NCBI GenBank assembly: GCA_001781465.1 | Contig: MFLD01000043.1 | Span: 767 to 54,248, forward strand | Length of the DNA: 53,482 nucleotides | DNA from: Candidatus Kaiserbacteria bacterium RIFCSPHIGHO2_02_FULL_49_16 | GTDB lineage: Bacteria; Patescibacteriota; Minisyncoccia; Phycocordibacterales; UBA2100 | Direction of reading: 5' to 3' | Part shown: positions 1 through 53,482 of the stretch, in pieces | Position numbering within the stretch: the first letter of the stretch is position 1 | Layout of the letters: every line of letters starts with the position of its first letter | Made by a program: the position numbers and the translations under genes | Notes under the pieces: generated by a model | The model's input: only the letters and a program-made list of their open reading frames with translations | Database searches by the model: none | What the model was told of the DNA's origin: nothing

Positions 1-1
1 A

Positions 2-136
2 GTTACGCTTAAAAGGATTTATAAAGAAAAGGATCGAATAAAATTAGTTCCAGCAAATCACAAAATGAAGCCCTTTTACGAGACAAATGTCGAAATACAA
101 GGAAAGGTTGTCGGGGTACTTAGGAAAGAGCTCTAA
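2..136 (+). CDS. lexA: 3' end of a LexA-like S24 peptidase/repressor gene; the 5' part lies outside the window
   Basis: Frame 2 reads VTLKRIYKEKDRIKLVPANHKMKPFYETNVEIQGKVVGVLRKEL then TAA at 134-136. This fits the conserved LexA/S24 C-terminal pattern (KR.y.e...i.L.P.N ... v.I.GKVVGV.R). Confidence 0.5.
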   Translation, partial: VTLKRIYKEKDRIKLVPANHKMKPFYETNVEIQGKVVGVLRKEL

Positions 137-162
137 TAAATGGTAAAATAAATTGAGAATTT

Positions 163-1308
163 ATGAAAAAAAAGGAGATCAAATTTAAATTAGCAGAATT
201 ATTCTCCGGTCCGGGTGGGCTCGCTCTCGGAGCAGTCCGGTCTTTTGCTGAAAATAAAGATACTATCTATGGTATCGAGCCTGTTTGGGCAAACGATTAC
301 GATGCTGATACCTGCAAAACATATGCTCGTAATATTCATGATGGAAATGAAGAAAGTGTCGTTTGTGCTCCTGTTCAGGAAATAGATTTTAAAAAAGTAC
401 CAAAGTTTGATGTACTTGCTTTTGGCTTTCCTTGCAATGATTTTAGTGTTGTTGGGGAACAAAAAGGATTCGATGGAAAATTTGGCCCTCTCTACTCTCA
501 TGGAGTCAGAGCCATAAATACTCATAATCCAAAATGGTTTATTGCAGAGAATGTTAGTGGCTTGCAGAGCGCAAATGGAGGTAACGCTTTCAAACAAATT
601 TTGAAAGACCTCGGTTCAGCAGGAAGGGGTTATGTTCTCACGCCACATTTATATAGATTCGAAGAGTATGGAGTACCGCAACAAAGGCATCGCATTGTCA
701 TTATCGGCATAAGAAAAGATTTGGGCTTGAGATTCAAGGTTCCTGCTCCGACTACAAAAAATAATTATGTGAGTGCGCGCGAAGCAATAGAAAATCCGCG
801 AATATCAGATGACGCGCAAAATCATGAGCTTACTAAACAATCTGCGGGCGTTGTTGAGCGACTAAAACATATTCCTGCCGGAGAAAATGCTTGGTATGAG
901 GGTATACCCCAACATTTGAGATTAAACGTAAAAGGTGCTCGCATGAGTCAGATTTATAAACGGCTAGACCCCAAAAAGCCTTCTTACACCATCACAGGGA
1001 GTGGAGGCGGTGGAACACATGTTTACCACTGGTCAGAGCATCGCGCACTAACAAACCGAGAAAGAGCACGACTCCAATCTTTCCCCGATAGTTTTGTATT
1101 TGAAGGTTCAAAGGAAAGTGCAAGGAAACAAATTGGTATGGCAGTGCCTCCTGTCGGAGCACAGGCCGTGATTTCTGCCGTCCTAAAAACTTTTGCAGGA
1201 ATCCCTTATGAATTTGTTGAGTCAAAAATGACTAATGGAGAAACTAACTCACAAGAGATAGCGAGTTTATTTGATGGAGTAGAGGTGGGAGCTAGAGTTG
1301 CTTTATAA
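163..1308 (+). CDS. DNA (cytosine-5)-methyltransferase
   Basis: All canonical C5-MTase motifs are visible: FSGPGGL (I), GFPCNDFS (IV), ENV (VI), QQRHR (VIII), TNRERARLQSFPDSFVF (IX) and GMAVPP (X). Confidence 0.9.
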   Translation: MKKKEIKFKLAELFSGPGGLALGAVRSFAENKDTIYGIEPVWANDYDADTCKTYARNIHDGNEESVVCAPVQEIDFKKVPKFDVLAFGFPCNDFSVVGEQKGFDGKFGPLYSHGVRAINTHNPKWFIAENVSGLQSANGGNAFKQILKDLGSAGRGYVLTPHLYRFEEYGVPQQRHRIVIIGIRKDLGLRFKVPAPTTKNNYVSAREAIENPRISDDAQNHELTKQSAGVVERLKHIPAGENAWYEGIPQHLRLNVKGARMSQIYKRLDPKKPSYTITGSGGGGTHVYHWSEHRALTNRERARLQSFPDSFVFEGSKESARKQIGMAVPPVGAQAVISAVLKTFAGIPYEFVESKMTNGETNSQEIASLFDGVEVGARVAL

Positions 1309-2131
1309 GCTCTTCCCAATCTTTCTTTGATTTTCTCAAGAGACCGGACTCTTTAACAAATCGCACGCCGTCAAATTCCTGTCCGGGAATTGATTTTGTT
1401 TCTCTCAAGTCAGTGTAGTGACACCAGCCCACAACCTCACAGGGTATATTTATAAAGTCGGGCATTAAATCTTTATATTTTGAATAATGGGGCTTATTCT
1501 TTACAGCCTCATTCACTTCCTCCTTGGTTAGTCTTAAAAGATGGTCATCGGGAATATTCGGGCGACAATAGATATAAATATCTGATCTACGCTCTTTTAT
1601 CCTTATCTCATTTTCTCCGAGTACCAAGAAGGCACTTTTTGGTTTAGACGACTTTATGCCGATACCTATTTTAGGCGTTCTCATCCTCCCATTGTCCTTA
1701 ACAGCAGTAATGTCCTGCAAAACAATTTTATCGCGAATATCAAAATCGAGTTCAATATCTAAATTAAACTCTCTTTTTAAGAATTTCTTTACAGCAACTT
1801 CTCCAAGTTGTCCTTTGACCCAATTTGTTATTTTTTGTCCAAACTCCCTTTGTCGTCCAGTACCAAAATCTGATTGCACATAATTGCGAAAGTGTTGTGC
1901 GAGTGCAAAATCTAAACACAGGGCATAGTCGTCTTTACTCAAGTCAACGGTTCTCCATGCCAGACTGTCCTTCCATTTTCGCAAAGTAGTCTCATCAAAG
2001 TAAAAGCGACCTCTACCACCATTCCTGTCGACGCATGGGAATTCAGCCGCATTTTTGAAGTAGTTATCAAAAGTCTTGTCATCAAGACCGAGAAATTCAA
2101 TGGCTTCTTTTTTGGTTAATAATTTTGACAT
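1292..2131 (-). CDS. Putative type II restriction endonuclease partner of the C5-MTase, with an N-terminal HTH-like segment
   Basis: This 279 aa ORF converges on the MTase and overlaps its 3' end by 17 nt. It lies in the same AT-rich patch. The N-terminus KKEAIEFLGLDDKTFDNYF looks like an excisionase/MerR-type HTH. The stretch DFDIRD...QDITAV...IGIKSSK is compatible with a degenerate PD-(D/E)XK core. No family was recognised by eye. Confidence 0.4.
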   Translation of the reverse strand: MSKLLTKKEAIEFLGLDDKTFDNYFKNAAEFPCVDRNGGRGRFYFDETTLRKWKDSLAWRTVDLSKDDYALCLDFALAQHFRNYVQSDFGTGRQREFGQKITNWVKGQLGEVAVKKFLKREFNLDIELDFDIRDKIVLQDITAVKDNGRMRTPKIGIGIKSSKPKSAFLVLGENEIRIKERRSDIYIYCRPNIPDDHLLRLTKEEVNEAVKNKPHYSKYKDLMPDFINIPCEVVGWCHYTDLRETKSIPGQEFDGVRFVKESGLLRKSKKDWEELIKQL

Positions 2132-2186
2132 GATTTTTATTTTAACCTAAGAACCCTTATTTTATTTCGGTTCAAAGTTGGAAATC

Positions 2187-2276
2187 TGGCGGAGAGGGAG
2201 GGATTCGAACCCTCGGACCAGTTTCCCGGTCAACACATTAGCAGTGTGTTGCATTCGACCGCTCTGCCACCTCTCC
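2187..2276 (-). tRNA. tRNA-Ser (anticodon GCU), CCA encoded
   Basis: The reverse complement reads GGAGAGGTGGCAGAGCGGTCGAATGCAACACACTGCTAATGTGTTGACCGGGAAACTGGTCCGAGGGTTCGAATCCCTCCCTCTCCGCCA. It has a 7 bp acceptor stem, anticodon loop CTGCTAA, a long variable arm and a GGTTCGAATCC T-arm. Confidence 0.92.
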
Positions 2277-2375
2277 GTATTTCTCTGCCTTGCGCTCTAC
2301 AATATCACATGGCACGACCTAAATGTACGATTAGAGCGCCGGAACAAAAACAGCTCCTTCACGGGTACGTTTTTC

Positions 2376-2463
2376 TGGCGGAGAGGGGGAGATTCGAACT
2401 CCCGATGCCTTGCGGCATGGCGGTTTTCGAAACCGCTCGTTTCAACCACTCACGCACCTCTCC
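2376..2463 (-). tRNA. tRNA-Ser (anticodon CGA), CCA encoded
   Basis: The reverse complement reads GGAGAGGTGCGTGAGTGGTTGAAACGAGCGGTTTCGAAAACCGCCATGCCGCAAGGCATCGGGAGTTCGAATCTCCCCCTCTCCGCCA. It has anticodon loop TTCGAAA and a long variable arm. Confidence 0.92.
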
Positions 2464-2583
2464 ATGCCCGCCCGAAGGCGGGTCCGGGCGAGCAGTTGCG
2501 ATGCAACCGCTTGAGCCCTTTGACGAGTGCGCTGCACCCGCCACATTTTGAATGAACTGACTTCGGGAACAATATCATTTATT

Positions 2584-2612
2584 TTGCTATTCAGCCAAAA
2601 TAATCGTAGTAT
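2584..2612 (+). promoter_or_regulatory. Candidate sigma-70 promoter for tRNA-Glu
   Basis: TTGCTA (2584-2589), a 17 nt spacer, then TAGTAT (2607-2612), about 70 nt upstream of the tRNA 5' end. Confidence 0.3.
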
Positions 2613-2662
2613 TACTTTGCTTTTCGGTTTTCCTAGAAGCTAGAAGCTCGAACCTAGAAGCT

Positions 2663-2678
2663 TCCGCCAGCTGGCGGA
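2663..2678. repeat. Mini-hairpin TCCGCC-AGCT-GGCGGA, a member of the TCCGCC-N4-GGCGGA family
   Basis: Perfect 16 nt palindrome ending 3 nt before the tRNA-Glu 5' end. It is preceded by three CTAGAAGCT direct repeats (2632-2665). Confidence 0.6.
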
Positions 2679-2681
2679 TAC

Positions 2682-2753
2682 GGCCCTATCGTCTAATGGT
2701 TAGGACGCCGGCTTTTCAAGCCGTTAATCCGAGTTCGATTCTCGGTAGGGTCA
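2682..2753 (+). tRNA. tRNA-Glu (anticodon UUC), no encoded CCA
   Basis: GGCCCTATCGTCTAATGGTTAGGACGCCGGCTTTTCAAGCCGTTAATCCGAGTTCGATTCTCGGTAGGGTCA. It folds as a cloverleaf with anticodon loop TTTTCAA. Confidence 0.9.
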
Positions 2754-2783
2754 GCGCATGATTTAGACAGATATGTAGGATAT

Positions 2784-2948
2784 GAAAGGTTTTAAACCCC
2801 AGGGCAAGCCTTGGACCAGATTTCGTCGAGACATGCTCGACGAAATCATTCCGCGGCAAGCCGCGGGGTTTTAAACCTTTGCTGTCTGCGCCGCAGGGAT
2901 GTGAAAGAGGGTACTCTTTCACTTCACTCGCTATCCTTGACAGATAAA
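2784..2948 (+). repeat. Structured ~165 nt repeat element, copy A (candidate ncRNA or transcribed repeat)
   Basis: It aligns end to end with 7389-7556 and with the reverse complement of 8524-8691. The same helices are present, but the central hairpin sequence is replaced by a different self-complementary one (GATTTCGTCGAG ACAT(G) CTCGACGAAATC). Confidence 0.7.
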
Positions 2949-3105
2949 TCCCACGGTTCCTTTACACTAGTTTAATTATCTATTCTCTTATTCTCACGAA
3001 TTAGACAATAGTAAGAGTTAAAGCTCCATATACATAAGCTTGAAGCAAGGAAGGTGGGGTTGATTACAATTTCTTAGGGTTTTGAACACTGTATTTTCTC
3101 GCGCA

Positions 3106-3141
3106 ATCTATTCCAGTCTTTTGCAAAAGATTGGAATAGAT
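3106..3141. repeat. Palindromic hairpin family 2 copy (ATCTATTCCAGTCTTTTGCAAAAGATTGGAATAGAT)
   Basis: 16 bp stem with one G-T pair. A paralogous perfect copy lies at 5028-5063. Confidence 0.7.
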
Positions 3142-3163
3142 AAAATCACCCGTCAGAATAAGA

Positions 3164-3179
3164 TATAATACAAAACATG
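3164..3179 (+). promoter_or_regulatory. TATAAT -10 box 7 nt upstream of the ATG of the GT2 gene, suggesting a leaderless mRNA
   Basis: TATAAT at 3164-3169 and ATG at 3177. There is no room for a Shine-Dalgarno sequence. Confidence 0.3.
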
Positions 3180-3911
3180 CCCCGAGTTCCTCCGGTTTCA
3201 ATCGTCATCCCCGCATTGAATGAGGAGAGATATCTTCCCGGCCTGCTTGAATCGCTGGCTAATGTGAGAGAGCCGATGGGTGTCATCGTCGTCGACGGAA
3301 ATTCTTCTGACAAAACAATAGAGGTTGCTCGCTCGTTTGAATCGCGATTTTCTGCACCCTCGTCACTGCTAGTCATTTCATCTGAACGAGGGATTTCTCG
3401 GCAACGCAATGCAGGCGCTGCTGTGGCCAAAAATGAAATTCTAGCGTTCCTGGACGCCGACATCATAATTCCTTCGCGAGAACAGTACGTTGCGTTAATC
3501 TCGACGTTTGCGAAATACAATTACTCCGTTGCAATGCCTCACATTATAGCCCGCGAACCTATGTGGCAGGCGCGTTTGATTTATAGTGCGTACGACATAT
3601 GGGTACGATTCTTTATGTTCTTCGGCAAGCCACATTTCGCTGGCGCATGCCTCTTGACAACAAAAACAGTTTTTAACGCAATTGGCGGATTTGATACCAC
3701 GTTATCTGTTGCGGAGGATGTTAATTACTCGGTCAGAGCAGCGAAGATGAAGTTCGCAGGGATATTACCGGTACGAATTCCCGTTTCCGCACGCCGATTA
3801 ATCCGCGATGGATATAGAAAAATGTTCTGGACGTATCTGCGTGAGGGATTTATTTTCGCAGTAACTGGCAAGGGCTTTAAGAAAATACCGTATCCATTTG
3901 GGGAATACTAA
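3177..3911 (+). CDS. Family 2 glycosyltransferase
   Basis: N-terminal VSIVIPALNEERYL, DGNSSD and FLDAD (DxD) motifs typical of the GT2 GT-A fold. Confidence 0.75.
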   Translation: MPRVPPVSIVIPALNEERYLPGLLESLANVREPMGVIVVDGNSSDKTIEVARSFESRFSAPSSLLVISSERGISRQRNAGAAVAKNEILAFLDADIIIPSREQYVALISTFAKYNYSVAMPHIIAREPMWQARLIYSAYDIWVRFFMFFGKPHFAGACLLTTKTVFNAIGGFDTTLSVAEDVNYSVRAAKMKFAGILPVRIPVSARRLIRDGYRKMFWTYLREGFIFAVTGKGFKKIPYPFGEY

Positions 3912-3919
3912 GAAGCTCT

Positions 3920-3966
3920 CATCCGCAGGCCATCCTCAAGTTTAATCTGCGGATGGCCTGCGGATG
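3920..3966 (+). terminator. Hairpin downstream of the GT2 gene
   Basis: CATCCGCAGGCCATCC (3920-3935) pairs with GGATGGCCTGCGGATG (3951-3966), a perfect 16 bp stem with a 15 nt loop. No clear U tract follows. Confidence 0.5.
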
Positions 3967-4017
3967 CAACGCTGATTGACCGGTTTCATATGGCTGATAG
4001 GATTAGGTGAAATCGCT

Positions 4018-4962
4018 ATGAAACTCCCGAAGGATATACTTACAATCCCGCAATTAAGCCGCCAAAACATTGAGCGGATTTTGTCGGATGCCTTCAGATT
4101 CAAGGAATACAAAGGCGCGCCGAAGGCGCGCGACCAGGTCCTGGAGGGAAAATCTATCGCTCTCATATTTGAGAAGAACTCCCTACGCACCAGAGTTGCT
4201 TTTGAGACAGCCATCAGCGCTCTCGGAGGTCACCCGATCTTTTTGGCAGGAGACAATATATTGTATAGGGCAAAGAGCGACACAAGCCGTGAGAGCATCG
4301 GCGACATCACGCAAAATCTTGACCGCCTCGCGCATGGGATTGCCGCGCGCGTCAACAATCATAAATCGCTGACCGACATCGCCGGGTACTCCAAAAATCC
4401 AGTGATAAATCTGTTATGTAACGAGCATCATCCGACACAGGCTCTCGCGGACTTAATGACGATACAATGGCACAAGGGAAAAACTACCGGGCTGAAAGTG
4501 GCGTTTATCGGGGATGGGAATAATGTCGCCACATCGCTTATGGATATCTGCGCCGTCATGGGAATGGATTTCTCCATCGGGAGCCCGGCCGGTTACGAGA
4601 TACCGAGAAAATTCCAGGACATCGCGAGAAGCATCGCCGCCCAGTCCAATTCTAAATTGGAATTTACTAATGACCCGAAAAAGGCAGCCGCAGGAGCCGA
4701 TGTCATTTACACCGATACATTCGTATCAATGGGCAATGAGGCGGAAAGCAAAAAGCGCACCGGCGATTTCAAGGCATACCAAGTCAACGCGGAAACAATG
4801 AAATGCGCGAAAGACGACGCGATTTTCATGCACTGCCTGCCGGCGCACCGCGGAGATGAAGTTGCGGCGGAGGTCATAGACAGCAAGCAATCCGTCGTGT
4901 TTGACCAAGCCGAGTGCCGCCTTCACATCGCGAAATCGCTTCTCTACTTGCTCTATAAATAG
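4018..4962 (+). CDS. argF: Ornithine carbamoyltransferase
   Basis: SLRTRVAFE (STRTR-type carbamoyl-phosphate site), HPTQALADL, DGNNV, DTFVSMG and HCLPAHRGDEV (HCLP) motifs. ATG at 4018 is preceded by AGGTGA. The track ORF starts at an upstream TTG (3976). Confidence 0.85.
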   Translation: MKLPKDILTIPQLSRQNIERILSDAFRFKEYKGAPKARDQVLEGKSIALIFEKNSLRTRVAFETAISALGGHPIFLAGDNILYRAKSDTSRESIGDITQNLDRLAHGIAARVNNHKSLTDIAGYSKNPVINLLCNEHHPTQALADLMTIQWHKGKTTGLKVAFIGDGNNVATSLMDICAVMGMDFSIGSPAGYEIPRKFQDIARSIAAQSNSKLEFTNDPKKAAAGADVIYTDTFVSMGNEAESKKRTGDFKAYQVNAETMKCAKDDAIFMHCLPAHRGDEVAAEVIDSKQSVVFDQAECRLHIAKSLLYLLYK

Positions 4963-5027
4963 GTATTTTACGGCTCAGACCCCCCGTCTGAGCCGTTAGA
5001 ATTTAGAGTTTGATCTCTCTCCCTGCA

Positions 5028-5063
5028 ATCTATTCTAGTATTTTGCAAAATACTAGAATAGAT
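5028..5063. terminator. Perfect palindromic hairpin (family 2) between the convergent argF and pdxT genes
   Basis: ATCTATTCTAGTATTTTGCAAAATACTAGAATAGAT is a 36 nt perfect palindrome located between two stop codons. Confidence 0.6.
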
Positions 5064-5073
5064 TTGGTATTCC

Positions 5074-5679
5074 CTACGGTCGTGGGGCCGCAAAAATCCT
5101 TCTCAAAAAATGCTCGTGAAAAAGCGTGGTGGTAAGTTCAGGGTGAAAAGCAAGCGCCAGATAATACTTCCCTTTTGATTCTTCTTCGCACGCGATTATT
5201 TCGCCGTTGTATTTTGCAAGCACTTTTACATTCTTGCCGACTCTAGTGATTTTCGGAGCGCGAATAAAAAAGGCGTGCATCTCGCCGAGGGACGTTTTGA
5301 TTTCCGCTTCAAACGATTCGTTTTGCCTGCCGTAGGCATTCCTCGCGACTTCAATATCCATGAGTTCGAGCGTCTCTTGGTCCTTCGTTTTATTCCGCGC
5401 GTTTTTGGAAAGCATGATAGCTCCCGCGCATGTGCCCAATATATTTCTTATCTTTTTTATTTCTCCGAAAATTCCTTCTCTTTGGCACAATTTATAGAAC
5501 GTCGTGCTTTCGCCCCCAGGCAAAATCAAGCCGTTCAAACCAGCGAGGTCTTTTTTCTCCCGCACGGCAACGACATCAACGTCCTTGCGCAATTTTTTGG
5601 CGGCATCTTTTACCGCTTCAATATGCTCCGAAACATCACCTTGAAACGCAAGCACGCCTACTGTAAATTTCTTGTTCAC
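5074..5679 (-). CDS. pdxT: Pyridoxal 5'-phosphate synthase glutaminase subunit PdxT
   Basis: VGVLAFQGDV, LILPGGESTT, GTCAG (nucleophile Cys) and FHPE motifs. The GTG start at 5679 lies 4 nt after the pdxS stop. The longer track ORF overlaps pdxS and is unlikely. Confidence 0.85.
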   Translation of the reverse strand: MNKKFTVGVLAFQGDVSEHIEAVKDAAKKLRKDVDVVAVREKKDLAGLNGLILPGGESTTFYKLCQREGIFGEIKKIRNILGTCAGAIMLSKNARNKTKDQETLELMDIEVARNAYGRQNESFEAEIKTSLGEMHAFFIRAPKITRVGKNVKVLAKYNGEIIACEEESKGKYYLALAFHPELTTTLFHEHFLRRIFAAPRP

Positions 5680-5683
5680 TGTT

Positions 5684-6592
5684 TTAGATTCCGCGTTCCG
5701 CGTATTTAGTGGAAAGTGTCGCAATTTCCAGCCCGGCCATTGCATCGCCCAACCCCTTGCCCGCCTCCGCGATTTTTTTCTTGTCGGCATAGTGCGCTGT
5801 CGCGTCAACTATTGCTTTCGCGCGCCTGATTGGATTACTGCTTTTGAATATACCGGAGCCGACGAAGATGCCGTCCACTCCCAACTGCATGCACAGCGCG
5901 GCGTCGGCCGGCGTCGCGATTCCTCCGGCCGCGAAATTGACGACTGGCAGTCTCCCCAATTTCGCGATGGTGACAAGCAAATTTGGCGGCACTCGGTATT
6001 CAATCGCTTTTTCTTTCAGTTTTTTCATCTGCTTCTTGTGCAAATATTCTGTAATTTCCGCAATGCCATTTGCGACCGCGCGGATGTGGCGCACGGCCTC
6101 AACAATATTCCCGCTTCCGGCTTCGCCTTTCGTGCGTATCATCGCGGCGCCTTCGCGCAAGCGCCGCACCGCCTCGCCCAGATTGCGCGCACCGCAAACG
6201 AATGGAATCGTGAATTTTGTTTTATCAATATGGAATTCCTCGTCTGCCGGAGTCAAAACCTCGCTCTCGTCTATGTAGTCGACTTCAAGCGCCTCAAGAA
6301 CCTGCGCCTCTACGAAATGTCCTATCCTGCATTTTGCCATCACGGGAATTGTCACCGCCTTCTGGATGCCGATTATCATTTCCGGATCCGACATTCTCGC
6401 GACTCCGCCCTGCGAGCGGATGTCCGAAGGCACGCGCTCAAGCGCCATGACGGCCACCGCTCCCGCATCCTCGGCGATTTTTGCCTGCTCGGCGTTCGTC
6501 ACATCCATGATTACGCCGCCTTTAAGCATGCGCGCCAAGCCCGTCTTCAATTCAAATGTCCCCTTTGCTTGTTTGGAGTTTTTCCCTTTCAT
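5684..6592 (-). CDS. pdxS: Pyridoxal 5'-phosphate synthase lyase subunit PdxS
   Basis: [41 protein letters not shown] is a hallmark PdxS N-terminus. The ATG at 6592 gives [11 protein letters not shown]. The upstream part of the track ORF is non-homologous. Confidence 0.9.
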
Positions 6593-6634
6593 AGCCAAAA
6601 ACAAAATATACCCGCTCGCGGGCGATATAGCAAG

Positions 6635-6678
6635 ATTCAAGGTGCGACCTTGGGTATTTTTAAGGTCGCACCTTGAAT
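6635..6678. repeat. Hairpin ATTCAAGGTGCGACCTT-N10-AAGGTCGCACCTTGAAT in the pdxS/alkA divergent region
   Basis: Perfect 17 bp arms. A related copy with a compensatory change sits inside tsaD (14370-14413). Confidence 0.7.
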
Positions 6679-6735
6679 ACATTCTCAACAAATGCAATTC
6701 CAGCTGGAAAAGTCCAGCAATTCCTGTATCTTTGG

Positions 6736-7374
6736 ATGTCCATGCACGATATAGGAAAATCAATCTCAATACTTAAGCGCGACAAGCGCTTCGCGCTACT
6801 TATCAAAAAGCACGGGATTCCTAACAGAGCAAAGAGGAAAAATCCTTTTCAATCTCTTGTTCGTTCAATTATCTATCAGCAGGTTTCGGGCAGAGCCGCG
6901 GCGACCATACTTGCTCGTTTTATTAAATTATGTCCGAAGGGCAAGTTCCCAACACCTAAAGCAGTTCGCGATATCTTGATCGAAAAAATGCGCGGGGCGG
7001 GACTTTCGTCACAAAAAGCATCTTACATAAAAGACCTCGCTATAAAATTTTCTGACGGGACAATAAAGCACCGCTCGCTCCATAGAATGACCAACTCAGA
7101 AATAGTGAAGCATCTAACGCAAGTAAAAGGCATCGGCGTCTGGACCGTGCATATGTTTCTTATAGCCACAATGAATCGACCAGATGTACTTCCTACTGGC
7201 GACCTCGGCATCCGCAAAGGCTTCCAGGTGGTTTATCAACTCAAGGATTTGCCCAGTCACGAGAAAATGGAAAAGTTCGCGGCGCCGTGGCGTGCGCATG
7301 CATCGCTTGCATCTTGGTACTTGTGGCGTGTGGCTGACGAAACAAAATCTAATAAGTCGGGAGTTAAGAAATAA
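6736..7374 (+). CDS. HhH-GPD DNA glycosylase (AlkA-like 3-methyladenine DNA glycosylase II)
   Basis: [18 protein letters not shown], helix-hairpin-helix [14 protein letters not shown] and [10 protein letters not shown] with a catalytic Asp. The start is uncertain: ATG at 6736 or 6742. The track start (TTG 6673) lies inside the hairpin. Confidence 0.75.
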
Positions 7375-7388
7375 GAGTTATGAAATAT

Positions 7389-7556
7389 GAAAGGTTTCAA
7401 ACCCCAGGGCAAGCCCTGGACCCGAACCCGCGCAAGACATGTCTTGCGCGGGTTCATTCCGCGGCAAGCCGCGGGGTTTTTCACCTTTGCTGTCTGCGAC
7501 GCTCGGAAGTGAAAGAGAGTACTCTTTCACTTCACTCGCTATCCTCGACAGATAAA
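7389..7556 (+). repeat. Structured ~168 nt repeat element, copy B (best-preserved copy)
   Basis: The helices are AAAGGT..AAACCCC / GGGGTTT..ACCTTT (closing), CAGGG-CAAG-CCCTG, GAACCCGCGCAAGAC-AT-GTCTTGCGCGGGTTC, CCGCGG-CAAG-CCGCGG and GAAGTGAAAGAG-AGTA-CTCTTTCACTTC. Confidence 0.75.
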
Positions 7557-7565
7557 CATCGCGAA

Positions 7566-7607
7566 TTTCCTTATGGGCTAATTCGCACGAATTAGCCCAT
7601 AAGGAAA
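7566..7607. repeat. Palindromic hairpin family 1 copy
   Basis: TTTCCTTATGGGCTAATTCG-CA-CGAATTAGCCCATAAGGAAA has 20 bp perfect arms. A paralogue lies at 13062-13101. Confidence 0.75.
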
Positions 7608-7620
7608 TTGGAAAAGCGTT

Positions 7621-7881
7621 ATGAAATCGTTTAAAGAAAAAGTACTTGTTGTCGTTGCGAAAATACCCAAAGGGAAAACTTTGACATACAAAGAGGTTTC
7701 ACTGCGTGCGGGAAATGCTAGGGCATGCAGGGCCGTCGGAAATATCCTGAACAGAAATCGCGACCCGCGCATTCCATGCCACCGCGTCATTCGTTCAAAC
7801 GGAAAAATCGGCGGATACAATCGTGGCGGTAAAATTAAAATCAAGCTTTTGAAAGCAGAAAGCGCGGAGTGCGATAGATGA
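7621..7881 (+). CDS. ogt: MGMT-family protein (methylated-DNA-protein-cysteine methyltransferase, DNA-binding/active-site domain only)
   Basis: The active-site motif IPCHRVIRSNGKIGGY (PCHRV) is present. At 86 aa it has only the C-terminal domain. Confidence 0.75.
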   Translation: MKSFKEKVLVVVAKIPKGKTLTYKEVSLRAGNARACRAVGNILNRNRDPRIPCHRVIRSNGKIGGYNRGGKIKIKLLKAESAECDR

Positions 7882-7898
7882 AAATGGCGACACCGGAC

Positions 7899-8441
7899 CT
7901 ATAATGCTTTGAAGTTCGTGCCAGCGACTCCGCCGTTAGGTCCGGAGATAAGGATGTCCTTGTGGAGGTCGAACTCTTTGTCGCCATCATCTACATAGAG
8001 AAGCGCCTGATATGATTCGCCCGCTACTGTCGCTCGCAAAAGAAACACGTTTACATTTTTATAACTTCCAGCTTCAAATCTGCCAGCGCCGAGAACGCGT
8101 CCGTCATTATCTCGAACTCCGACCCATCCCATTTCGGTAAGCGCTAGCGACGCAACCTGAACTTCAGAACCAGCTAACTGATCTCTCACGCTCACGGATT
8201 CGCCATTCACAGAAGTGGTAACGATGGAAGACGCTTCCTCTTTAACGCTCTCGTCAGTTGCGTATACCTCATCGGAAGCGGTTGAGTTTGAATCTTCGAT
8301 CAATATGCCATCTGATAGCTCGTTAACTAATGTTGTATTCAGCCCTTGTTTGTGGCCTAAATTCCACGCTACTGCGACCGACGCGATAACCACCACGATG
8401 GCCACCATTTGACTACTTTTGTTGTTCATGTCGATACTCAT
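7899..8441 (-). CDS. Hypothetical membrane-anchored or secreted protein
   Basis: N-terminal hydrophobic segment MVAIVVVIASVAVAW followed by a soluble domain. No family recognised. Confidence 0.5.
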   Translation of the reverse strand: MSIDMNNKSSQMVAIVVVIASVAVAWNLGHKQGLNTTLVNELSDGILIEDSNSTASDEVYATDESVKEEASSIVTTSVNGESVSVRDQLAGSEVQVASLALTEMGWVGVRDNDGRVLGAGRFEAGSYKNVNVFLLRATVAGESYQALLYVDDGDKEFDLHKDILISGPNGGVAGTNFKAL

Positions 8442-8523
8442 ATATAAGCTTCACTTGCCTAGAGTGTATTCAATCTCGCGCGAGAGTCAAACAAGTGGAA
8501 CCCCAAGACAAGGCAGCAGGAAT

Positions 8524-8691
8524 TTTATCTGTCGAGGATAGCAAGTGAAGTGAAAGAGTACTCTCTTTCACTCCCGAGCGTCGCAAACAGCAAAGGTGAA
8601 AAACCACGTAGCTTGCCGCGGAATGAACCCGCGCAAGACATGTCTTGCGCGGGTTCGCGACCAGGGTTTGCCCTGGGGTTTGAAACTTTCC
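8524..8691 (-). repeat. Structured ~168 nt repeat element, copy C (slightly degraded)
   Basis: The reverse complement aligns with copy B. The central hairpin is identical. The closing helix and the fourth hairpin carry mismatches (CCGCGGCAAGCTACGTGG). Confidence 0.7.
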
Positions 8692-8714
8692 ATGAGTCCA
8701 CAGTGATTTGAACA

Positions 8715-9446
8715 TCAATCCTGAAATTCCGTTCCAAGCAAATTCCAAATCTCGGAAGCGGAAATAACGCCCTCGCGCAAAATGACAGGCTCGTTTCCGG
8801 TCAAGTCCACAATTGTGGAAGGTAGCCGTTCTTCTCCGCCATCTGGCGGATTTCCCGCATCAATAACCAGATCTATATTTGATTTCTCTCTCATCGCAGT
8901 CTTTTGCCCGCCTGCGCCGAGGCTTCGGCGGGCAGGCAAAACACTAGCATAAGAATTATTGACGCCGAGCTGTTTCAAGATCGCTTTTATAGTGCGTTCG
9001 GTTTTGTTCCCGCTTTTATTTGCGCTGGTTGTCGTAATTGGTGTTCCGATTTTTTTTACAAGCGCAATGCAGAATTTATGATTCGGAATGCGAAAACCGA
9101 TTTTTCTTATTCCCTTTCCGATGCCGGTCTTAACGGCGGCTTTCTTCTTGAGTATCAATGTCAGGGGTCCCGGCAAGAATTCTTTTGCGAGCATGCGTGC
9201 GAAGTCAGAAACTTCCGCATATTTTTCTATCATCTTGATATCCGCGACTATGGCGTGAATTGGCTTTTTCTCGTCGCGTCCCTTTAATTTATATATTTTA
9301 CCGACCGCCTTATTCGAAAAAGCGTCCGCTCCCAGTCCGTAGACCGTGTCGGTAGGGTAAAGAATAATTCCGCCCGCGCGCAATATTTTGATGGAATTTT
9401 TTACACACGCAGTTATGCCCTGTTTGTTGAGACTCAAGACTTCCAT
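8715..9446 (-). CDS. tsaC: L-threonylcarbamoyladenylate synthase (TsaC/YrdC/Sua5 family)
   Basis: GGIILYPTDTVYGLGADAF, HAIVADI and TTSANKSG motifs. The ATG at 9446 gives MEVLSLNKQG. The upstream part of the track ORF is non-homologous. Confidence 0.85.
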   Translation of the reverse strand: MEVLSLNKQGITACVKNSIKILRAGGIILYPTDTVYGLGADAFSNKAVGKIYKLKGRDEKKPIHAIVADIKMIEKYAEVSDFARMLAKEFLPGPLTLILKKKAAVKTGIGKGIRKIGFRIPNHKFCIALVKKIGTPITTTSANKSGNKTERTIKAILKQLGVNNSYASVLPARRSLGAGGQKTAMREKSNIDLVIDAGNPPDGGEERLPSTIVDLTGNEPVILREGVISASEIWNLLGTEFQD

Positions 9447-9537
9447 ACCTTTATTATCCCCTATTTCCGGAGTTATCTCATCTTGTCCGTACCATTGAGT
9501 GCTATCATGTACGTTAATGCTCTCCAGATGGCAAAAC

Positions 9538-10236
9538 ATGAAGCAACGTGCAATAAGCATGCGGCGGCATGGTGCATCCGTTCGTGATATTGAGAAACGA
9601 CTTGGCATTCGCCGTTCTACATTGAGCTACTGGTTCACAAAGGTGCCACTATCCGAACATCATCTCAAACTCCTGAAAAAACGAGCCGACAATGCGCTTG
9701 TGAAAGCTCGTGTCGAAGCAGTAAAGTGGCACAATGCGCAAAAAACCGCACGAATGGAACTAGCATCCGCACAAGCGGTGCAGACGATAAGAAACATTGA
9801 TTTAAATAATAATTATATAGCAGAACTAGCACTGGCCATCTTATATCTCGGCGAGGGTGCAAAAAAATCGGTAGCAACTGCACTCGGCAATTCTGACCCA
9901 TTAGTGCTTCGCTTTTTTATCTCAATGTTAAAGCGACTTTATAATGTACCGGTTTCGGATATGAGATGTTATCTGCATCTGCGTGCCGATCAAGACCCTA
10001 AAAAAATAATCCGGTATTGGTCGTCAGCGCTCGAAATACCACCTCAAAATTTTCGGAAGCCGATTTTGGACAAGCGGACATCTGGCAGAGCAACATATCC
10101 GCATTACAAAGGTGTTTGTATTATCGAGTGTTCCCGCGTGGCAATACAAAGAAAACTGGTATATATTGCAAACATGTTCTGTAATCAAATAACAGAACAG
10201 TGGGCGGTTAGCTCAGCTGGTAGAGCGTCCGCTTGA
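9538..10236 (+). CDS. HTH plus LAGLIDADG-like (homing-endonuclease-like) protein
   Basis: N-terminal resolvase-type HTH SVRDIEKRLGIRRSTLSYW. LALAILYLGEGAK resembles a LAGLIDADG motif. The stop codon TGA lies inside the tRNA-Val anticodon loop. The start is uncertain (ATG 9538 or 9517). Confidence 0.4.
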   Translation: MKQRAISMRRHGASVRDIEKRLGIRRSTLSYWFTKVPLSEHHLKLLKKRADNALVKARVEAVKWHNAQKTARMELASAQAVQTIRNIDLNNNYIAELALAILYLGEGAKKSVATALGNSDPLVLRFFISMLKRLYNVPVSDMRCYLHLRADQDPKKIIRYWSSALEIPPQNFRKPILDKRTSGRATYPHYKGVCIIECSRVAIQRKLVYIANMFCNQITEQWAVSSAGRASA

Positions 10237-10275
10237 CGTGCGGAAGGTTCACAGGTTCGATCCCTGTACCGCCCA
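10202..10275 (+). tRNA. tRNA-Val (anticodon GAC), no encoded CCA
   Basis: GGGCGGTTAGCTCAGCTGGTAGAGCGTCCGCTTGACGTGCGGAAGGTTCACAGGTTCGATCCCTGTACCGCCCA. It folds as a cloverleaf with anticodon loop TTGACGT. Confidence 0.88.
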
Positions 10276-10289
10276 CAAAAGGAAAACTG

Positions 10290-11027
10290 TCACTGCCCGC
10301 CTAAGTTATCGACTGCTTTCACCACGAGCCCCAAGCAATACTTAAGCCGTTCGGTAATATCCTGTTCCTTCAGCCGGATTACATGCCAACCGTTTCGCTT
10401 TAGGAATTCGTCTTTCTTTTTGTCTTTGGCTATCTGCACTCCGGAATGCGCCTTGAGATTGTCGCATTCAATGGCGATGCGCCCGTTCCGGCAAAAGATC
10501 GCCAAATCAAGACGGTATCTTTTTCCTCCTTTTGACACGGAAAATTCTTTTTCTGTTTTGATGCTAAGTTTCTGCAATCCCCTCTCTACAATTTGCTCCG
10601 TGGGAGAAACGCCGTATAGCTCCAAAATATCTCCCGCTTTCAGCAAAGATTTCAGCGTCGTAAAACCGAAAGACACTCTGCGCGGCACTATATTTTTTAT
10701 CGGGTACGCAAGCTTTTTTATCCACGCCAATTCTATTTGCAGATAATCATCATGCGCGCGAGGATGAGCTTGTTCTTTCGGCAACAAGTCTATCCTCTTT
10801 GCCACAGTTCTATTTTTCACCCGCGCATAGTATTGAATGCGCTTGCCGAATCTTCCGAATTCTACCGGCTGATAAAAAGCCAAATGAGTGAACTTCCGCC
10901 GAGGCAGATATGCAATCGGAATTCTGTACCAGTTCTTTTTTAGCATGATGCGGAGGTCGCGTTTATTTTTCAACACGCAGACCAAAACAATCTTTTTCCG
11001 CCGTGAAGTTTTCTTGTCTTTCTTCAT
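10290..11027 (-). CDS. DUF559/Vsr-like endonuclease domain protein
   Basis: The C-terminus RYRLDLAIFCRNGRIAIECDNLKAHSGVQIAKDKKKDEFLKRNGWHVIRL matches the DUF559 PD-(D/E)XK pattern. The ATG at 11027 gives MKKDKK, and the terminator hairpin of the upstream gene lies just before it. Confidence 0.6.
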   Translation of the reverse strand: MKKDKKTSRRKKIVLVCVLKNKRDLRIMLKKNWYRIPIAYLPRRKFTHLAFYQPVEFGRFGKRIQYYARVKNRTVAKRIDLLPKEQAHPRAHDDYLQIELAWIKKLAYPIKNIVPRRVSFGFTTLKSLLKAGDILELYGVSPTEQIVERGLQKLSIKTEKEFSVSKGGKRYRLDLAIFCRNGRIAIECDNLKAHSGVQIAKDKKKDEFLKRNGWHVIRLKEQDITERLKYCLGLVVKAVDNLGGQ

Positions 11028-11037
11028 TTTATTGACA

Positions 11038-11066
11038 AACCTCCGAAGGTTAAACCTTCGGAGGTT
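11038..11066 (-). terminator. Hairpin after the ABC transporter gene
   Basis: AACCTCCGAAGG-TTAAA-CCTTCGGAGGTT has a perfect 12 bp stem and is followed on the minus strand by TTTG. Confidence 0.5.
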
Positions 11067-11103
11067 GTGAAGATTTTTTGCCATTCTTCATATTTAAGCT
11101 CTC

Positions 11104-12972
11104 TCATTTCATCTTTATAACTTTCGGCGGTTCTTTTTCTTTGTATTCTTCTTCGGATTCTATTTCGTCTACATCAACTTCTTCCGGCGGCAACTCATCT
11201 CTGAATCCACCGGCCTGGATTTTCCACAACTTTTGATAAAGCCCTTTGTCTTCCAACAACTGTTGATGAGTTCCTTCGGCTACCACATTCCCCTTCTCTA
11301 AAACGATTATCCTGTCCATTTTCATAATCGTAGAGAGGCGGTGCGCTATAACGATGACAGTTTTGTCTTTCATTAGGGTTTCAAGCGCGTCCTGAATAAG
11401 AGCTTCGGACTCGGAGTCCAAACTAGATGTAGCTTCATCCAGCAAAAGAACAGGCGCATTTTTGAGAATCGCTCTAGCGATTGCAACGCGCTGGCGCTCC
11501 CCGCCCGAGAGCTTGATGCCCCGTTCGCCCACAAACGTGCCATAGCCCTGATTCAAACGCGAAATGAATTCGTGGCAGTGCGCTTTTTTCGACGCTTCAA
11601 CCACCTCTTCGTCAGTCGCGCCGCGCCGCCCGTAACGAATGTTTTCCATGAGAGGGCGGTGGAACAAAACCGGTTCTTGCGGCACGAAAGCTATCGATTC
11701 GCGCAAACTATCCTGCGTCACTTTTGCAATGTCCTGCCCGTCAATAAAAATGTTCCCGCCTTTCAGATCAAACATTCTTAATAGAAGTTTTGTTATGGTT
11801 GATTTGCCCGCGCCAGAGGGTCCGACCAATCCGACTTTTTCTTTGGGCTCAATTTGCAGGTTCAGTCCGACAAGGAGCGGATTAGCCGGGCTGAAAGAAA
11901 AATTAACATCTTTGAGAACGATTCCGCCTTTTGTAACTTTCATGGGCTCTGCGCCCGGCGCGTCTCGCACGTCGTGCTTCTGCTCAAGAATGTAGACCAT
12001 TTCGCTCGAGTCAGCGAGCGCGTCGTAGAAGCGGCGCAATTCACGGTTGATGCTAACGAGGCGGTCAAACGTCGTCATAAGGTATGCTTGAATCAGGACG
12101 AAATCCCCGATTGTTAGCAATCCCTTCCCCCAATACACCGTAGCAACCCACAGCAAGATAACTTCGATTACTATCATGAAGAACCCGATTCCAGACCATA
12201 TCCAGTTGTCTGCAAGCCAAGAGCGTAGTGTCGCTTTGCGCCATATATTTACAACCCCCTTAAAGAGACCGAGCTCGTGACTCGAGCCGGAAAAAAGCAT
12301 TATCGTAGGGTGGTTTGAAATAGCATCTGCAAGCGTACCGGTTATTCTCGTGTCCGCTTCCGCCCGCGCGGCTCGCACGGGCTGGCGGAGTTTCGCGACG
12401 TATATCTGAAATGCCATGAACAATACCGACCACACTCCGAGCGCAATGCCGAGCGTATGATTGCGTATGTAGAGAACCGTGACGGCTCCGCACACGAATA
12501 AAAACGTCGGGAAAAATTGCAGGGCAACGGCGTCAAACATCACTTCGAAAGCGCGGGAGAATTTGCTTACGCGATGCGTGAGAGAGCCGGCAAAATTGGA
12601 TGTGAAAAAATTGTATGAGTGTCCGATGAGATACTCGAATGCTCTTGAGAACAAGTCTGTCATTACGCGCGACTCAAGCGCTATGTTGCTGAAATCCTGG
12701 AGCCGCCGCATCGCCCAGCTAGCAAGCCAAATGAGCGCCACGATAACGATGATGCCGAGCAACTGACTGACTGTTGCCGCATTCGGTGGCTGGGAAGCCA
12801 ATACATTGAAAAACTCCTTCAGGTACCACGGGGCGGCAAGGTCTGCGACCTGCAAGCCGATGACTCCTATGAATACGAGAAAAATGAAAATCGGGTATCG
12901 AATTACGCTTCTGAAGTAAGTGTGTAAAACCTGTCTGGCGGTGGCGTATTTCCTCTTAATTCCATCATCCAT
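11104..12972 (-). CDS. ABC transporter, fused permease/ATPase (MsbA-like exporter)
   Basis: Six predicted TM helices are followed by Walker A GPSGAGKST, signature LSGGERQR and Walker B LLLDEATS. Confidence 0.88.
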   Translation of the reverse strand: MDDGIKRKYATARQVLHTYFRSVIRYPIFIFLVFIGVIGLQVADLAAPWYLKEFFNVLASQPPNAATVSQLLGIIVIVALIWLASWAMRRLQDFSNIALESRVMTDLFSRAFEYLIGHSYNFFTSNFAGSLTHRVSKFSRAFEVMFDAVALQFFPTFLFVCGAVTVLYIRNHTLGIALGVWSVLFMAFQIYVAKLRQPVRAARAEADTRITGTLADAISNHPTIMLFSGSSHELGLFKGVVNIWRKATLRSWLADNWIWSGIGFFMIVIEVILLWVATVYWGKGLLTIGDFVLIQAYLMTTFDRLVSINRELRRFYDALADSSEMVYILEQKHDVRDAPGAEPMKVTKGGIVLKDVNFSFSPANPLLVGLNLQIEPKEKVGLVGPSGAGKSTITKLLLRMFDLKGGNIFIDGQDIAKVTQDSLRESIAFVPQEPVLFHRPLMENIRYGRRGATDEEVVEASKKAHCHEFISRLNQGYGTFVGERGIKLSGGERQRVAIARAILKNAPVLLLDEATSSLDSESEALIQDALETLMKDKTVIVIAHRLSTIMKMDRIIVLEKGNVVAEGTHQQLLEDKGLYQKLWKIQAGGFRDELPPEEVDVDEIESEEEYKEKEPPKVIKMK

Positions 12973-13061
12973 TCAGTCATCCTATCGTACTAGAACTCTT
13001 TGGGCTATTCTCCTCTCAAAACAAGAGTTATGAGTTACGAGCAACAAGCACTGTCTTAGAA

Positions 13062-13101
13062 TTCCTTATGCGCTAATTCGCGCGAATTAGCGCATAAGGA
13101 A
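13062..13101. repeat. Palindromic hairpin family 1 copy
   Basis: TTCCTTATGCGCTAATTCGCGCGAATTAGCGCATAAGGAA is a 40 nt perfect palindrome. It differs from 7566-7607 by paired changes in both arms. Confidence 0.75.
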
Positions 13102-13180
13102 ACATAACTATGAAATCCTTGCGGGCACTATCTTTCATGGTGGTTTTGGGTGTAGGATGTGCGCGGAAGGGGGTGATTAA

Positions 13181-13384
13181 ATGGAAACCCTTGGATGGAT
13201 TTTCTCAATTGCGGGTTCTTTTGCATTGAGTGGTTTCTTGTGGACAAAAACTCACAAGAACGACTCGAGGGAGGAGCTCGCGATTATCGGTTGGATTCTC
13301 TTGGCGGTTGGGGCGGTAATACTGACTGCGGGCGGATTCGGCTGGTTGGAGTGGTGGAGGCTGGGTCTTCCGCAGCCAACCTAG
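13181..13384 (+). CDS. Small two-TM membrane protein (hypothetical)
   Basis: Strong SD GGGGGTGA 5 nt upstream of the ATG. Two hydrophobic segments are present. Confidence 0.5.
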   Translation: METLGWIFSIAGSFALSGFLWTKTHKNDSREELAIIGWILLAVGAVILTAGGFGWLEWWRLGLPQPT

Positions 13385-13467
13385 CGCGTGGCAATCCCGC
13401 CACGCGCTCATCATTTAATTTACTAGGTAAGTGGTAATTTATTTTATGCTGTGTACTATCATCAGCG

Positions 13468-14742
13468 ATGAAGATATTAGGTATAGAAACAAGTTGCGAC
13501 GAGTCCGCCGTGTGTTTAATTGAAGCGCGAGGAAATTTTGATAAAGATTTTCATTTTCAGATACTCGGAAATTCTCTCATTTCTCAAATTGCGATACACG
13601 CGCAGTATGGCGGCGTATTTCCTAATCTGGCAAAAAGAGAACACGCCAAAAATCTCGTCCCTTTACTTGAACAAACGCTCCTACAATCCGTGACTTCTTG
13701 TCAAGGCGACGCCTTGCCAAAAAAAATTCCAGAGGAGTTGCAAATCCTACTTGCGAGAGAGCGGGCATTATATGAAAAGCTCACCGTTTTTCTTCACAAA
13801 TACGGGAAGCCGGAAATCGATTCTATCGCCGTAACCATCGGCCCCGGCCTTGAACCGGCCTTGTGGGTCGGCGTTAATTTCGCGCGCGCGCTAGCACTGG
13901 TGTGGAATGTTCCGATAATCGCTGTCAATCATATGGAAGGCCATCTTATACTCTCTATGATGGAAATTCAGCCGCATCCAAACTATTCTCAAATTCTCAA
14001 GAATTTGAGAATAGAAGGAAGCATGCGTAGAATTCAGTTTCCGATGCTTGCGCTTTTGATATCCGGAGGACACACGGAATTGGTTCTTTCTGAACGATGG
14101 CAACAATACAAAATCCTAGGTGCCACGCGCGATGATGCTGTGGGTGAAGCTTTTGACAAGGTCGCGCGCTTGCTTGGGCTTCCATATCCGGGCGGTCCTC
14201 AAATTTCTGCGTTAGCGAAATTTGCGCGGAACGACGCAGACTTGACGCAGAAAAACGCAGAAAAAATCAAGCTCCCCCGTCCCATGTTGAATAGTGGCGA
14301 CTTGGATTTCTCCTTTGCGGGCTTAAAAACTGCAGTTCGCAGACTCATTGAATCCGAAGGTCTGACCTTATTAAGGTCCGACCTTGAGACCCCTTTAAGG
14401 TCGGACATTGAATCGGACCTTGACGCATTCAGAATGCAGGTTGCCAGAGAATTTGAAGATGCCGTCACGGATGTGTTAGTCGGAAAAACAATGAAGGCCG
14501 TTGATGAATACGGAATTCAAACGGTAGTAGTCGGAGGCGGAGTTTCCGCAAACTCGTACATCCGCCTTCTCCTTGCCGAAGCTTTAGCGAAGGCGGGTTT
14601 GCCTCCTCCCCTAGTACCCGCTCCAGGACTTGCTACTGACAATGCGCTAATGATCGCGCTCGCGGGATATTTTCGCGCGCTCAATAAAGAGTTTGCCGAC
14701 CCATCTGAATTGCGTGCAAACGGCAATCTGAAACTCGTCTGA
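13468..14742 (+). CDS. tsaD: tRNA N6-adenosine threonylcarbamoyltransferase TsaD, with two insertions
   Basis: MKILGIETSCDESAV, NHMEGH and LLISGGHTEL motifs. At 424 aa it is longer than the roughly 340 aa I recall as typical for TsaD, because of insertions at 13983-14014 and about 14347-14425. Confidence 0.88.
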   Translation: MKILGIETSCDESAVCLIEARGNFDKDFHFQILGNSLISQIAIHAQYGGVFPNLAKREHAKNLVPLLEQTLLQSVTSCQGDALPKKIPEELQILLARERALYEKLTVFLHKYGKPEIDSIAVTIGPGLEPALWVGVNFARALALVWNVPIIAVNHMEGHLILSMMEIQPHPNYSQILKNLRIEGSMRRIQFPMLALLISGGHTELVLSERWQQYKILGATRDDAVGEAFDKVARLLGLPYPGGPQISALAKFARNDADLTQKNAEKIKLPRPMLNSGDLDFSFAGLKTAVRRLIESEGLTLLRSDLETPLRSDIESDLDAFRMQVAREFEDAVTDVLVGKTMKAVDEYGIQTVVVGGGVSANSYIRLLLAEALAKAGLPPPLVPAPGLATDNALMIALAGYFRALNKEFADPSELRANGNLKLV

Positions 14743-14755
14743 TTTACTTTCCATT

Positions 14756-15808
14756 CTATGCCTCTGTGTCGAGAAGATGCTGACGATATTGGACCGATTC
14801 TGTCGGAAGAATATCTTCGCACTCCTCTTTTCCTTCCTCAATTGATTTCCTCAACTCATCTAATCTGCTATATATACTTGGATCATCAATGAAACGAAGG
14901 TTATTCATGCCGAATCTCCGGTCTGGTTCATACCTACGAAAATCATGCGCAACAACTTCGACATCCGCACGCCTCCATTTGCCATGCATGTACTGGTATA
15001 GAAAACTCGCGGTTTCGAGGTACTCTCTAAGGTCCTCATCAAGAGCATAAATCATACCCTTCCAAAAAATGGTCTCCCCTTTATAATTTCTAACAGTTCG
15101 CATGGGCAAAAAGCTCCTTTCTCCTTTTAATTTTATGTAGCCGAGTGGTTTCTGGCGCTCAAAAAGGACTATGCCGCGCCGCGCATGTATTTCAGCGCCT
15201 GGTATTATGTCCAATGTTACGCGATTGATTTCTTCGCAACCGCCACAGTCTCCGATCTCATCAACCTTGGCATTACTGAGAACATTCCAGGAGTCTTCAT
15301 AGTTTATTTGTATTGCACCAAGCATTAAGTCAATTGAGACATCGCGTATACGTATGGAAGATGCTTCAATTTTATGTAAGGGGCTCTTTGAGAAATTTGT
15401 CCAATCGAGACGCGCCTCCTCGAATGTCGAACCAGTGAAATCGGTATTTCGGCAATCTGCGTGAATTAGGCCCGCGCCATTTAAATTATATCCTAGCATC
15501 TCGGTATGAATAATGGACTTACGCGTCAAATTAATATTTGATAGGTTTTTAAGACCATAGTGTATTGCGTCGACTAACGTCTGGTGGCCGAGTTCGCGAA
15601 AAGTAGCTCTGCTTTCCTCTATGTTCACACACATGCGGTGGATGTCAGAGACTTTAACTGCTTGCCGATTCAAGTCGGCTATCAAGTGCTGTGACAGTGA
15701 CTCTCTCTGCTTCAAATGCCCGAAGCGTACGAGTAAATCTTGTGCTTGCTGTTCGGGAGTAGAATCGTCTTTAAGATATTGGGGGCCGCTTTTATATTCC
15801 AATACCAT
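14756..15808 (-). CDS. Hypothetical protein with a short pentapeptide-repeat-like segment
   Basis: NLNGAGLIHADCRNTDFTGSTFEEARLDWTNFSKS resembles A(D/N)LXX repeats. The rest is unrecognised. ATG at 15808 is preferred over the TTG at 15847. Confidence 0.45.
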   Translation of the reverse strand: MVLEYKSGPQYLKDDSTPEQQAQDLLVRFGHLKQRESLSQHLIADLNRQAVKVSDIHRMCVNIEESRATFRELGHQTLVDAIHYGLKNLSNINLTRKSIIHTEMLGYNLNGAGLIHADCRNTDFTGSTFEEARLDWTNFSKSPLHKIEASSIRIRDVSIDLMLGAIQINYEDSWNVLSNAKVDEIGDCGGCEEINRVTLDIIPGAEIHARRGIVLFERQKPLGYIKLKGERSFLPMRTVRNYKGETIFWKGMIYALDEDLREYLETASFLYQYMHGKWRRADVEVVAHDFRRYEPDRRFGMNNLRFIDDPSIYSRLDELRKSIEEGKEECEDILPTESVQYRQHLLDTEA

Positions 15809-15866
15809 AGGGCAATTGTACGACTTGCGGCTTTTTCTTCCAAGCAAATCCTGTTACGATGCCTTA

Positions 15867-18668
15867 ATGAAGTTACCAAAAGCACCCGAACCATTCCTTA
15901 AGCCATACAGCTCCAAAGAGAGCGAGCAACAAATTCTTGAGCTTTGGGAGAAGAGCGGGTTTGCAAATCCCGATGTGTGCGTAGAAAAGGGCGTGACCGC
16001 GCCAGATGCCCCGTCCTATTCTATTGTGCTTCCCCCGCCGAACGTTACGGGGACTCTTCACATGGGACACGCGGCGATGCTTGCTGTTCAGGATATTCTC
16101 ATCCGCTATCACCGAATGCGAGGCGATAAGACTTTGTGGCTGCCGGGAACCGACCACGCGGCAATCGCGACACAATCTGTCGTAGAAAAAGATTTACTGA
16201 AGGCCGAAAAGAAAACGCGGCATGATTTGGGGCGCGAGGAATTCCTAAAGCGCGTAGAGCAATTCGCAAAAGAGAGCCATGACACGATAGTGGGGCAAGT
16301 GCGCGCGATGGGCGCGTCGGTGGATTGGACGCGCGAGGCCTACACGCTGGACGAGGCACGCAATTTGGCAGTACGAACCGCTTTCAAAAAAATGTACGAT
16401 GCGGGACTCATTTATAGAGGAAACCGCATCGTTAACTGGGACCCGAAAATGCAGACGACAGTTTCCGATGATGAAATTGAATATGTTGAGCAAAAGGACC
16501 CTTTTTATTATTTCAAGTATGGTCCTTTCATTATCGGCACTGTCCGCCCTGAAACGAAATTCGGCGACAAATACATCGTGATGCATCCCGACGATGCTAG
16601 GTACAAAGAATACAAAGACGGTCAACAGATGGAAGTGGAATGGATAAATGGAAAGATAATGGCGACAATTGTGAAAGACGAAGCGGCCGATATGTCGTTC
16701 GGCTCCGGCGTGATGACGATAACTCCGGCCCACTCCGGAATTGACTTCGAGATAGCGCAGAAACACAAGCTGGACGTTGAGCAAATAATAAATGAGCGAG
16801 GAATACTTCTTCCCATCGCGGGCGACTTTGCTGGGCAACATATTAAGAAAGCGCGCCCATTGGTTTTGGAGAAACTGAAAAATAAAGGACTCCTTGTGAA
16901 AGTCGAAGAGGGCTACGTACACAATGTGGCGCTCAACAGCCGCGGGGGCGAAACCATAGAACCGCAAATAAAACTCCAGTGGTTCGTGGACGTGAATAAG
17001 AAATTCACGATTCCTCGTTCAGAAATCCCCGGCATCGCCTCGGGTTCGCAAACTACTCTCAAGGAACTCATGCGCCGAGCCGTGGATTCGGGCGCGATTA
17101 AAATCGCGCCCGACAGGTTTGAGAGGGTGTATTACAACTGGATAGACAACTTGCGCGACTGGTGCATATCTCGGCAGATTTGGTACGGCCATCGAATTCC
17201 CGTCTGGTACTGCCTGAATTGCAAGCAACCCGCAATCGACGCAGAAATAAAGAGCCGGTGGTTTCTGGTGCGTCATGGAGAAACGGAAGCAAATCTAAAT
17301 AGAATAACGCAGGGGCATCAAGACACTCCTCTGACCGAACAAGGAATGGCGCAAGCAAAGTCCGCTGGAGAACAATTGAAGAATCAGGATATTGAGCTCA
17401 TCATCAGCTCCGACTTAGGCAGGTGCAAGCAAACAGCGGAAATTATCGCGAGGGCGACCGGAGCCGAAGTCGTACTTGATGCCGGATTCAGAGAACGATT
17501 CATGGGAGATGGCGAAGGATTAACGTATGAGGAGCATGAGAAGCGTTTTAGCCCGTTCAAGGACTATGACGACAAAACGGCGGGCAACATGGAAACCACC
17601 CGCGAATTGGAAGAGCGGGTATCTCAAGCATTCGCCAAACACAAGAAGATTCATGGACATAAAAACGTGGTCATCGTCAGCCATGGGGGCTCCATTCGCT
17701 GGCTCCTTAAGCGCGTAAAAAACCTCACGTTCGAGCAAGCAAAAATACCGCCAGTCAAGGGAAACGCCGAAGTGCAGTCTCTCGATATGCTTCAAACTCC
17801 GTGCCCGAAGTGCAGCAACGACTTATTTGAGCAGGATTCCGATACGTTGGACACGTGGTTCTCTTCAGGGATTTGGACGTTTTCAACACTTGGTTGGCCC
17901 TCCTTCGCGCAAAGCGCTATGAAGGGCAGGCCCGGACCGGAAAATGATTTCGCAAATTATCATCCAACCGATGTCCTAGAAACCGGATACGACATTCTAT
18001 TTTTCTGGGTTGCGCGGATGATTCTTATGACCGGATTTCTGCTCGGGACGGTTCCCTTCCGCAATGTATATCTGCACGGCCTCGTGCGCGACGCGCGGGG
18101 GCGCAAGATGTCAAAATCTCTCGGCAACATTATTGACCCGCTAACGATGATAGAAAAATATGGCGCGGACGCGGCACGATTGAGCCTCGTTGTCGGAGCG
18201 TCTCCCGGCAACGATGTAAAACTCTCCGAAAACCGCGTGCGCGGATACAAGCATTTCGCGAATAAAGTTTGGAACATATCCAGATTCGTACTCGAATCTG
18301 GCGCAGAAGGACGCGGAACGAACGCAGAATATACGCAGAAAGATTCCGAATTAATAGCAGAAACTCAAAACATTGCAAAAACAATTTCCGAACATATTGA
18401 CAACTTTCGGTTGGACCTTGCCGCTGATGCCATCTACCACTTCGTCTGGCATCGGTTCGCTGATGAAATAATAGAGGGGTCAAAATTAATTCTTAAGAGC
18501 AGGGATGCCGTTGCGGTTGCCTCTCGCCGCCATACTTTATACATGATACTCGATACCTCTTTACGGCTTCTTCACCCATTTATGCCTTTTGTTACGGAAG
18601 CAATTTGGCAACAGATTCCTGATCGCAAGAGCGATTTGCTCATGGTCGCCAAGTGGCCTGTAATATGA
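15867..18668 (+). CDS. valS: Valyl-tRNA synthetase with an embedded histidine-phosphatase domain
   Basis: PPPNVTGTLHMGHA (HIGH), CP1 editing motifs TVRPETKFGD and ITPAHSGIDFEIAQKH, DTLDTWFSSG and KMSKS are all present. The ATG at 15867 gives MKLPKAPEPF. An insert of about 190 aa carries RHGETE and SHGG. Confidence 0.9.
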   Translation: MKLPKAPEPFLKPYSSKESEQQILELWEKSGFANPDVCVEKGVTAPDAPSYSIVLPPPNVTGTLHMGHAAMLAVQDILIRYHRMRGDKTLWLPGTDHAAIATQSVVEKDLLKAEKKTRHDLGREEFLKRVEQFAKESHDTIVGQVRAMGASVDWTREAYTLDEARNLAVRTAFKKMYDAGLIYRGNRIVNWDPKMQTTVSDDEIEYVEQKDPFYYFKYGPFIIGTVRPETKFGDKYIVMHPDDARYKEYKDGQQMEVEWINGKIMATIVKDEAADMSFGSGVMTITPAHSGIDFEIAQKHKLDVEQIINERGILLPIAGDFAGQHIKKARPLVLEKLKNKGLLVKVEEGYVHNVALNSRGGETIEPQIKLQWFVDVNKKFTIPRSEIPGIASGSQTTLKELMRRAVDSGAIKIAPDRFERVYYNWIDNLRDWCISRQIWYGHRIPVWYCLNCKQPAIDAEIKSRWFLVRHGETEANLNRITQGHQDTPLTEQGMAQAKSAGEQLKNQDIELIISSDLGRCKQTAEIIARATGAEVVLDAGFRERFMGDGEGLTYEEHEKRFSPFKDYDDKTAGNMETTRELEERVSQAFAKHKKIHGHKNVVIVSHGGSIRWLLKRVKNLTFEQAKIPPVKGNAEVQSLDMLQTPCPKCSNDLFEQDSDTLDTWFSSGIWTFSTLGWPSFAQSAMKGRPGPENDFANYHPTDVLETGYDILFFWVARMILMTGFLLGTVPFRNVYLHGLVRDARGRKMSKSLGNIIDPLTMIEKYGADAARLSLVVGASPGNDVKLSENRVRGYKHFANKVWNISRFVLESGAEGRGTNAEYTQKDSELIAETQNIAKTISEHIDNFRLDLAADAIYHFVWHRFADEIIEGSKLILKSRDAVAVASRRHTLYMILDTSLRLLHPFMPFVTEAIWQQIPDRKSDLLMVAKWPVI

Positions 18669-19219
18669 GCCCTGATCAACTAGCAACAGGCGAAACAGAA
18701 CAACTGCGTTGGGAACCGGCTACTGATCACCCTAATGATTTGAGAGAAATTCATGGTTCGAATAGAGACGGATCGTTTGGTGGATCGCATTATCCGAGTG
18801 AGAACTTCTTAAGGAATTTCTATGCAGAGGGATATGATCACAGCAGATTAATATTGCGTAAAGGGAAACAGGCAATTGGCACCATTGCCTTGAAAAATAT
18901 GAATGTGAAAGATGGAAGATATGCGCTTCAAATAGACTCTCTCTTTGTAAGAAGCAAAGACCGGAGCCCTGGTATTTTCAAGGAAATCGTAAGGACGATC
19001 CGCAGTATTGCAGAAGAAAGAAAAGCGAGTTGCATTTCATGGGACCCAGACGGTGCTATCATTAATAGAATGAGCGATAAAATGAATGCGGAGAAGAGTG
19101 CTTCCCGCCCATTTAGAACTCTTCCAATAGGGAAATTTGATGTTGGAAATCTCATAAATTCACAAAGGCAATGGAAAGTGTTGCGAGAAAAGAACAGCGC
19201 TCCAGGCGTGACTTTGTAG
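18665..19219 (+). CDS. Putative GNAT-fold acetyltransferase, translationally coupled to valS
   Basis: ATGA start/stop overlap with valS. IGTIALKN...LQIDSLFVRSKDRSPGIFKEIVRTIRSIAEERKASCISW resembles the GNAT beta4-alpha3 acetyl-CoA region. Homology was not verified. Confidence 0.4.
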   Translation: MSPDQLATGETEQLRWEPATDHPNDLREIHGSNRDGSFGGSHYPSENFLRNFYAEGYDHSRLILRKGKQAIGTIALKNMNVKDGRYALQIDSLFVRSKDRSPGIFKEIVRTIRSIAEERKASCISWDPDGAIINRMSDKMNAEKSASRPFRTLPIGKFDVGNLINSQRQWKVLREKNSAPGVTL

Positions 19220-19223
19220 GAAA

Positions 19224-19925
19224 ATGTCTGAAATAACCCCAGCTATCGCAGCGCTTGCAGGCGGAATATTTCCAGCCCTCGCTTGGCTTTGGTTTTGGTT
19301 GCGCGAGGATTCCGCGCATCCGGAGCCGCGGCGGCTTATCGCTCTCGCGTTTCTCGCGGGAATGGTCGCTGTTGCCGTCGTCATTCCGCTTGAAAAATAC
19401 GCCGCCACGTTCCTATTGAGTTCAATCGCGACATTCACCGCGTGGCCTGCTATAGAAGAACTCGTCAAATATCTCTCGGCTCGATTCACCGTTCTTAGTC
19501 GCCGAGAAGACGATGAGCCGATTGACCCCGTGATATACATGGTCGCGGTCGCTCTGGGATTTGCCGCCGCGGAGAACGCGCTTTTTCTTTTGAGCCCGCT
19601 TTCTGGAAGCACTATCATAGAGACCATTCTAACGGGCAATCTGCGCTTCGTTGGAGCGACGCTTCTTCATGTCCTTTCCTCTGCCGTAATAGGCGTCGCG
19701 CTTGGACTATCATTCTACAAATCAAAAACTGAGAAGTTCACGTATGTCGTTATCGGAGTTATCCTAGCGATTGTTTTGCATGGCGCGTTCAATTACCTCA
19801 TACTGAATACGCCGGAAGAACATCTCTTGCGCGCCTTCGGGTATGTGTGGATAGGTCTTATTGCGCTTCTGGCTGTGATAGAATACATCAAGCGAATACA
19901 TCCGAAGATTTTTAAGTCAAGCTAG
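19224..19925 (+). CDS. prsW: PrsW-family intramembrane protease
   Basis: Polytopic membrane protein with EELVKY, AAAENALF and LLHVLSSAVIG motifs, matching the PrsW ExxK / FxxxE / HxxxA pattern. Confidence 0.7.
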   Translation: MSEITPAIAALAGGIFPALAWLWFWLREDSAHPEPRRLIALAFLAGMVAVAVVIPLEKYAATFLLSSIATFTAWPAIEELVKYLSARFTVLSRREDDEPIDPVIYMVAVALGFAAAENALFLLSPLSGSTIIETILTGNLRFVGATLLHVLSSAVIGVALGLSFYKSKTEKFTYVVIGVILAIVLHGAFNYLILNTPEEHLLRAFGYVWIGLIALLAVIEYIKRIHPKIFKSS

Positions 19926-19959
19926 ACTATCTTTATTTATAAATTAATTAACAACCAAC

Positions 19960-20445
19960 ATGGCAAAGCCTTCATTTTTCGCTCGACTCACCGGTTCAGC
20001 AGGAGAGTATGATGATTATTTGGAGGACGGAGATACGAAGCATGCCGTGTTTGAAGGCACTGGCTCGGAGCGCCACGCGCATATTGAAAGCGACGATGCT
20101 ACAAACAGCGGCCCCGGAGGCGAGCTTGCGGTTGATGTCTATCAGACTGCGGATGCAATCGTGGTGAAAGCCCTTATCGCCGGAGTTCAGCCGACTTCAA
20201 TTGACATTTCTCTGACGCGGGAAATGCTGACTATAACCGGCTCGCGCGAAGATGAGCGCGAGGTTGACGAAGAAAATTATTTCCAACGCGAATTATATTG
20301 GGGCTCTTTTTCCCGCACGATACTTCTGCCGGAAGAAATCGATGTTGACCTGGCCGAGGCGACCGAAAAACACGGTATCCTCATGCTCCGCCTGCCGAAG
20401 ATAAATAAGAAACGACAAACAAAACTAAAAGTCAGAAGCCGGTAA
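19960..20445 (+). CDS. Hsp20/alpha-crystallin small heat-shock protein
   Basis: The alpha-crystallin domain reads VDVYQTADAIVVKALIAGV...LTITGSRE...FSRTILLPEEID...GILMLRLPK. Confidence 0.85.
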   Translation: MAKPSFFARLTGSAGEYDDYLEDGDTKHAVFEGTGSERHAHIESDDATNSGPGGELAVDVYQTADAIVVKALIAGVQPTSIDISLTREMLTITGSREDEREVDEENYFQRELYWGSFSRTILLPEEIDVDLAEATEKHGILMLRLPKINKKRQTKLKVRSR

Positions 20446-20603
20446 AACAGCCGGTAGCCTGTAGCCGATTTTTTCCTTGGTACTCCAAGGAGCAAAAATC
20501 GCGTCGAAACCGACCACGGTTTCGACGCAGACAAGCTGGTACCGGCTACAAGATACCAGCTCGCATATGCTATACTCTCCAAGTTATAAATTAAATTTTA
20601 ACC

Positions 20604-21323
20604 ATGGACAATATTCAGAAATTTGCAGTTCCAATAGCAATCGTAATCGCGGGAGCTCTCATCGCGGGAGCAGTTTATTTCGCCTCTATTGGCCGCGCGC
20701 CTGCGAATGCCGGCGCCGGCGATCCGCCTCTGCAACCCTCCGTCAACATCAAAGATGTAAAAATAGTCGGTAATCCATTCATCGGAAACCATAACGCGCC
20801 CGTCGTGCTTGCATATTGGTCTGACCATCAGTGTCCGTACTGCAAGGCGGTGGAAGTCGGGGGAATTCCCCAAATCCCAATCACTCCGGCAATTCCAGAA
20901 TTGATAAGAGATTACGTTGATGCGGGCAAGCTCAAAATTGTATTTAAAGATTATCCATTCCTCGGTCCGGATTCCACAACAGCCGCTTTGTATGAACACG
21001 CGATATGGGAGTTGTATCCGGACAAGTTCTACACTTGGAGAAAAGCGCTGATGAACGCGCAGGACGCAGAAAACGCGGGCTTCGGCAACGAGGCATCAAT
21101 TTTGGAACTCATCAAAACTATTCCCGGCATGGACGGCGGTAAGGCAAAAACACTCGTTGCGAAGAAAACGGATGCCTATACAAAAAGCATAGAAGCCGAC
21201 AGGGCGGAGGGCGCCTCATTCGGAATTCAAGGCACACCTGGATTCATCACTGGAACCAAGCTTATAGCAGGAGCCGCAGACCCTTCCGCTTTCAAGACAG
21301 CAATAGACGAACAGCTCAAATAA
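20604..21323 (+). CDS. DsbA-family thiol:disulfide oxidoreductase, membrane-anchored
   Basis: N-terminal TM segment, thioredoxin-fold CPYC active site (SDHQCPYCKAVE) and C-terminal GTPGFI. Confidence 0.8.
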   Translation: MDNIQKFAVPIAIVIAGALIAGAVYFASIGRAPANAGAGDPPLQPSVNIKDVKIVGNPFIGNHNAPVVLAYWSDHQCPYCKAVEVGGIPQIPITPAIPELIRDYVDAGKLKIVFKDYPFLGPDSTTAALYEHAIWELYPDKFYTWRKALMNAQDAENAGFGNEASILELIKTIPGMDGGKAKTLVAKKTDAYTKSIEADRAEGASFGIQGTPGFITGTKLIAGAADPSAFKTAIDEQLK

Positions 21324-21360
21324 CTCGGCAATATCCACCCGCTATCCGACTGGGGCAAAT

Positions 21361-21389
21361 AACCCAGTGAGGTGTCACCTCACTGGGTT
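21361..21389. terminator. Bidirectional terminator hairpin between convergent genes
   Basis: AACCCAGTGAGGTG-T-CACCTCACTGGGTT is perfect and abuts the stop codon at 21390. Confidence 0.65.
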
Positions 21390-22295
21390 CTATTCTAGGA
21401 GTCCGAGGCGGTAAATTTCAAACGAGTTTTCGCCTTCAAACATGTCGGACGGGTTGGGAAGGTAGATTCGCCGGCGCGATATTTCCTTCGTTGCATCGTT
21501 CACAAGCCGTTGAAAAGTCGCAAAGTCTTCTTTGCATTCTGAAAAATCTATAACATATCGCCGCATTTGTGAAGAGCCGTCGGCATTTTTCCTCTTTTTG
21601 CACTCTTGAACGATAAAGCGTTTTACCGGGCGGCCGTATTTCTCCCGCACCGTGTAGTAATTGAAAATTGCCTGCATCACGAAAAGTGTTTTCCGCGAAC
21701 GGTCTTTGCTGAAGGAATCGACGAACTTATGGTCAACAATGTCGAGCGCTTTGCTGTCTATCCGCGACTCCACCACCAAATCAGAAACCGCTTTTATTGG
21801 GAGCGCTAATCTGGGAACCTCCGCGACAGCCACCACTTCCACGCCGAGGACTTTGTATTTCGGCGGTCGTTCAAGATAAAAATTAATGGCTTGCAGATAC
21901 TCGCGCTCCATAGCCGCCCGCTTTTTCTTTTTGGCAAGACGAGTCGTTGCTTTTCCGAAATTAATTTCAAAATCTGGGACGGAACGAAGGTACTCGAGTC
22001 CGAGGTCAATCGCGCCTTGTTTCTTAATGCCGCCGTAAAAGTGCTGAAGCGCCACATGTCCCGCGCGCCCAATAATTGAAGCGGGATTGTAAGGCGTGTC
22101 GTATACCTTCTCAACATATCGCTTGTACCAAGCAAGCGGATTCCTCAAAAAAGACATGAGCGAGGAATGGCTCCAGTATTTAATCGGCACTGTTTCCCTT
22201 TTGCCTGGAATCTGCCCCGCGAGACCGCGCGCCCGTCTCTTCTGGGTTGCCTTCTTCATAGAGCGAGTATAACCCGCTAAATAGTCAGTTGCCAT
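21390..22295 (-). CDS. PD-(D/E)XK nuclease family protein (phage/RecB/Cas4-like exonuclease without a Cys cluster)
   Basis: WSHSSLMSFLRNPLAWYKRYV, GRAGHVALQ, SDLVVE...LDIVDHKF (D..(D/E)xK) and QAIFNYY motifs. Confidence 0.6.
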   Translation of the reverse strand: MATDYLAGYTRSMKKATQKRRARGLAGQIPGKRETVPIKYWSHSSLMSFLRNPLAWYKRYVEKVYDTPYNPASIIGRAGHVALQHFYGGIKKQGAIDLGLEYLRSVPDFEINFGKATTRLAKKKKRAAMEREYLQAINFYLERPPKYKVLGVEVVAVAEVPRLALPIKAVSDLVVESRIDSKALDIVDHKFVDSFSKDRSRKTLFVMQAIFNYYTVREKYGRPVKRFIVQECKKRKNADGSSQMRRYVIDFSECKEDFATFQRLVNDATKEISRRRIYLPNPSDMFEGENSFEIYRLGLLE

Positions 22296-22306
22296 ATGAA
22301 TCTTAT

Positions 22307-22332
22307 CGGGTCAAACGGCGCCGTTTGACCCG
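22307..22332. repeat. 26 bp perfect palindrome CGGGTCAAACGGCGCCGTTTGACCCG
   Basis: It lies 11 nt upstream of the nuclease gene start. It is related to the palindrome at 22937-22968 through a shared TCAA(A/T)CGGCGCCG(T/A)TTGA core. Confidence 0.7.
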
Positions 22333-22554
22333 CTAGACTCGATGGAGTTGGCATCGATGCCTGTATGGGCCTCTGCGCAAGGCAAATTTTGGAGTTCAGT
22401 TCCAAAACTCTATATGGAGCCATTCGCGCGAACGGTTCCATAGCGGCCAGAGGGCTATCTTCACACACTTCATTTATTTATTTGCAAAGTTTGTGCGAAA
22501 GGATATTATCGCAACCAGAACCCCGGTGAATGACCGGCACACAAGGAGAATGGA

Positions 22555-22851
22555 ATGTACATCGGAAGTACACCAGAGCAGAAGGAGCGACATCGTCAAC
22601 GGGTGTTCGTCGCAGATTGGCTTGCGGATTTCGTTAAATCATCTAGTCGCATTACGGGCGAAGACAGGGACACTTTGCTTGCAATGCTGGTTGACGCAAG
22701 GAATCTGCTTGGCGCACCTGGCGGCAAAAAGCTGAACGCCACTCAGGAGCTCCTTGTCAAGAACAAGATATTGACCAGGCGTAGCCTCAACTCCATGCTC
22801 AAAAAGGCTAGAGAGGCCTACAGGACATCAGGGGTTGATAAGAACGCATAA
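22555..22851 (+). CDS. Hypothetical 98 aa protein
   Basis: Good SD AAGGAG 7 nt upstream of the ATG. No family recognised. Confidence 0.5.
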   Translation: MYIGSTPEQKERHRQRVFVADWLADFVKSSSRITGEDRDTLLAMLVDARNLLGAPGGKKLNATQELLVKNKILTRRSLNSMLKKAREAYRTSGVDKNA

Positions 22852-22936
22852 CCAACAGACAGACCTGGGAGGGCCGGCTGGTTTCATGCAACACTTCTCC
22901 CAATCTAATCCGGAACTCGGCGGAGAATGTGAGCTC

Positions 22937-22968
22937 CACTGGCTCAATCGGCGCCGATTGAGCCAGTG
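22937..22968. repeat. 32 bp perfect palindrome CACTGGCTCAATCGGCGCCGATTGAGCCAGTG
   Basis: Perfect dyad downstream of the 98 aa ORF. Its core is related to 22307-22332. Confidence 0.7.
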
Positions 22969-23097
22969 ACCTGGGCTGAAGGCAAATTTGACGCCCCCCG
23001 CAATAGAGCGTCGCAGTACCAGAGCAAAGCTCGGTACACAGCAAGAAGCTCACTAGGGGGCTATGCAAATCCGATGCGGAGGTTTAGGATTGTTTAA

Positions 23098-23226
23098 ATG
23101 GATGAGGAAACGTTAAAAAAAATTGCGGATACGCTTCAGATATTTGTTCATGTCGGGCTATATTTCCTAGCTATTCTCGGCGCATGGAAGGTCTTGGAGT
23201 GGCTCTTTGGTCTTTTCTTTCTCTAA
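23098..23226 (+). CDS. Possible 42 aa single-TM peptide, not in the ORF track
   Basis: ATG to TAA reads MDEETLKKIADTLQIFVHVGLYFLAILGAWKVLEWLFGLFFL. GGAGG lies 17 nt upstream, which is far. No homology evidence. Confidence 0.25.
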   Translation: MDEETLKKIADTLQIFVHVGLYFLAILGAWKVLEWLFGLFFL

Positions 23227-23282
23227 ATCAACAAATAATAATGCGTTGGACATCCCTTTAGCAGGGGTATAGCATTGGCGGG

Positions 23283-23843
23283 ATGAATATGGAAAGAATA
23301 CTTGATATTAGATTTCTGGTTCCCCCGATTCTGACTTTATTCTTTATTTTTTTCTATTCACCATCCTACTTTCTGGCTTTCTTGATTAATAAATCGGCTT
23401 TGTTAAGTATAGTTGTTGGCCCCGTACTTATATTGGCTCTGGGCTTTATTATTTCAAGCTTCGTAAACGCTGTTGTGGATTTACTTGATGCACGTACTCC
23501 CACGAACATTCGCGAGTTGGATATATGGCGAGCACTTGAAAAGGAGGGGCAACACGTCTGTAATCAGGTTCATAAGAGATGGCATATTGCGATAGCAAAC
23601 TTTAATTCCTGCTTCGCGACTGTTTTGGCTCCGATTTTGATTTATATTTTTACGATGTCAAAACAAATTATTCCTCCTATTCCTACATATGGCTGGGGAA
23701 TTATTTATGCTACTGCCATAATAGGCTGCGCTATTCTTTTCGTGCGAAACGGCTGCGTTGCGTGGAAGAACGTAATGCAAATTGATGAAGATGTGGTGTC
23801 GATGCATCTAATCTCCGAGGCTAAACCTTCGGATATTAGATAA
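23283..23843 (+). CDS. Hypothetical polytopic membrane protein in an AT-rich segment
   Basis: 186 aa with four or more hydrophobic segments. No family recognised. Confidence 0.45.
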   Translation: MNMERILDIRFLVPPILTLFFIFFYSPSYFLAFLINKSALLSIVVGPVLILALGFIISSFVNAVVDLLDARTPTNIRELDIWRALEKEGQHVCNQVHKRWHIAIANFNSCFATVLAPILIYIFTMSKQIIPPIPTYGWGIIYATAIIGCAILFVRNGCVAWKNVMQIDEDVVSMHLISEAKPSDIR

Positions 23844-23940
23844 GGACCGAGATATTTGGATACAGTTCTAGGCGCGGGGAATGCGGGTTCGGAGGAGTAT
23901 AACTTTGGGAATGACCCACACAACGCGAAACATGGAGTTT

Positions 23941-23982
23941 GCCTGTACCATTCACCGACACCTGTCGATGAATGGTACAGGC
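23941..23982. terminator. Long hairpin between the convergent membrane-protein gene and rpoD
   Basis: GCCTGTACCATTCA...TGAATGGTACAGGC has 14 bp perfect outer arms, and the inner part is also near-palindromic. Confidence 0.6.
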
Positions 23983-24052
23983 GTAGAGAAGCCGATTTCG
24001 CACTGGCCTTTTCTATTCTACGTACTACGTTCTACTTACTACGAACTATTAT

Positions 24053-25342
24053 TCAGTAACTCCTCAACTGCTTCGCGCGGTCGTGCAATCTAATGCGTTC
24101 AAGCGCCTTAGCTTCAATCTGGCGGATGCGCTCGCGGGTGACGCCGAATTCGCGCCCGACCTCTTCAAGCGTGTAGCAAATGCCCTCGTCAGTAAGACCG
24201 TTGCGCATTTCTAAAATCTTTCTTTCCTTCGGCGACAGCTCGTCCAAAATTCCTTCCATTTGTTCCGAAAGAATTCGGCGCGAGGCGTCTTGGTCGGGCG
24301 AGGCAATCGTATCGTCCGCGATAAAACTCCCCAAGGTTGAGCGCTCGTCGTCGTCTTCTCCCACCGGACTCTCGAGAGAAACGGTGTCTTGATTTATTTT
24401 TTGGATGACGTAAATTTTATCAACCTCAATCCCCATTTCTTCGGCAATTTCTTCCGGAAGAGGGTCGCGCCCCAAGTGCTGTGAAAGTTCGCGCACTTTT
24501 TGTTTGTATTTCGCGATAGTTTCTACCATGTGAACGGGAATGCGGATGGTGCGCGATTGGTCGGCAAGAGCGCGAGTAATTGCCTGTCGAATCCACCACG
24601 TGGCGTAGGTTGAGAATTTGTAGCCCTTCGTGTAGTCAAATTTATCCACCGCCTTAAAAAGGCCAAGGTTTCCCTCTTGAATTAGGTCAAGGAGAGTGAG
24701 GTCGGGCGAGCGATTTACATATTTTTTAGCGATAGAAACCACGAGGCGCAGGTTGGAACGCGCGAGAATGTTGCGGGCTTCGTCGTCATTCTGCAAAATC
24801 CGTTTCGCCAGCTCCTTTTCCTGGTCTCCGTTGATGAGCGGATACTGGCCGATTTCTCGCAAGTACATTTGAACCGAATCAAATCCGCTGTCCGCTCGGC
24901 GATTCTGGAGTTTTTTCCGCTCCAACACGAGCGTAGCAGAATTATCTTCCAGCATTCCTCCGCCTTCTAGCACGTCTATTCCCGCGGTACTGAAGCGTTC
25001 GTATATGTCTTCCAAAAGAATTACATTGTCTTCTATCGTTGGGAATTCGCGCAAAATCTCGTCGTAAGTAATGTACCCGCGCTCGCGCCCGAGCGTTATC
25101 AGCGCTTCAACTTTTGACTGGTCCTTTCCTTTTGCTTTTCTTGATTGCGCTCTTCCCTTCACGCGTCCTGCGGTGGCCTTGGTTATCTTAACCTTTTTGG
25201 CTGCTGGTTTACGCTTAGCCGCACGCCTCTTTTTAGAAATTATTTTCTTTTTACGCGTACGCTTTTTTTGCACGCGCTTTTTCTTTGCGTGCGTGGAGCG
25301 CTTTTTTGATTTCTTAATTTTGCTTTTTTTCTTTTTTGTCAT
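24053..25342 (-). CDS. rpoD: RNA polymerase sigma-70 factor RpoD with a polybasic N-terminal tail
   Basis: Region 2 reads [22 protein letters not shown]. Regions 3 and 4 read [24 protein letters not shown]. The first ~80 aa are almost entirely K/R/A. Confidence 0.92.
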
Positions 25343-25420
25343 ACAATGGTTCTGTCTGGAACATTAACAACGTAAGCGAAGAATTTTCGCTTTCTGTTGA
25401 TGCGCCTCCCGCTCCTAGAC

Positions 25421-25450
25421 TAAAAGCAGACAAACGCCGCTCGCGCGGCG
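25421..25450 (-). terminator. Rho-independent-type terminator after dnaG
   Basis: On the minus strand, CGCCGC-GCGA-GCGGCG is followed by TTTGTCTGCTTTT. Confidence 0.55.
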
Positions 25451-25470
25451 CTCACGGCAAAATAATACAA

Positions 25471-27240
25471 TTATTCATGCGGTTTCGCAACGTGAGTTGT
25501 CAACAGGGTTGTCAACAGCTTACACACACCCATCGCTTTTTCTATCTCTTTTTCATTCCCTGCAAACTCCGCCCTTTTTAGCTGTTCTGTCGCTTCGGTA
25601 AGACGGGCCGTGAGTTGATCGCGATGAAGAGACGAGAGTAGTGTTTCCGCCTCGCGTTTTAGCATCGAACTTTTTCCGTGAACAGATTCGGCTGAGAATC
25701 TCAAACTTTCAAGTTCATTTTTTGGCAGACTTCGTAAAATTTTGACCGCTTCGGCACCGATAACGCTCTCAAGCTCTTTCGCAAACGCTTCCGTGTCAAG
25801 AACTGGCTTCGGCAGAGACTCCTGCCACAGCAAGAGCGAGAATGCTTGCTTGGCGCGCCCGTAGCCTAAGGCGGAGGCGGGCTTCGCCACGCTCTCACTT
25901 TTTGCAACATATGCGCTGGGGGAAATTTCATTTACTTCTCGTGAGCGCGGCAATTTAGCTACGGCCTCAGTAACCGCCCCCTCTCCTGCTCCAAGTTGTC
26001 CGGCGACAGTACGTATATATTGATCCTTTGCAATAGGACTCTGAACATCAGCAATGAACGGCAAAACAATTGCTTCCACATTTCTGCGGAATTTGTCTTG
26101 TTGTGGCGCGTGTTCGCGAAGAACATCAAGTAGAAACGCGATGATATCTTTCGCATTGCGAATTGCCTCTCGCCACGCTTCCGTTCCGTTTTTGAGAATC
26201 AGGTCGGCTGGATCCAATCCAGTAGGAAGTTGTGCGACTTTCACATTTATGCCGGAAGCAATTGCCGTGCGCGCTGTGCGTCCCGCGGCTTTTATACCCG
26301 CCTCATCGGCATCAAGCGCGATGACGAGATTATCCGTCATCCGGCGAATGAGAGCCGCATGCTCAGTCGTAAATGCCGTGCCAGATACCGCAACCGTATT
26401 CGCCCATCCAGACTGATGTGAAGCCACTAAATCGATTTGCCCCTCCACCAAAACAGCGCAATTGTGCTTCCTGATGGCGTGCTTTGCTCGGTCAAAGCCA
26501 TACAATATCTTCGATTTGTGGAAAAGTTCCGTTTCGGGAGAATTCATATATTTTGGCGGTTCAAAACCGTCTTCGCGCTTCTCTGTCTTTCCGGAACTCG
26601 CGCCCGAATCAGGGACTATACGGCCAGAGAATCCGACAATGCGCCCGGCACTATCCGCTATGGGAAACATTATTCTATTGCGGAATTTGTCGTTGACGCT
26701 TTTGCGCTCATTGCGCTTTGCGAGCCCTGCATCAATGATTTCTTTTTCCGAAAATCCTTTGGCACGCAGATATTTAAAAAGTTCATCCCACGCCTCGCCT
26801 GCAAGACCGACACGGAACGATTGCACCGTTGCTTCATGTATCCCCCGCTTTTCCAGGTATTCCCGTGCAGAGTCAGTGAGATGCGATGTGTAATAGATAG
26901 TCGCCGTCTCAAGCAGTTCAAACAACCTGTCGCGAGAATCTGTCTTTTCCTTTCTCTCGTACACGAGGGGCACGCCCGCTTTCTCTGCAAGAATTTTAAG
27001 CGCTCCTTTGAAATCCAGCCCTTCTATCTCTTCAACAAAAGAAAAGATATCGCCGCCTACATTGCACCCGAAGCAGTGATAAGTTCCTCGTTCGGGAGAA
27101 ACGAAAAACGATGGGGTTCTCTCCGAGTGGAAAGGACACCGCGCGCGCAAGGATAACCCCGCGCGCTCAAGCTTCACGTATTGCGAAACCACGTCAATGA
27201 TCGAGAGTTTATCCTTAATTTGCTGAACTGTATCGCTCAT
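25471..27240 (-). CDS. dnaG: DNA primase DnaG
   Basis: Zinc finger CPFHSERTPSFFVSPERGTYHCFGCNVGGD and Toprim VLVEGQIDL...IALDADEAG. The ATG at 27240 gives MSDTVQQIKD. Confidence 0.9.
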   Translation of the reverse strand: MSDTVQQIKDKLSIIDVVSQYVKLERAGLSLRARCPFHSERTPSFFVSPERGTYHCFGCNVGGDIFSFVEEIEGLDFKGALKILAEKAGVPLVYERKEKTDSRDRLFELLETATIYYTSHLTDSAREYLEKRGIHEATVQSFRVGLAGEAWDELFKYLRAKGFSEKEIIDAGLAKRNERKSVNDKFRNRIMFPIADSAGRIVGFSGRIVPDSGASSGKTEKREDGFEPPKYMNSPETELFHKSKILYGFDRAKHAIRKHNCAVLVEGQIDLVASHQSGWANTVAVSGTAFTTEHAALIRRMTDNLVIALDADEAGIKAAGRTARTAIASGINVKVAQLPTGLDPADLILKNGTEAWREAIRNAKDIIAFLLDVLREHAPQQDKFRRNVEAIVLPFIADVQSPIAKDQYIRTVAGQLGAGEGAVTEAVAKLPRSREVNEISPSAYVAKSESVAKPASALGYGRAKQAFSLLLWQESLPKPVLDTEAFAKELESVIGAEAVKILRSLPKNELESLRFSAESVHGKSSMLKREAETLLSSLHRDQLTARLTEATEQLKRAEFAGNEKEIEKAMGVCKLLTTLLTTHVAKPHE

Positions 27241-27302
27241 ACAAGTAAACATTACCACTTTATGGCCCAATTGTCGGGTTTCGCGTGATACTCCCAATTA
27301 GG

Positions 27303-27346
27303 CATATAACGCTAGCTTGTGCGGCCGCACAAGCTAGCGTTATATG
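27303..27346. repeat. 44 bp perfect palindrome with a GCGGCCGC centre
   Basis: CATATAACGCTAGCTTGTGCGGCCGCACAAGCTAGCGTTATATG. Its right half recurs at 27882-27897. Confidence 0.8.
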
Positions 27347-27372
27347 TTCCAAATCAATGACTTCCCTTGATT

Positions 27373-27402
27373 TTGATAACAACGCCAGTGCCGTGATATA
27401 AT
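27373..27402 (+). promoter_or_regulatory. Candidate sigma-70 promoter giving a leaderless mRNA
   Basis: TTGATA (27373-27378), an 18 nt spacer, then TATAAT (27397-27402). The ATG at 27409 is only 6 nt after the -10 box. Confidence 0.4.
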
Positions 27403-27408
27403 CTTGCC

Positions 27409-27762
27409 ATGGTAAAAAAGACAACTCTCAATGAGGTCGGAGAAATGATTCGGCATGTCGTGAAGCACATGGCGACCAAGGAGGATATTGCCGAGGTGCG
27501 AAAAGAAATGGCGACCAAGGCCGATATCACTGATGTTCGCGGAGAGGTGACGACTGGTTTTGCCAGTATCCGCAAAGAAATGGCAACCAAGGCCGACATC
27601 GCGGGAATCATGACGGAGCTTGCCGACATCAAACAGCGGCTCAAAGCGGTTGAGAGAGCAGTTGAAAATCATTCTGGATTTAGCAAGGAAATCGACCATG
27701 CCTTTGAGCGCATCGTGGCAATCGAAAAACACCTCGGCATCAAGCAGAAAGTACGGGCATAG
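27409..27762 (+). CDS. Small coiled-coil protein with internal MATK(E/A)DI repeats (DUF1640-like)
   Basis: HMATKEDIAEVRKEMATKADITDVRGE...IRKEMATKADIAGIMTE contains three repeats and resembles the LATKADL repeats of DUF1640 proteins. Confidence 0.5.
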   Translation: MVKKTTLNEVGEMIRHVVKHMATKEDIAEVRKEMATKADITDVRGEVTTGFASIRKEMATKADIAGIMTELADIKQRLKAVERAVENHSGFSKEIDHAFERIVAIEKHLGIKQKVRA

Positions 27763-27811
27763 CAAATAAGAAAACCTTATAAAGTTTGGGAAATGACGCT
27801 GACTGGGTAAT

Positions 27812-27868
27812 AATGGTGACTGTCCCCGTTAACTTGTCCCCGTTAACTTTTTGTCCCCGTTAACTTTG
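27812..27868 (+). repeat. Tandem GTCCCCGTTAACTT x3 preceded by AATGGTGACT
   Basis: The repeats lie at 27822-27835, 27836-27849 and 27853-27866. Each contains GTTAAC. Confidence 0.8.
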
Positions 27869-27973
27869 CAAAACGCGCATAAACTAGCGTTATATGTGGC
27901 ACAGACATATATCCGAACGAGACCAAACCACCCATAGAAAAGTTGATGAATAAAACCTCAAAGTTTAGAAAAC

Positions 27974-28037
27974 AATGGTGACTGTCCCATTAACCCCATT
28001 AACCCGTTAACCTTAGCTGCCATTAACTGCATTAAAC
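27974..28037 (+). repeat. Second AATGGTGACTGTCCC unit followed by degenerate (C)CATTAAC/CGTTAAC repeats
   Basis: AATGGTGACTGTCCCATTAACCCCATTAACCCGTTAACCTTAGCTGCCATTAACTGCATTAAACC. It overlaps the stop codon of the methyltransferase gene. Confidence 0.7.
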
Positions 28038-28835
28038 CTCGGGTTTAATAGCTTTGATCGACAACCTAATTGCAGGATATTTTTTGAATATCATGTAATT
28101 ATGCATCTGTGTTGCATAAATTTTTGGATCCAAATCTCTAGTTGGTTCGGGGAATTTGATTTCTTCAGTAAGTTCAACTTCAAAACCCACAGTTTTTATA
28201 GTATTGATTGTCTGGGAAATACTTCTGCGCCAATTACGCAGTTCGACTCCCCATGGCGCCATTGTTGTAAATGGACCATATTCTTTGATTAAATTCCCAT
28301 CAATGTCAACCATTCTGTCTGGGTGAGTCATCACAAAAGCAAAAGTCCCGCCAGGTTTTAGCGCAACATAGGTATTTTTGCAAACAGCTAGAAACTGCTC
28401 ATCGTCCAGATGTTCAAAGACCATGTGAGAGAACGCCACGTCAAATGTATCTGACGGTAGTGCCACATTGGTAATATCGCCAAGTATAAAGTTAGCACCC
28501 GGTATTCTGGCTTTTGCCATTTCAACCTGTCTTGGGCTTATTTCCACACCCGTTATGTCTCGTGCCGCAACACCATGCGGCAATAAAAGATCTGTCTCAA
28601 TTCTTCCACTAGCAGATCCCAAGTCTAAAAATTTCGTTCCGGCGCCTCTGGCAAAAAAAGGTGCCAGTAATCTTTCCATTGCAGGTCTACCAACGTATAC
28701 CCAAGTAGGCAACTTGTTAGATTCGCGAAACGCTTCGGCGAACTCGTCGTGGACATTTGCCATAGTTGGAACTTGTCGAACCACCTGATTCTGATCAGCG
28801 TCTGAGTTAGTCTTGTTTTTGGGCATCTCATTCAT
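28032..28835 (-). CDS. Class I SAM-dependent methyltransferase
   Basis: Motif I FLDLGSASGR, an acidic loop, and ALKPGGTFAFV. The substrate is unknown. Confidence 0.7.
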   Translation of the reverse strand: MNEMPKNKTNSDADQNQVVRQVPTMANVHDEFAEAFRESNKLPTWVYVGRPAMERLLAPFFARGAGTKFLDLGSASGRIETDLLLPHGVAARDITGVEISPRQVEMAKARIPGANFILGDITNVALPSDTFDVAFSHMVFEHLDDEQFLAVCKNTYVALKPGGTFAFVMTHPDRMVDIDGNLIKEYGPFTTMAPWGVELRNWRRSISQTINTIKTVGFEVELTEEIKFPEPTRDLDPKIYATQMHNYMIFKKYPAIRLSIKAIKPEV

Positions 28836-28992
28836 GACAGTCTTTTTATTGAATCCAATTCGATTATTTTATAGGCGGCTTCTTTAATTCCAAAAGCTCC
28901 TCCGCCTTTTTAAATGCTTCCGATTTTCTCGAACAATGTCGCCGTTTTCATAGCTTGGACAATATACTAAATCTAGCCGCTAGCGAAACCAC

Positions 28993-31900
28993 TTATGCAT
29001 TGCTTGCGCCTGAATCGGTACCCACGGCGGCTTCCTCCGCGGCAAATTGCGCTTCCATTTCCTCAATCATCGCGTACTTCTTGCTTCCCTTGAAACCGGT
29101 ACCGGCGGGAATGAGGCGGCCGATGATGACGTTTTCCTTAAGCCCAATGAGGCGGTCAACAGAGCCGGAAACGGCGGCTTCTGCCAACTTGCGCGGCGTA
29201 TTCTGGAATGAGATCGCGGAAAGGAACGAAGCGCGCGTGAGGGAGACTTCGGTGATGCCGAGGAGCAACTGCTTGCCTTTCGCCGGTTCGCCTTCCGCTT
29301 CTTTCTGCCGTTTGTTGATGCGCTCATACTCAAAGTCAGCAATGATACTGCCCGCCGAGATTCCGGTACCACCGCTTGAAATTATTGATACGCGGCCGAA
29401 CATTTGCTTAACGATAATTTCCAGGTGCTTGCGTGACGTGGAAACTCCCTGCAATTCATAGATTCGCGTAATTTCGTTGATGATGTATTGCTGAGCTGCT
29501 TCTTTTCCGGCAAGTGCAAAGACATCCTCCAAATCCGCGGAGCCGTCTGTCAGGAATTCGCCCTTGGTTACATGCGAGCCCTTCTTGACCAGAATTATTC
29601 TCATTGGACTGATCCTGTATTCAGTCTCCTTCTTCGCGGCCTTGCCTGTTTTGAGCGACGCTGTCTCCGGTATCATCGTGATAACTGTTTCATCGCCGTC
29701 TTTTGATATATCGGATACGACTCCGGAAACTCGCGCGAGTGTCGCGGGCAATTTCGGCATGCGAGATTCAAAGATTTCTTCAACGCGAGGCAAGCCCATC
29801 GTGATGTCGCCTCCCGCAGTCGCTACGCCTCCGGTGTGGAACGTACGCATTGTGAGCTGAGTTCCCGGCTCGCCGATAGCTTGCGCGGCGACAACGCCGA
29901 CCGCTTCACCGACATCTATCATTTCTCCCGTAGTAAGGTCAACGCCGTAGCATTTCTGGCATACGCCGCGCGCCACCGTACACGTCATAGGAGAACGAAC
30001 TATTGCTTCCTTAGCCGGACTTTCTTCTATCTCCTTTGCGTCATCGCGAGTCAAAAGATGGTTGCGCTTTCCGCCGAAGGCGGATCCGCCTCTGGCGGAG
30101 AAACCTTCAATATCCCTTGCGAGCACTCGGCCATGGAGCCTGTCGGAGAAAGATCCGCCAATGTTTTCCTTGCCCGGGCGCAAAATCGTCACGCCCTCTT
30201 TCGTACCGCAATCATTCAGAAGTATTACGACATCGTGCGCCACGTCAAAGAGGCGTCGCGTGAGATAGCCCGCGCGCGCGGTGTTAAGCGCCGTGTCGGC
30301 TAATCCCTTTCGGGCGCCGTGCGTTGAAATGAAATACTCGATGGGGGTCAATCCTTCTTTGAGCGACGACGTAATTGGAAATTCAATGATTTCTCCTCGC
30401 GGGTTCGTTATGAGGCCCTTCATGCCGGCCATCTGGTGAAGTTGAACGACGGAGCCGCGCGCGCCGGAAGTAATCATGTCGGAAACCGGCCCGTTCGGGT
30501 CAAGCGCCGCCGTTACATGCTTGCGCAAGTCGTTTCCGACCTTGCCCCAGATTCCGACAGTCATTTGATAACGTTCGTCTTCCGTCAAAAGTCCGTTGTT
30601 GAAGTTTTCCTGTTCTTTGGCAGCCCGCGCGCGGCCCTCCTCTACAAGTTTTTCTTTGATTTCCGGAACAACAACGTCTGAAATAGACCATGTGATTCCG
30701 GCGTATGTCGCGTACCTGAAACCAAAAGCTTTTATTTTGTCCAGAATCGCGGGGATGCCGTCTAATTTGTAGTGCGTGACGAGGTTTTGAACTAAAGCTC
30801 CCATTCGCTTGTTTGTGATTTCCTCGTTTATATACGGAAAGTCGCTCGGAAGAACTGAGTTGAACAGCAGGCGTCCGATGGATGTTTCAAAGACTTTTCC
30901 GCCGAACTGCTCGTATTTTTTGTTTTCCGAAGGAAGAACGCGAATTCTCGCGCGCAAGTCCACTGCCTTGAAATCAAACGCGGTTATAGCCGAATTTGTT
31001 GAAGGAAATGCCTTTCCCTCGCCCATGGCTCCAGCAATCATCTTTGTCATCCAGTAGCATCCAAGAATGATGTCCAGAAGTTTGGACGCGACTACAACGT
31101 CGCCGCTTCCTGGTTTCAGAACATTCTTGTTGGCTGACATTATTTTCGCGGCTTCCATCTGCGCGGCTTCCGAAAGCGGAACGTGTACGGCCATCGCGTC
31201 GCCATCAAAGTCCGCGTTGTAAGCGGGACAAACTAGCGGATGCACTTGAATAGCGTTGCCTTCAATCAAAACAGGGCGGAAAGCCTGGACGCTTTGTCGG
31301 TGCAAGGTCGGCGCGCGGTTCAGGAGAACGTATTTGTTCTGTATTGCCTCTTCAAGAATCGGCCAAATTTCCGGCGCCTCATCTTCTATCAAACGTCCCG
31401 CGCCGCGGATGTTGTACGCGAGTTCGCGCGCCAAGAGTCCCTGAATGACGAACGGACGGAACAATTCCAGCACCATGTGCTTCGGCAATCCGCATTCATC
31501 AAGAGCCAAATCTGGCCCCACGACGATGACGGAACGGCCGGAGTAGTCCACCCGCTTTCCGAGAAGATTCTGGCGAAGGTATCCGTGTTTGCCCTTTAGA
31601 TAGTCGGCAAGAGATTTGAGAGCTCGGCGGCGGCCTCCCAATATGCCCAAAATGCCCGAACCTCGGCGCATTGAATTGTCCAGAAGTGCGTCTACTGCTT
31701 CCTGCAGAATGCGTTTCTCATTTCGTAAAATTACTTCAGGAGCATGGATTGAGAGAAGACGTTTCAAGCGGTTGTTCCTGTTGATGACGCGGCGGTAGAG
31801 ATCGTTCAAATCAGACGATGCATGGCGGCCTCCTTCGAGCGCGACCATGGGGCGCAATGCTGGCGGAACTACTGGAAGACGAGTCATAAACATCCATTCG

Positions 31901-32706
31901 GGACGGACTCCGGCTCTTCGCAGGGCCTCGCCGAGAGCCAACTGTTTGCGCAGCTTATCCTTATCGGCCGCTCCAGATTTCTCGTACCTCTCGCGCGCTT
32001 TTTTCACGAATTTGTCTAAATCAATGCGCTTCAATATATTATAGAGCGCCTCGGCTCCGATAGCGGCTCTAAAGAGCGCGCCGTATTTCACCGCAAACAA
32101 GTGATATGCCGCCTCGTCCAACACCGCGCCCTCTTTGATTGATTCAATGTCTTTTTTCGCTTTCGTTGCCAAATCCTTGAGTCGAGCTTTTTCCTCAGGA
32201 TTCGCGGCAGATTTGGTCTTCTGTTGGAATTCCTGCTCCAAATCTTTTAACAATCGCATTCGTTCCGTTTCCATAACTTGCGTCACAATGTAACCGGCAA
32301 AATATACGATTTTCTCGACTTCAGCGGTAGAGAGGCCTAGAAGAAGCGCGATGCGAGAAGGGATTCCCCGAAGAAACCAGATGTGCGAAACTGGAGTGGC
32401 AAGATCAATGTGTCCCATGCGCTCTCGACGAACGACCGCGCGCGTCAATTCCACCCCGCATTTCTCACAAACGATTCCGCGAAAACGGATCCCGCGATAT
32501 TTGCCACAGTAACATTCGTAGTCCTTCTCTGGTCCGAATACTCGCTCATCAAAGAGGCCGTTCTTTTCCGGGCGCTGGGTGCGATAGTTGATGGTTTCCG
32601 GTTTCGTGATTTCGCCGAACGACCATTCAAGAATACGCTCAGGACTCGCAAGCCGCATCGCGACCGCGTCGAAGTTCTGAGGGATTATGTCTTTTCTTTT
32701 TTGCAT
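28993..32706 (-). CDS. rpoC: DNA-directed RNA polymerase subunit beta'
   Basis: Zinc-binding CYCGKY...CEKCGVE, catalytic [13 protein letters not shown] and trigger loop/bridge helix regions are present across the full length. Confidence 0.95.
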
Positions 32707-32893
32707 ATTAGATTTTGTTATGAGCGAAGCGGGTTAGAAAATCTTATACCCGCCTAAATTTCTTATAATGTTTGCGCCGTATCTGCAATCGTTCGATGGA
32801 ACTTTTTTCTGATATTTGATGATGTTCATATAATTTGTTGAGAAATTTGGGCGGGTAAAGAAATAGTAATCCATTTCATTCATAACGATTTCT

Positions 32894-35800
32894 TTACGCT
32901 CCTTGATTTTCTATAAACTCCATGTCTATCCCCAATCCGCGCAAGTGACGAACAAGAACGTTGAATGTCGCAGGCGTGTTCGTCTCCTCTATGCGTTTTC
33001 CGGAAACGATTGCGTCGAATGCGGCAGAGCGGCCCAGAATGTCGTCCGACTTGATTGTGAGAATTTCTCGCAAGCTATGCGCGGCGCCGTAGCCCAAAAA
33101 TGCCCATACTTCCATTTCCCCGACGCGCTGGCCTCCATTTTGCGCCTTGCCACCGAGCGGCTGTTGGGTCGTGAGCGAGTACGGACCGATGGAACGCATG
33201 TGAATTTTGTCTTCCACCATGTGATGCAGTTTCAGAATGTACATGATTCCGACGGATACTGGCTGAGCGAACGGCTCGCCGGTCAAACCATCAAAGAGTA
33301 TTCTCTTTCCTGTATCGGAGAGCTTGGCCTTCTTCAATTCCACGCGAATCTCTTCCTCTGTTGCTCCCGCAAAAGATGGCACAATTGCTTGATAATTCAG
33401 AGTCTCTGCCGCAAGCCCCAGGTGAAGTTCAAGAATTTGACCGAGGTTCATACGCGATGGAACTCCGAGAGGAGTCAGTATTATGTCGACAGGATTGCCA
33501 TCATCGTCGAACGGCATATCTTCCTCGGGAAGAACGCGCGAGATGACGCCTTTGTTGCCGTGTCGGCCCGCGAGCTTATCGCCCACGGATATCGTGCGAA
33601 GTTGCGCCACCTCAACGTGGACGCGTTTGATAACGCCGCTTTCGAGCGAATCTCCGGTCTCTCGGGAAAATACTTTGACTCCGATTACGCGCCCTCGCTT
33701 GCCTCCTTCCATGCGGAGCGACGTGTCCTTGACATCCTTCGCTTTTTCTCCAAACACCGCGTGGAGCAGGCGCTCTTCCGGCGTCAACTGTGTCTCTCCT
33801 TTCGGCGTAACCTTGCCGACCAAGATATCTCCGGAACGAACTTCCGCTCCGATGCGCACAACGCCATCCTCATCCAAATTCCTTAATTTAAATTCGCTGA
33901 CGTTCGGGATGTCGTGAGTTGTGACCTCAGGCCCAAGCTTCGTGTCGCGCACAACACATACGAATTCCTCCATATGTATTGATGTAAATCGCGCGCCCTT
34001 CGCGAGCCGTTCTGAAACAACTATCGCGTCTTCGTAATTCGCGCCGTACCACGGCAAAAATGCCACGCTAACATTCTGCCCGATGGAAAGCTGTCCGCCG
34101 TCGGACGTGGAAGTATCAGCGAGTACCGTGCCTTTCTTTACATGATCTCCCGCGGAAACTGCCGGTCTCTGGTGAAATGTAGTGAATCCATTGGTTCGAG
34201 AAAAATTCACCAACTTATACTCGTGCGTTTTGCCCGCGGAATTTTTGACATCAATGCGACGAGCATCCGCGTATGTAACTTCGCCGGGCTCGCTGGCGAT
34301 AATCAGCCGCCCCGAATCTCGCGCGGCCATTTCTTCCACGCCGGTCGCTACAAGCGGCGCTTGAGGGAGTACGAGCGGTACCGCTTGTTTTTGCATGTTG
34401 GAACCCATGAGCGCGCGGTTCGCGTCGTCGTTTTCAACGAACGGGATGAGCGCGGTCGCGACTGAAAACGGCTGATTCGTGGCAACTTCCATAAAATCAA
34501 CGTGTTCGCGGCTAACGAGAGTAGGGTTCCCGGCTTTGCGGACCTCTACGAATTTCTCAGTGATTAGACCGTTGTCATTGCGCGCAGTCGCGGCGTGAGC
34601 TATCGCATATTGCTCTTCTTCAAGCGCGTTTAAATATTTAATTTCTTTCGTGATGTGGCCTTTTTCCACTTTCGCGTATGGGGTCTCCACGATGCCAAAA
34701 TCATTTGGACGCGCGTACAGAGACATGTGCAATACCAGACCGATGTTCTTTCCTTCCGGCGTGTGAATTGGACAAACCCTTCCATAGTGGGAAGAGTGCA
34801 CGTCGCGCACCTCAAGGCCCGCGCGCTCTGAAGTAAGGCCGCCGCGCCCGAGAGTTGAAAGAGTTCTCAAGTGCTCTATCTCATCGAGCATGTTGTACTG
34901 CTGTGCTAATTGCGAAAGTTGGTCTGTCGCGAAAAATTCTCGGATAGCGGCTTGGAACGGACGAGGATTAACAAACTGGACTGGCAAAGAAGTTTCCGGG
35001 TCAACCATCGCCATTCTGTCCTGAATATTGCGCTTCATTCGCGAAAGTCCAACACGCATGCGCTGTTCCAAAAGTTCGCCCACGAAACGTACGCGCCTAA
35101 ATCCTAGATGGTCTATGTCGTCCGGCTCGGCCGCCGGATGAGCGTTCAATTCAGCGATGTGAGCGACAATGCGCGCTACGTCGTCGAGCGTGAGAGTGGA
35201 GTTCGTGATGTCCTTGTCGGATGTAGGAAGGCCGAAACGGCGGTTGAAATGAAAACGGCCTACGCGCGAGAAATCGTAACGATCAGGGCTTAAAATGGCC
35301 TTTACGTGGTCGCGAGCGGATTCTGGCGTTGCAATGTCGCCATCTCGGAGGCGCCGGTAAATCTCGACATATGCCTCCTCCGGCGTCTTCGCGTGATCAT
35401 GTCCGAGCGTCGTTTCTATTGCCGCGCGCGCCGCATGAGATTTTGCAAACTTGCCGATAACCTCATTGTCCGTGGCTAATCCCAAAATACGCAGAAGAGA
35501 TGTAACGGGGAAACGGCGCTTTCTATCAATCTTCACGTAAATACCGCCATCAACATCTGATTCAATTTCTATCCATACCCCGCGCGCGGGAATTATTTTC
35601 GCGGCGAAATAACCCTTCCCCTTGTAAGGAATTGATTCAAAGAAAACTCCGTATGAGCGGGCAAGCTGTGGCACCACGATGCGCTCGACGCCGTTGATAA
35701 TGAACGAGCCGTGCGGCGTCATCCACGGAAAATCCGCGAGAAAGATTTCTTGTTCTTTCTCATCTCCCGTTGTCTTATTTTTTAGGCGAGCAACCATCGA

Positions 35801-36067
35801 GAGCGGCGCCTCGTACGTGCGCATCGTCTGCTTCGCGTAATGCTCGTCCCAGCGCAAGGGTCCGAACGCGAATTTAACAAACTTCAATTCAAATTTCTTT
35901 CCCGCGTGGTCCGCTATCGGAGAAAACTCTCTGAAGACGCGCTCGGCTCCGCCCTCGATGAACTGCTTGAAAGAATCGCTTTGCGACTCTACGAGACTCG
36001 GCAGCTTGACGAGCGGCTCTCGAAAACGGCCAAAAAATTTCTGCGGACGGGCGTGCGGTTTTGCCAT
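32894..36067 (-). CDS. rpoB: DNA-directed RNA polymerase subunit beta
   Basis: Conserved blocks include GRHGNKGVISR, FGEKA.DVKDTSLR and EMEVWAL-type (EMEVWAFLGYGAAH). The ATG at 36067 gives MAKPHARPQKFFG. Confidence 0.95.
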   Translation of the reverse strand: MAKPHARPQKFFGRFREPLVKLPSLVESQSDSFKQFIEGGAERVFREFSPIADHAGKKFELKFVKFAFGPLRWDEHYAKQTMRTYEAPLSMVARLKNKTTGDEKEQEIFLADFPWMTPHGSFIINGVERIVVPQLARSYGVFFESIPYKGKGYFAAKIIPARGVWIEIESDVDGGIYVKIDRKRRFPVTSLLRILGLATDNEVIGKFAKSHAARAAIETTLGHDHAKTPEEAYVEIYRRLRDGDIATPESARDHVKAILSPDRYDFSRVGRFHFNRRFGLPTSDKDITNSTLTLDDVARIVAHIAELNAHPAAEPDDIDHLGFRRVRFVGELLEQRMRVGLSRMKRNIQDRMAMVDPETSLPVQFVNPRPFQAAIREFFATDQLSQLAQQYNMLDEIEHLRTLSTLGRGGLTSERAGLEVRDVHSSHYGRVCPIHTPEGKNIGLVLHMSLYARPNDFGIVETPYAKVEKGHITKEIKYLNALEEEQYAIAHAATARNDNGLITEKFVEVRKAGNPTLVSREHVDFMEVATNQPFSVATALIPFVENDDANRALMGSNMQKQAVPLVLPQAPLVATGVEEMAARDSGRLIIASEPGEVTYADARRIDVKNSAGKTHEYKLVNFSRTNGFTTFHQRPAVSAGDHVKKGTVLADTSTSDGGQLSIGQNVSVAFLPWYGANYEDAIVVSERLAKGARFTSIHMEEFVCVVRDTKLGPEVTTHDIPNVSEFKLRNLDEDGVVRIGAEVRSGDILVGKVTPKGETQLTPEERLLHAVFGEKAKDVKDTSLRMEGGKRGRVIGVKVFSRETGDSLESGVIKRVHVEVAQLRTISVGDKLAGRHGNKGVISRVLPEEDMPFDDDGNPVDIILTPLGVPSRMNLGQILELHLGLAAETLNYQAIVPSFAGATEEEIRVELKKAKLSDTGKRILFDGLTGEPFAQPVSVGIMYILKLHHMVEDKIHMRSIGPYSLTTQQPLGGKAQNGGQRVGEMEVWAFLGYGAAHSLREILTIKSDDILGRSAAFDAIVSGKRIEETNTPATFNVLVRHLRGLGIDMEFIENQGA

Positions 36068-36229
36068 AGCAACAGCGAACAACAGACTGCGCATGCGACC
36101 AGGCGTCGTATGCCGTGTGTTATTTATTTAGTTAAACCTCTTTTATTAAAAGAAAACCGCTTCCACCTATGTTCCCTTTACTAAAAGCGCAACCGCAACT
36201 CAATCTGGCTCTTGAGCAAATGTCGGGGG

Positions 36230-36258
36230 AGTATACACAGGGGCTATTGGGGTGTCAA
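36230..36258 (-). promoter_or_regulatory. Near-consensus sigma-70 promoter upstream of rpoB
   Basis: The minus strand reads TTGACA, a 17 nt spacer, then TATACT. This predicts a 5' UTR of about 155 nt. Confidence 0.5.
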
Positions 36259-36371
36259 TGGCTCCCTTGGCCTGTTGCCATCGGTCGATAGCAAGAGGAA
36301 TGTAACCGACTTATAACTGATTTGGCTTTGTTAAAACCATGCGCTTAATTCCCCCCATCAAGCTGCATTTG

Positions 36372-38036
36372 CTAAAAAGGCAGTGACATCATTTCATTTT
36401 GCGACACAAAAGAAACTGGCACCTCCACATCAGCAGGAAAACTAAACAGTGAATCAAGCATGCCAATTTCAACGTTATTGTAATCGTATCGGTTACCTTT
36501 CATCGCGTGACGTATTAAGTCTTTTATTATGGAAATGATTCGCTTTTTGTCTGCAGACGAAACCCAAAACGGATACGGAAGTCTCTCAAAATCTTTCCCC
36601 TGAATATTCTTAGTATGGTTTATTACTTCTTTAAGTATTCTATTACACTGACGGGTTAGAGACCATCCAAGCGCAAAGTATATTTCATCTTTCGCTACAT
36701 GCTCGCGAGGAAATGCACAGGGAGCCCCGCTATCAAGAATATAACCTGCTGGCAAGTACTTCATGTGCATCCGGCTCGCAATCAATTGCCACGTGATGCC
36801 TTCCCGCATGAAATATGGCTGCCCCCCAACGCCGCGCAAGTACCAATTACCCCCTTTCTTATAGGTTAAAACTGCATCCCCATCGTCTTTCCAATAAATC
36901 ATGTGTGTCGGTGGGTTATATATGATCGAGTTGTTTGCTTTATTGTAAGGAAGGTAATGCTTATGCGGGATAGCAATCTCACGCGGAGTGCTCAATCGCT
37001 CGATTGACACTGCGCGCCGAGTCGCTCCTGTCTTTTCTTTATCTTCGATTTCCCAAATCAATTTATCAGAAAGTTTGCCCAGCCGTGCTTTTTCTAATTC
37101 AGTTTTTAAGGTGATTGGCATCTCAGAGAATGAAAAGCGGTATGGCTCATATATTTTCCCGTTTATAATCTCTCGAACGAAATATTCGTTCTTTCCCGTG
37201 GTCATGCCACTTGTAGCGACAAAGAAATCGCCCATTCGAGATCCTGAAAAATATTTCTCAAGCTCCTGTTTCAATCCGAATGACAGATTGCCAGTTTTAT
37301 TGATACTTTCGTGTGAGAGAGGGCTTGAATGAACAGACACTTTTCCCGGTACGCCTCTATGGGTATACCGCAATATGACCATAGGATGAGTTGTTTCGTC
37401 TGAAAATGTCGGCAAGCGTTTAATTTCAATATCGCCGTTATGCATAAGATATGACCGAAGTCCGCGCATGGTATTGATTGTCAGAAATGTGTCGGAACAA
37501 ATGAACGCAAGACTACCGCCTCGCTTCAAGAGGTCGGTACTTTTCACAATGAAAAATGCGTATGTCTCTTTCTTTATTTTCTCACCATTACGCACACCGA
37601 ACATTGCGTCTAGAGCATCTTCGATAGAAGGGTCGAATGAGCCGCCAAAAGGCGGGTTACCGACAACGAAATCAAAATGAGTAGGAAATATTGTGCGGAA
37701 GAAATCGCCGTGAACAAGGTTGTGTTTTGATGGCATATAACCCCACCGATTACGTATATTCTGTAAACAATTCTCGTATAGATTCTTGTCCAGCTCGATA
37801 CCCCAAATATTTTCAGAAAGTATGCGTGAGAGACGTTCTTCGATGGAACCACTGTAAAGCGTGATGAATCTTTCAATGAGGGGGATTATGAAAGAGCCAT
37901 CGCCCATGCTCGGCTCCAAAAACTTATGATTCTTCGCAAGCGCGATTGTATCTACTATGCTTGAGGCCAAGGGTAGCGGAGTAAGGAACTGTCCCATTTG
38001 CCTCTTCTGGTTCCGCTTTAATTTTGTAGTGCTCAT
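36372..38036 (-). CDS. N6-adenine DNA methyltransferase (gamma-class, TaqI/Eco57I-like) with a C-terminal target-recognition region
   Basis: MGQFLTP (motif X), EPSMGDGSF (motif I) and VVGNPPFGG (motif IV NPPF). Confidence 0.8.
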   Translation of the reverse strand: MSTTKLKRNQKRQMGQFLTPLPLASSIVDTIALAKNHKFLEPSMGDGSFIIPLIERFITLYSGSIEERLSRILSENIWGIELDKNLYENCLQNIRNRWGYMPSKHNLVHGDFFRTIFPTHFDFVVGNPPFGGSFDPSIEDALDAMFGVRNGEKIKKETYAFFIVKSTDLLKRGGSLAFICSDTFLTINTMRGLRSYLMHNGDIEIKRLPTFSDETTHPMVILRYTHRGVPGKVSVHSSPLSHESINKTGNLSFGLKQELEKYFSGSRMGDFFVATSGMTTGKNEYFVREIINGKIYEPYRFSFSEMPITLKTELEKARLGKLSDKLIWEIEDKEKTGATRRAVSIERLSTPREIAIPHKHYLPYNKANNSIIYNPPTHMIYWKDDGDAVLTYKKGGNWYLRGVGGQPYFMREGITWQLIASRMHMKYLPAGYILDSGAPCAFPREHVAKDEIYFALGWSLTRQCNRILKEVINHTKNIQGKDFERLPYPFWVSSADKKRIISIIKDLIRHAMKGNRYDYNNVEIGMLDSLFSFPADVEVPVSFVSQNEMMSLPF

Positions 38037-38737
38037 AGAAAATTATATGCTGCCTGTGTCTGTGGCGTTACGATATGTCGTGATTCGTCGTAGAGCATTG
38101 CCTTTGCTTTGAGGCGCTTTAGAACTCTCTTTCTATTTGTCGCGAGCCTCCTATCGCCACCCTCGAGCATTTCTACGAGCCGTCGAACTTTCTCTCCGAG
38201 CGTTCTCTTTTTTGGTACCACGCCAGATTCTACGGATTTGAAAAACAGCCCTGCCTTGAGCATAATTTGCCCCGGACCAGAGTCGTGTGCCATGTAGTCT
38301 AGATAATCCAAAAGGTCAACAAGATGCACCTCGCATGACATCTTTGCCCCAATAGATACCTTAACAATTAAGAGATAGTAAGAATCGATCTTGTGATCCA
38401 AAAGAGCGTCTAGCAATTTCTTTAACGACACCATGTTCGGCTGACCCTTCGCACCAGTAATGCTCGTCTTTACGTTGATGGGATGATAAATACCTTTGCT
38501 CGGAAACCACACATCACCCATTGAGCGAGTCACGGTACCGCCTTTTGCCGTCCGATGATAGACAGCTTTGAAGGTCTGCTCAAGAAGCGCAGTGGTCTCT
38601 TCATCGATAAAGTCTGCCATCCTGTGTCCTACTTCTTTTCCCCTTGCTCTATCTATGAATGATTCACTTTTAACAGCCGCGTCCCAAAACTTCTGCGTAG
38701 TTTTCAGTATAGTTTTCTGTGCCTTCTCCTCTATCAT
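38033..38737 (-). CDS. Putative restriction endonuclease partner of the N6A-MTase
   Basis: 234 aa with an ATGA overlap onto the MTase start. It lies in the same AT-rich patch. GDVWFPSKGIYHPINVKTS is compatible with a D...(N/E)xK nuclease core. No family recognised. Confidence 0.4.
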   Translation of the reverse strand: MIEEKAQKTILKTTQKFWDAAVKSESFIDRARGKEVGHRMADFIDEETTALLEQTFKAVYHRTAKGGTVTRSMGDVWFPSKGIYHPINVKTSITGAKGQPNMVSLKKLLDALLDHKIDSYYLLIVKVSIGAKMSCEVHLVDLLDYLDYMAHDSGPGQIMLKAGLFFKSVESGVVPKKRTLGEKVRRLVEMLEGGDRRLATNRKRVLKRLKAKAMLYDESRHIVTPQTQAAYNFL

Positions 38738-38843
38738 GCACCAATCATACTACATCCTTGGTCAATGACCTCATCACCACAATTATCGCTTTTGGCGAAC
38801 TGGCCAAGTTTGTGCAGGGGCGGGTGTATGGGATAATGCGGGA

Positions 38844-39128
38844 ATGGAAGAAAAAAACGAACTGCGGGAATTGCGGGCAGAGATAGACTCAGTAGACGAG
38901 GACGTTCTCAATTCCCTTGCCAAGCGCACTGCGCTCGTCAAAAAAATCGGGCGATACAAGGCCACTCATAACATCGAGGCTGTTGATGAAGGAAGGCGCG
39001 ACGCTATTCTAAAAATGTGGGTGGAGAAAGGCGAGGCGCTTGGGCTATCAAAGGAATTCGTGACTGACATCAATAAGCTCGTGCATGATTACTCTGTTTC
39101 TGTCGAGAAAAATCGCAAAGATATTTAG
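38844..39128 (+). CDS. Chorismate mutase (AroQ class, monofunctional)
   Basis: LRELRAEIDSVDEDVLNSLAKRTALVKKIG...DEGRRDAIL is typical of the CM type 2 helical domain. Confidence 0.8.
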   Translation: MEEKNELRELRAEIDSVDEDVLNSLAKRTALVKKIGRYKATHNIEAVDEGRRDAILKMWVEKGEALGLSKEFVTDINKLVHDYSVSVEKNRKDI

Positions 39129-40444
39129 CGCGCCGAGGCCGCAATGAACGTTGTGTAATTAGTTTTGAGGTCTTGGATTGATTTTTCGAGGATTTTTAAT
39201 TTATAGAGTTTGGCGGCAGCGGCAGATGCGATAACGGCAGTTGAACGTGGTAATTTGTCCGCCGCCAAATCTTCCGCTGCTTTTGCAGTGTCCTCATATT
39301 CTTCTATTTTCGTACTCGGCCACTCGCTCTTCAAATACGCGCGGCACTGTTTGAGCGCCTGTTCGTGCGATGTAATGGTCGTTATTTCGCTCTTCCCCAT
39401 GCCCTCGCGGACCAAAAGATTTTGATGTATATCTATATCGAAGAGCTTTTTTATATCAAAGTTGTGTTTCGCCATAGCGTGAACGGTTTCGGTGACGACG
39501 CCGCCGGTCGAATTTTCAATAGGAAAAATACCGAGGCCAATAGCCCTCCCTTCAAGCGAAGAAAGCACGTTTTCAACAGAGATTAGGTATGCGAGCGAAA
39601 ATTCCTTCAGATTGCTGGTTTTTGCGTATTCTCTTGCCGCCTCTTCGGAAAAGCTACCCTCCGCGCCGGATATCCCAATCCTCAAGTTATCTTTCTCTTG
39701 AACATCTACCGGTTCCTGTAGCAAACCGCGAACTTTTTCCTCGGCGCTTTTAAATCGAGCAAGTACATCTTTGCAGTATGGGTTATACCGGAACACGTCG
39801 CGGAATAATTTCTCGTCGCGACGCACACTCTCCACCGCGTCCATAAGGTAGCCGAACGAGACGGTGTCGATATCGGTGCGCCTGAAACCGCCCTCCAAAA
39901 CCCCCTGCCCGATGAGGTGCGTTAGGAAAAGCGTTTCCGCGATTTGCTTGTCGTGGCTATCAGCCGTCATTTCAACCACGTTAAATCCGCATTGTTTTAA
40001 GAATGCCGCGAGCGCTTTGTATTCTTCCACTTCTAGCGAGCCATCTGTTATCACAATTCTAAAACCTTTCACATCGCCCGCGCGCTTTTCGTAACTTTCC
40101 GGACCCCACATCGGGTGTGCTGCAATGTAGCGGCGACCTTTTGCCAGTTTTTTCAAGAGCCCGGAGGTGTGTACTTTTACAGTAGCGATGTCCACGATTA
40201 CCGTGTCTTTTCCGGCAAGCGGGACGACTTTCGCAAGCACCTCCTCAAACGCGTGAATCGGCACTGTAAGAATGACGGCATCGCACTGCGCCGTGTCTGC
40301 AAGCGAGAAATATTTCTTATTGTCCGGCTCTTGCTCGCGCGAAAAAACTCGCACTTGAATTGAAGGCGCGAAGCGCTGGAAAAGCGTAAAAGCAAGTGCG
40401 CCGAACGAGCCGTATCCCACGATGCCGATGGTCTTGATTCTCAT
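39125..40444 (-). CDS. Fused prephenate dehydrogenase (TyrA, N-terminal) and prephenate dehydratase (PheA, C-terminal), no ACT domain
   Basis: N-terminal Rossmann IGIVGYGSFG and HPMWGPE (TyrA). From about aa 254 it reads LRIGISGAEGSFSEEAA, GIFPIENSTGGVV and NYTTFI (PDT domain). The ORF ends immediately afterwards. Confidence 0.75.
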   Translation of the reverse strand: MRIKTIGIVGYGSFGALAFTLFQRFAPSIQVRVFSREQEPDNKKYFSLADTAQCDAVILTVPIHAFEEVLAKVVPLAGKDTVIVDIATVKVHTSGLLKKLAKGRRYIAAHPMWGPESYEKRAGDVKGFRIVITDGSLEVEEYKALAAFLKQCGFNVVEMTADSHDKQIAETLFLTHLIGQGVLEGGFRRTDIDTVSFGYLMDAVESVRRDEKLFRDVFRYNPYCKDVLARFKSAEEKVRGLLQEPVDVQEKDNLRIGISGAEGSFSEEAAREYAKTSNLKEFSLAYLISVENVLSSLEGRAIGLGIFPIENSTGGVVTETVHAMAKHNFDIKKLFDIDIHQNLLVREGMGKSEITTITSHEQALKQCRAYLKSEWPSTKIEEYEDTAKAAEDLAADKLPRSTAVIASAAAAKLYKLKILEKSIQDLKTNYTTFIAASAR

Positions 40445-40501
40445 GCGTGGATTATACTACGGGACGCGCGCAACTATCTCCGCGTTGCAAACCAACACAG
40501 G

Positions 40502-40549
40502 AATGACAATACGATAGATGTACATATGTACATCTATCGTATTGTCATT
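40502..40549. repeat. 48 bp perfect AT-rich palindrome
   Basis: AATGACAATACGATAGATGTACAT|ATGTACATCTATCGTATTGTCATT, located between the secF stop and the tyrA-pheA start. Confidence 0.85.
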
Positions 40550-40596
40550 GAAACGAATAAAAAATAAATAGCAAGAAATGTGGCGAGAAATATTGA

Positions 40597-40631
40597 CCCC
40601 GGCACCATCCGCCTTCGGCGGAGCTACGGGG
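40597..40631 (-). terminator. Hairpin after secF containing a TCCGCC-TTCG-GCGGA mini-hairpin
   Basis: CCCCG..TCCGCCTTCGGCGGA..CGGGG lies 16 nt downstream of the secF stop. Confidence 0.5.
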
Positions 40632-40646
40632 CGGGACGTGATATAG

Positions 40647-41555
40647 CTACCTCCGATTCGCAAAATAACGTTCCGTTGAAACAAGGAGGGGCGTTGCTAA
40701 AAAGATTGACGAGTACGTGCCAGCGATAATTCCGACGAGAAGCGTCAATGCAAAATCTTTCGTGGAAGCGGGACCGAGGAAAAAGAGCGCGAGGAGCGTT
40801 ATCAAAACGGTGAGCGAGGTGTTTATGGAGCGCACGAATGTCTGCCCCAAGCTTCGACCTGCCGTTTCCGCGAAATCTTCTCGCCGGCCTCGTTCTTGAT
40901 TCACTCGCAGATTTTCCCGCACGCGATCAAAGACGACGATGGTGTCGTGGATAGAAAAACCGAGAACCGTTAGAATCGCCGTCACAAACAAAGTATCCAC
41001 CTGCGCTCCGAGGAAATATCCTAGCGCTGCGTAAAAGCCGACAGGCACGATTACATCGTGAACGAGAGTAACAAGCGCAATTAGTCCGTATATCCAGGAC
41101 GAAACGGGCTGTGAGACTTTTCGGAAAGCGAAAGCGATAAAAAGAAGAATCGCGAGCATAACAAGTCCGAGAGCGATGATTGCCTTGTTTCGCAACTCCA
41201 GCCCGACAGTCGGCCCGACTTCAGTCAATTCGGAAATCGAGGCAGGAAATCCGCCATGAACGGAAAAAGTCGCTGGTAGAGATGAGCGCATTTCGTTCGT
41301 GAGAGACCCTGTGCGCAGGATGTAATCATTTTCCCCTGCTCCGCGAAGCGAGTAGCCCTTAAATCCTGCCTCATCAAGCGTCAGAGAAAGCACTTTTGCA
41401 TCGGGCCGTCCTTTCTCGTATTTAACTTGTACGAGAGTTCCACCAGTGAAATCAGTTCCCTGATGCAATCCGAAGAAAATAAGCGCGCCGAGCGCGAGCG
41501 CCACAATCGTCCCGGTAATTGCGAAGAAAACTTTTCTGTGTTTGACTATAAACAT
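40647..41555 (-). CDS. secF: Protein translocase subunit SecF
   Basis: Six TM helices with conserved DFTGGT, HDVIV and SIHDTIVVFDRVRE blocks. Confidence 0.9.
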   Translation of the reverse strand: MFIVKHRKVFFAITGTIVALALGALIFFGLHQGTDFTGGTLVQVKYEKGRPDAKVLSLTLDEAGFKGYSLRGAGENDYILRTGSLTNEMRSSLPATFSVHGGFPASISELTEVGPTVGLELRNKAIIALGLVMLAILLFIAFAFRKVSQPVSSWIYGLIALVTLVHDVIVPVGFYAALGYFLGAQVDTLFVTAILTVLGFSIHDTIVVFDRVRENLRVNQERGRREDFAETAGRSLGQTFVRSINTSLTVLITLLALFFLGPASTKDFALTLLVGIIAGTYSSIFLATPLLVSTERYFANRR

Positions 41556-41620
41556 AATGGATAGTTAGTGGTCGATAGTTAGTAGTTATACAAGATACGA
41601 TATACACGATACAAGATACT

Positions 41621-43006
41621 TCATGCTCTTGTCCCGCTTCCGAAAAGAAAGTGGGCAAATTTGCCTCGGGCATCAACCCCGAGGGCCATTAGGAAAGTTC
41701 GGGAGACGGAAATCGCTGTGAGCATTGAAACCAAAACGCCAAGACCGAAGACAAGCGCGAACCCTTTGATTAGCGAAGTTCCGAACCAGAAAAGAATGAC
41801 GGCGGTAATCATACTGGAGATATTACTGTCGCGGATGGACGGCCACGCGCGAGAAAAACCATCATGAATAGCTTCCGCCGAATTTTTACCATTCTCTAAT
41901 TCTTCTCTAGTCCGTTCAAAAATCAGAATGTTCGCGTCCACCGCCATGCCAATAGAAAGAATAAAGGCAGCGATGCCGGCAGCCGTGAGCGTTACCGGAA
42001 TGAGCTTAAACAGCGCCAAAATCGCAACGACATAAAGAGAAAGAGCTACAACAGAAACAACTCCCGGAAGACGGTACCAAAAAATCATAAAAAGTCCCAC
42101 GAGCCCTATCCCCCAGAGTCCGGCCGAAATTCCTCGCGCTACTGCTTCCGCGCCCAAAGTTCCCGAGACAGTCTGCGCGCCTATGAGTTCAATCGGGACT
42201 GGAAGCGCGCCGAAACTCAAATTTCTGGCAAGCTCTTTCGCTCCGACCGCGGTGAAATTGCCGGAAATTATCGCAGTTCCATCTGGAATAGACTCCTGAA
42301 TTACAGGAGTTGAAATCGGAACGCCGTCGAGAAAAATGCCGAAATAACGGCCAACATTTTGCTTTGTCAGCTCGGCGAATATCTTTCCTCCTTCGGAATT
42401 GAAGTTAAGAGCTACCACCGGCTCGTTCGGAATCCCTCCCGGGCTCTGATTGAATTGAATCTGCGCGCTTGTTAAGTGCCTTCCCGTGATTGAGGCAGGC
42501 TCAAATATTTCGTTCGCGTTTGAAAGCGGCTGACCGGACGGAGGCGGCGTCGCATCTTTCTTTAGCAAACGAAATTCAAGAACTGGCGTCTGCCCTATGA
42601 GAGTTATGGCTTTCTGCGTGTCTGTAACTCCCGGGAGTTCCACGATAAGCCGCTCTTCTGATTGGCCTGCAAATGTCCCGCCGTGTTTCGTTTGCACAAT
42701 CGGCTCCGACACGCCGAAAAGGTTCACCCGCCGCTCAATAGTGTCGCGCAGAGACGTCATTGAGTCCGCTACTGTACTTCCCTGAATCGCATCTATTTTC
42801 GCTCGATATGTGAGTTGAGTCCCGCCGGAAAGGTCGAGGCCTAGTCTAAATGGTCGAGAACCATCAATTTGCGAGCTGTACACCAACCAACTCATTCCTG
42901 CCCCCAAAATAAAGACGAGTAGCGCCGCGACTCTGGGACGCTTATTAACAAAAGCAACCCAAGCAGCTACTAGCGCAATGACAAGTAAAACAGCAATTTT
43001 CCACAT
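41621..43006 (-). CDS. secD: Protein translocase subunit SecD
   Basis: LGLDLSGGT, a periplasmic domain, C-terminal TM bundle AGIAAFILSIGMAVDANILIFERTREE. Confidence 0.9.
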   Translation of the reverse strand: MWKIAVLLVIALVAAWVAFVNKRPRVAALLVFILGAGMSWLVYSSQIDGSRPFRLGLDLSGGTQLTYRAKIDAIQGSTVADSMTSLRDTIERRVNLFGVSEPIVQTKHGGTFAGQSEERLIVELPGVTDTQKAITLIGQTPVLEFRLLKKDATPPPSGQPLSNANEIFEPASITGRHLTSAQIQFNQSPGGIPNEPVVALNFNSEGGKIFAELTKQNVGRYFGIFLDGVPISTPVIQESIPDGTAIISGNFTAVGAKELARNLSFGALPVPIELIGAQTVSGTLGAEAVARGISAGLWGIGLVGLFMIFWYRLPGVVSVVALSLYVVAILALFKLIPVTLTAAGIAAFILSIGMAVDANILIFERTREELENGKNSAEAIHDGFSRAWPSIRDSNISSMITAVILFWFGTSLIKGFALVFGLGVLVSMLTAISVSRTFLMALGVDARGKFAHFLFGSGTRA

Positions 43007-43054
43007 ATTAGCGAGCAGTATACCTGTGAGAGATAAAAAAACAAAACCCTCAAT

Positions 43055-43543
43055 TTATACACTCTTTTCCGGTGGTTTCCCGACCAGATACTTCTGAATG
43101 ACTGCTTTTATTTTACGGGGCAAAGTTCCCGATACGGCAGCGACCGGAGTATATTCCGGATTATAGAATTCATAAATCGTCGCATATGGAACGCCACGGA
43201 TTTGATACTCGATGCACTCTGTGGTGCAGCTACGCGCGCTGGTAGAAAAAAGGGATGATAGGCCCGCGTCCATATCAATGTGAGTTTTTTCGGAAACCGT
43301 CCTCGTGTGTGGAACACCAGATTTTTGTATTACTTCGCCGAGCATCCCGCCAGACACCACGCTCTCGTGTACCTTGCCCAAAATCTTGATACCGGCTTCC
43401 GTAAATAAAACTATATGAAAGGACAGGACTTCGTTGTCGGCAACCCGTCGAATGCAACTAAGGCGCGTTGTTCTGTCCTGAAAAATAATCTGAAGGCGGA
43501 TTTCGCCGAATGTGTCGCGTAAATTTTCTGAAATGAGTGGCAT
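43055..43543 (-). CDS. Hypothetical protein
   Basis: 162 aa ORF with no overlapping better ORF. No family recognised. Confidence 0.4.
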   Translation of the reverse strand: MPLISENLRDTFGEIRLQIIFQDRTTRLSCIRRVADNEVLSFHIVLFTEAGIKILGKVHESVVSGGMLGEVIQKSGVPHTRTVSEKTHIDMDAGLSSLFSTSARSCTTECIEYQIRGVPYATIYEFYNPEYTPVAAVSGTLPRKIKAVIQKYLVGKPPEKSV

Positions 43544-43630
43544 GTTAGTTTTTCTTAACGAGTAATCGAGTTTACCTGCCCGCCAATGCCAGCGCGATAA
43601 AGTTAGGTATGTATCCCCTCAATGCAAGTA

Positions 43631-44107
43631 CTAAGAATTCCAATGTTTCCAAGCCAATTTCGCAACAGGTACAAGAATTGCGCCAAGAATTAGAAAACCT
43701 GCTGTCCACCTGTACTGCTCTGGAAATAGCGGCCAAAGGTAGGCAATTACGAGAACTCCAATCACTAGGAGGGCTACAATTCCTAGTTTCACGCCTACGG
43801 TCGCTTTCTCATGAACACGACCCCCGTCAGTAAGCAGTTTCTGGCTTGATTGAGCTACAGAATCAACATTCTGCGTCAAAAGTGTCGTGGTCTTTGTAAG
43901 ATTCTGGACACTTTGATTCAATTCGTTAAGACTATTGCGGTGCAACACGGTGGCATATGCAAGATTTGAGACATGCGTAAGTAATCTTGTAGAGGCGGAG
44001 ACGGCAACCCGAACATAATGAATAATATCTTCTTGACTTGATATATTGATATTCTTCGCTTCCTCCAGAATTATTTGTATCTCTTGATTGATTTCATCTT
44101 TCCCCAT
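43631..44107 (-). CDS. Hypothetical protein with a C-terminal membrane anchor
   Basis: 158 aa with a helical N-terminal part and C-terminal hydrophobic segments LGIVALLVIGVLVIAYLW and FLILGAILVPVA. Confidence 0.4.
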   Translation of the reverse strand: MGKDEINQEIQIILEEAKNINISSQEDIIHYVRVAVSASTRLLTHVSNLAYATVLHRNSLNELNQSVQNLTKTTTLLTQNVDSVAQSSQKLLTDGGRVHEKATVGVKLGIVALLVIGVLVIAYLWPLFPEQYRWTAGFLILGAILVPVAKLAWKHWNS

Positions 44108-44153
44108 GTCGCCATATTACTACATTAAGAAAAAAGTAGTAGAATGCGTCGTA

Positions 44154-44582
44154 ATGCCGAAAGATTTTGACACATGGAATACCGAGAAAAAACATCTTGA
44201 TTCTATTGGCGAGTTAGATTTTCCACATCCCAAGCGTCGCCAAGTATGGTGGTGTTCTGTCGGGGAAAATATTGGTAGTGAACAAGGTGTATCGGAAGGT
44301 TTTGAGCGCCCCGTACTAGTATTGAAGGTCTTTGGAAGCATGTTTTGGGGTATTCCTATCACTAGCTCAGACCCAGAGGGCAAAAAAGCGACAAATCCGC
44401 TGTATTTCAATTTGGGAGGAATATCTTATACTAACCAAAACGGTGAAGAGAAAACACTCGTAGGCTTTATCGCTACGCATCAAATGCGTTCTTATGATGG
44501 ACGACGTCTCAAGCGTAAACTTTTTAAGATGGACTTAGAGTTGTTTAATACAATATTGCAAATAGTGAGAGGGCATATATAA
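44154..44582 (+). CDS. PemK/MazF-family toxin-like protein (solo)
   Basis: RRQVWWCSVGENIGSEQGVSEGFERPVLVLK matches the MazF/PemK pattern (G.v......G.GSEQ.G.RPvLVl). The ATG at 44154 is chosen. No adjacent antitoxin-size ORF is obvious. Confidence 0.55.
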   Translation: MPKDFDTWNTEKKHLDSIGELDFPHPKRRQVWWCSVGENIGSEQGVSEGFERPVLVLKVFGSMFWGIPITSSDPEGKKATNPLYFNLGGISYTNQNGEEKTLVGFIATHQMRSYDGRRLKRKLFKMDLELFNTILQIVRGHI

Positions 44583-44587
44583 AAACG

Positions 44588-44610
44588 AAAGCCCGCTTTT
44601 GGCGGACTTT
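44588..44610 (+). terminator. Hairpin after the mazF-like gene
   Basis: AAAGCCCGC-TTTTG-GCGGACTTT, a 9 bp stem with one mismatch. Confidence 0.4.
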
Positions 44611-44741
44611 CTCGGAACCCCCACTAAGAGGTATACATACATGGTATCATATTTGTATGTTACAAGTCAATCGTTGTGGATAGCGGAATATGGCTCAAAA
44701 TAACGACAGAAATAAGTTCCTAGATTTGCTTCACAGAGCAA

Positions 44742-45050
44742 TCATGTTTTGGAAGCCCGTGCAACCAACATTCGAAACAACGAGACAGGAGAAAAACGCT
44801 GATTGTAACGATACGCAAACTCGTTCACACAAGACTGCAGGTGCTGACGAGAAACCGAATGATAAGTCCCCCGAATAGAGCGCTTTAACTTACTCCAAAA
44901 TCCCTCTATCGTGTTCGTACGGATGTTCCCGCGAACATACACCTTTGCGCTGTGGTTGATTACTTTGCGGTCATAGTGGCGGTCTAGCCAGTTGTACGCG
45001 CGGTAATCGTCCGTCGTGAGATTTGTACCGTTTTCTACGTTAGCAAGAGA
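44742..45050 (-). pseudogene. IS1595-family transposase remnant (C-terminal DDE part only)
   Basis: TTDDYRAYNWLDRHYDRKVINHSAKVYVRGNIRTNTIEGFWSKLKRSIRGTYHSVSRQHLQSCVNEFAYRYNQR matches the ISXO2-like/IS1595 C-terminal domain. The N-terminal two thirds are absent, and the fragment abuts the pabB stop. Confidence 0.7.
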
Positions 45051-46314
45051 GTATACCCAAGAAAGATTTCGCCTTATCGAGTGTTTCTTTGTATTCATCC
45101 CCCTCCACTGAATCGTACACAATTCCCCCTCCAACTTGAAGATACACGCGCTCCCCTTTCTTTATTATCGTTCGTATGGCGATATTAAAATCTGCAGAAT
45201 CGTCGGGATCGATGTAGCCGATGGAACCCGCGTAAATCCCCCTTGTTATCGGTTCTAATTCGTCAATGATTTCCATCGCGCGTTTTTTTGGGCAACCGGT
45301 GACGGAACCTCCTGGAAACATTGAGATAAGCGCGTCAATGGCGCGAATGCCCTTCGCGCAGACTCCCGTGATGTGCGAATATGCATGCCAGACGCTTGCG
45401 AATGCACGAACGATGCGATTCGACACAACTCGAACTGTTCCGAACTCGCATACCTTTCCGATATCGTTCCGCAAGAGGTCGGTAATCATCGTGAGCTCGG
45501 CGGTTTCTTTTTCCGAACCGTACAACTCATTCTTGAGCTTCTCGTCTTCCGCCGGATTGGCCCCTCGGGGCCGCGTTCCCTTAATTGGAAAAGTGTTTAT
45601 CTCTCGATTGACCGATACAGAGATGAACCGCTCGGGAGACGCGCTCAATATTTCATATCCATCGGCTTCCAGATATGCCGAGAAGTCCGCATGATTATTT
45701 TTCCACATTGCGCTCCACAATTCCCGCGGGGGTTTGGCAGTCGAGCCCTCCATCCGGTGCGCGAGATTCATCTGATAGATGTCGCCCGCCAGAATATGCT
45801 GTTTTACGATTTCAAAACTGTTTGAATATGCTTTCTTTGTGATTGATGCTTGGAGCTCCTCGTGAGCGCGCGCACTAGCCGCCGAGGCAGGCGCGCGCGA
45901 AAGGATTTCCTTTACTGATTTAGAAAATGAAGAAAGCGACGAGATGTCAGCGGCGCGGATCTCAATCTCGGTTGGCCGGCAAACTGCATACGCGTCGAAT
46001 GAATAGAAAAGAATATCGGGAAGTTGGAGGTCGTTTTTCGCACGCGGCTTAATTTTATGGAGCGCGTAACCCAAATCGTATGCAAGATAGCCGAACAGTC
46101 TTCTTCCTTTTTCCTGTTCTTCGCGAACAAAACGCTTTAGGGTCTCCAGATTGCTGTCATAGCTAGCGATATAACGCTCGCGCGGATTCCATGCTATTGA
46201 ACTCTCCCAACCAGTCTCGGAACCCCTCGCGCAACACACATATTTTTCCGCGTCAGAAAGGCGATTCCATATGTCGTCGAACGAAACATTGCGCAGGATT
46301 TCGGAGTGTTGCAT
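45040..46314 (-). CDS. pabB: Aminodeoxychorismate synthase component I (chorismate-binding enzyme family)
   Basis: SPERFISV, FPIKGTRPRG, ELTMITDLLRNDIGKV, FPGGSVTGCPKKRAMEII and GIYAGSIGYI motifs. PabB versus TrpE cannot be settled by eye. Confidence 0.75.
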   Translation of the reverse strand: MQHSEILRNVSFDDIWNRLSDAEKYVCCARGSETGWESSIAWNPRERYIASYDSNLETLKRFVREEQEKGRRLFGYLAYDLGYALHKIKPRAKNDLQLPDILFYSFDAYAVCRPTEIEIRAADISSLSSFSKSVKEILSRAPASAASARAHEELQASITKKAYSNSFEIVKQHILAGDIYQMNLAHRMEGSTAKPPRELWSAMWKNNHADFSAYLEADGYEILSASPERFISVSVNREINTFPIKGTRPRGANPAEDEKLKNELYGSEKETAELTMITDLLRNDIGKVCEFGTVRVVSNRIVRAFASVWHAYSHITGVCAKGIRAIDALISMFPGGSVTGCPKKRAMEIIDELEPITRGIYAGSIGYIDPDDSADFNIAIRTIIKKGERVYLQVGGGIVYDSVEGDEYKETLDKAKSFLGILSC

Positions 46315-46327
46315 TTAGAAACTCTTT

Positions 46328-47128
46328 CTATTTCTTTTCAACCAAGTCAAAGAGGTTTTTAAATATCATCGCAACTGCAATAGGGCCTACCCCTCCCGGA
46401 ACAGGAGTAAATACGTGTGCCTTTTCGGCACATGACGGGTCCGCGTCTCCTTGTAATATTCCTGATATTTCGGTGGTCCCGGCATCCACTAGAGCCACGC
46501 CCGTTTTTATGTGTTGAGGTTTGATATATCCCGGCTTCCCCACGCCCAGTACAACGATGTCCGCGTCTTTAAGGTCTTCAATAGCACCTTCTTCGAGAGT
46601 AAATAATGAGACATTCGCGCCGAGGCGCTTTAAAAGCACCGCGGATGGAGAGCCGACTAAGCGTCCCGCGCCCACAACTACTGTGCGCTTCGCCCTTGGG
46701 TTCACTCCTGTTCGCCTCAATATTTCAACCACGGCAAGCGCAACGGGCGCGAATACGGGATGTTCGTTGTCAGGAATTGTCGGGTTGATGGCGTCTACGT
46801 CTTTTTCTTTAGGAATTGCCGCGAGCGATATGTGCGTATCAATTTCCTTTGGCAGAGGCAGTTGAACAATGATGGCATCTGTCCTCTTCGCGAGTTCTTC
46901 GATGGCCTCAATCGCCGTCGCGGTATCGGCGCCTGCTGGAAGATCTATACGAACCATCTCCACGTTTAGGCGCTCGGCCGCGCGCGTCTTGATGCGAACA
47001 AATGATTCAATAACTGGGTTTACCCCGCCAATAATAATGCCGAGCTTCAGTTTCTTGTTAAGCATCTCGCGACGCTTTGATAATCCTTTGTACAAATCCT
47101 CCGCGATCGCTTTTCCATCTATTATCAT
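46328..47128 (-). CDS. folD: Bifunctional methylenetetrahydrofolate dehydrogenase/cyclohydrolase FolD
   Basis: MIIDGKAIAE, IIVQLPLP, VVVGAGRLVGSP and TPVPGGVGPIAVAM motifs. Confidence 0.88.
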   Translation of the reverse strand: MIIDGKAIAEDLYKGLSKRREMLNKKLKLGIIIGGVNPVIESFVRIKTRAAERLNVEMVRIDLPAGADTATAIEAIEELAKRTDAIIVQLPLPKEIDTHISLAAIPKEKDVDAINPTIPDNEHPVFAPVALAVVEILRRTGVNPRAKRTVVVGAGRLVGSPSAVLLKRLGANVSLFTLEEGAIEDLKDADIVVLGVGKPGYIKPQHIKTGVALVDAGTTEISGILQGDADPSCAEKAHVFTPVPGGVGPIAVAMIFKNLFDLVEKK

Positions 47129-47131
47129 AGA

Positions 47132-48058
47132 TTATATTTTCATTGATTGTTTGAGCTCTAATATACCATCTTCCAGCGCGATAGCGGGCTCCCATCCGAG
47201 CAGAGACTTGGCCTTAGATACATCAGCACACGCTCTCTTCGGTTCGATCCTTCGCGCCACATGAGTAACAGGGCCGCCTATCATTTCCGCAATTTGATTT
47301 GCGGATACCTCCCGGCCTGTTCCAATGTTTATAACCTCTCCATGCCCAACTTTCTTCGACTCCATAGCTAGCATATTCGCCCGCACAACATCGCGTACAT
47401 TTACATAATCACGGGTATTTTTTCCATCTCCAACAATTGTCAGAGGCATATTGTCCTTTCGCAATGTTAAAAACCTAGCGACAACAAGTCCGTATGGACC
47501 CGTTGGATCAAATCGGGAACCGTACACATTGAAATATCGGAGAGATATGCACTCCATTTTGTAAAGTTCGCTCCAGAGTTTACACGCGAGCTCGCCAGTA
47601 TATTTTTGCAATCCATAAGGGCTTTTTGGGCTAACCGGCACACCCTCCTTGAGAGGCATGCTTTCTTGATCTCCATATACGGCTGCTGAAGACGCAAACA
47701 CCAGGCGTTTCACTCCTGCCGTATATGCCGCGCGCAAAACCGCCACCGTACCTTGAACATTTACCTCGAAGGATTCGACAGGATGTTCAATGGTGTACTC
47801 AACTCGAGGGAGCGCTGCCTTATGAAAAACATATTTCGCGCCTCGCATTATTTTGCTCAAGGATTTCTGGTCTCTGATGTCACACTCGTGATATTTTGCT
47901 TGCTTGTTTATTCGATCTTTGCGTTTCCCGCCTGCGAAATTATCAACCACATGAACATCGGCGCCCCTTTCTATTAGCTCATCAACAATATGCGAGCCTA
48001 TAAACCCAGCGCCGCCAGTCACAACAATCTTCTTGTTTCGCATAAATGACTTTATCAT
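47132..48058 (-). CDS. NAD-dependent epimerase/dehydratase (UDP-sugar 4-epimerase-like SDR)
   Basis: VTGGAGFIGSH Rossmann motif and the catalytic YGLQK (YxxxK). Confidence 0.8.
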   Translation of the reverse strand: MIKSFMRNKKIVVTGGAGFIGSHIVDELIERGADVHVVDNFAGGKRKDRINKQAKYHECDIRDQKSLSKIMRGAKYVFHKAALPRVEYTIEHPVESFEVNVQGTVAVLRAAYTAGVKRLVFASSAAVYGDQESMPLKEGVPVSPKSPYGLQKYTGELACKLWSELYKMECISLRYFNVYGSRFDPTGPYGLVVARFLTLRKDNMPLTIVGDGKNTRDYVNVRDVVRANMLAMESKKVGHGEVINIGTGREVSANQIAEMIGGPVTHVARRIEPKRACADVSKAKSLLGWEPAIALEDGILELKQSMKI

Positions 48059-49410
48059 GAGCCTTTCGCGCTTATGATGATGCGTATTGTTTGCAGAATA
48101 ATGTATATATCAAGCAGAAGCGATCTCTGTTCCAGATAATAAAGATCGTATGAAAGTTTCGTCTTTGTTTCCGCAATATCGGCCCCATGGTGCGGATCCC
48201 TGTCGTGAAATATCTGCGCCCACCCGGTAAGCCCCGGCGTAATGATGTGCCGGGCGTCGTAATACGGAATTCGCGCGCTGTAACGGCTTGATAATGCTGG
48301 CAATTCTGGGCGCGGCCCCACGAGTGAAAGATCTCCCATAAGCACATTCCACAGTTGCGGCAATTCGTCTACGCGCAAAAGACGCAGCCATTTCCCAATC
48401 CTAGTCACATGAAGCTCAGTCTTTCCGCTCTTGCCATAAACACCTTCATCATTTCCACTCATACTTCGGAATTTTATAATGCGTATCGGTTTCTGATATC
48501 TGCCAACACGAGCCTGCGTGATGAAAACCGGGCCGCCATCGTCGAGTTTGATTGCTATGGCTACAAACGGGTACGCAAGCAATGCTAAGACTCCTGCAAC
48601 AACTGCTCCCAAAATATCGACAACGCGCTTTATTACATCATAAAAACGAGAGGAAGAGGCGCTTGCAAGCACGCGCTCATACTGCAGTAGAGAGAGCGGC
48701 ATCCGATCAAAAACTTCCTGGTACAAATCTACCACATCAACAAGGACAAATTGCCGTTTCTGGAAAGCGGCATTGTAAACTATGGGAAGCGCGGTTGAAA
48801 TCGCCTTGTCGGCAAAATCCACGACAAAGAAGTTGATGCTCTTTTCCGCGGCCACGCGACAAGCTTGTTCCACCACGTCATGCGATTTCGTTTTTTCCGT
48901 ATCAATAACGGATTTGAATTCAAATTGATATCTCGAGTCAGTCGTAAGTTCTTGCGCCAATTCGCGGGCATCAGAGCCAGACGCGATAAGAACTCCCTTA
49001 AGTTTTCTGTACGAGCGAAGGCGGGAGAAAACCTTAACGCGCCAGTAAAAGATAAGCGGGCAAGAAACGGTGAGATAAAGAAGAAGAATCGTTTTTGGCG
49101 CTAGACCAAAAGCTGGTATGAGAAAAAAGAATAGAGCGGCAATAGAAACGTTGATGGCCTGCGCGTACAAAATCACGGATGGCAACCGGTTGCGGAATAG
49201 ACGGGTGTGTTTTCCATAGAGTCCGGCAAGAAAAAAGACCGCAACCCACGCAATAAATAATATGATAAATGGGGTGAGATGCCTTTCGAAAAGAGCCGTG
49301 TTCGGGACCTCAAGATAACGGAGGGCAAGCGCTAGCCACAAAGAAATAACAAAAACCAGCACATCGCCAGCCAACAAAACAACATATTCCCGTTTGGGTA
49401 CAAGGGTCAT
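48055..49410 (-). CDS. Polyprenyl-phosphate glycosyl-1-phosphate transferase (WbaP/EpsB-type sugar transferase)
   Basis: The C-terminal bacterial sugar transferase domain reads KRVVDILGA..., PVFITQARVG, RIIKFRSM, DELPQLWNVLMGDLSLVGPRPE. ATG at 49410 (or 49422). The longer track ORF overlaps the divergent GT4 gene. Confidence 0.8.
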   Translation of the reverse strand: MTLVPKREYVVLLAGDVLVFVISLWLALALRYLEVPNTALFERHLTPFIILFIAWVAVFFLAGLYGKHTRLFRNRLPSVILYAQAINVSIAALFFFLIPAFGLAPKTILLLYLTVSCPLIFYWRVKVFSRLRSYRKLKGVLIASGSDARELAQELTTDSRYQFEFKSVIDTEKTKSHDVVEQACRVAAEKSINFFVVDFADKAISTALPIVYNAAFQKRQFVLVDVVDLYQEVFDRMPLSLLQYERVLASASSSRFYDVIKRVVDILGAVVAGVLALLAYPFVAIAIKLDDGGPVFITQARVGRYQKPIRIIKFRSMSGNDEGVYGKSGKTELHVTRIGKWLRLLRVDELPQLWNVLMGDLSLVGPRPELPALSSRYSARIPYYDARHIITPGLTGWAQIFHDRDPHHGADIAETKTKLSYDLYYLEQRSLLLDIYIILQTIRIIISAKGS

Positions 49411-50535
49411 TTGACGTATCATGGCATTGTGAAGGAAATCAATCAATACCGCGCGGTCGCGCCGAAAAAGGTGCTTTTTCTCATTACCAAAGCCACGTGG
49501 GGCGGGGCGCAGCGCTATGTATTCGATTTGGCGACGCACCTGCCAAAGGATGAGTTCGAACCCGTTGTCGCATACGGAGTTCCTGGCAAACTTTCTGATG
49601 ATTTGAAGCGCGCTGGCGTTTATACGCATGAAATTCCTGCGCTCGGACGCGATGTCGCAATTATTTCCGACATTAAAAGTCTTCTCCAGATTATTCGATG
49701 CATAAAAAAAGTGCGGCCAGATGTCCTTCACGTGAATAGTTCCAAAGCGGCGGCGCTCGGAGCGCTCGCGGGCCGCCTCTGCGGAGTCCAAAGAATCATC
49801 TTCACTGTCCACGGCTGGCCGTTTAAAGAGGATAGAAACTTCTTCGCACGCAAGCTTATTCATTTTATAAGTTGGTTCACTGCGTTTCTTTCGCACGCGA
49901 CGATTGTCGTTTCAAAGGCTGATGAAAAGATCGGGCGACACATGCCGTTTCCGAAGAAAAAAATCCATTACATCTCGCTCGGTATTGAGATGCTCACATT
50001 TCTCTCCCGCGAAGCAGCGGCCGATTCCCTTGCGATAACAACCGATGTCCCACGCATCGTGACCATCGGTGAACTGACGAAAAATAAAGGCCACCGCAAC
50101 GCGATAGATGCCATCGCCGAATTGAAGGACCGGCATATACCCTGTACGTACTACATTATCGGTGACGGCGAATTGCGCGAAGAACTTGAAGAATATGCCC
50201 TAGAAAAAGGAGTTGAGGCCCGCATCGTTTTCTGTGGTTTCATAGAGAATGCTTCGCGGCTTTTGAAAGCATTCGATGTCTTTGTCCTTCCCTCGATTAA
50301 GGAAGGTACCCCGTACGTTCTCATTGAAGCCGAAATTGCCGGCCTTCCCATTGTCGCGACCAATGTAATAGACACTTTCTGGACAGAAAGTGGAATTGTT
50401 ACGCTTGTGCCAGTTGTAAGCACCTCCCTGCTCGCCCAAGCAATTGAGCGCGCGATAGAACAACCTATCGACACGACGGTCCAACCATTTTCAACGTTAG
50501 ATAAAATGCTCAAAAAAACAATCGATTTCTACTAG
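49411..50535 (+). CDS. Family 4 (GT-B) glycosyltransferase
   Basis: KKVLFLITKATWGGAQRYV N-terminus and the C-terminal E-x7-E region LPSIKEGTPYVLIEAEIAGLPIVAT. The start is uncertain: TTG 49411, GTG 49429 or GTG 49471. Confidence 0.75.
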   Translation: MTYHGIVKEINQYRAVAPKKVLFLITKATWGGAQRYVFDLATHLPKDEFEPVVAYGVPGKLSDDLKRAGVYTHEIPALGRDVAIISDIKSLLQIIRCIKKVRPDVLHVNSSKAAALGALAGRLCGVQRIIFTVHGWPFKEDRNFFARKLIHFISWFTAFLSHATIVVSKADEKIGRHMPFPKKKIHYISLGIEMLTFLSREAAADSLAITTDVPRIVTIGELTKNKGHRNAIDAIAELKDRHIPCTYYIIGDGELREELEEYALEKGVEARIVFCGFIENASRLLKAFDVFVLPSIKEGTPYVLIEAEIAGLPIVATNVIDTFWTESGIVTLVPVVSTSLLAQAIERAIEQPIDTTVQPFSTLDKMLKKTIDFY

Positions 50536-51710
50536 ACCACTCCAACCATTTCCGTCTCATCTCGCGCCTGCAAAGTAGGCCTCGCACTGCGACTTATGCC
50601 CATTAAAATTCCCAGCGCAAGATACTCGGTAAAAAGATGAGAACCTCCATAGCTCATAAATGGAGTGGTTGTTCCGGTAATCGGAAGGAGCCCGATATTC
50701 ATGCCGATGTGCACCAGAAACTGGCTTAGAAACATGATGGCAACACCAGCGCCTAAAAGTGCGCTAAAGTTGTCTGCTCCATGCGCCGCAATAAAAAGCG
50801 TACGCATGATGATTATTCCGTAGAGTCCGAATAATATTAGGACGCCTATGAACCCCCACTCTTCCGCATATGCCGCGAATATAAAGTCGGTTTGATATTC
50901 GGGCAGGTAGAGCAATTTGCTTTGTGTCCCGTAACCAATTCCCTTGCCCAAGAGTTCCCCGCTTCCAACAGCGACTGTTGATTGATACGCGTTGTACCCG
51001 CTTCCCCTAATATCGGCGAGCGGATGGATGAATGTGAGAATTCTCTGTTTTTGATATGTATGCAGACCATAGTTCCACAGAGCACCGAAGACAACTACGG
51101 CCGCAATGAGAAGCGCAAGTAGATGTTTCCACGAAATTCCGGCAACAAGAACCATTCCGAGCCAGATACAGGCGATGATGATGGCGGAACCAAGGTCCGG
51201 CTGGAAAAATACCAAGGCAAAAATCACAAAGGTGTACGTACCTGAAACTAAAATATGCCGAATGTGCGCAATTTCAATATGCCGGCGGGCAAAATATTTT
51301 GCGAGTACTATTATTAGTACTAATTTTGCCAGATCGGCTGGCTGTACGGCAAAAAGCCCAAGGTAGAACCTGTTCTGGGCACCCATTACCACTGTCCCTA
51401 TAAAATAAATGAGCGCGAGTAAAACAATTATTCCCGTAAAAAGCGCGACGACTATGGTAGTGCGTCGTAAAAACCTGTACTCTGGAATACTGGCAAGAAG
51501 GAATACAACACTGGAGATCGTTATCCATACAACCTGTTTATCAAAATAGGCATTTTCTCCAGAAAAACTATGCATGGTCACAAGACCTAAGAGAGACACG
51601 GTAAGTGCCGACACGAAAAGAAACCAGTCAACTCCGCGGAAAACTCCTCGCGAACCAAAAAAGAATGATGAATCAATTCCCGTTGCGCCTGCGCTGGCCC
51701 TCGTTTCCAT
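50532..51710 (-). CDS. SEDS-family peptidoglycan polymerase (FtsW/RodA)
   Basis: FAVQPADLAKL, SGYNAYQSTVAVGSGELLGKG, LPEYQTDFIFAAYAEEWGFIG and PFMSYGGSH motifs. Confidence 0.88.
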   Translation of the reverse strand: METRASAGATGIDSSFFFGSRGVFRGVDWFLFVSALTVSLLGLVTMHSFSGENAYFDKQVVWITISSVVFLLASIPEYRFLRRTTIVVALFTGIIVLLALIYFIGTVVMGAQNRFYLGLFAVQPADLAKLVLIIVLAKYFARRHIEIAHIRHILVSGTYTFVIFALVFFQPDLGSAIIIACIWLGMVLVAGISWKHLLALLIAAVVVFGALWNYGLHTYQKQRILTFIHPLADIRGSGYNAYQSTVAVGSGELLGKGIGYGTQSKLLYLPEYQTDFIFAAYAEEWGFIGVLILFGLYGIIIMRTLFIAAHGADNFSALLGAGVAIMFLSQFLVHIGMNIGLLPITGTTTPFMSYGGSHLFTEYLALGILMGISRSARPTLQARDETEMVGVV

Positions 51711-51722
51711 AACGAATGAGCG

Positions 51723-52490
51723 TTATTTGAGAGATGATGGCCGCACTAAAGGAAAAATGTCTATTCTGCCGACCGACGACGTGAAAGGGTTTGGCCAAGT
51801 AAACACAATTTTCTGTTTTTCTCCCGCATCGAGACGAGCAAGCGAAGTCATTGAAGTGGCTCTGGCATTGCCGGTCGAGTCAAAGATAACTGTTACAAAG
51901 GATAAATCCAATACGGGAGCGATTGAGACATTCTCTGCAATTGCCTCCAGGCGCGGACTTGACCCAATATCTGTGATTTCTTTATTACTTATTGATATAA
52001 CTGCCGCGCCGCTCTTCAGACGTTCCCATATCAATGGTTCTGTGAACTCAAAATACGTATGTGAAACCTTGCGATTCCCTGTATCGATTTTCATTTCATA
52101 CGCTGGTGTGATAGAAAGTGGCATGACGAACATCTTGCCCACGCGCTCGGCAACGGGGACGTTGCTCTCGTCGTACAATCCAAATCGATAACTGACTTGT
52201 CTAACTCCAGCATTCGCGTTTTCATTGACAACATAAGCAACCGAACTGTATGAACCGTCACGGACGCTAAAACTGCGCGACCAAAGTATTGACGCTGGGG
52301 AGAGAGCTCGTTCATCGAGGATTGGACACGGACCGCCCTTGTCCGGCGCTGTTTCGCCTTGATTCTGTTTTCCGTCCGTACACGTCGGCGTCTGATATAT
52401 ATATTTTGCAATCGGTATTCCGATGACAATAATCAAAAAGGATATGATGCCCAAGAGATAAATTCCTCGTCTGCGCGATGCCCAGGACAT
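51723..52490 (-). CDS. Hypothetical membrane-anchored protein upstream of ftsW/rodA
   Basis: 255 aa with N-terminal TM IYLLGIISFLIIVIGIPIA and a beta-rich soluble part. No family recognised. Confidence 0.45.
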   Translation of the reverse strand: MSWASRRRGIYLLGIISFLIIVIGIPIAKYIYQTPTCTDGKQNQGETAPDKGGPCPILDERALSPASILWSRSFSVRDGSYSSVAYVVNENANAGVRQVSYRFGLYDESNVPVAERVGKMFVMPLSITPAYEMKIDTGNRKVSHTYFEFTEPLIWERLKSGAAVISISNKEITDIGSSPRLEAIAENVSIAPVLDLSFVTVIFDSTGNARATSMTSLARLDAGEKQKIVFTWPNPFTSSVGRIDIFPLVRPSSLK

Positions 52491-52569
52491 AGGGACAGTA
52501 TATAGCTTCTAGCTGGTACAGAACACCTAAGTGTAGTGCGCTGTGCGTATATATGGAAAGACTTTTTTA

Positions 52570-53160
52570 TTACGCGTTTTCAGCGTTTTCAGCTTGAGCC
52601 AAATATGCCGCTTTTTCAGCTCGAGCCAAAAGGGCTTTTTTGATTACTTCTCTGGCTTCCTGAATGCCCCGTCTTGCTTTGTCGTACAAAGGGGAAACTT
52701 GTGGATGTAATTCAGGACTTGATTCAGCTTGGCCACGCTGATCCACTAAACCAGTATTTAAAAGAGAGTTGCTAAACGATTCTATCATCGTCGGATTAGA
52801 ATAACGCACAAATTTTCCCGCACCTGCGTCGACTTTGATCCATATCTCATCATTGGGAACATCAATTTTTGCCGTTTTGGTCGTCAGATACTTTTTCCCC
52901 CCATTGATAAATGGTTCCATTCTGCAACTAAACATAATTGGTTTTGCAGGACATTTCTCATAAAGCCTTTCCTGAATCTCATCAGCTCGTTTTTCCAATG
53001 TCTTCAATCTACCTCCAAGTTCGTCAATTTCCGTCCCAACTCTAGACATTTCGCCTTTTAGGCGGGCTCGCTCCATGGCCCATTTGGCCCCGGCATCATC
53101 TCGCACTCCTTGATTTGGTTGCAATGCTTTGTCCAGACTACGTGCTCCATCTAATACCAT
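52570..53160 (-). CDS. Hypothetical protein with coiled-coil segments
   Basis: 196 aa ORF with no competing ORF. No family recognised. Confidence 0.4.
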   Translation of the reverse strand: MVLDGARSLDKALQPNQGVRDDAGAKWAMERARLKGEMSRVGTEIDELGGRLKTLEKRADEIQERLYEKCPAKPIMFSCRMEPFINGGKKYLTTKTAKIDVPNDEIWIKVDAGAGKFVRYSNPTMIESFSNSLLNTGLVDQRGQAESSPELHPQVSPLYDKARRGIQEAREVIKKALLARAEKAAYLAQAENAENA

Positions 53161-53388
53161 AATTGCTTCTGGTTATGCTGATATAAATAAAGTGTCCCAT
53201 GTGATGTAAAGTACGTCAACCGTAAGTTCCAGAATTAATTGCAACGCCCGGAATTGGTGTCAGGCACCCCACAAATGCAACATCTATGGTGTAATATTTA
53301 TCGGTAAATCCACATGGCCAAATGAAGTTCCTTTGTTCACTGAGTTCCGGACCTCATCTAACGCTTCCGATAAATCAAATATTCTGTG

Positions 53389-53482
53389 TTGGCGGCGACC
53401 TACTCTTGCCTTGCGACTACCATCGGCGCAGACGGGCTTAACTGCCGTGTTCGGAATGAGAACGGGTGTAACACCGTCGCCA
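53389..53482 (-). rRNA. rrf: 5S ribosomal RNA, truncated by a few nt at its 5' end by the window edge
   Basis: The reverse complement reads TGGCGACGGTGTTACACCCGTTCTCATTCCGAACACGGCAGTTAAGCCCGTCTGCGCCGATGGTAGTCGCAAGGCAAGAGTAGGTCGCCGCCAACA. It contains the universal CCGAACACGG.AGTTAAGC and GCCGATGGTA...GAGTAGG blocks. Confidence 0.9.

Follow-up and report, generated by a model that had tools for sequence, protein, structure and literature searches.

A perfect palindrome inserted in frame in tsaD of a Kaiserbacteria genome belongs to a dispersed family linked to ArsR-like genes

Where does the perfect palindrome in the tsaD gene of a Candidatus Kaiserbacteria genome come from, and how does an essential gene come to contain it without loss of the reading frame? 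The two features that raise this question lie in a stretch of 53,482 nucleotides, which is referred to below as the window:

13468..14742, plus strand: tsaD, encoding a subunit of the tRNA t6A37 threonylcarbamoyltransferase; intact ORF of 424 aa
13983..14014, no strand: perfect palindrome in tsaD, 32 nt, with 15-bp arms and the centre CA

The product of the ORF matches the Pfam family TsaD (PF00814) with an E-value of 1.4e-70 and the TsaD chains among PDB sequences at 5e-65. The catalytic residues H155, H159 and D391 correspond to invariant alignment columns, and tsaD is a single-copy gene, with one match in the whole genome (905 kb in 46 contigs; G000). The palindrome reads CTATTCTCAAATTCT-CA-AGAATTTGAGAATAG and has at its core the 13-2-13 site ATTCTCAAATTCT-CA-AGAATTTGAGAAT. 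That tsaD contains a perfect 32-nt palindrome in frame had been predicted from the letters of the window, and the sequence and the ORF translation bear this out, as they do the peptide named for it, N172-YSQILKNLRI-E183; the stem, originally described as 14 bp with a TCAA loop, strictly consists of 15-bp perfect arms and a 2-nt centre. In its RNA form the palindrome has a folding energy of -19.4 kcal/mol (z = -6.6 versus shuffles), and our own calculation puts the chance expectation for such palindromes at about 5e-4 per 53 kb. The 131 bases around it are identical in three independent ENA assemblies besides this one, making an assembly artefact untenable; together with the absence of such palindromes from shuffled genomes, this identity indicates that the sequence is real. 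An Rfam search over the window recovered only tRNAs and 5S rRNA, and the palindromes are covered by no family.

Comparison with orthologues shows that the palindrome is an insertion and that it originates from a palindrome family. Among 97 close TsaD homologues (55–73% identity), the distance from the NHMEGH to the SGGHT motif is 34 aa in 20, versus 50 aa in the window TsaD; it is 49–51 aa in 28 of the 97, the 50 aa of the window included. Relative to the 34-aa baseline, the additional segment can be placed as follows, with borders that are uncertain by a few codons:

13966..14013, plus strand: inserted segment (approximate), 16 codons, I167-I182, IQPHPNYSQILKNLRI

Insertion-free 34-aa loops are scattered through the TsaD clade and are also found in insertion-free congeners. 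In other families of the order the loop has 30–38 aa, with five exceptions of 41–54 aa that carry unrelated inserts of their own. The predicted lengthening of the loop thus takes the form of a 16-residue insertion over the baseline defined by the 20 homologues and the congeners. When the window TsaD is aligned with those of E. coli and Salmonella, 19–20 residues between HMEGH and SGGHT remain unmatched, versus 16 extra residues relative to the clade baseline; the spacing of the motifs in E. coli is 20 aa and not the 12–15 aa stated originally. The best pair of filled and empty sites, P0039 and P0113, shares 86% DNA identity and differs by a 45-nt indel exactly at the position of the tsaD insert. 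No target-site duplication is visible in this pair, its junction being too diverged. More generally, the copies of the tsaD-type palindrome revealed neither a target-site duplication nor fixed ends nor a transposase linked to them, the borders of the indels being blurred by local divergence. MITEs have terminal inverted repeats with target-site duplications and derive from a parent insertion sequence; here, the whole unit is one palindrome, no direct repeats consistently flank the copies, and a parent insertion sequence was not found among the available sequences, no pair of which is close enough to fix the borders. A 7-nt repeat, AATTCAG, is present on both sides of the tsaD insert and was judged compatible with chance. 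A search of genome contigs for related tsaD loci returned only four, the closest at 68% identity, and a search of 5.8 billion proteins gave nothing between 69% identity and the cluster of the window TsaD itself, and hence no strain-level empty site.

An AlphaFold2 model of TsaD, based on 104 aligned homologues, has a mean pLDDT of 88.4 and a pTM of 0.88. Residues 171–180, encoded by the palindrome, have a mean pLDDT of 60 in this model, with flanks at 87–89. The palindrome-encoded segment is thus a stretch of low confidence in an otherwise confident TsaD model, as expected for a loop excursion such as the surface loop that the original prediction proposed to check for.

The tsaD palindrome is one of many. 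Genome-wide, there are 179 perfect palindromes with stems of at least 12 bp, versus none in each of five dinucleotide shuffles. According to gene calls from a simple home-made ORF scorer, by which 87% of the genome is coding, 115 of them are intergenic, 24 straddle gene ends and 40 are located inside predicted CDS, which amounts to an approximately 20-fold depletion in genes versus intergenic DNA. The units are 28–48 bp long, with arms of up to 24 bp in symmetric extensions, and can be sorted by their centres into the families TTTTGCAAAA, TTCT-NN-AGAA, TTCGCGCGAA, CGCTATAGCG, TGTACATATGTACA and others. The family represented in tsaD, denoted ATTC, has as its consensus the 13-2-13 palindrome ATTCYNNNNTTYT-NN-ARAANNNNRGAAT; the corresponding pattern, ATTCN5TTYTNNARAAN5GAAT, has 24 matches in the genome, and identical copies of palindromes are found at unrelated loci. 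Three further palindromes of the window are relevant here:

3106..3141, no strand: intergenic ATTC-family palindrome, 18-bp arms with one mismatch, lying roughly 36 nt ahead of the start of a gene
5027..5064, no strand: intergenic ATTC-family palindrome, 19-bp perfect arms, between convergent genes
13062..13101, no strand: 40-bp perfect palindrome of the TTCGCGCGAA sister family, intergenic, upstream of tsaD

The kinship suspected between the tsaD palindrome and the first two of these holds, since all three fit the ATTC pattern. Palindromes occupy convergent, divergent and tandem spacers alike, although they are densest between convergent genes. With all three spacer types occupied, a role as terminators only or as promoters only was rejected.

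About 15 palindromes are found in frame in housekeeping genes, such as those for DHFR, Dus, UvrC and YggS. The assigned in-frame copies are the following:

Formyltransferase gene: ATTC-family copy, read as YSSILQNTRI
Dihydroorotase-like gene: ATTC-family copy, read as YASVLQNTSI
Gene for a VIT-family membrane protein: ATTC-family copy, read as HSNILQNVRM
Gene for a PGA_cap protein: ATTC-family copy, read as HTNILEYVGM
Dus gene: sibling of the tsaD copy with one mismatch, whose translation, LFSNSQEFKNR, uses the other open frame
DHFR, M50 peptidase, YggS and UvrC genes: copies of the TTCGCGCGAA family

A genome search, envisaged originally to classify further copies, therefore finds a family that is mainly intergenic, with a minority in frame in other housekeeping genes. 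The insert in DHFR comprises 23 aa and is missing from all 19 of 19 relatives, and that in the dihydroorotase-like gene is missing from most relatives; one relative, G011, has it at the same site. Like the insert in tsaD, both are lineage-specific insertions, and it is for these three genes that insertion status has been established. The copy in the dihydroorotase-like gene of G011 is a variant that is also present in the tsaD of G011, and it differs from both variants of the window's genome. Copies are thus more alike within a genome than between orthologous sites, which points to recent copying or conversion in the family, as judged from the sequences of two loci only. Taken together, the alignment, the AlphaFold model and the genome census support the proposal that a palindrome from an intergenic family has entered an essential gene and left its frame intact.

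The loop between HMEGH and SGGHT is a recurrent hotspot in TsaD across the genus, occupied by at least three kinds of palindrome or by other repeats. In 33 of the 97 homologues it contains the same palindrome family as in the window, invariably in the same reading frame, giving peptides such as HSNILQNVRM, HSNILENVGM, YSSILQNTRI and similar. Seven homologues hold the unrelated palindrome AATCCCGATACTTC...GAAGTATCGGGATT, and the remaining long loops contain a third palindrome or tandem repeats. When the loop is masked for tree building, the well-supported branches of the TsaD tree require the 'ATTC' label to change at least 13 times, and 35 changes are counted for all labels; the three nearest relatives of the window TsaD each have a different element in the loop. 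At the DNA level, the loop copies form a decay series, from perfect palindromes (the window, L004, P0004) through those with one mismatch (L005, P0039) to clearly decayed ones (L009, L012, L006). Where relatives have extra residues similar to those of the window, a situation that might have spoken against an insertion, these residues are encoded by palindromes of this very family, either perfect or in decay, and hence speak in its favour. The tsaD genes of P0004 and P0024 are 100% identical in DNA over their first and last thirds, with a diverged middle, and the loop block of P0004 is 91–95% identical to that of the window, versus 55–80% elsewhere. This mosaic identity shows that the insert-bearing segment of tsaD was transferred between lineages by homologous recombination. 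The palindrome of P0004 has the arms of the window copy and the centre TG in place of CA, that is, its exact reverse complement; it has undergone either an inversion around its arms or replacement by an oppositely oriented copy.

Beyond tsaD, the ATTC pattern is present in 45 of 101 genomes of the genus, at 0–33 copies per genome, and in 42 of 155 sampled genera of the order, whereas the reversed pattern, used as a control, has essentially no matches across the same samples. Families whose TsaD proteins are only about 50% identical have identical 28-mers in common, the tsaD arms among them. The patchy and bursty copy numbers, together with near-identical sequences in distant hosts, resemble those of mobile or horizontally exchanged DNA.

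Which gene might accompany these palindromes? In many genomes, ATTC palindromes repeatedly come in pairs with a spacing of about 300 nt. In the genome of the window, the space between the two members is taken up by a gene for a winged-helix protein of the ArsR family with about 95 aa, which matches HTH_5 (PF01022) above the cut-off and has ArsR, HlyU, AspA, CadC and SmtB as relatives in the PDB. The genome contains at least eight ArsR-like paralogues; palindromes flank at least six of them, and the subfamily differs from one paralogue to the next:

Paralogue C36: flanked by the palindrome subfamily ATTCTAGTATTTTG
Paralogue C16: flanked by the palindrome subfamily ATTCCAGTGTTTTG
Paralogue C21: flanked by the palindrome subfamily ATTCCAACATTCTG
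Paralogue C6: flanked by the palindrome subfamily TTATTTGTTAATTCA
Paralogue C15: flanked by the palindrome subfamily GCTTATTCGCGCGAATAAGC, bracketed by the TTCGCGCGAA family
Paralogue C22:1657-1929: flanked by palindromes of the tsaD type

The site upstream of the C22 gene reads ATGCTTAAATTCT-TG-AGAATTTGAGAATAG, its right arm being exactly that of tsaD. In 11 of 12 genus genomes the upstream palindrome is positioned 20–50 nt before the start of the ArsR-like gene (320–347 nt before its stop), and the same distance is found in several paralogues of the window's genome; in C36 and C22 a -10-like hexamer follows the palindrome. The second palindrome constitutes the last nine codons and the stop of the gene, ILVFCK(I/T)LE*, in 8 of the 12 genus genomes, which corresponds to the third reading frame of the palindrome. 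A tsaD-type palindrome also precedes an ArsR-like gene from a different family of the order. By our reading of the sequences, the neighbours of the cassette are acetyltransferase-like, SGNH-hydrolase-like, RsmI-like and riboflavin-synthase-like genes, which are unrelated to one another, from which it follows that the cassette relocates.

The association extends to the whole genus. Among the 101 genomes, those with the ArsR-like gene have the ATTC pattern in 33 cases and lack it in 9, and those without the gene have it in 12 and lack it in 47, corresponding to an odds ratio of 14.4 (p = 5.5e-9); the copy numbers of the two are correlated (Spearman 0.67), both values being for related, non-independent genomes in which each cassette contributes two sites, so that the association is partly built in. 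The gene is present in 11 of the 12 genus genomes with at least five ATTC copies. These comparisons establish the membership of the tsaD palindrome in the family and the link of that family to ArsR-like genes. In addition, the pairing of each palindrome subfamily with its own ArsR-like paralogue and their genus-wide co-occurrence provide indirect support for putative cognate binding. Since the family is tied to the ArsR-type DNA-binding genes that it brackets, the palindrome is probably a protein recognition site; judging from sequence, it is most likely a candidate site for the dimeric ArsR-like protein rather than a hairpin alone. However, arms of up to 24 bp extend past what a winged-helix dimer would contact, so that binding alone does not explain the perfect symmetry. 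The palindromes inside genes belong to the families of the ArsR cassettes, a connection that is new here; we found no description of palindromic or ArsR-linked repeats in Patescibacteria or Parcubacteria in the literature searched.

We consider it probable, at roughly 70%, that the tsaD palindrome is a stray copy of a regulator-site palindrome that multiplies by copy and paste, and that it is passively translated as a flexible loop of TsaD. It would be a solo copy of the dispersed 13-2-13 family that brackets ArsR-like genes in this genome and in relatives from the order, either inserted between the HMEGH helix and the SGGHT strand, in the loop that joins them, or carried there by homologous recombination. 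Lying in one of the two stop-free frames of the palindrome, it would have added about 16 residues, which would merely be translated as a flexible excursion and tolerated; we infer neutrality of the insert for TsaD, putative binding of a protein to the palindrome and the mode of copying. The family as a whole would represent copy-and-paste, largely selfish DNA filtered by selection, such that a copy in a gene persists only if it keeps the frame, contains no stop and falls in a tolerant loop; copies would arrive perfect and then decay or vanish. Copies would multiply through a copy-and-paste process of some kind, and homologous recombination of gene segments that carry an insert also spreads them. 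A hairpin or fold-back step in copying or repair is suggested by three features: the arms are perfect around a free centre, they exceed the footprint of the protein, and the centre has been flipped. Both the perfect arms and the flipped centre would follow if copying were templated by a fold-back or hairpin, or if copies recombined with one another. We would entertain, with considerable doubt, a bolder version in which the ArsR-like gene and the palindrome constitute a self-propagating 'repressor plus binding site' element of an undescribed kind, which adds loops and possibly roadblock control. If so, the site of the element would multiply as perfect, flip-flopping dyads that land in essential genes too, and the co-diversification of paralogue and site pairs would create, in Patescibacteria, a rapidly evolving layer of regulation and structure that spans the genome.

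The palindrome could instead be kept in tsaD for a function, as a putative target of the ArsR-like dimer that serves as a transcriptional roadblock on tsaD or in chromosome organisation, with the loop as the price. Sites of the latter kind, such as parS, can sit inside genes. The arms are identical in the window and P0004 while their surroundings differ, a cognate ArsR-like paralogue is encoded in the same genome, the family recurs at the loop in 33/97 homologues and always in one frame, and the 13-2-13 geometry resembles the 12-2-12 inverted repeats that serve as ArsR/SmtB operators. Nevertheless, copies at the same position have decayed in L009, L012 and L006, the loop is empty in 20/97 homologues and filled with unrelated repeats in others, in-frame copies are found in functionally unrelated genes, and the palindromes are densest between convergent genes, where there is no promoter. 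It is the decay, loss and replacement at the same position that make a functional role in tsaD unlikely in our view.

A mobile hairpin of the REP type, cut and pasted as single-stranded DNA by a RAYT/IS200-type Y1 transposase, would fit perfect arms with a free centre through its hairpin intermediate. The genome indeed encodes Y1_Tnp (PF01797) five times, with palindromes on either side of each gene in an arrangement reminiscent of REPtrons, and Y1_Tnp is found in 93 of the 101 genus genomes. However, the palindromes at the Y1 genes belong to other families, with the cores CAAGGTGNCACCTTG, CCAAGGACNGTCCTTGG and CAACACYSRGTGTTG; there is no consistent GTAG/CGTC tag at the ends of ATTC copies, CGTC being seen by eye beside 2 of 24; ATTC and Y1 copy numbers correlate poorly across the 101 genus genomes (rho 0.18, p 0.07), some of which have 9–13 ATTC copies and 0–1 Y1 genes. 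We therefore regard this route as distinctly improbable. That there was no insertion at all, the long loop being native to the clade and the palindrome a product of local template switching, of chance or of assembly, can be given hardly any credence. Half of the close homologues do have long loops, and in Dus the left arm overlaps the native-looking codons of GNPFLF, but this explanation is contradicted by 34-aa loops scattered in the clade and outgroup loops of 30–38 aa, by a 28-nt core that is shared by unrelated loci and by other families of the order, by the lack of such palindromes in shuffled genomes and by the identical sequence of the three other assemblies.

The stray regulator-site palindrome that we favour has counterparts in several known systems, none of which it matches fully. 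Rickettsia palindromic elements (RPEs) are described, in the summary of Ogata et al. 2000 given in PMC10969869, as imperfect palindromes of about 100–150 bp that form ten Rickettsia-specific families. As far as that summary goes, the likeness lies in dispersed palindromes that are both intergenic and in frame in unrelated housekeeping genes, translated and tolerated in a reduced genome; here, the unrelated ORFs with in-frame copies are those of tsaD, Dus, DHFR, YggS, UvrC, M50, formyltransferase, VIT and PGA_cap. By contrast, and within the same limits, the units here are 28–48 bp long, often perfectly symmetric, with a free centre of 2–4 nt, and reside in a Patescibacteria genome, so that they fall outside the size range and the sequence families of RPEs. 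The precedent invoked in the original prediction is thus apt for the in-frame, translated behaviour and does not extend to membership among the RPEs. Each subfamily here is also tied to its own small ArsR-like gene, which sets it apart; we know of no comparable link of RPEs to a DNA-binding gene.

REPtrons consist of RAYT genes flanked by their cognate REPs, which carry the end tag GTAG/CGTC (PMC3733652). The families described here share with REPs and REPtrons palindromes of 20–40 bp that are numerous and for the most part extragenic, a small gene that has the dispersed palindrome on both sides, and the existence of several families, each with its own gene paralogue. They differ in that the gene flanked by ATTC palindromes is a winged-helix gene of the ArsR family without a nuclease or HUH domain and not a cognate Y1 gene, that no consistent GTAG/CGTC tag is seen, that the arms are perfect and in-frame genic copies common, and that the actual RAYT-like genes of the genome carry other palindromes. 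Among ArsR/SmtB-family repressors, SmtB, CzrA, CadC and HlyU are autoregulated and have 12-2-12 inverted-repeat operators. The ArsR-like proteins would likewise be winged-helix dimers of about 90–100 aa with a predicted dyad over their own promoter region; the 13-2-13 core with its variable 2-nt centre is an inverted repeat of the same type, and the cassette copies are located over the promoter of an ArsR-family gene, whereas the tsaD copy is intragenic. Unlike in these repressor systems, the last nine codons of the gene, together with its stop, are themselves a second copy of the site, dozens of solo sites exist, some inside essential genes, and the cassette is found in unrelated gene contexts with no metal-efflux partner gene nearby. 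Finally, perfect inverted repeats are coding in the mitochondrial genes of Nematomorpha, with both arms translated (PMC6649704), and hairpin elements are found in sponge and fungal mitochondria (PMC2800124). These too are perfect inverted repeats in genes and are presumed to be selfish, but they belong to the genomes of organelles and can be as long as 284 bp. No DNA-binding gene associated with mitochondrial coding palindromes is known to us.

Palindromic DNA that lies in frame within essential genes is known as a textbook peculiarity of Rickettsia, and the same behaviour is now found in ultra-small Patescibacteria, with units that are much shorter and perfectly symmetric. The repeats are tied to ArsR-type DNA-binding genes and not to a transposase, which suggests that regulator binding sites can spread like mobile DNA, coding sequence included. 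In this Patescibacteria lineage with a tiny genome, regulator-site-like and probably selfish DNA reshapes essential proteins, a process relevant to how such genomes acquire regulatory sites and protein loops. Palindrome inserts account for length differences between orthologous TsaD, DHFR and Dus proteins. The inserts matter for the annotation and alignment of CPR proteins as well as for phylogenies of marker genes such as tsaD, which are mosaic around them.

A further insert of another kind is present downstream in the same gene:

14350..14425, plus strand: second, independent in-frame insertion in tsaD, LTLLRSDLETPLRSDIESDL, with AAGGTCNGACCTT mini-palindromes of a different dispersed family

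This segment is missing from all 29 of 29 relatives in the alignment. The AAGGTCNGACCTT mini-palindrome family has 11 copies versus 0.8 expected; seven of them are in CDS, and the coding copies typically read as (P/L)RSDL. In the AlphaFold2 model, the corresponding residues 301–320 have pLDDT values of 54–65, and both tsaD inserts are thus predicted to be low-confidence excursions from the confident TsaD fold. The sole residue that differs between strains in TsaD (I/L) falls within this second insertion.

The window tsaD gene carries a second in-frame insertion, made up of AAGGTCNGACCTT mini-palindromes that are translated as LRSDL repeats:

Window 14350-14425, codons ~295-320: second in-frame insertion in tsaD

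The CCAAGGTCNGACCTTGG family is present in 11 copies in the source genome, versus 0.8 expected, and seven of these copies lie in coding sequences, where the usual translation is (P/L)RSDL. The sole amino-acid difference between the two TsaD strain variants, I/L, falls within this insertion; with this change, the third repeat is a perfect palindrome in the other strain. A further segment, residues ~76-115 (window 13690-13810), is a mostly helical insertion of ~40 residues compared to E. coli TsaD, positioned after the first long helix and before the GPG strand. Since it is common to most relatives in the order, it is a clade feature rather than a repeat insertion. Comparison of the tsaD genes of two related lineages, L085 (protein P0004) and L086 (P0024), revealed 100% DNA identity at both ends and only 45-86% in the central ~600 nt, making it a clear recombination mosaic. 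The gene affected is one that often serves as a phylogenetic marker.

Palindromes also bracket small ArsR-family genes of the source genome, all of the following being outside the window (C, contig):

C36:20736-21087, ArsR-family gene with palindromes
C16:4876-5434, the same
C22:1600-2010, the same
C21:6546-6928, the same
C6:21168-21552, the same
C15:4842-5259, the same

In these genes, one palindrome lies over the promoter region and the other makes up the final nine codons and the stop codon. The 0.9-Mb genome contains at least eight ArsR-family paralogues, at least six of them with their own palindrome subfamily. The C15 paralogue is bracketed by the TTCGCGCGAA / AATTCG-CA-CGAATT group (palindromes of the 13062 type), which has in-frame members in DHFR, YggS and UvrC and includes two of four further long perfect intergenic palindromes of the window, all from families other than that in tsaD, with arms of 20-24 bp and no loop:

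Window 7564-7609, TTCGCGCGAA / AATTCG-CA-CGAATT group
Window 13062-13101, same group
Window 27303-27346, family other than that in tsaD
Window 40502-40549, family other than that in tsaD

Five genes for RAYT-like Y1 (HUH) transposases of 220-245 aa are found in the source genome outside the window:

C39:1828-2514, RAYT-like Y1 gene
C11:181-915 and C11:1317-2051, tandem duplicate
C32:10645-11355, RAYT-like Y1 gene
C7:38252-38914, RAYT-like Y1 gene

Each is flanked by its own set of short palindromes, an arrangement resembling REPtrons, and the C11 genes additionally contain internal ones. The palindrome families at these genes differ from that in tsaD.

A perfect in-frame palindrome yields an identical peptide from either strand, as illustrated by YASVLQNTSI, which is encoded in both orientations (for example, C7:2200-2229). 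Peptide searches can therefore match the wrong strand, and the motif also appears in spurious antisense ORFs.

Follow-up and report, generated by a model that had tools for sequence, protein, structure and literature searches.

An in-frame hairpin in tsaD

The window (the whole stretch of DNA analysed, 53,482 nucleotides) carries on its forward strand tsaD, an essential gene of tRNA modification, at positions 13468-14742. Its 424-aa ORF matches the Pfam TsaD family with E = 1.4e-70, and PDB sequence matches down to 5e-65 back this identity. The AF2 model of the protein superposes on E. coli and Salmonella TsaD and resembles the TsaD structures 3zet and 4ydu, with target-normalised TM-scores of 0.86-0.88. 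Within this gene, on the same strand, lies a composite hairpin (14349-14431) that encodes roughly TsaD residues 295-321. RNA and DNA folds show it to consist of four units enclosed by palindromic flanks (TGAAT...ATTCA). The units are of the form AAGGTC-N-GACCTT and occupy positions 14357-14421; three are full 13-nt units and one is partial. Unit 1 (AAGGTCTGACCTT, 14357-14369) forms the outer left arm and is read as (E)GLTL, and it pairs with the partial unit 4 (TCGGACCTT, 14413-14421), the outer right arm, which is read as SDL. The inner arms are unit 2 on the left (AAGGTCCGACCTT, 14373-14385), read as (L)RSDL, and unit 3 on the right (AAGGTCGGACATT, 14397-14409), read as (L)RSDI. These two pair with each other and are separated by the loop GAGACCCCTTT (14386-14396), read as ETP(L). 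All of these elements lie on the forward strand. The tract is in frame and its predicted translation is EGLTLLRSDLETPLRSDIESDLD; the predicted peptide across it is LLRSDLETPLRSD(L/I)ESDLDAFR. Extra AAGGTC/GACCTT units around the core had been noticed in an earlier, sequence-only reading of this DNA. They were borne out, and the paired structure proved slightly larger (14349-14431).

As RNA, the segment 14349-14431 folds with a minimum free energy of -36.8 kcal/mol (z = -5.6), and as DNA with -18.8 kcal/mol (z -4.6). None of 200 shuffles folded as well. Three further assemblies of this species, 99.94-99.97% identical to the window over 5.5-7.3 kb, have C and not A at position 14406. With C at this position the third unit is perfect (AAGGTCGGACCTT) and encodes L instead of I. 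The A in the window is thus a strain-specific change from C, by which about 6.6 kcal/mol of stem stability is lost. A direct repeat of CATTGAATC(C/G)GA, 60 bp apart (at 14346 and 14406), was considered as a target-site duplication and rejected. It is part of the arms and needs the window-specific A at 14406, and it is absent as such in the three other assemblies of the species.

The AF2 model has a mean pLDDT of 87.8 and a pTM of 0.88. In this model residues 297-314 are a coil between helices 284-296 and 315-348, and pLDDT falls below 50 at residues 305-313. By sequence match, E. coli TsaD has only a short turn at the position of the insert. A structure prediction had been proposed as a check for a disordered surface loop, and the model does put the insert in a low-confidence loop. 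The tsaD insert fits a tolerated surface loop in this model, and it would add about 17, probably disordered, residues (about 297-314).

A family of dispersed palindromes

A sister hairpin lies at positions 6635-6678 of the window, between the divergent pdxS (reverse strand) and an alkA-like gene (forward strand). It has 17-bp perfect arms (AAGGTGCGACCTT/AAGGTCGCACCTT) with a GCG/CGC centre and folds with -31.8 kcal/mol (z -8.7). The pattern AAGGTSSGACCTT, allowing at most one mismatch, has 10 strand matches in the window against 0.17 expected, a count not seen in any of 100 shuffles. When 14370-14413 and 6635-6678 were aligned locally, the score was 37, compared with 19-26 for the best alignments in 20 simulated windows. 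The similarity of the two tracts, which the earlier reading had proposed, therefore exceeds the shuffled and simulated background, and one family of elements does occur both between genes and inside the ORF of an essential gene. The more specific claim that the tsaD tract is a copy of the pdxS/alkA hairpin did not hold. By exact pattern search the GCG/CGC centre subtype occurs once in the genome, and the tsaD arms have their nearest sisters (CCG/CGG and CTG/CAG centres) in gatA, a P-type ATPase gene and carB, among other places. We also considered an intrinsic terminator and rejected it for both hairpins: neither the one in tsaD nor the one at 6635-6678 is followed by a T run, and the latter in addition lies between divergent genes. 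T runs do follow two single-unit copies elsewhere (C2:41559 and C46:7990).

The host is an ultra-small groundwater bacterium of the CPR/Patescibacteria, and the names that homologues carry indicate Candidatus Kaiserbacteria within that group. Its genome assembly comprises 904,852 bp in 46 contigs, with 48% GC and 90.8% completeness. The genome-wide count of dyads that had been suggested was run and found 55 palindromic cores of the form AGGxyNy'x'CCT, compared with 4-10 in 3rd-order Markov simulations. The family core can be written AAGG-xyNy'x'-CCTT; its copies are dispersed and occur about 6-14 times over expectation. Sub-families of the 55 cores are defined by the inner dinucleotide (TC, AC, TG, TT or CG). 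The genome has 32 AAGGT-NNN-ACCTT sites and 11 exact cores. About 17-19 of its hairpins have two arms, whose centres match (CCG/CGG, GCG/CGC, TCG/CGA, CTG/CAG or GAG/CTC) and which are separated by spacers of 5-18 nt. The 13-nt cores extend to perfect arms of 17-20 bp, with fold z-scores from -4.6 to -8.7. Loops and flanks are also shared between copies, and the loop GGGAATTCTGCATTT is common to four. No GTAG/CGTC tag was seen at the foot of the hairpins, where the flanks read (A)ATTC(C/T)N, CTACC, GAGC and the like.

Of the 55 copies, about 20 are embedded in long ORFs that extend at least 40 codons to either side, where the coding status of copies beyond tsaD and gatA is based on the spanning ORFs. 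The hosts of such copies include IleRS, GatA, a P-type ATPase, cysteine desulfurase, CarB and PurL. The unit lacks stop codons in most frames. Frame 2 gives RSDL in either orientation and frame 3 reads G(P/R/L)T; other hosts accordingly show the readings GPT, GLT and GRT. The gatA hairpin is present only in G000, G046 and G051 and is absent in the other 25 congeners with a readable gatA loop. Against the solved GatA of Aquifex it shows no net insertion, so the element can replace loop sequence and does not just add to it. Of the two comparisons, the one with congeners was informative.

Across genomes, the core is present in 33 of 81 genomes of the genus (0-21 per genome) and in 21 of 121 genomes of the order (up to 29), while a reversed-pattern control gave at most 2. 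Several expanded genomes have a single centre type among the places listed, and the type differs between expanded genomes. This pattern fits bursts within genomes.

The insert in TsaD orthologues

We aligned 29 TsaD genes from 40 related genomes. There was no insert at the site in 27 of the 29, and the other two have unrelated inserts. The tract is thus an insertion relative to most orthologues, as had been supposed, and orthologues without the repeat do not share the peptide. Most TsaD homologues have the plain loop 'EANSPLTDEMK' instead. In a wider protein search, the nearest non-self relative (69% identity) has the same four-unit insert, and orthologues of 59-71% TsaD identity carry inserts at the same loop in 1-, 2-, 3- and 4-unit forms, a second four-unit version among them. 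Hairpin-derived inserts were found at this loop in homologues P0002, 3, 5, 6, 10, 13, 16, 31, 48 and 59 and also in genomes G046, G048 and G063. When the DNA of eight insert-bearing orthologues and of the latter three genomes was examined, there was a hairpin at the tsaD site in every case; the copy in L039 is visibly decaying. The reading frame is open in all orthologues. Compared with the plain loop, the insert of this genome adds 16-17 residues and the simple two-arm form adds 8. In two further lineages, L095 and L096, a sister core (AAGGACSGTCCTT) occupies the same tsaD loop, where the stems have -31 and -41.5 kcal/mol. Judged from these sequences, the tsaD insert is old and common to several species, neither recent nor private. 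Neither for tsaD nor for gatA did we find a filled and an empty site whose flanks are otherwise identical.

Conservation of the arms at the nucleotide level

The tsaD arms are conserved at the nucleotide level, with double changes that preserve pairing. In the eight insert-bearing tsaD genes we took residues that are identical in the alignment and counted the cases in which the codon is identical too, separately within the insert and in the rest of the gene. Arg had the same codon in 19 of 19 cases inside, all AGG, versus 36% outside, in counts that are not independent since the sequences are related; AGG makes up 7% of the Arg codons in these eight genes. With the same dependence among the counts, Leu had the same codon in 39 of 41 cases inside versus 33% outside, Asp in 36 of 46 versus 54%, and Ser in 36% versus 45%. 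The third base of Ser is the centre N of the unit and varies freely. The centres of the arms are CCG/CGG in most orthologues and CAG/CTG in L042. In G048 the arms (AAGGCCAGACCTT/AAGGTCTGGCCTT) are no longer self-palindromic, yet they are still exact complements. The compensatory change at the centre of both arms, first seen between the tsaD and intergenic hairpins, is therefore borne out by the arm sequences of the orthologues.

These data bear on the idea that the RSDL repeats were selected for a protein-level role in TsaD and that the palindrome is incidental. RSDL does recur in several host proteins, where it is encoded by either orientation of the unit. However, the same unit is read in other frames elsewhere, the codon choice is fixed on the rare AGG, and third positions co-vary between the arms. 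In addition, the segment is modelled as low-confidence coil and most orthologues lack it. We consider a selected peptide motif extremely improbable.

Recombination around the insert

When a TsaD tree was built without the insert columns, the insert state was scattered on it, and at least 7 changes of state were forced. The insert-bearing gene L041 and the insert-free gene L097 are about 99% identical over their first 737 nt (0-4 differences per 60-nt block). Their identity falls to about 60-65% over about 280 nt including the insert, and lower still where the 24 inserted bases fall, and then recovers. This mosaic indicates that homologous recombination moves an insert-bearing block between co-occurring lineages. 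Because the tsaD genes are mosaic, the 7 or more changes on the tree, considered as a test of a single origin against repeated gains, cannot be counted as independent insertions.

The conserved stem raises the possibility that the element has been exapted, the hairpin being kept as a DNA or mRNA structure useful in tsaD or in the genome. Candidate roles would be a binding or processing site for a RAYT-like enzyme, a recombination hot spot, or an element of translational pausing or stability. The arms are conserved though synonymous sites elsewhere in the gene have largely diverged, and compensatory double changes keep them paired. Furthermore, a sister-family hairpin sits at the same loop in other lineages, and the insert lies within the recombined tract of a near-identical strain pair. 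Nevertheless, most congeners do without the insert, the L039 copy is decaying, and the window's own strain has a stem-weakening change. Conservation could equally stem from repeated conversion or re-seeding from other copies. Exaptation, which would build on the mobile-element origin set out below and is compatible with it, seems to us unlikely. The upkeep of the stem may be due to selection, to conversion from other copies, or to templating within the hairpin.

RAYT-like genes and the probable origin of the insert

The genome contains five PF01797 (Y1_Tnp) genes. The best NCBIfam match of all five is the REP-associated tyrosine transposase model, with scores below its curated cut-off. Each of the five is bracketed by its own long perfect sister palindrome; for example, the C7 gene is bracketed by ATGTCAAGGTGWCACCTTGACAT and the C32 gene by TACCAAGGACSGTCCTTGGTA, of which one more copy lies in frame inside the gene. 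The core of the tsaD family, AAGGTCNGACCTT, brackets RAYT-like genes in five relatives from the genus or order (G058, G041, G036, G103 and G098). At least two of these, G058 and G036, have an additional copy in frame within the RAYT-like gene. Two ORFs of these core-bracketed loci were scanned and both reach the Pfam Y1_Tnp cut-off. RAYT-like genes at hairpin-bracketed loci include L051:1445-2116 and L094:971-1645. In the contigs of the present genome, a 90.8% complete assembly, no RAYT-like gene flanked by the AAGGTCNGACCTT core was found. The RAYT-like proteins are 220-246 aa long. An HRSDL peptide in the C7 protein was considered as a hairpin footprint and rejected, as its codons (CAT CGA AGC GAT TTA) are not those of a hairpin; it is a coincidence or a long-decayed relic. 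The bracketing of RAYT-like genes by the core in five relatives marks the element family as REP/REPIN-like, and hairpin single-stranded DNA of the form AAGGTCSGACCTT is a putative substrate of the RAYT-like enzymes.

The alternative to a mobile element is an origin in place by template switching or slippage, with a shared mutational bias that explains the resemblance among copies. The unit number of 1, 2, 3 or 4 among orthologues shows that local duplication takes place, template switching can alter both arms in one step, and the gatA hairpin replaces a loop with little length added. On the other hand, an identical 13-nt core stands in unrelated genes, at intergenic sites and around RAYT-like genes in five genomes. 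Copies have loops and flanks in common, such as the GGGAATTCTGCATTT loop, and the family is absent from some genomes and expanded in others, with centre types that differ between the expanded ones. An origin in place is very unlikely in our view.

We favor, as the likely explanation, that tsaD received a REP/REPIN-like hairpin in frame at a variable loop, that this hairpin came from a RAYT-associated family and expanded locally from two units to four, and that it is read through as a disordered loop. Behind this reading stand the observed family membership, the RAYT association in relatives, the insertion relative to most orthologues, the arm conservation with its compensatory changes and the recombination mosaic. 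Against it speak the failure to find a core-flanked RAYT-like gene in this assembly or a clean filled/empty pair of sites, the missing GTAG/CGTC tag, the sub-threshold NCBIfam scores, the low copy number and the gatA hairpin that brings no net insertion against Aquifex. Each unit is a 13-nt near-palindrome, AAGGTC-N-GACCTT, and two inverted units with a loop of about 10 nt make a REPIN-like doublet. A RAYT-type Y1 HUH enzyme acting on single-stranded hairpin DNA may have seeded such a copy in the tsaD loop. The doublet would then have grown at tsaD into the four-unit form, which folds into a single long hairpin, and the insert would be translated as about 17 extra residues. Since most frames of the units are free of stop codons and the surface loop at this site is variable, the insertion would have been tolerated.

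Relation to known repeat systems

REP-type hairpins are usually described as extragenic. The closest known systems are the Rickettsia palindromic elements and the REP/REPIN-RAYT systems ('REPtrons'). The latter, exemplified by the REP/BIME of E. coli and the REPINs of Pseudomonas (PMC3116915, PMC3733652, bioRxiv 10.1101/119735), share several traits with the elements described here. In both, short palindromic units are often arranged as inverted doublets, which fold together as a larger hairpin, and a genome has several families, each bracketing its own HUH-Y1 transposase-like gene. In both, terminal inverted repeats and target-site duplications are lacking and the distribution is patchy, with lineage-specific expansions. 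However, the tsaD family is without the GTAG or CGTC tag and its copy number is low (11 exact cores, 55 in the whole AAGG...CCTT group). Roughly one copy in three is in frame inside a long ORF, and some RAYT-like genes contain an in-frame hairpin of their own. With 220-246 aa the RAYT-like proteins are longer, and they fall below the NCBIfam cut-off for REP transposases; the host, moreover, belongs to the CPR. Di Nocera et al. 2013 (PMC3733652) already reported REPs within genes in several species, tRNA synthetase and repair genes among them.

The Rickettsia palindromic elements (RPEs), which are in-frame elements reviewed in PMC10969869 and cited in PMC3733652, are a second parallel. Like the elements here, they are in-frame palindromic repeats in unrelated housekeeping genes of a small-genome bacterium, lie both between and within genes, and are read through, with the products thought to be on protein surfaces. 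By description, which is the basis of this comparison, RPEs are about 100-150 bp long and have no linked transposase, whereas the present elements are 13-nt units (36-83 nt as hairpins) tied to RAYT-like genes. MITEs (Correia, ERIC, RUP and others) are also small non-autonomous repeats that can form in-frame fusions with host ORFs (PMC10969869). Unlike the tsaD element, for which no target-site duplication was found, they have terminal inverted repeats and target-site duplications and are derived from DDE insertion sequences. A full-text literature search found no paper that combines RAYT or REPIN with Patescibacteria, and the terms 'in frame' and 'Parcubacteria' were not found in the text of PMC6006769. 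The tsaD hairpin is a known kind of element; in this case it has persisted as DNA across species at one orthologous loop, with conserved and compensating arms, and other lineages have a sister family in that loop.

A bolder proposal is that in-frame hairpins in CPR genomes are more than tolerated junk and serve as DNA or RNA sites under active maintenance, their stems being kept over long divergence by RAYT-like enzymes or by selection, and that they act as processing or recombination points that move alleles of essential genes between co-occurring lineages. We put this forward as speculation with a small chance of being correct. The genome of this bacterium has hardly any intergenic space, and a RAYT-linked family occupies surface loops of its essential enzymes (TsaD, GatA, IleRS, CarB and others). 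The tsaD case offers a system in which the persistence of such hairpins can be studied. As a warning for annotation, a low-complexity peptide in a CPR protein, such as an RSDL repeat, can be the footprint of a repeat in the DNA. Hairpin inserts also account for some of the lineage-specific insertions by which CPR proteins exceed their homologues in length.

Palindromic units within tsaD and elsewhere in the window

Within the four-unit hairpin of tsaD, position 14406 is A in the window and C in three same-species assemblies (99.94-99.97% identical), and is one of just 2-4 differences over 5.5-7.3 kb between them. The A removes a pair from the hairpin stem and changes L to I in TsaD. A third core of the AGG...CCT group, AGGCGACGCCT, lies in frame within tsaD at 13704-13714. 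It belongs to the 'CG' sub-family (10 genomic copies) and codes for part of SCQGDALPK in a variable linker past residue 73, where some homologues have similar 'QGDA' peptides. Two further palindromes of the group, CTCCGAAGGTTAAACCTTCGGAG (11047-11057) and CAGTGAGGTGTCACCTCACTG (21370-21380), are crossed by no long ORF.

RAYT-like genes

Outside the window, contig C11 of the same genome carries two identical RAYT-like genes of 246 aa in tandem (184-921 and 1320-2057; spacing 1136 bp), each preceded by the 35-nt palindrome GTTCAACACTCGGTGTTTAACACCGAGTGTTGAAC. Such duplicated RAYT genes are unusual. The RAYT-like genes of two related genomes (loci L051 in G058 and L094 in G036) are each bracketed by AAGGTCSGACCTT and contain one in-frame copy of the hairpin within the coding sequence, at L051:1605-1635 and around L094:1458. 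These internal copies, given as RRGEQGPTLLKR and NEGRTFIEIF, match in relative position the sister hairpin that the RAYT-like gene on contig C32 of the window's genome carries internally.

A possible gene insertion next to tsaD, and the first tsaD insertion

Between tsaD and valS, the minus strand at 14756-15847 holds an ORF of 350-363 aa with weak pentapeptide-repeat matches. It is found in the window's species (L043-L045) and is missing from this gap in the relatives L036, L037 and L042, which have at most a small ORF there (54 aa in L036). The ORF appears to be a lineage-specific gene insertion.

Within tsaD itself, the first of the insertions is NYSQILKNLRIEG at 13983-14014, corresponding to TsaD residues about 172-183. 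In many orthologues the loop that holds it has related peptides, such as HSNILQNVRMSG, and ENVRMSG is present in PurL of the window's genome; these sequences suggest a further family of in-frame repeats.
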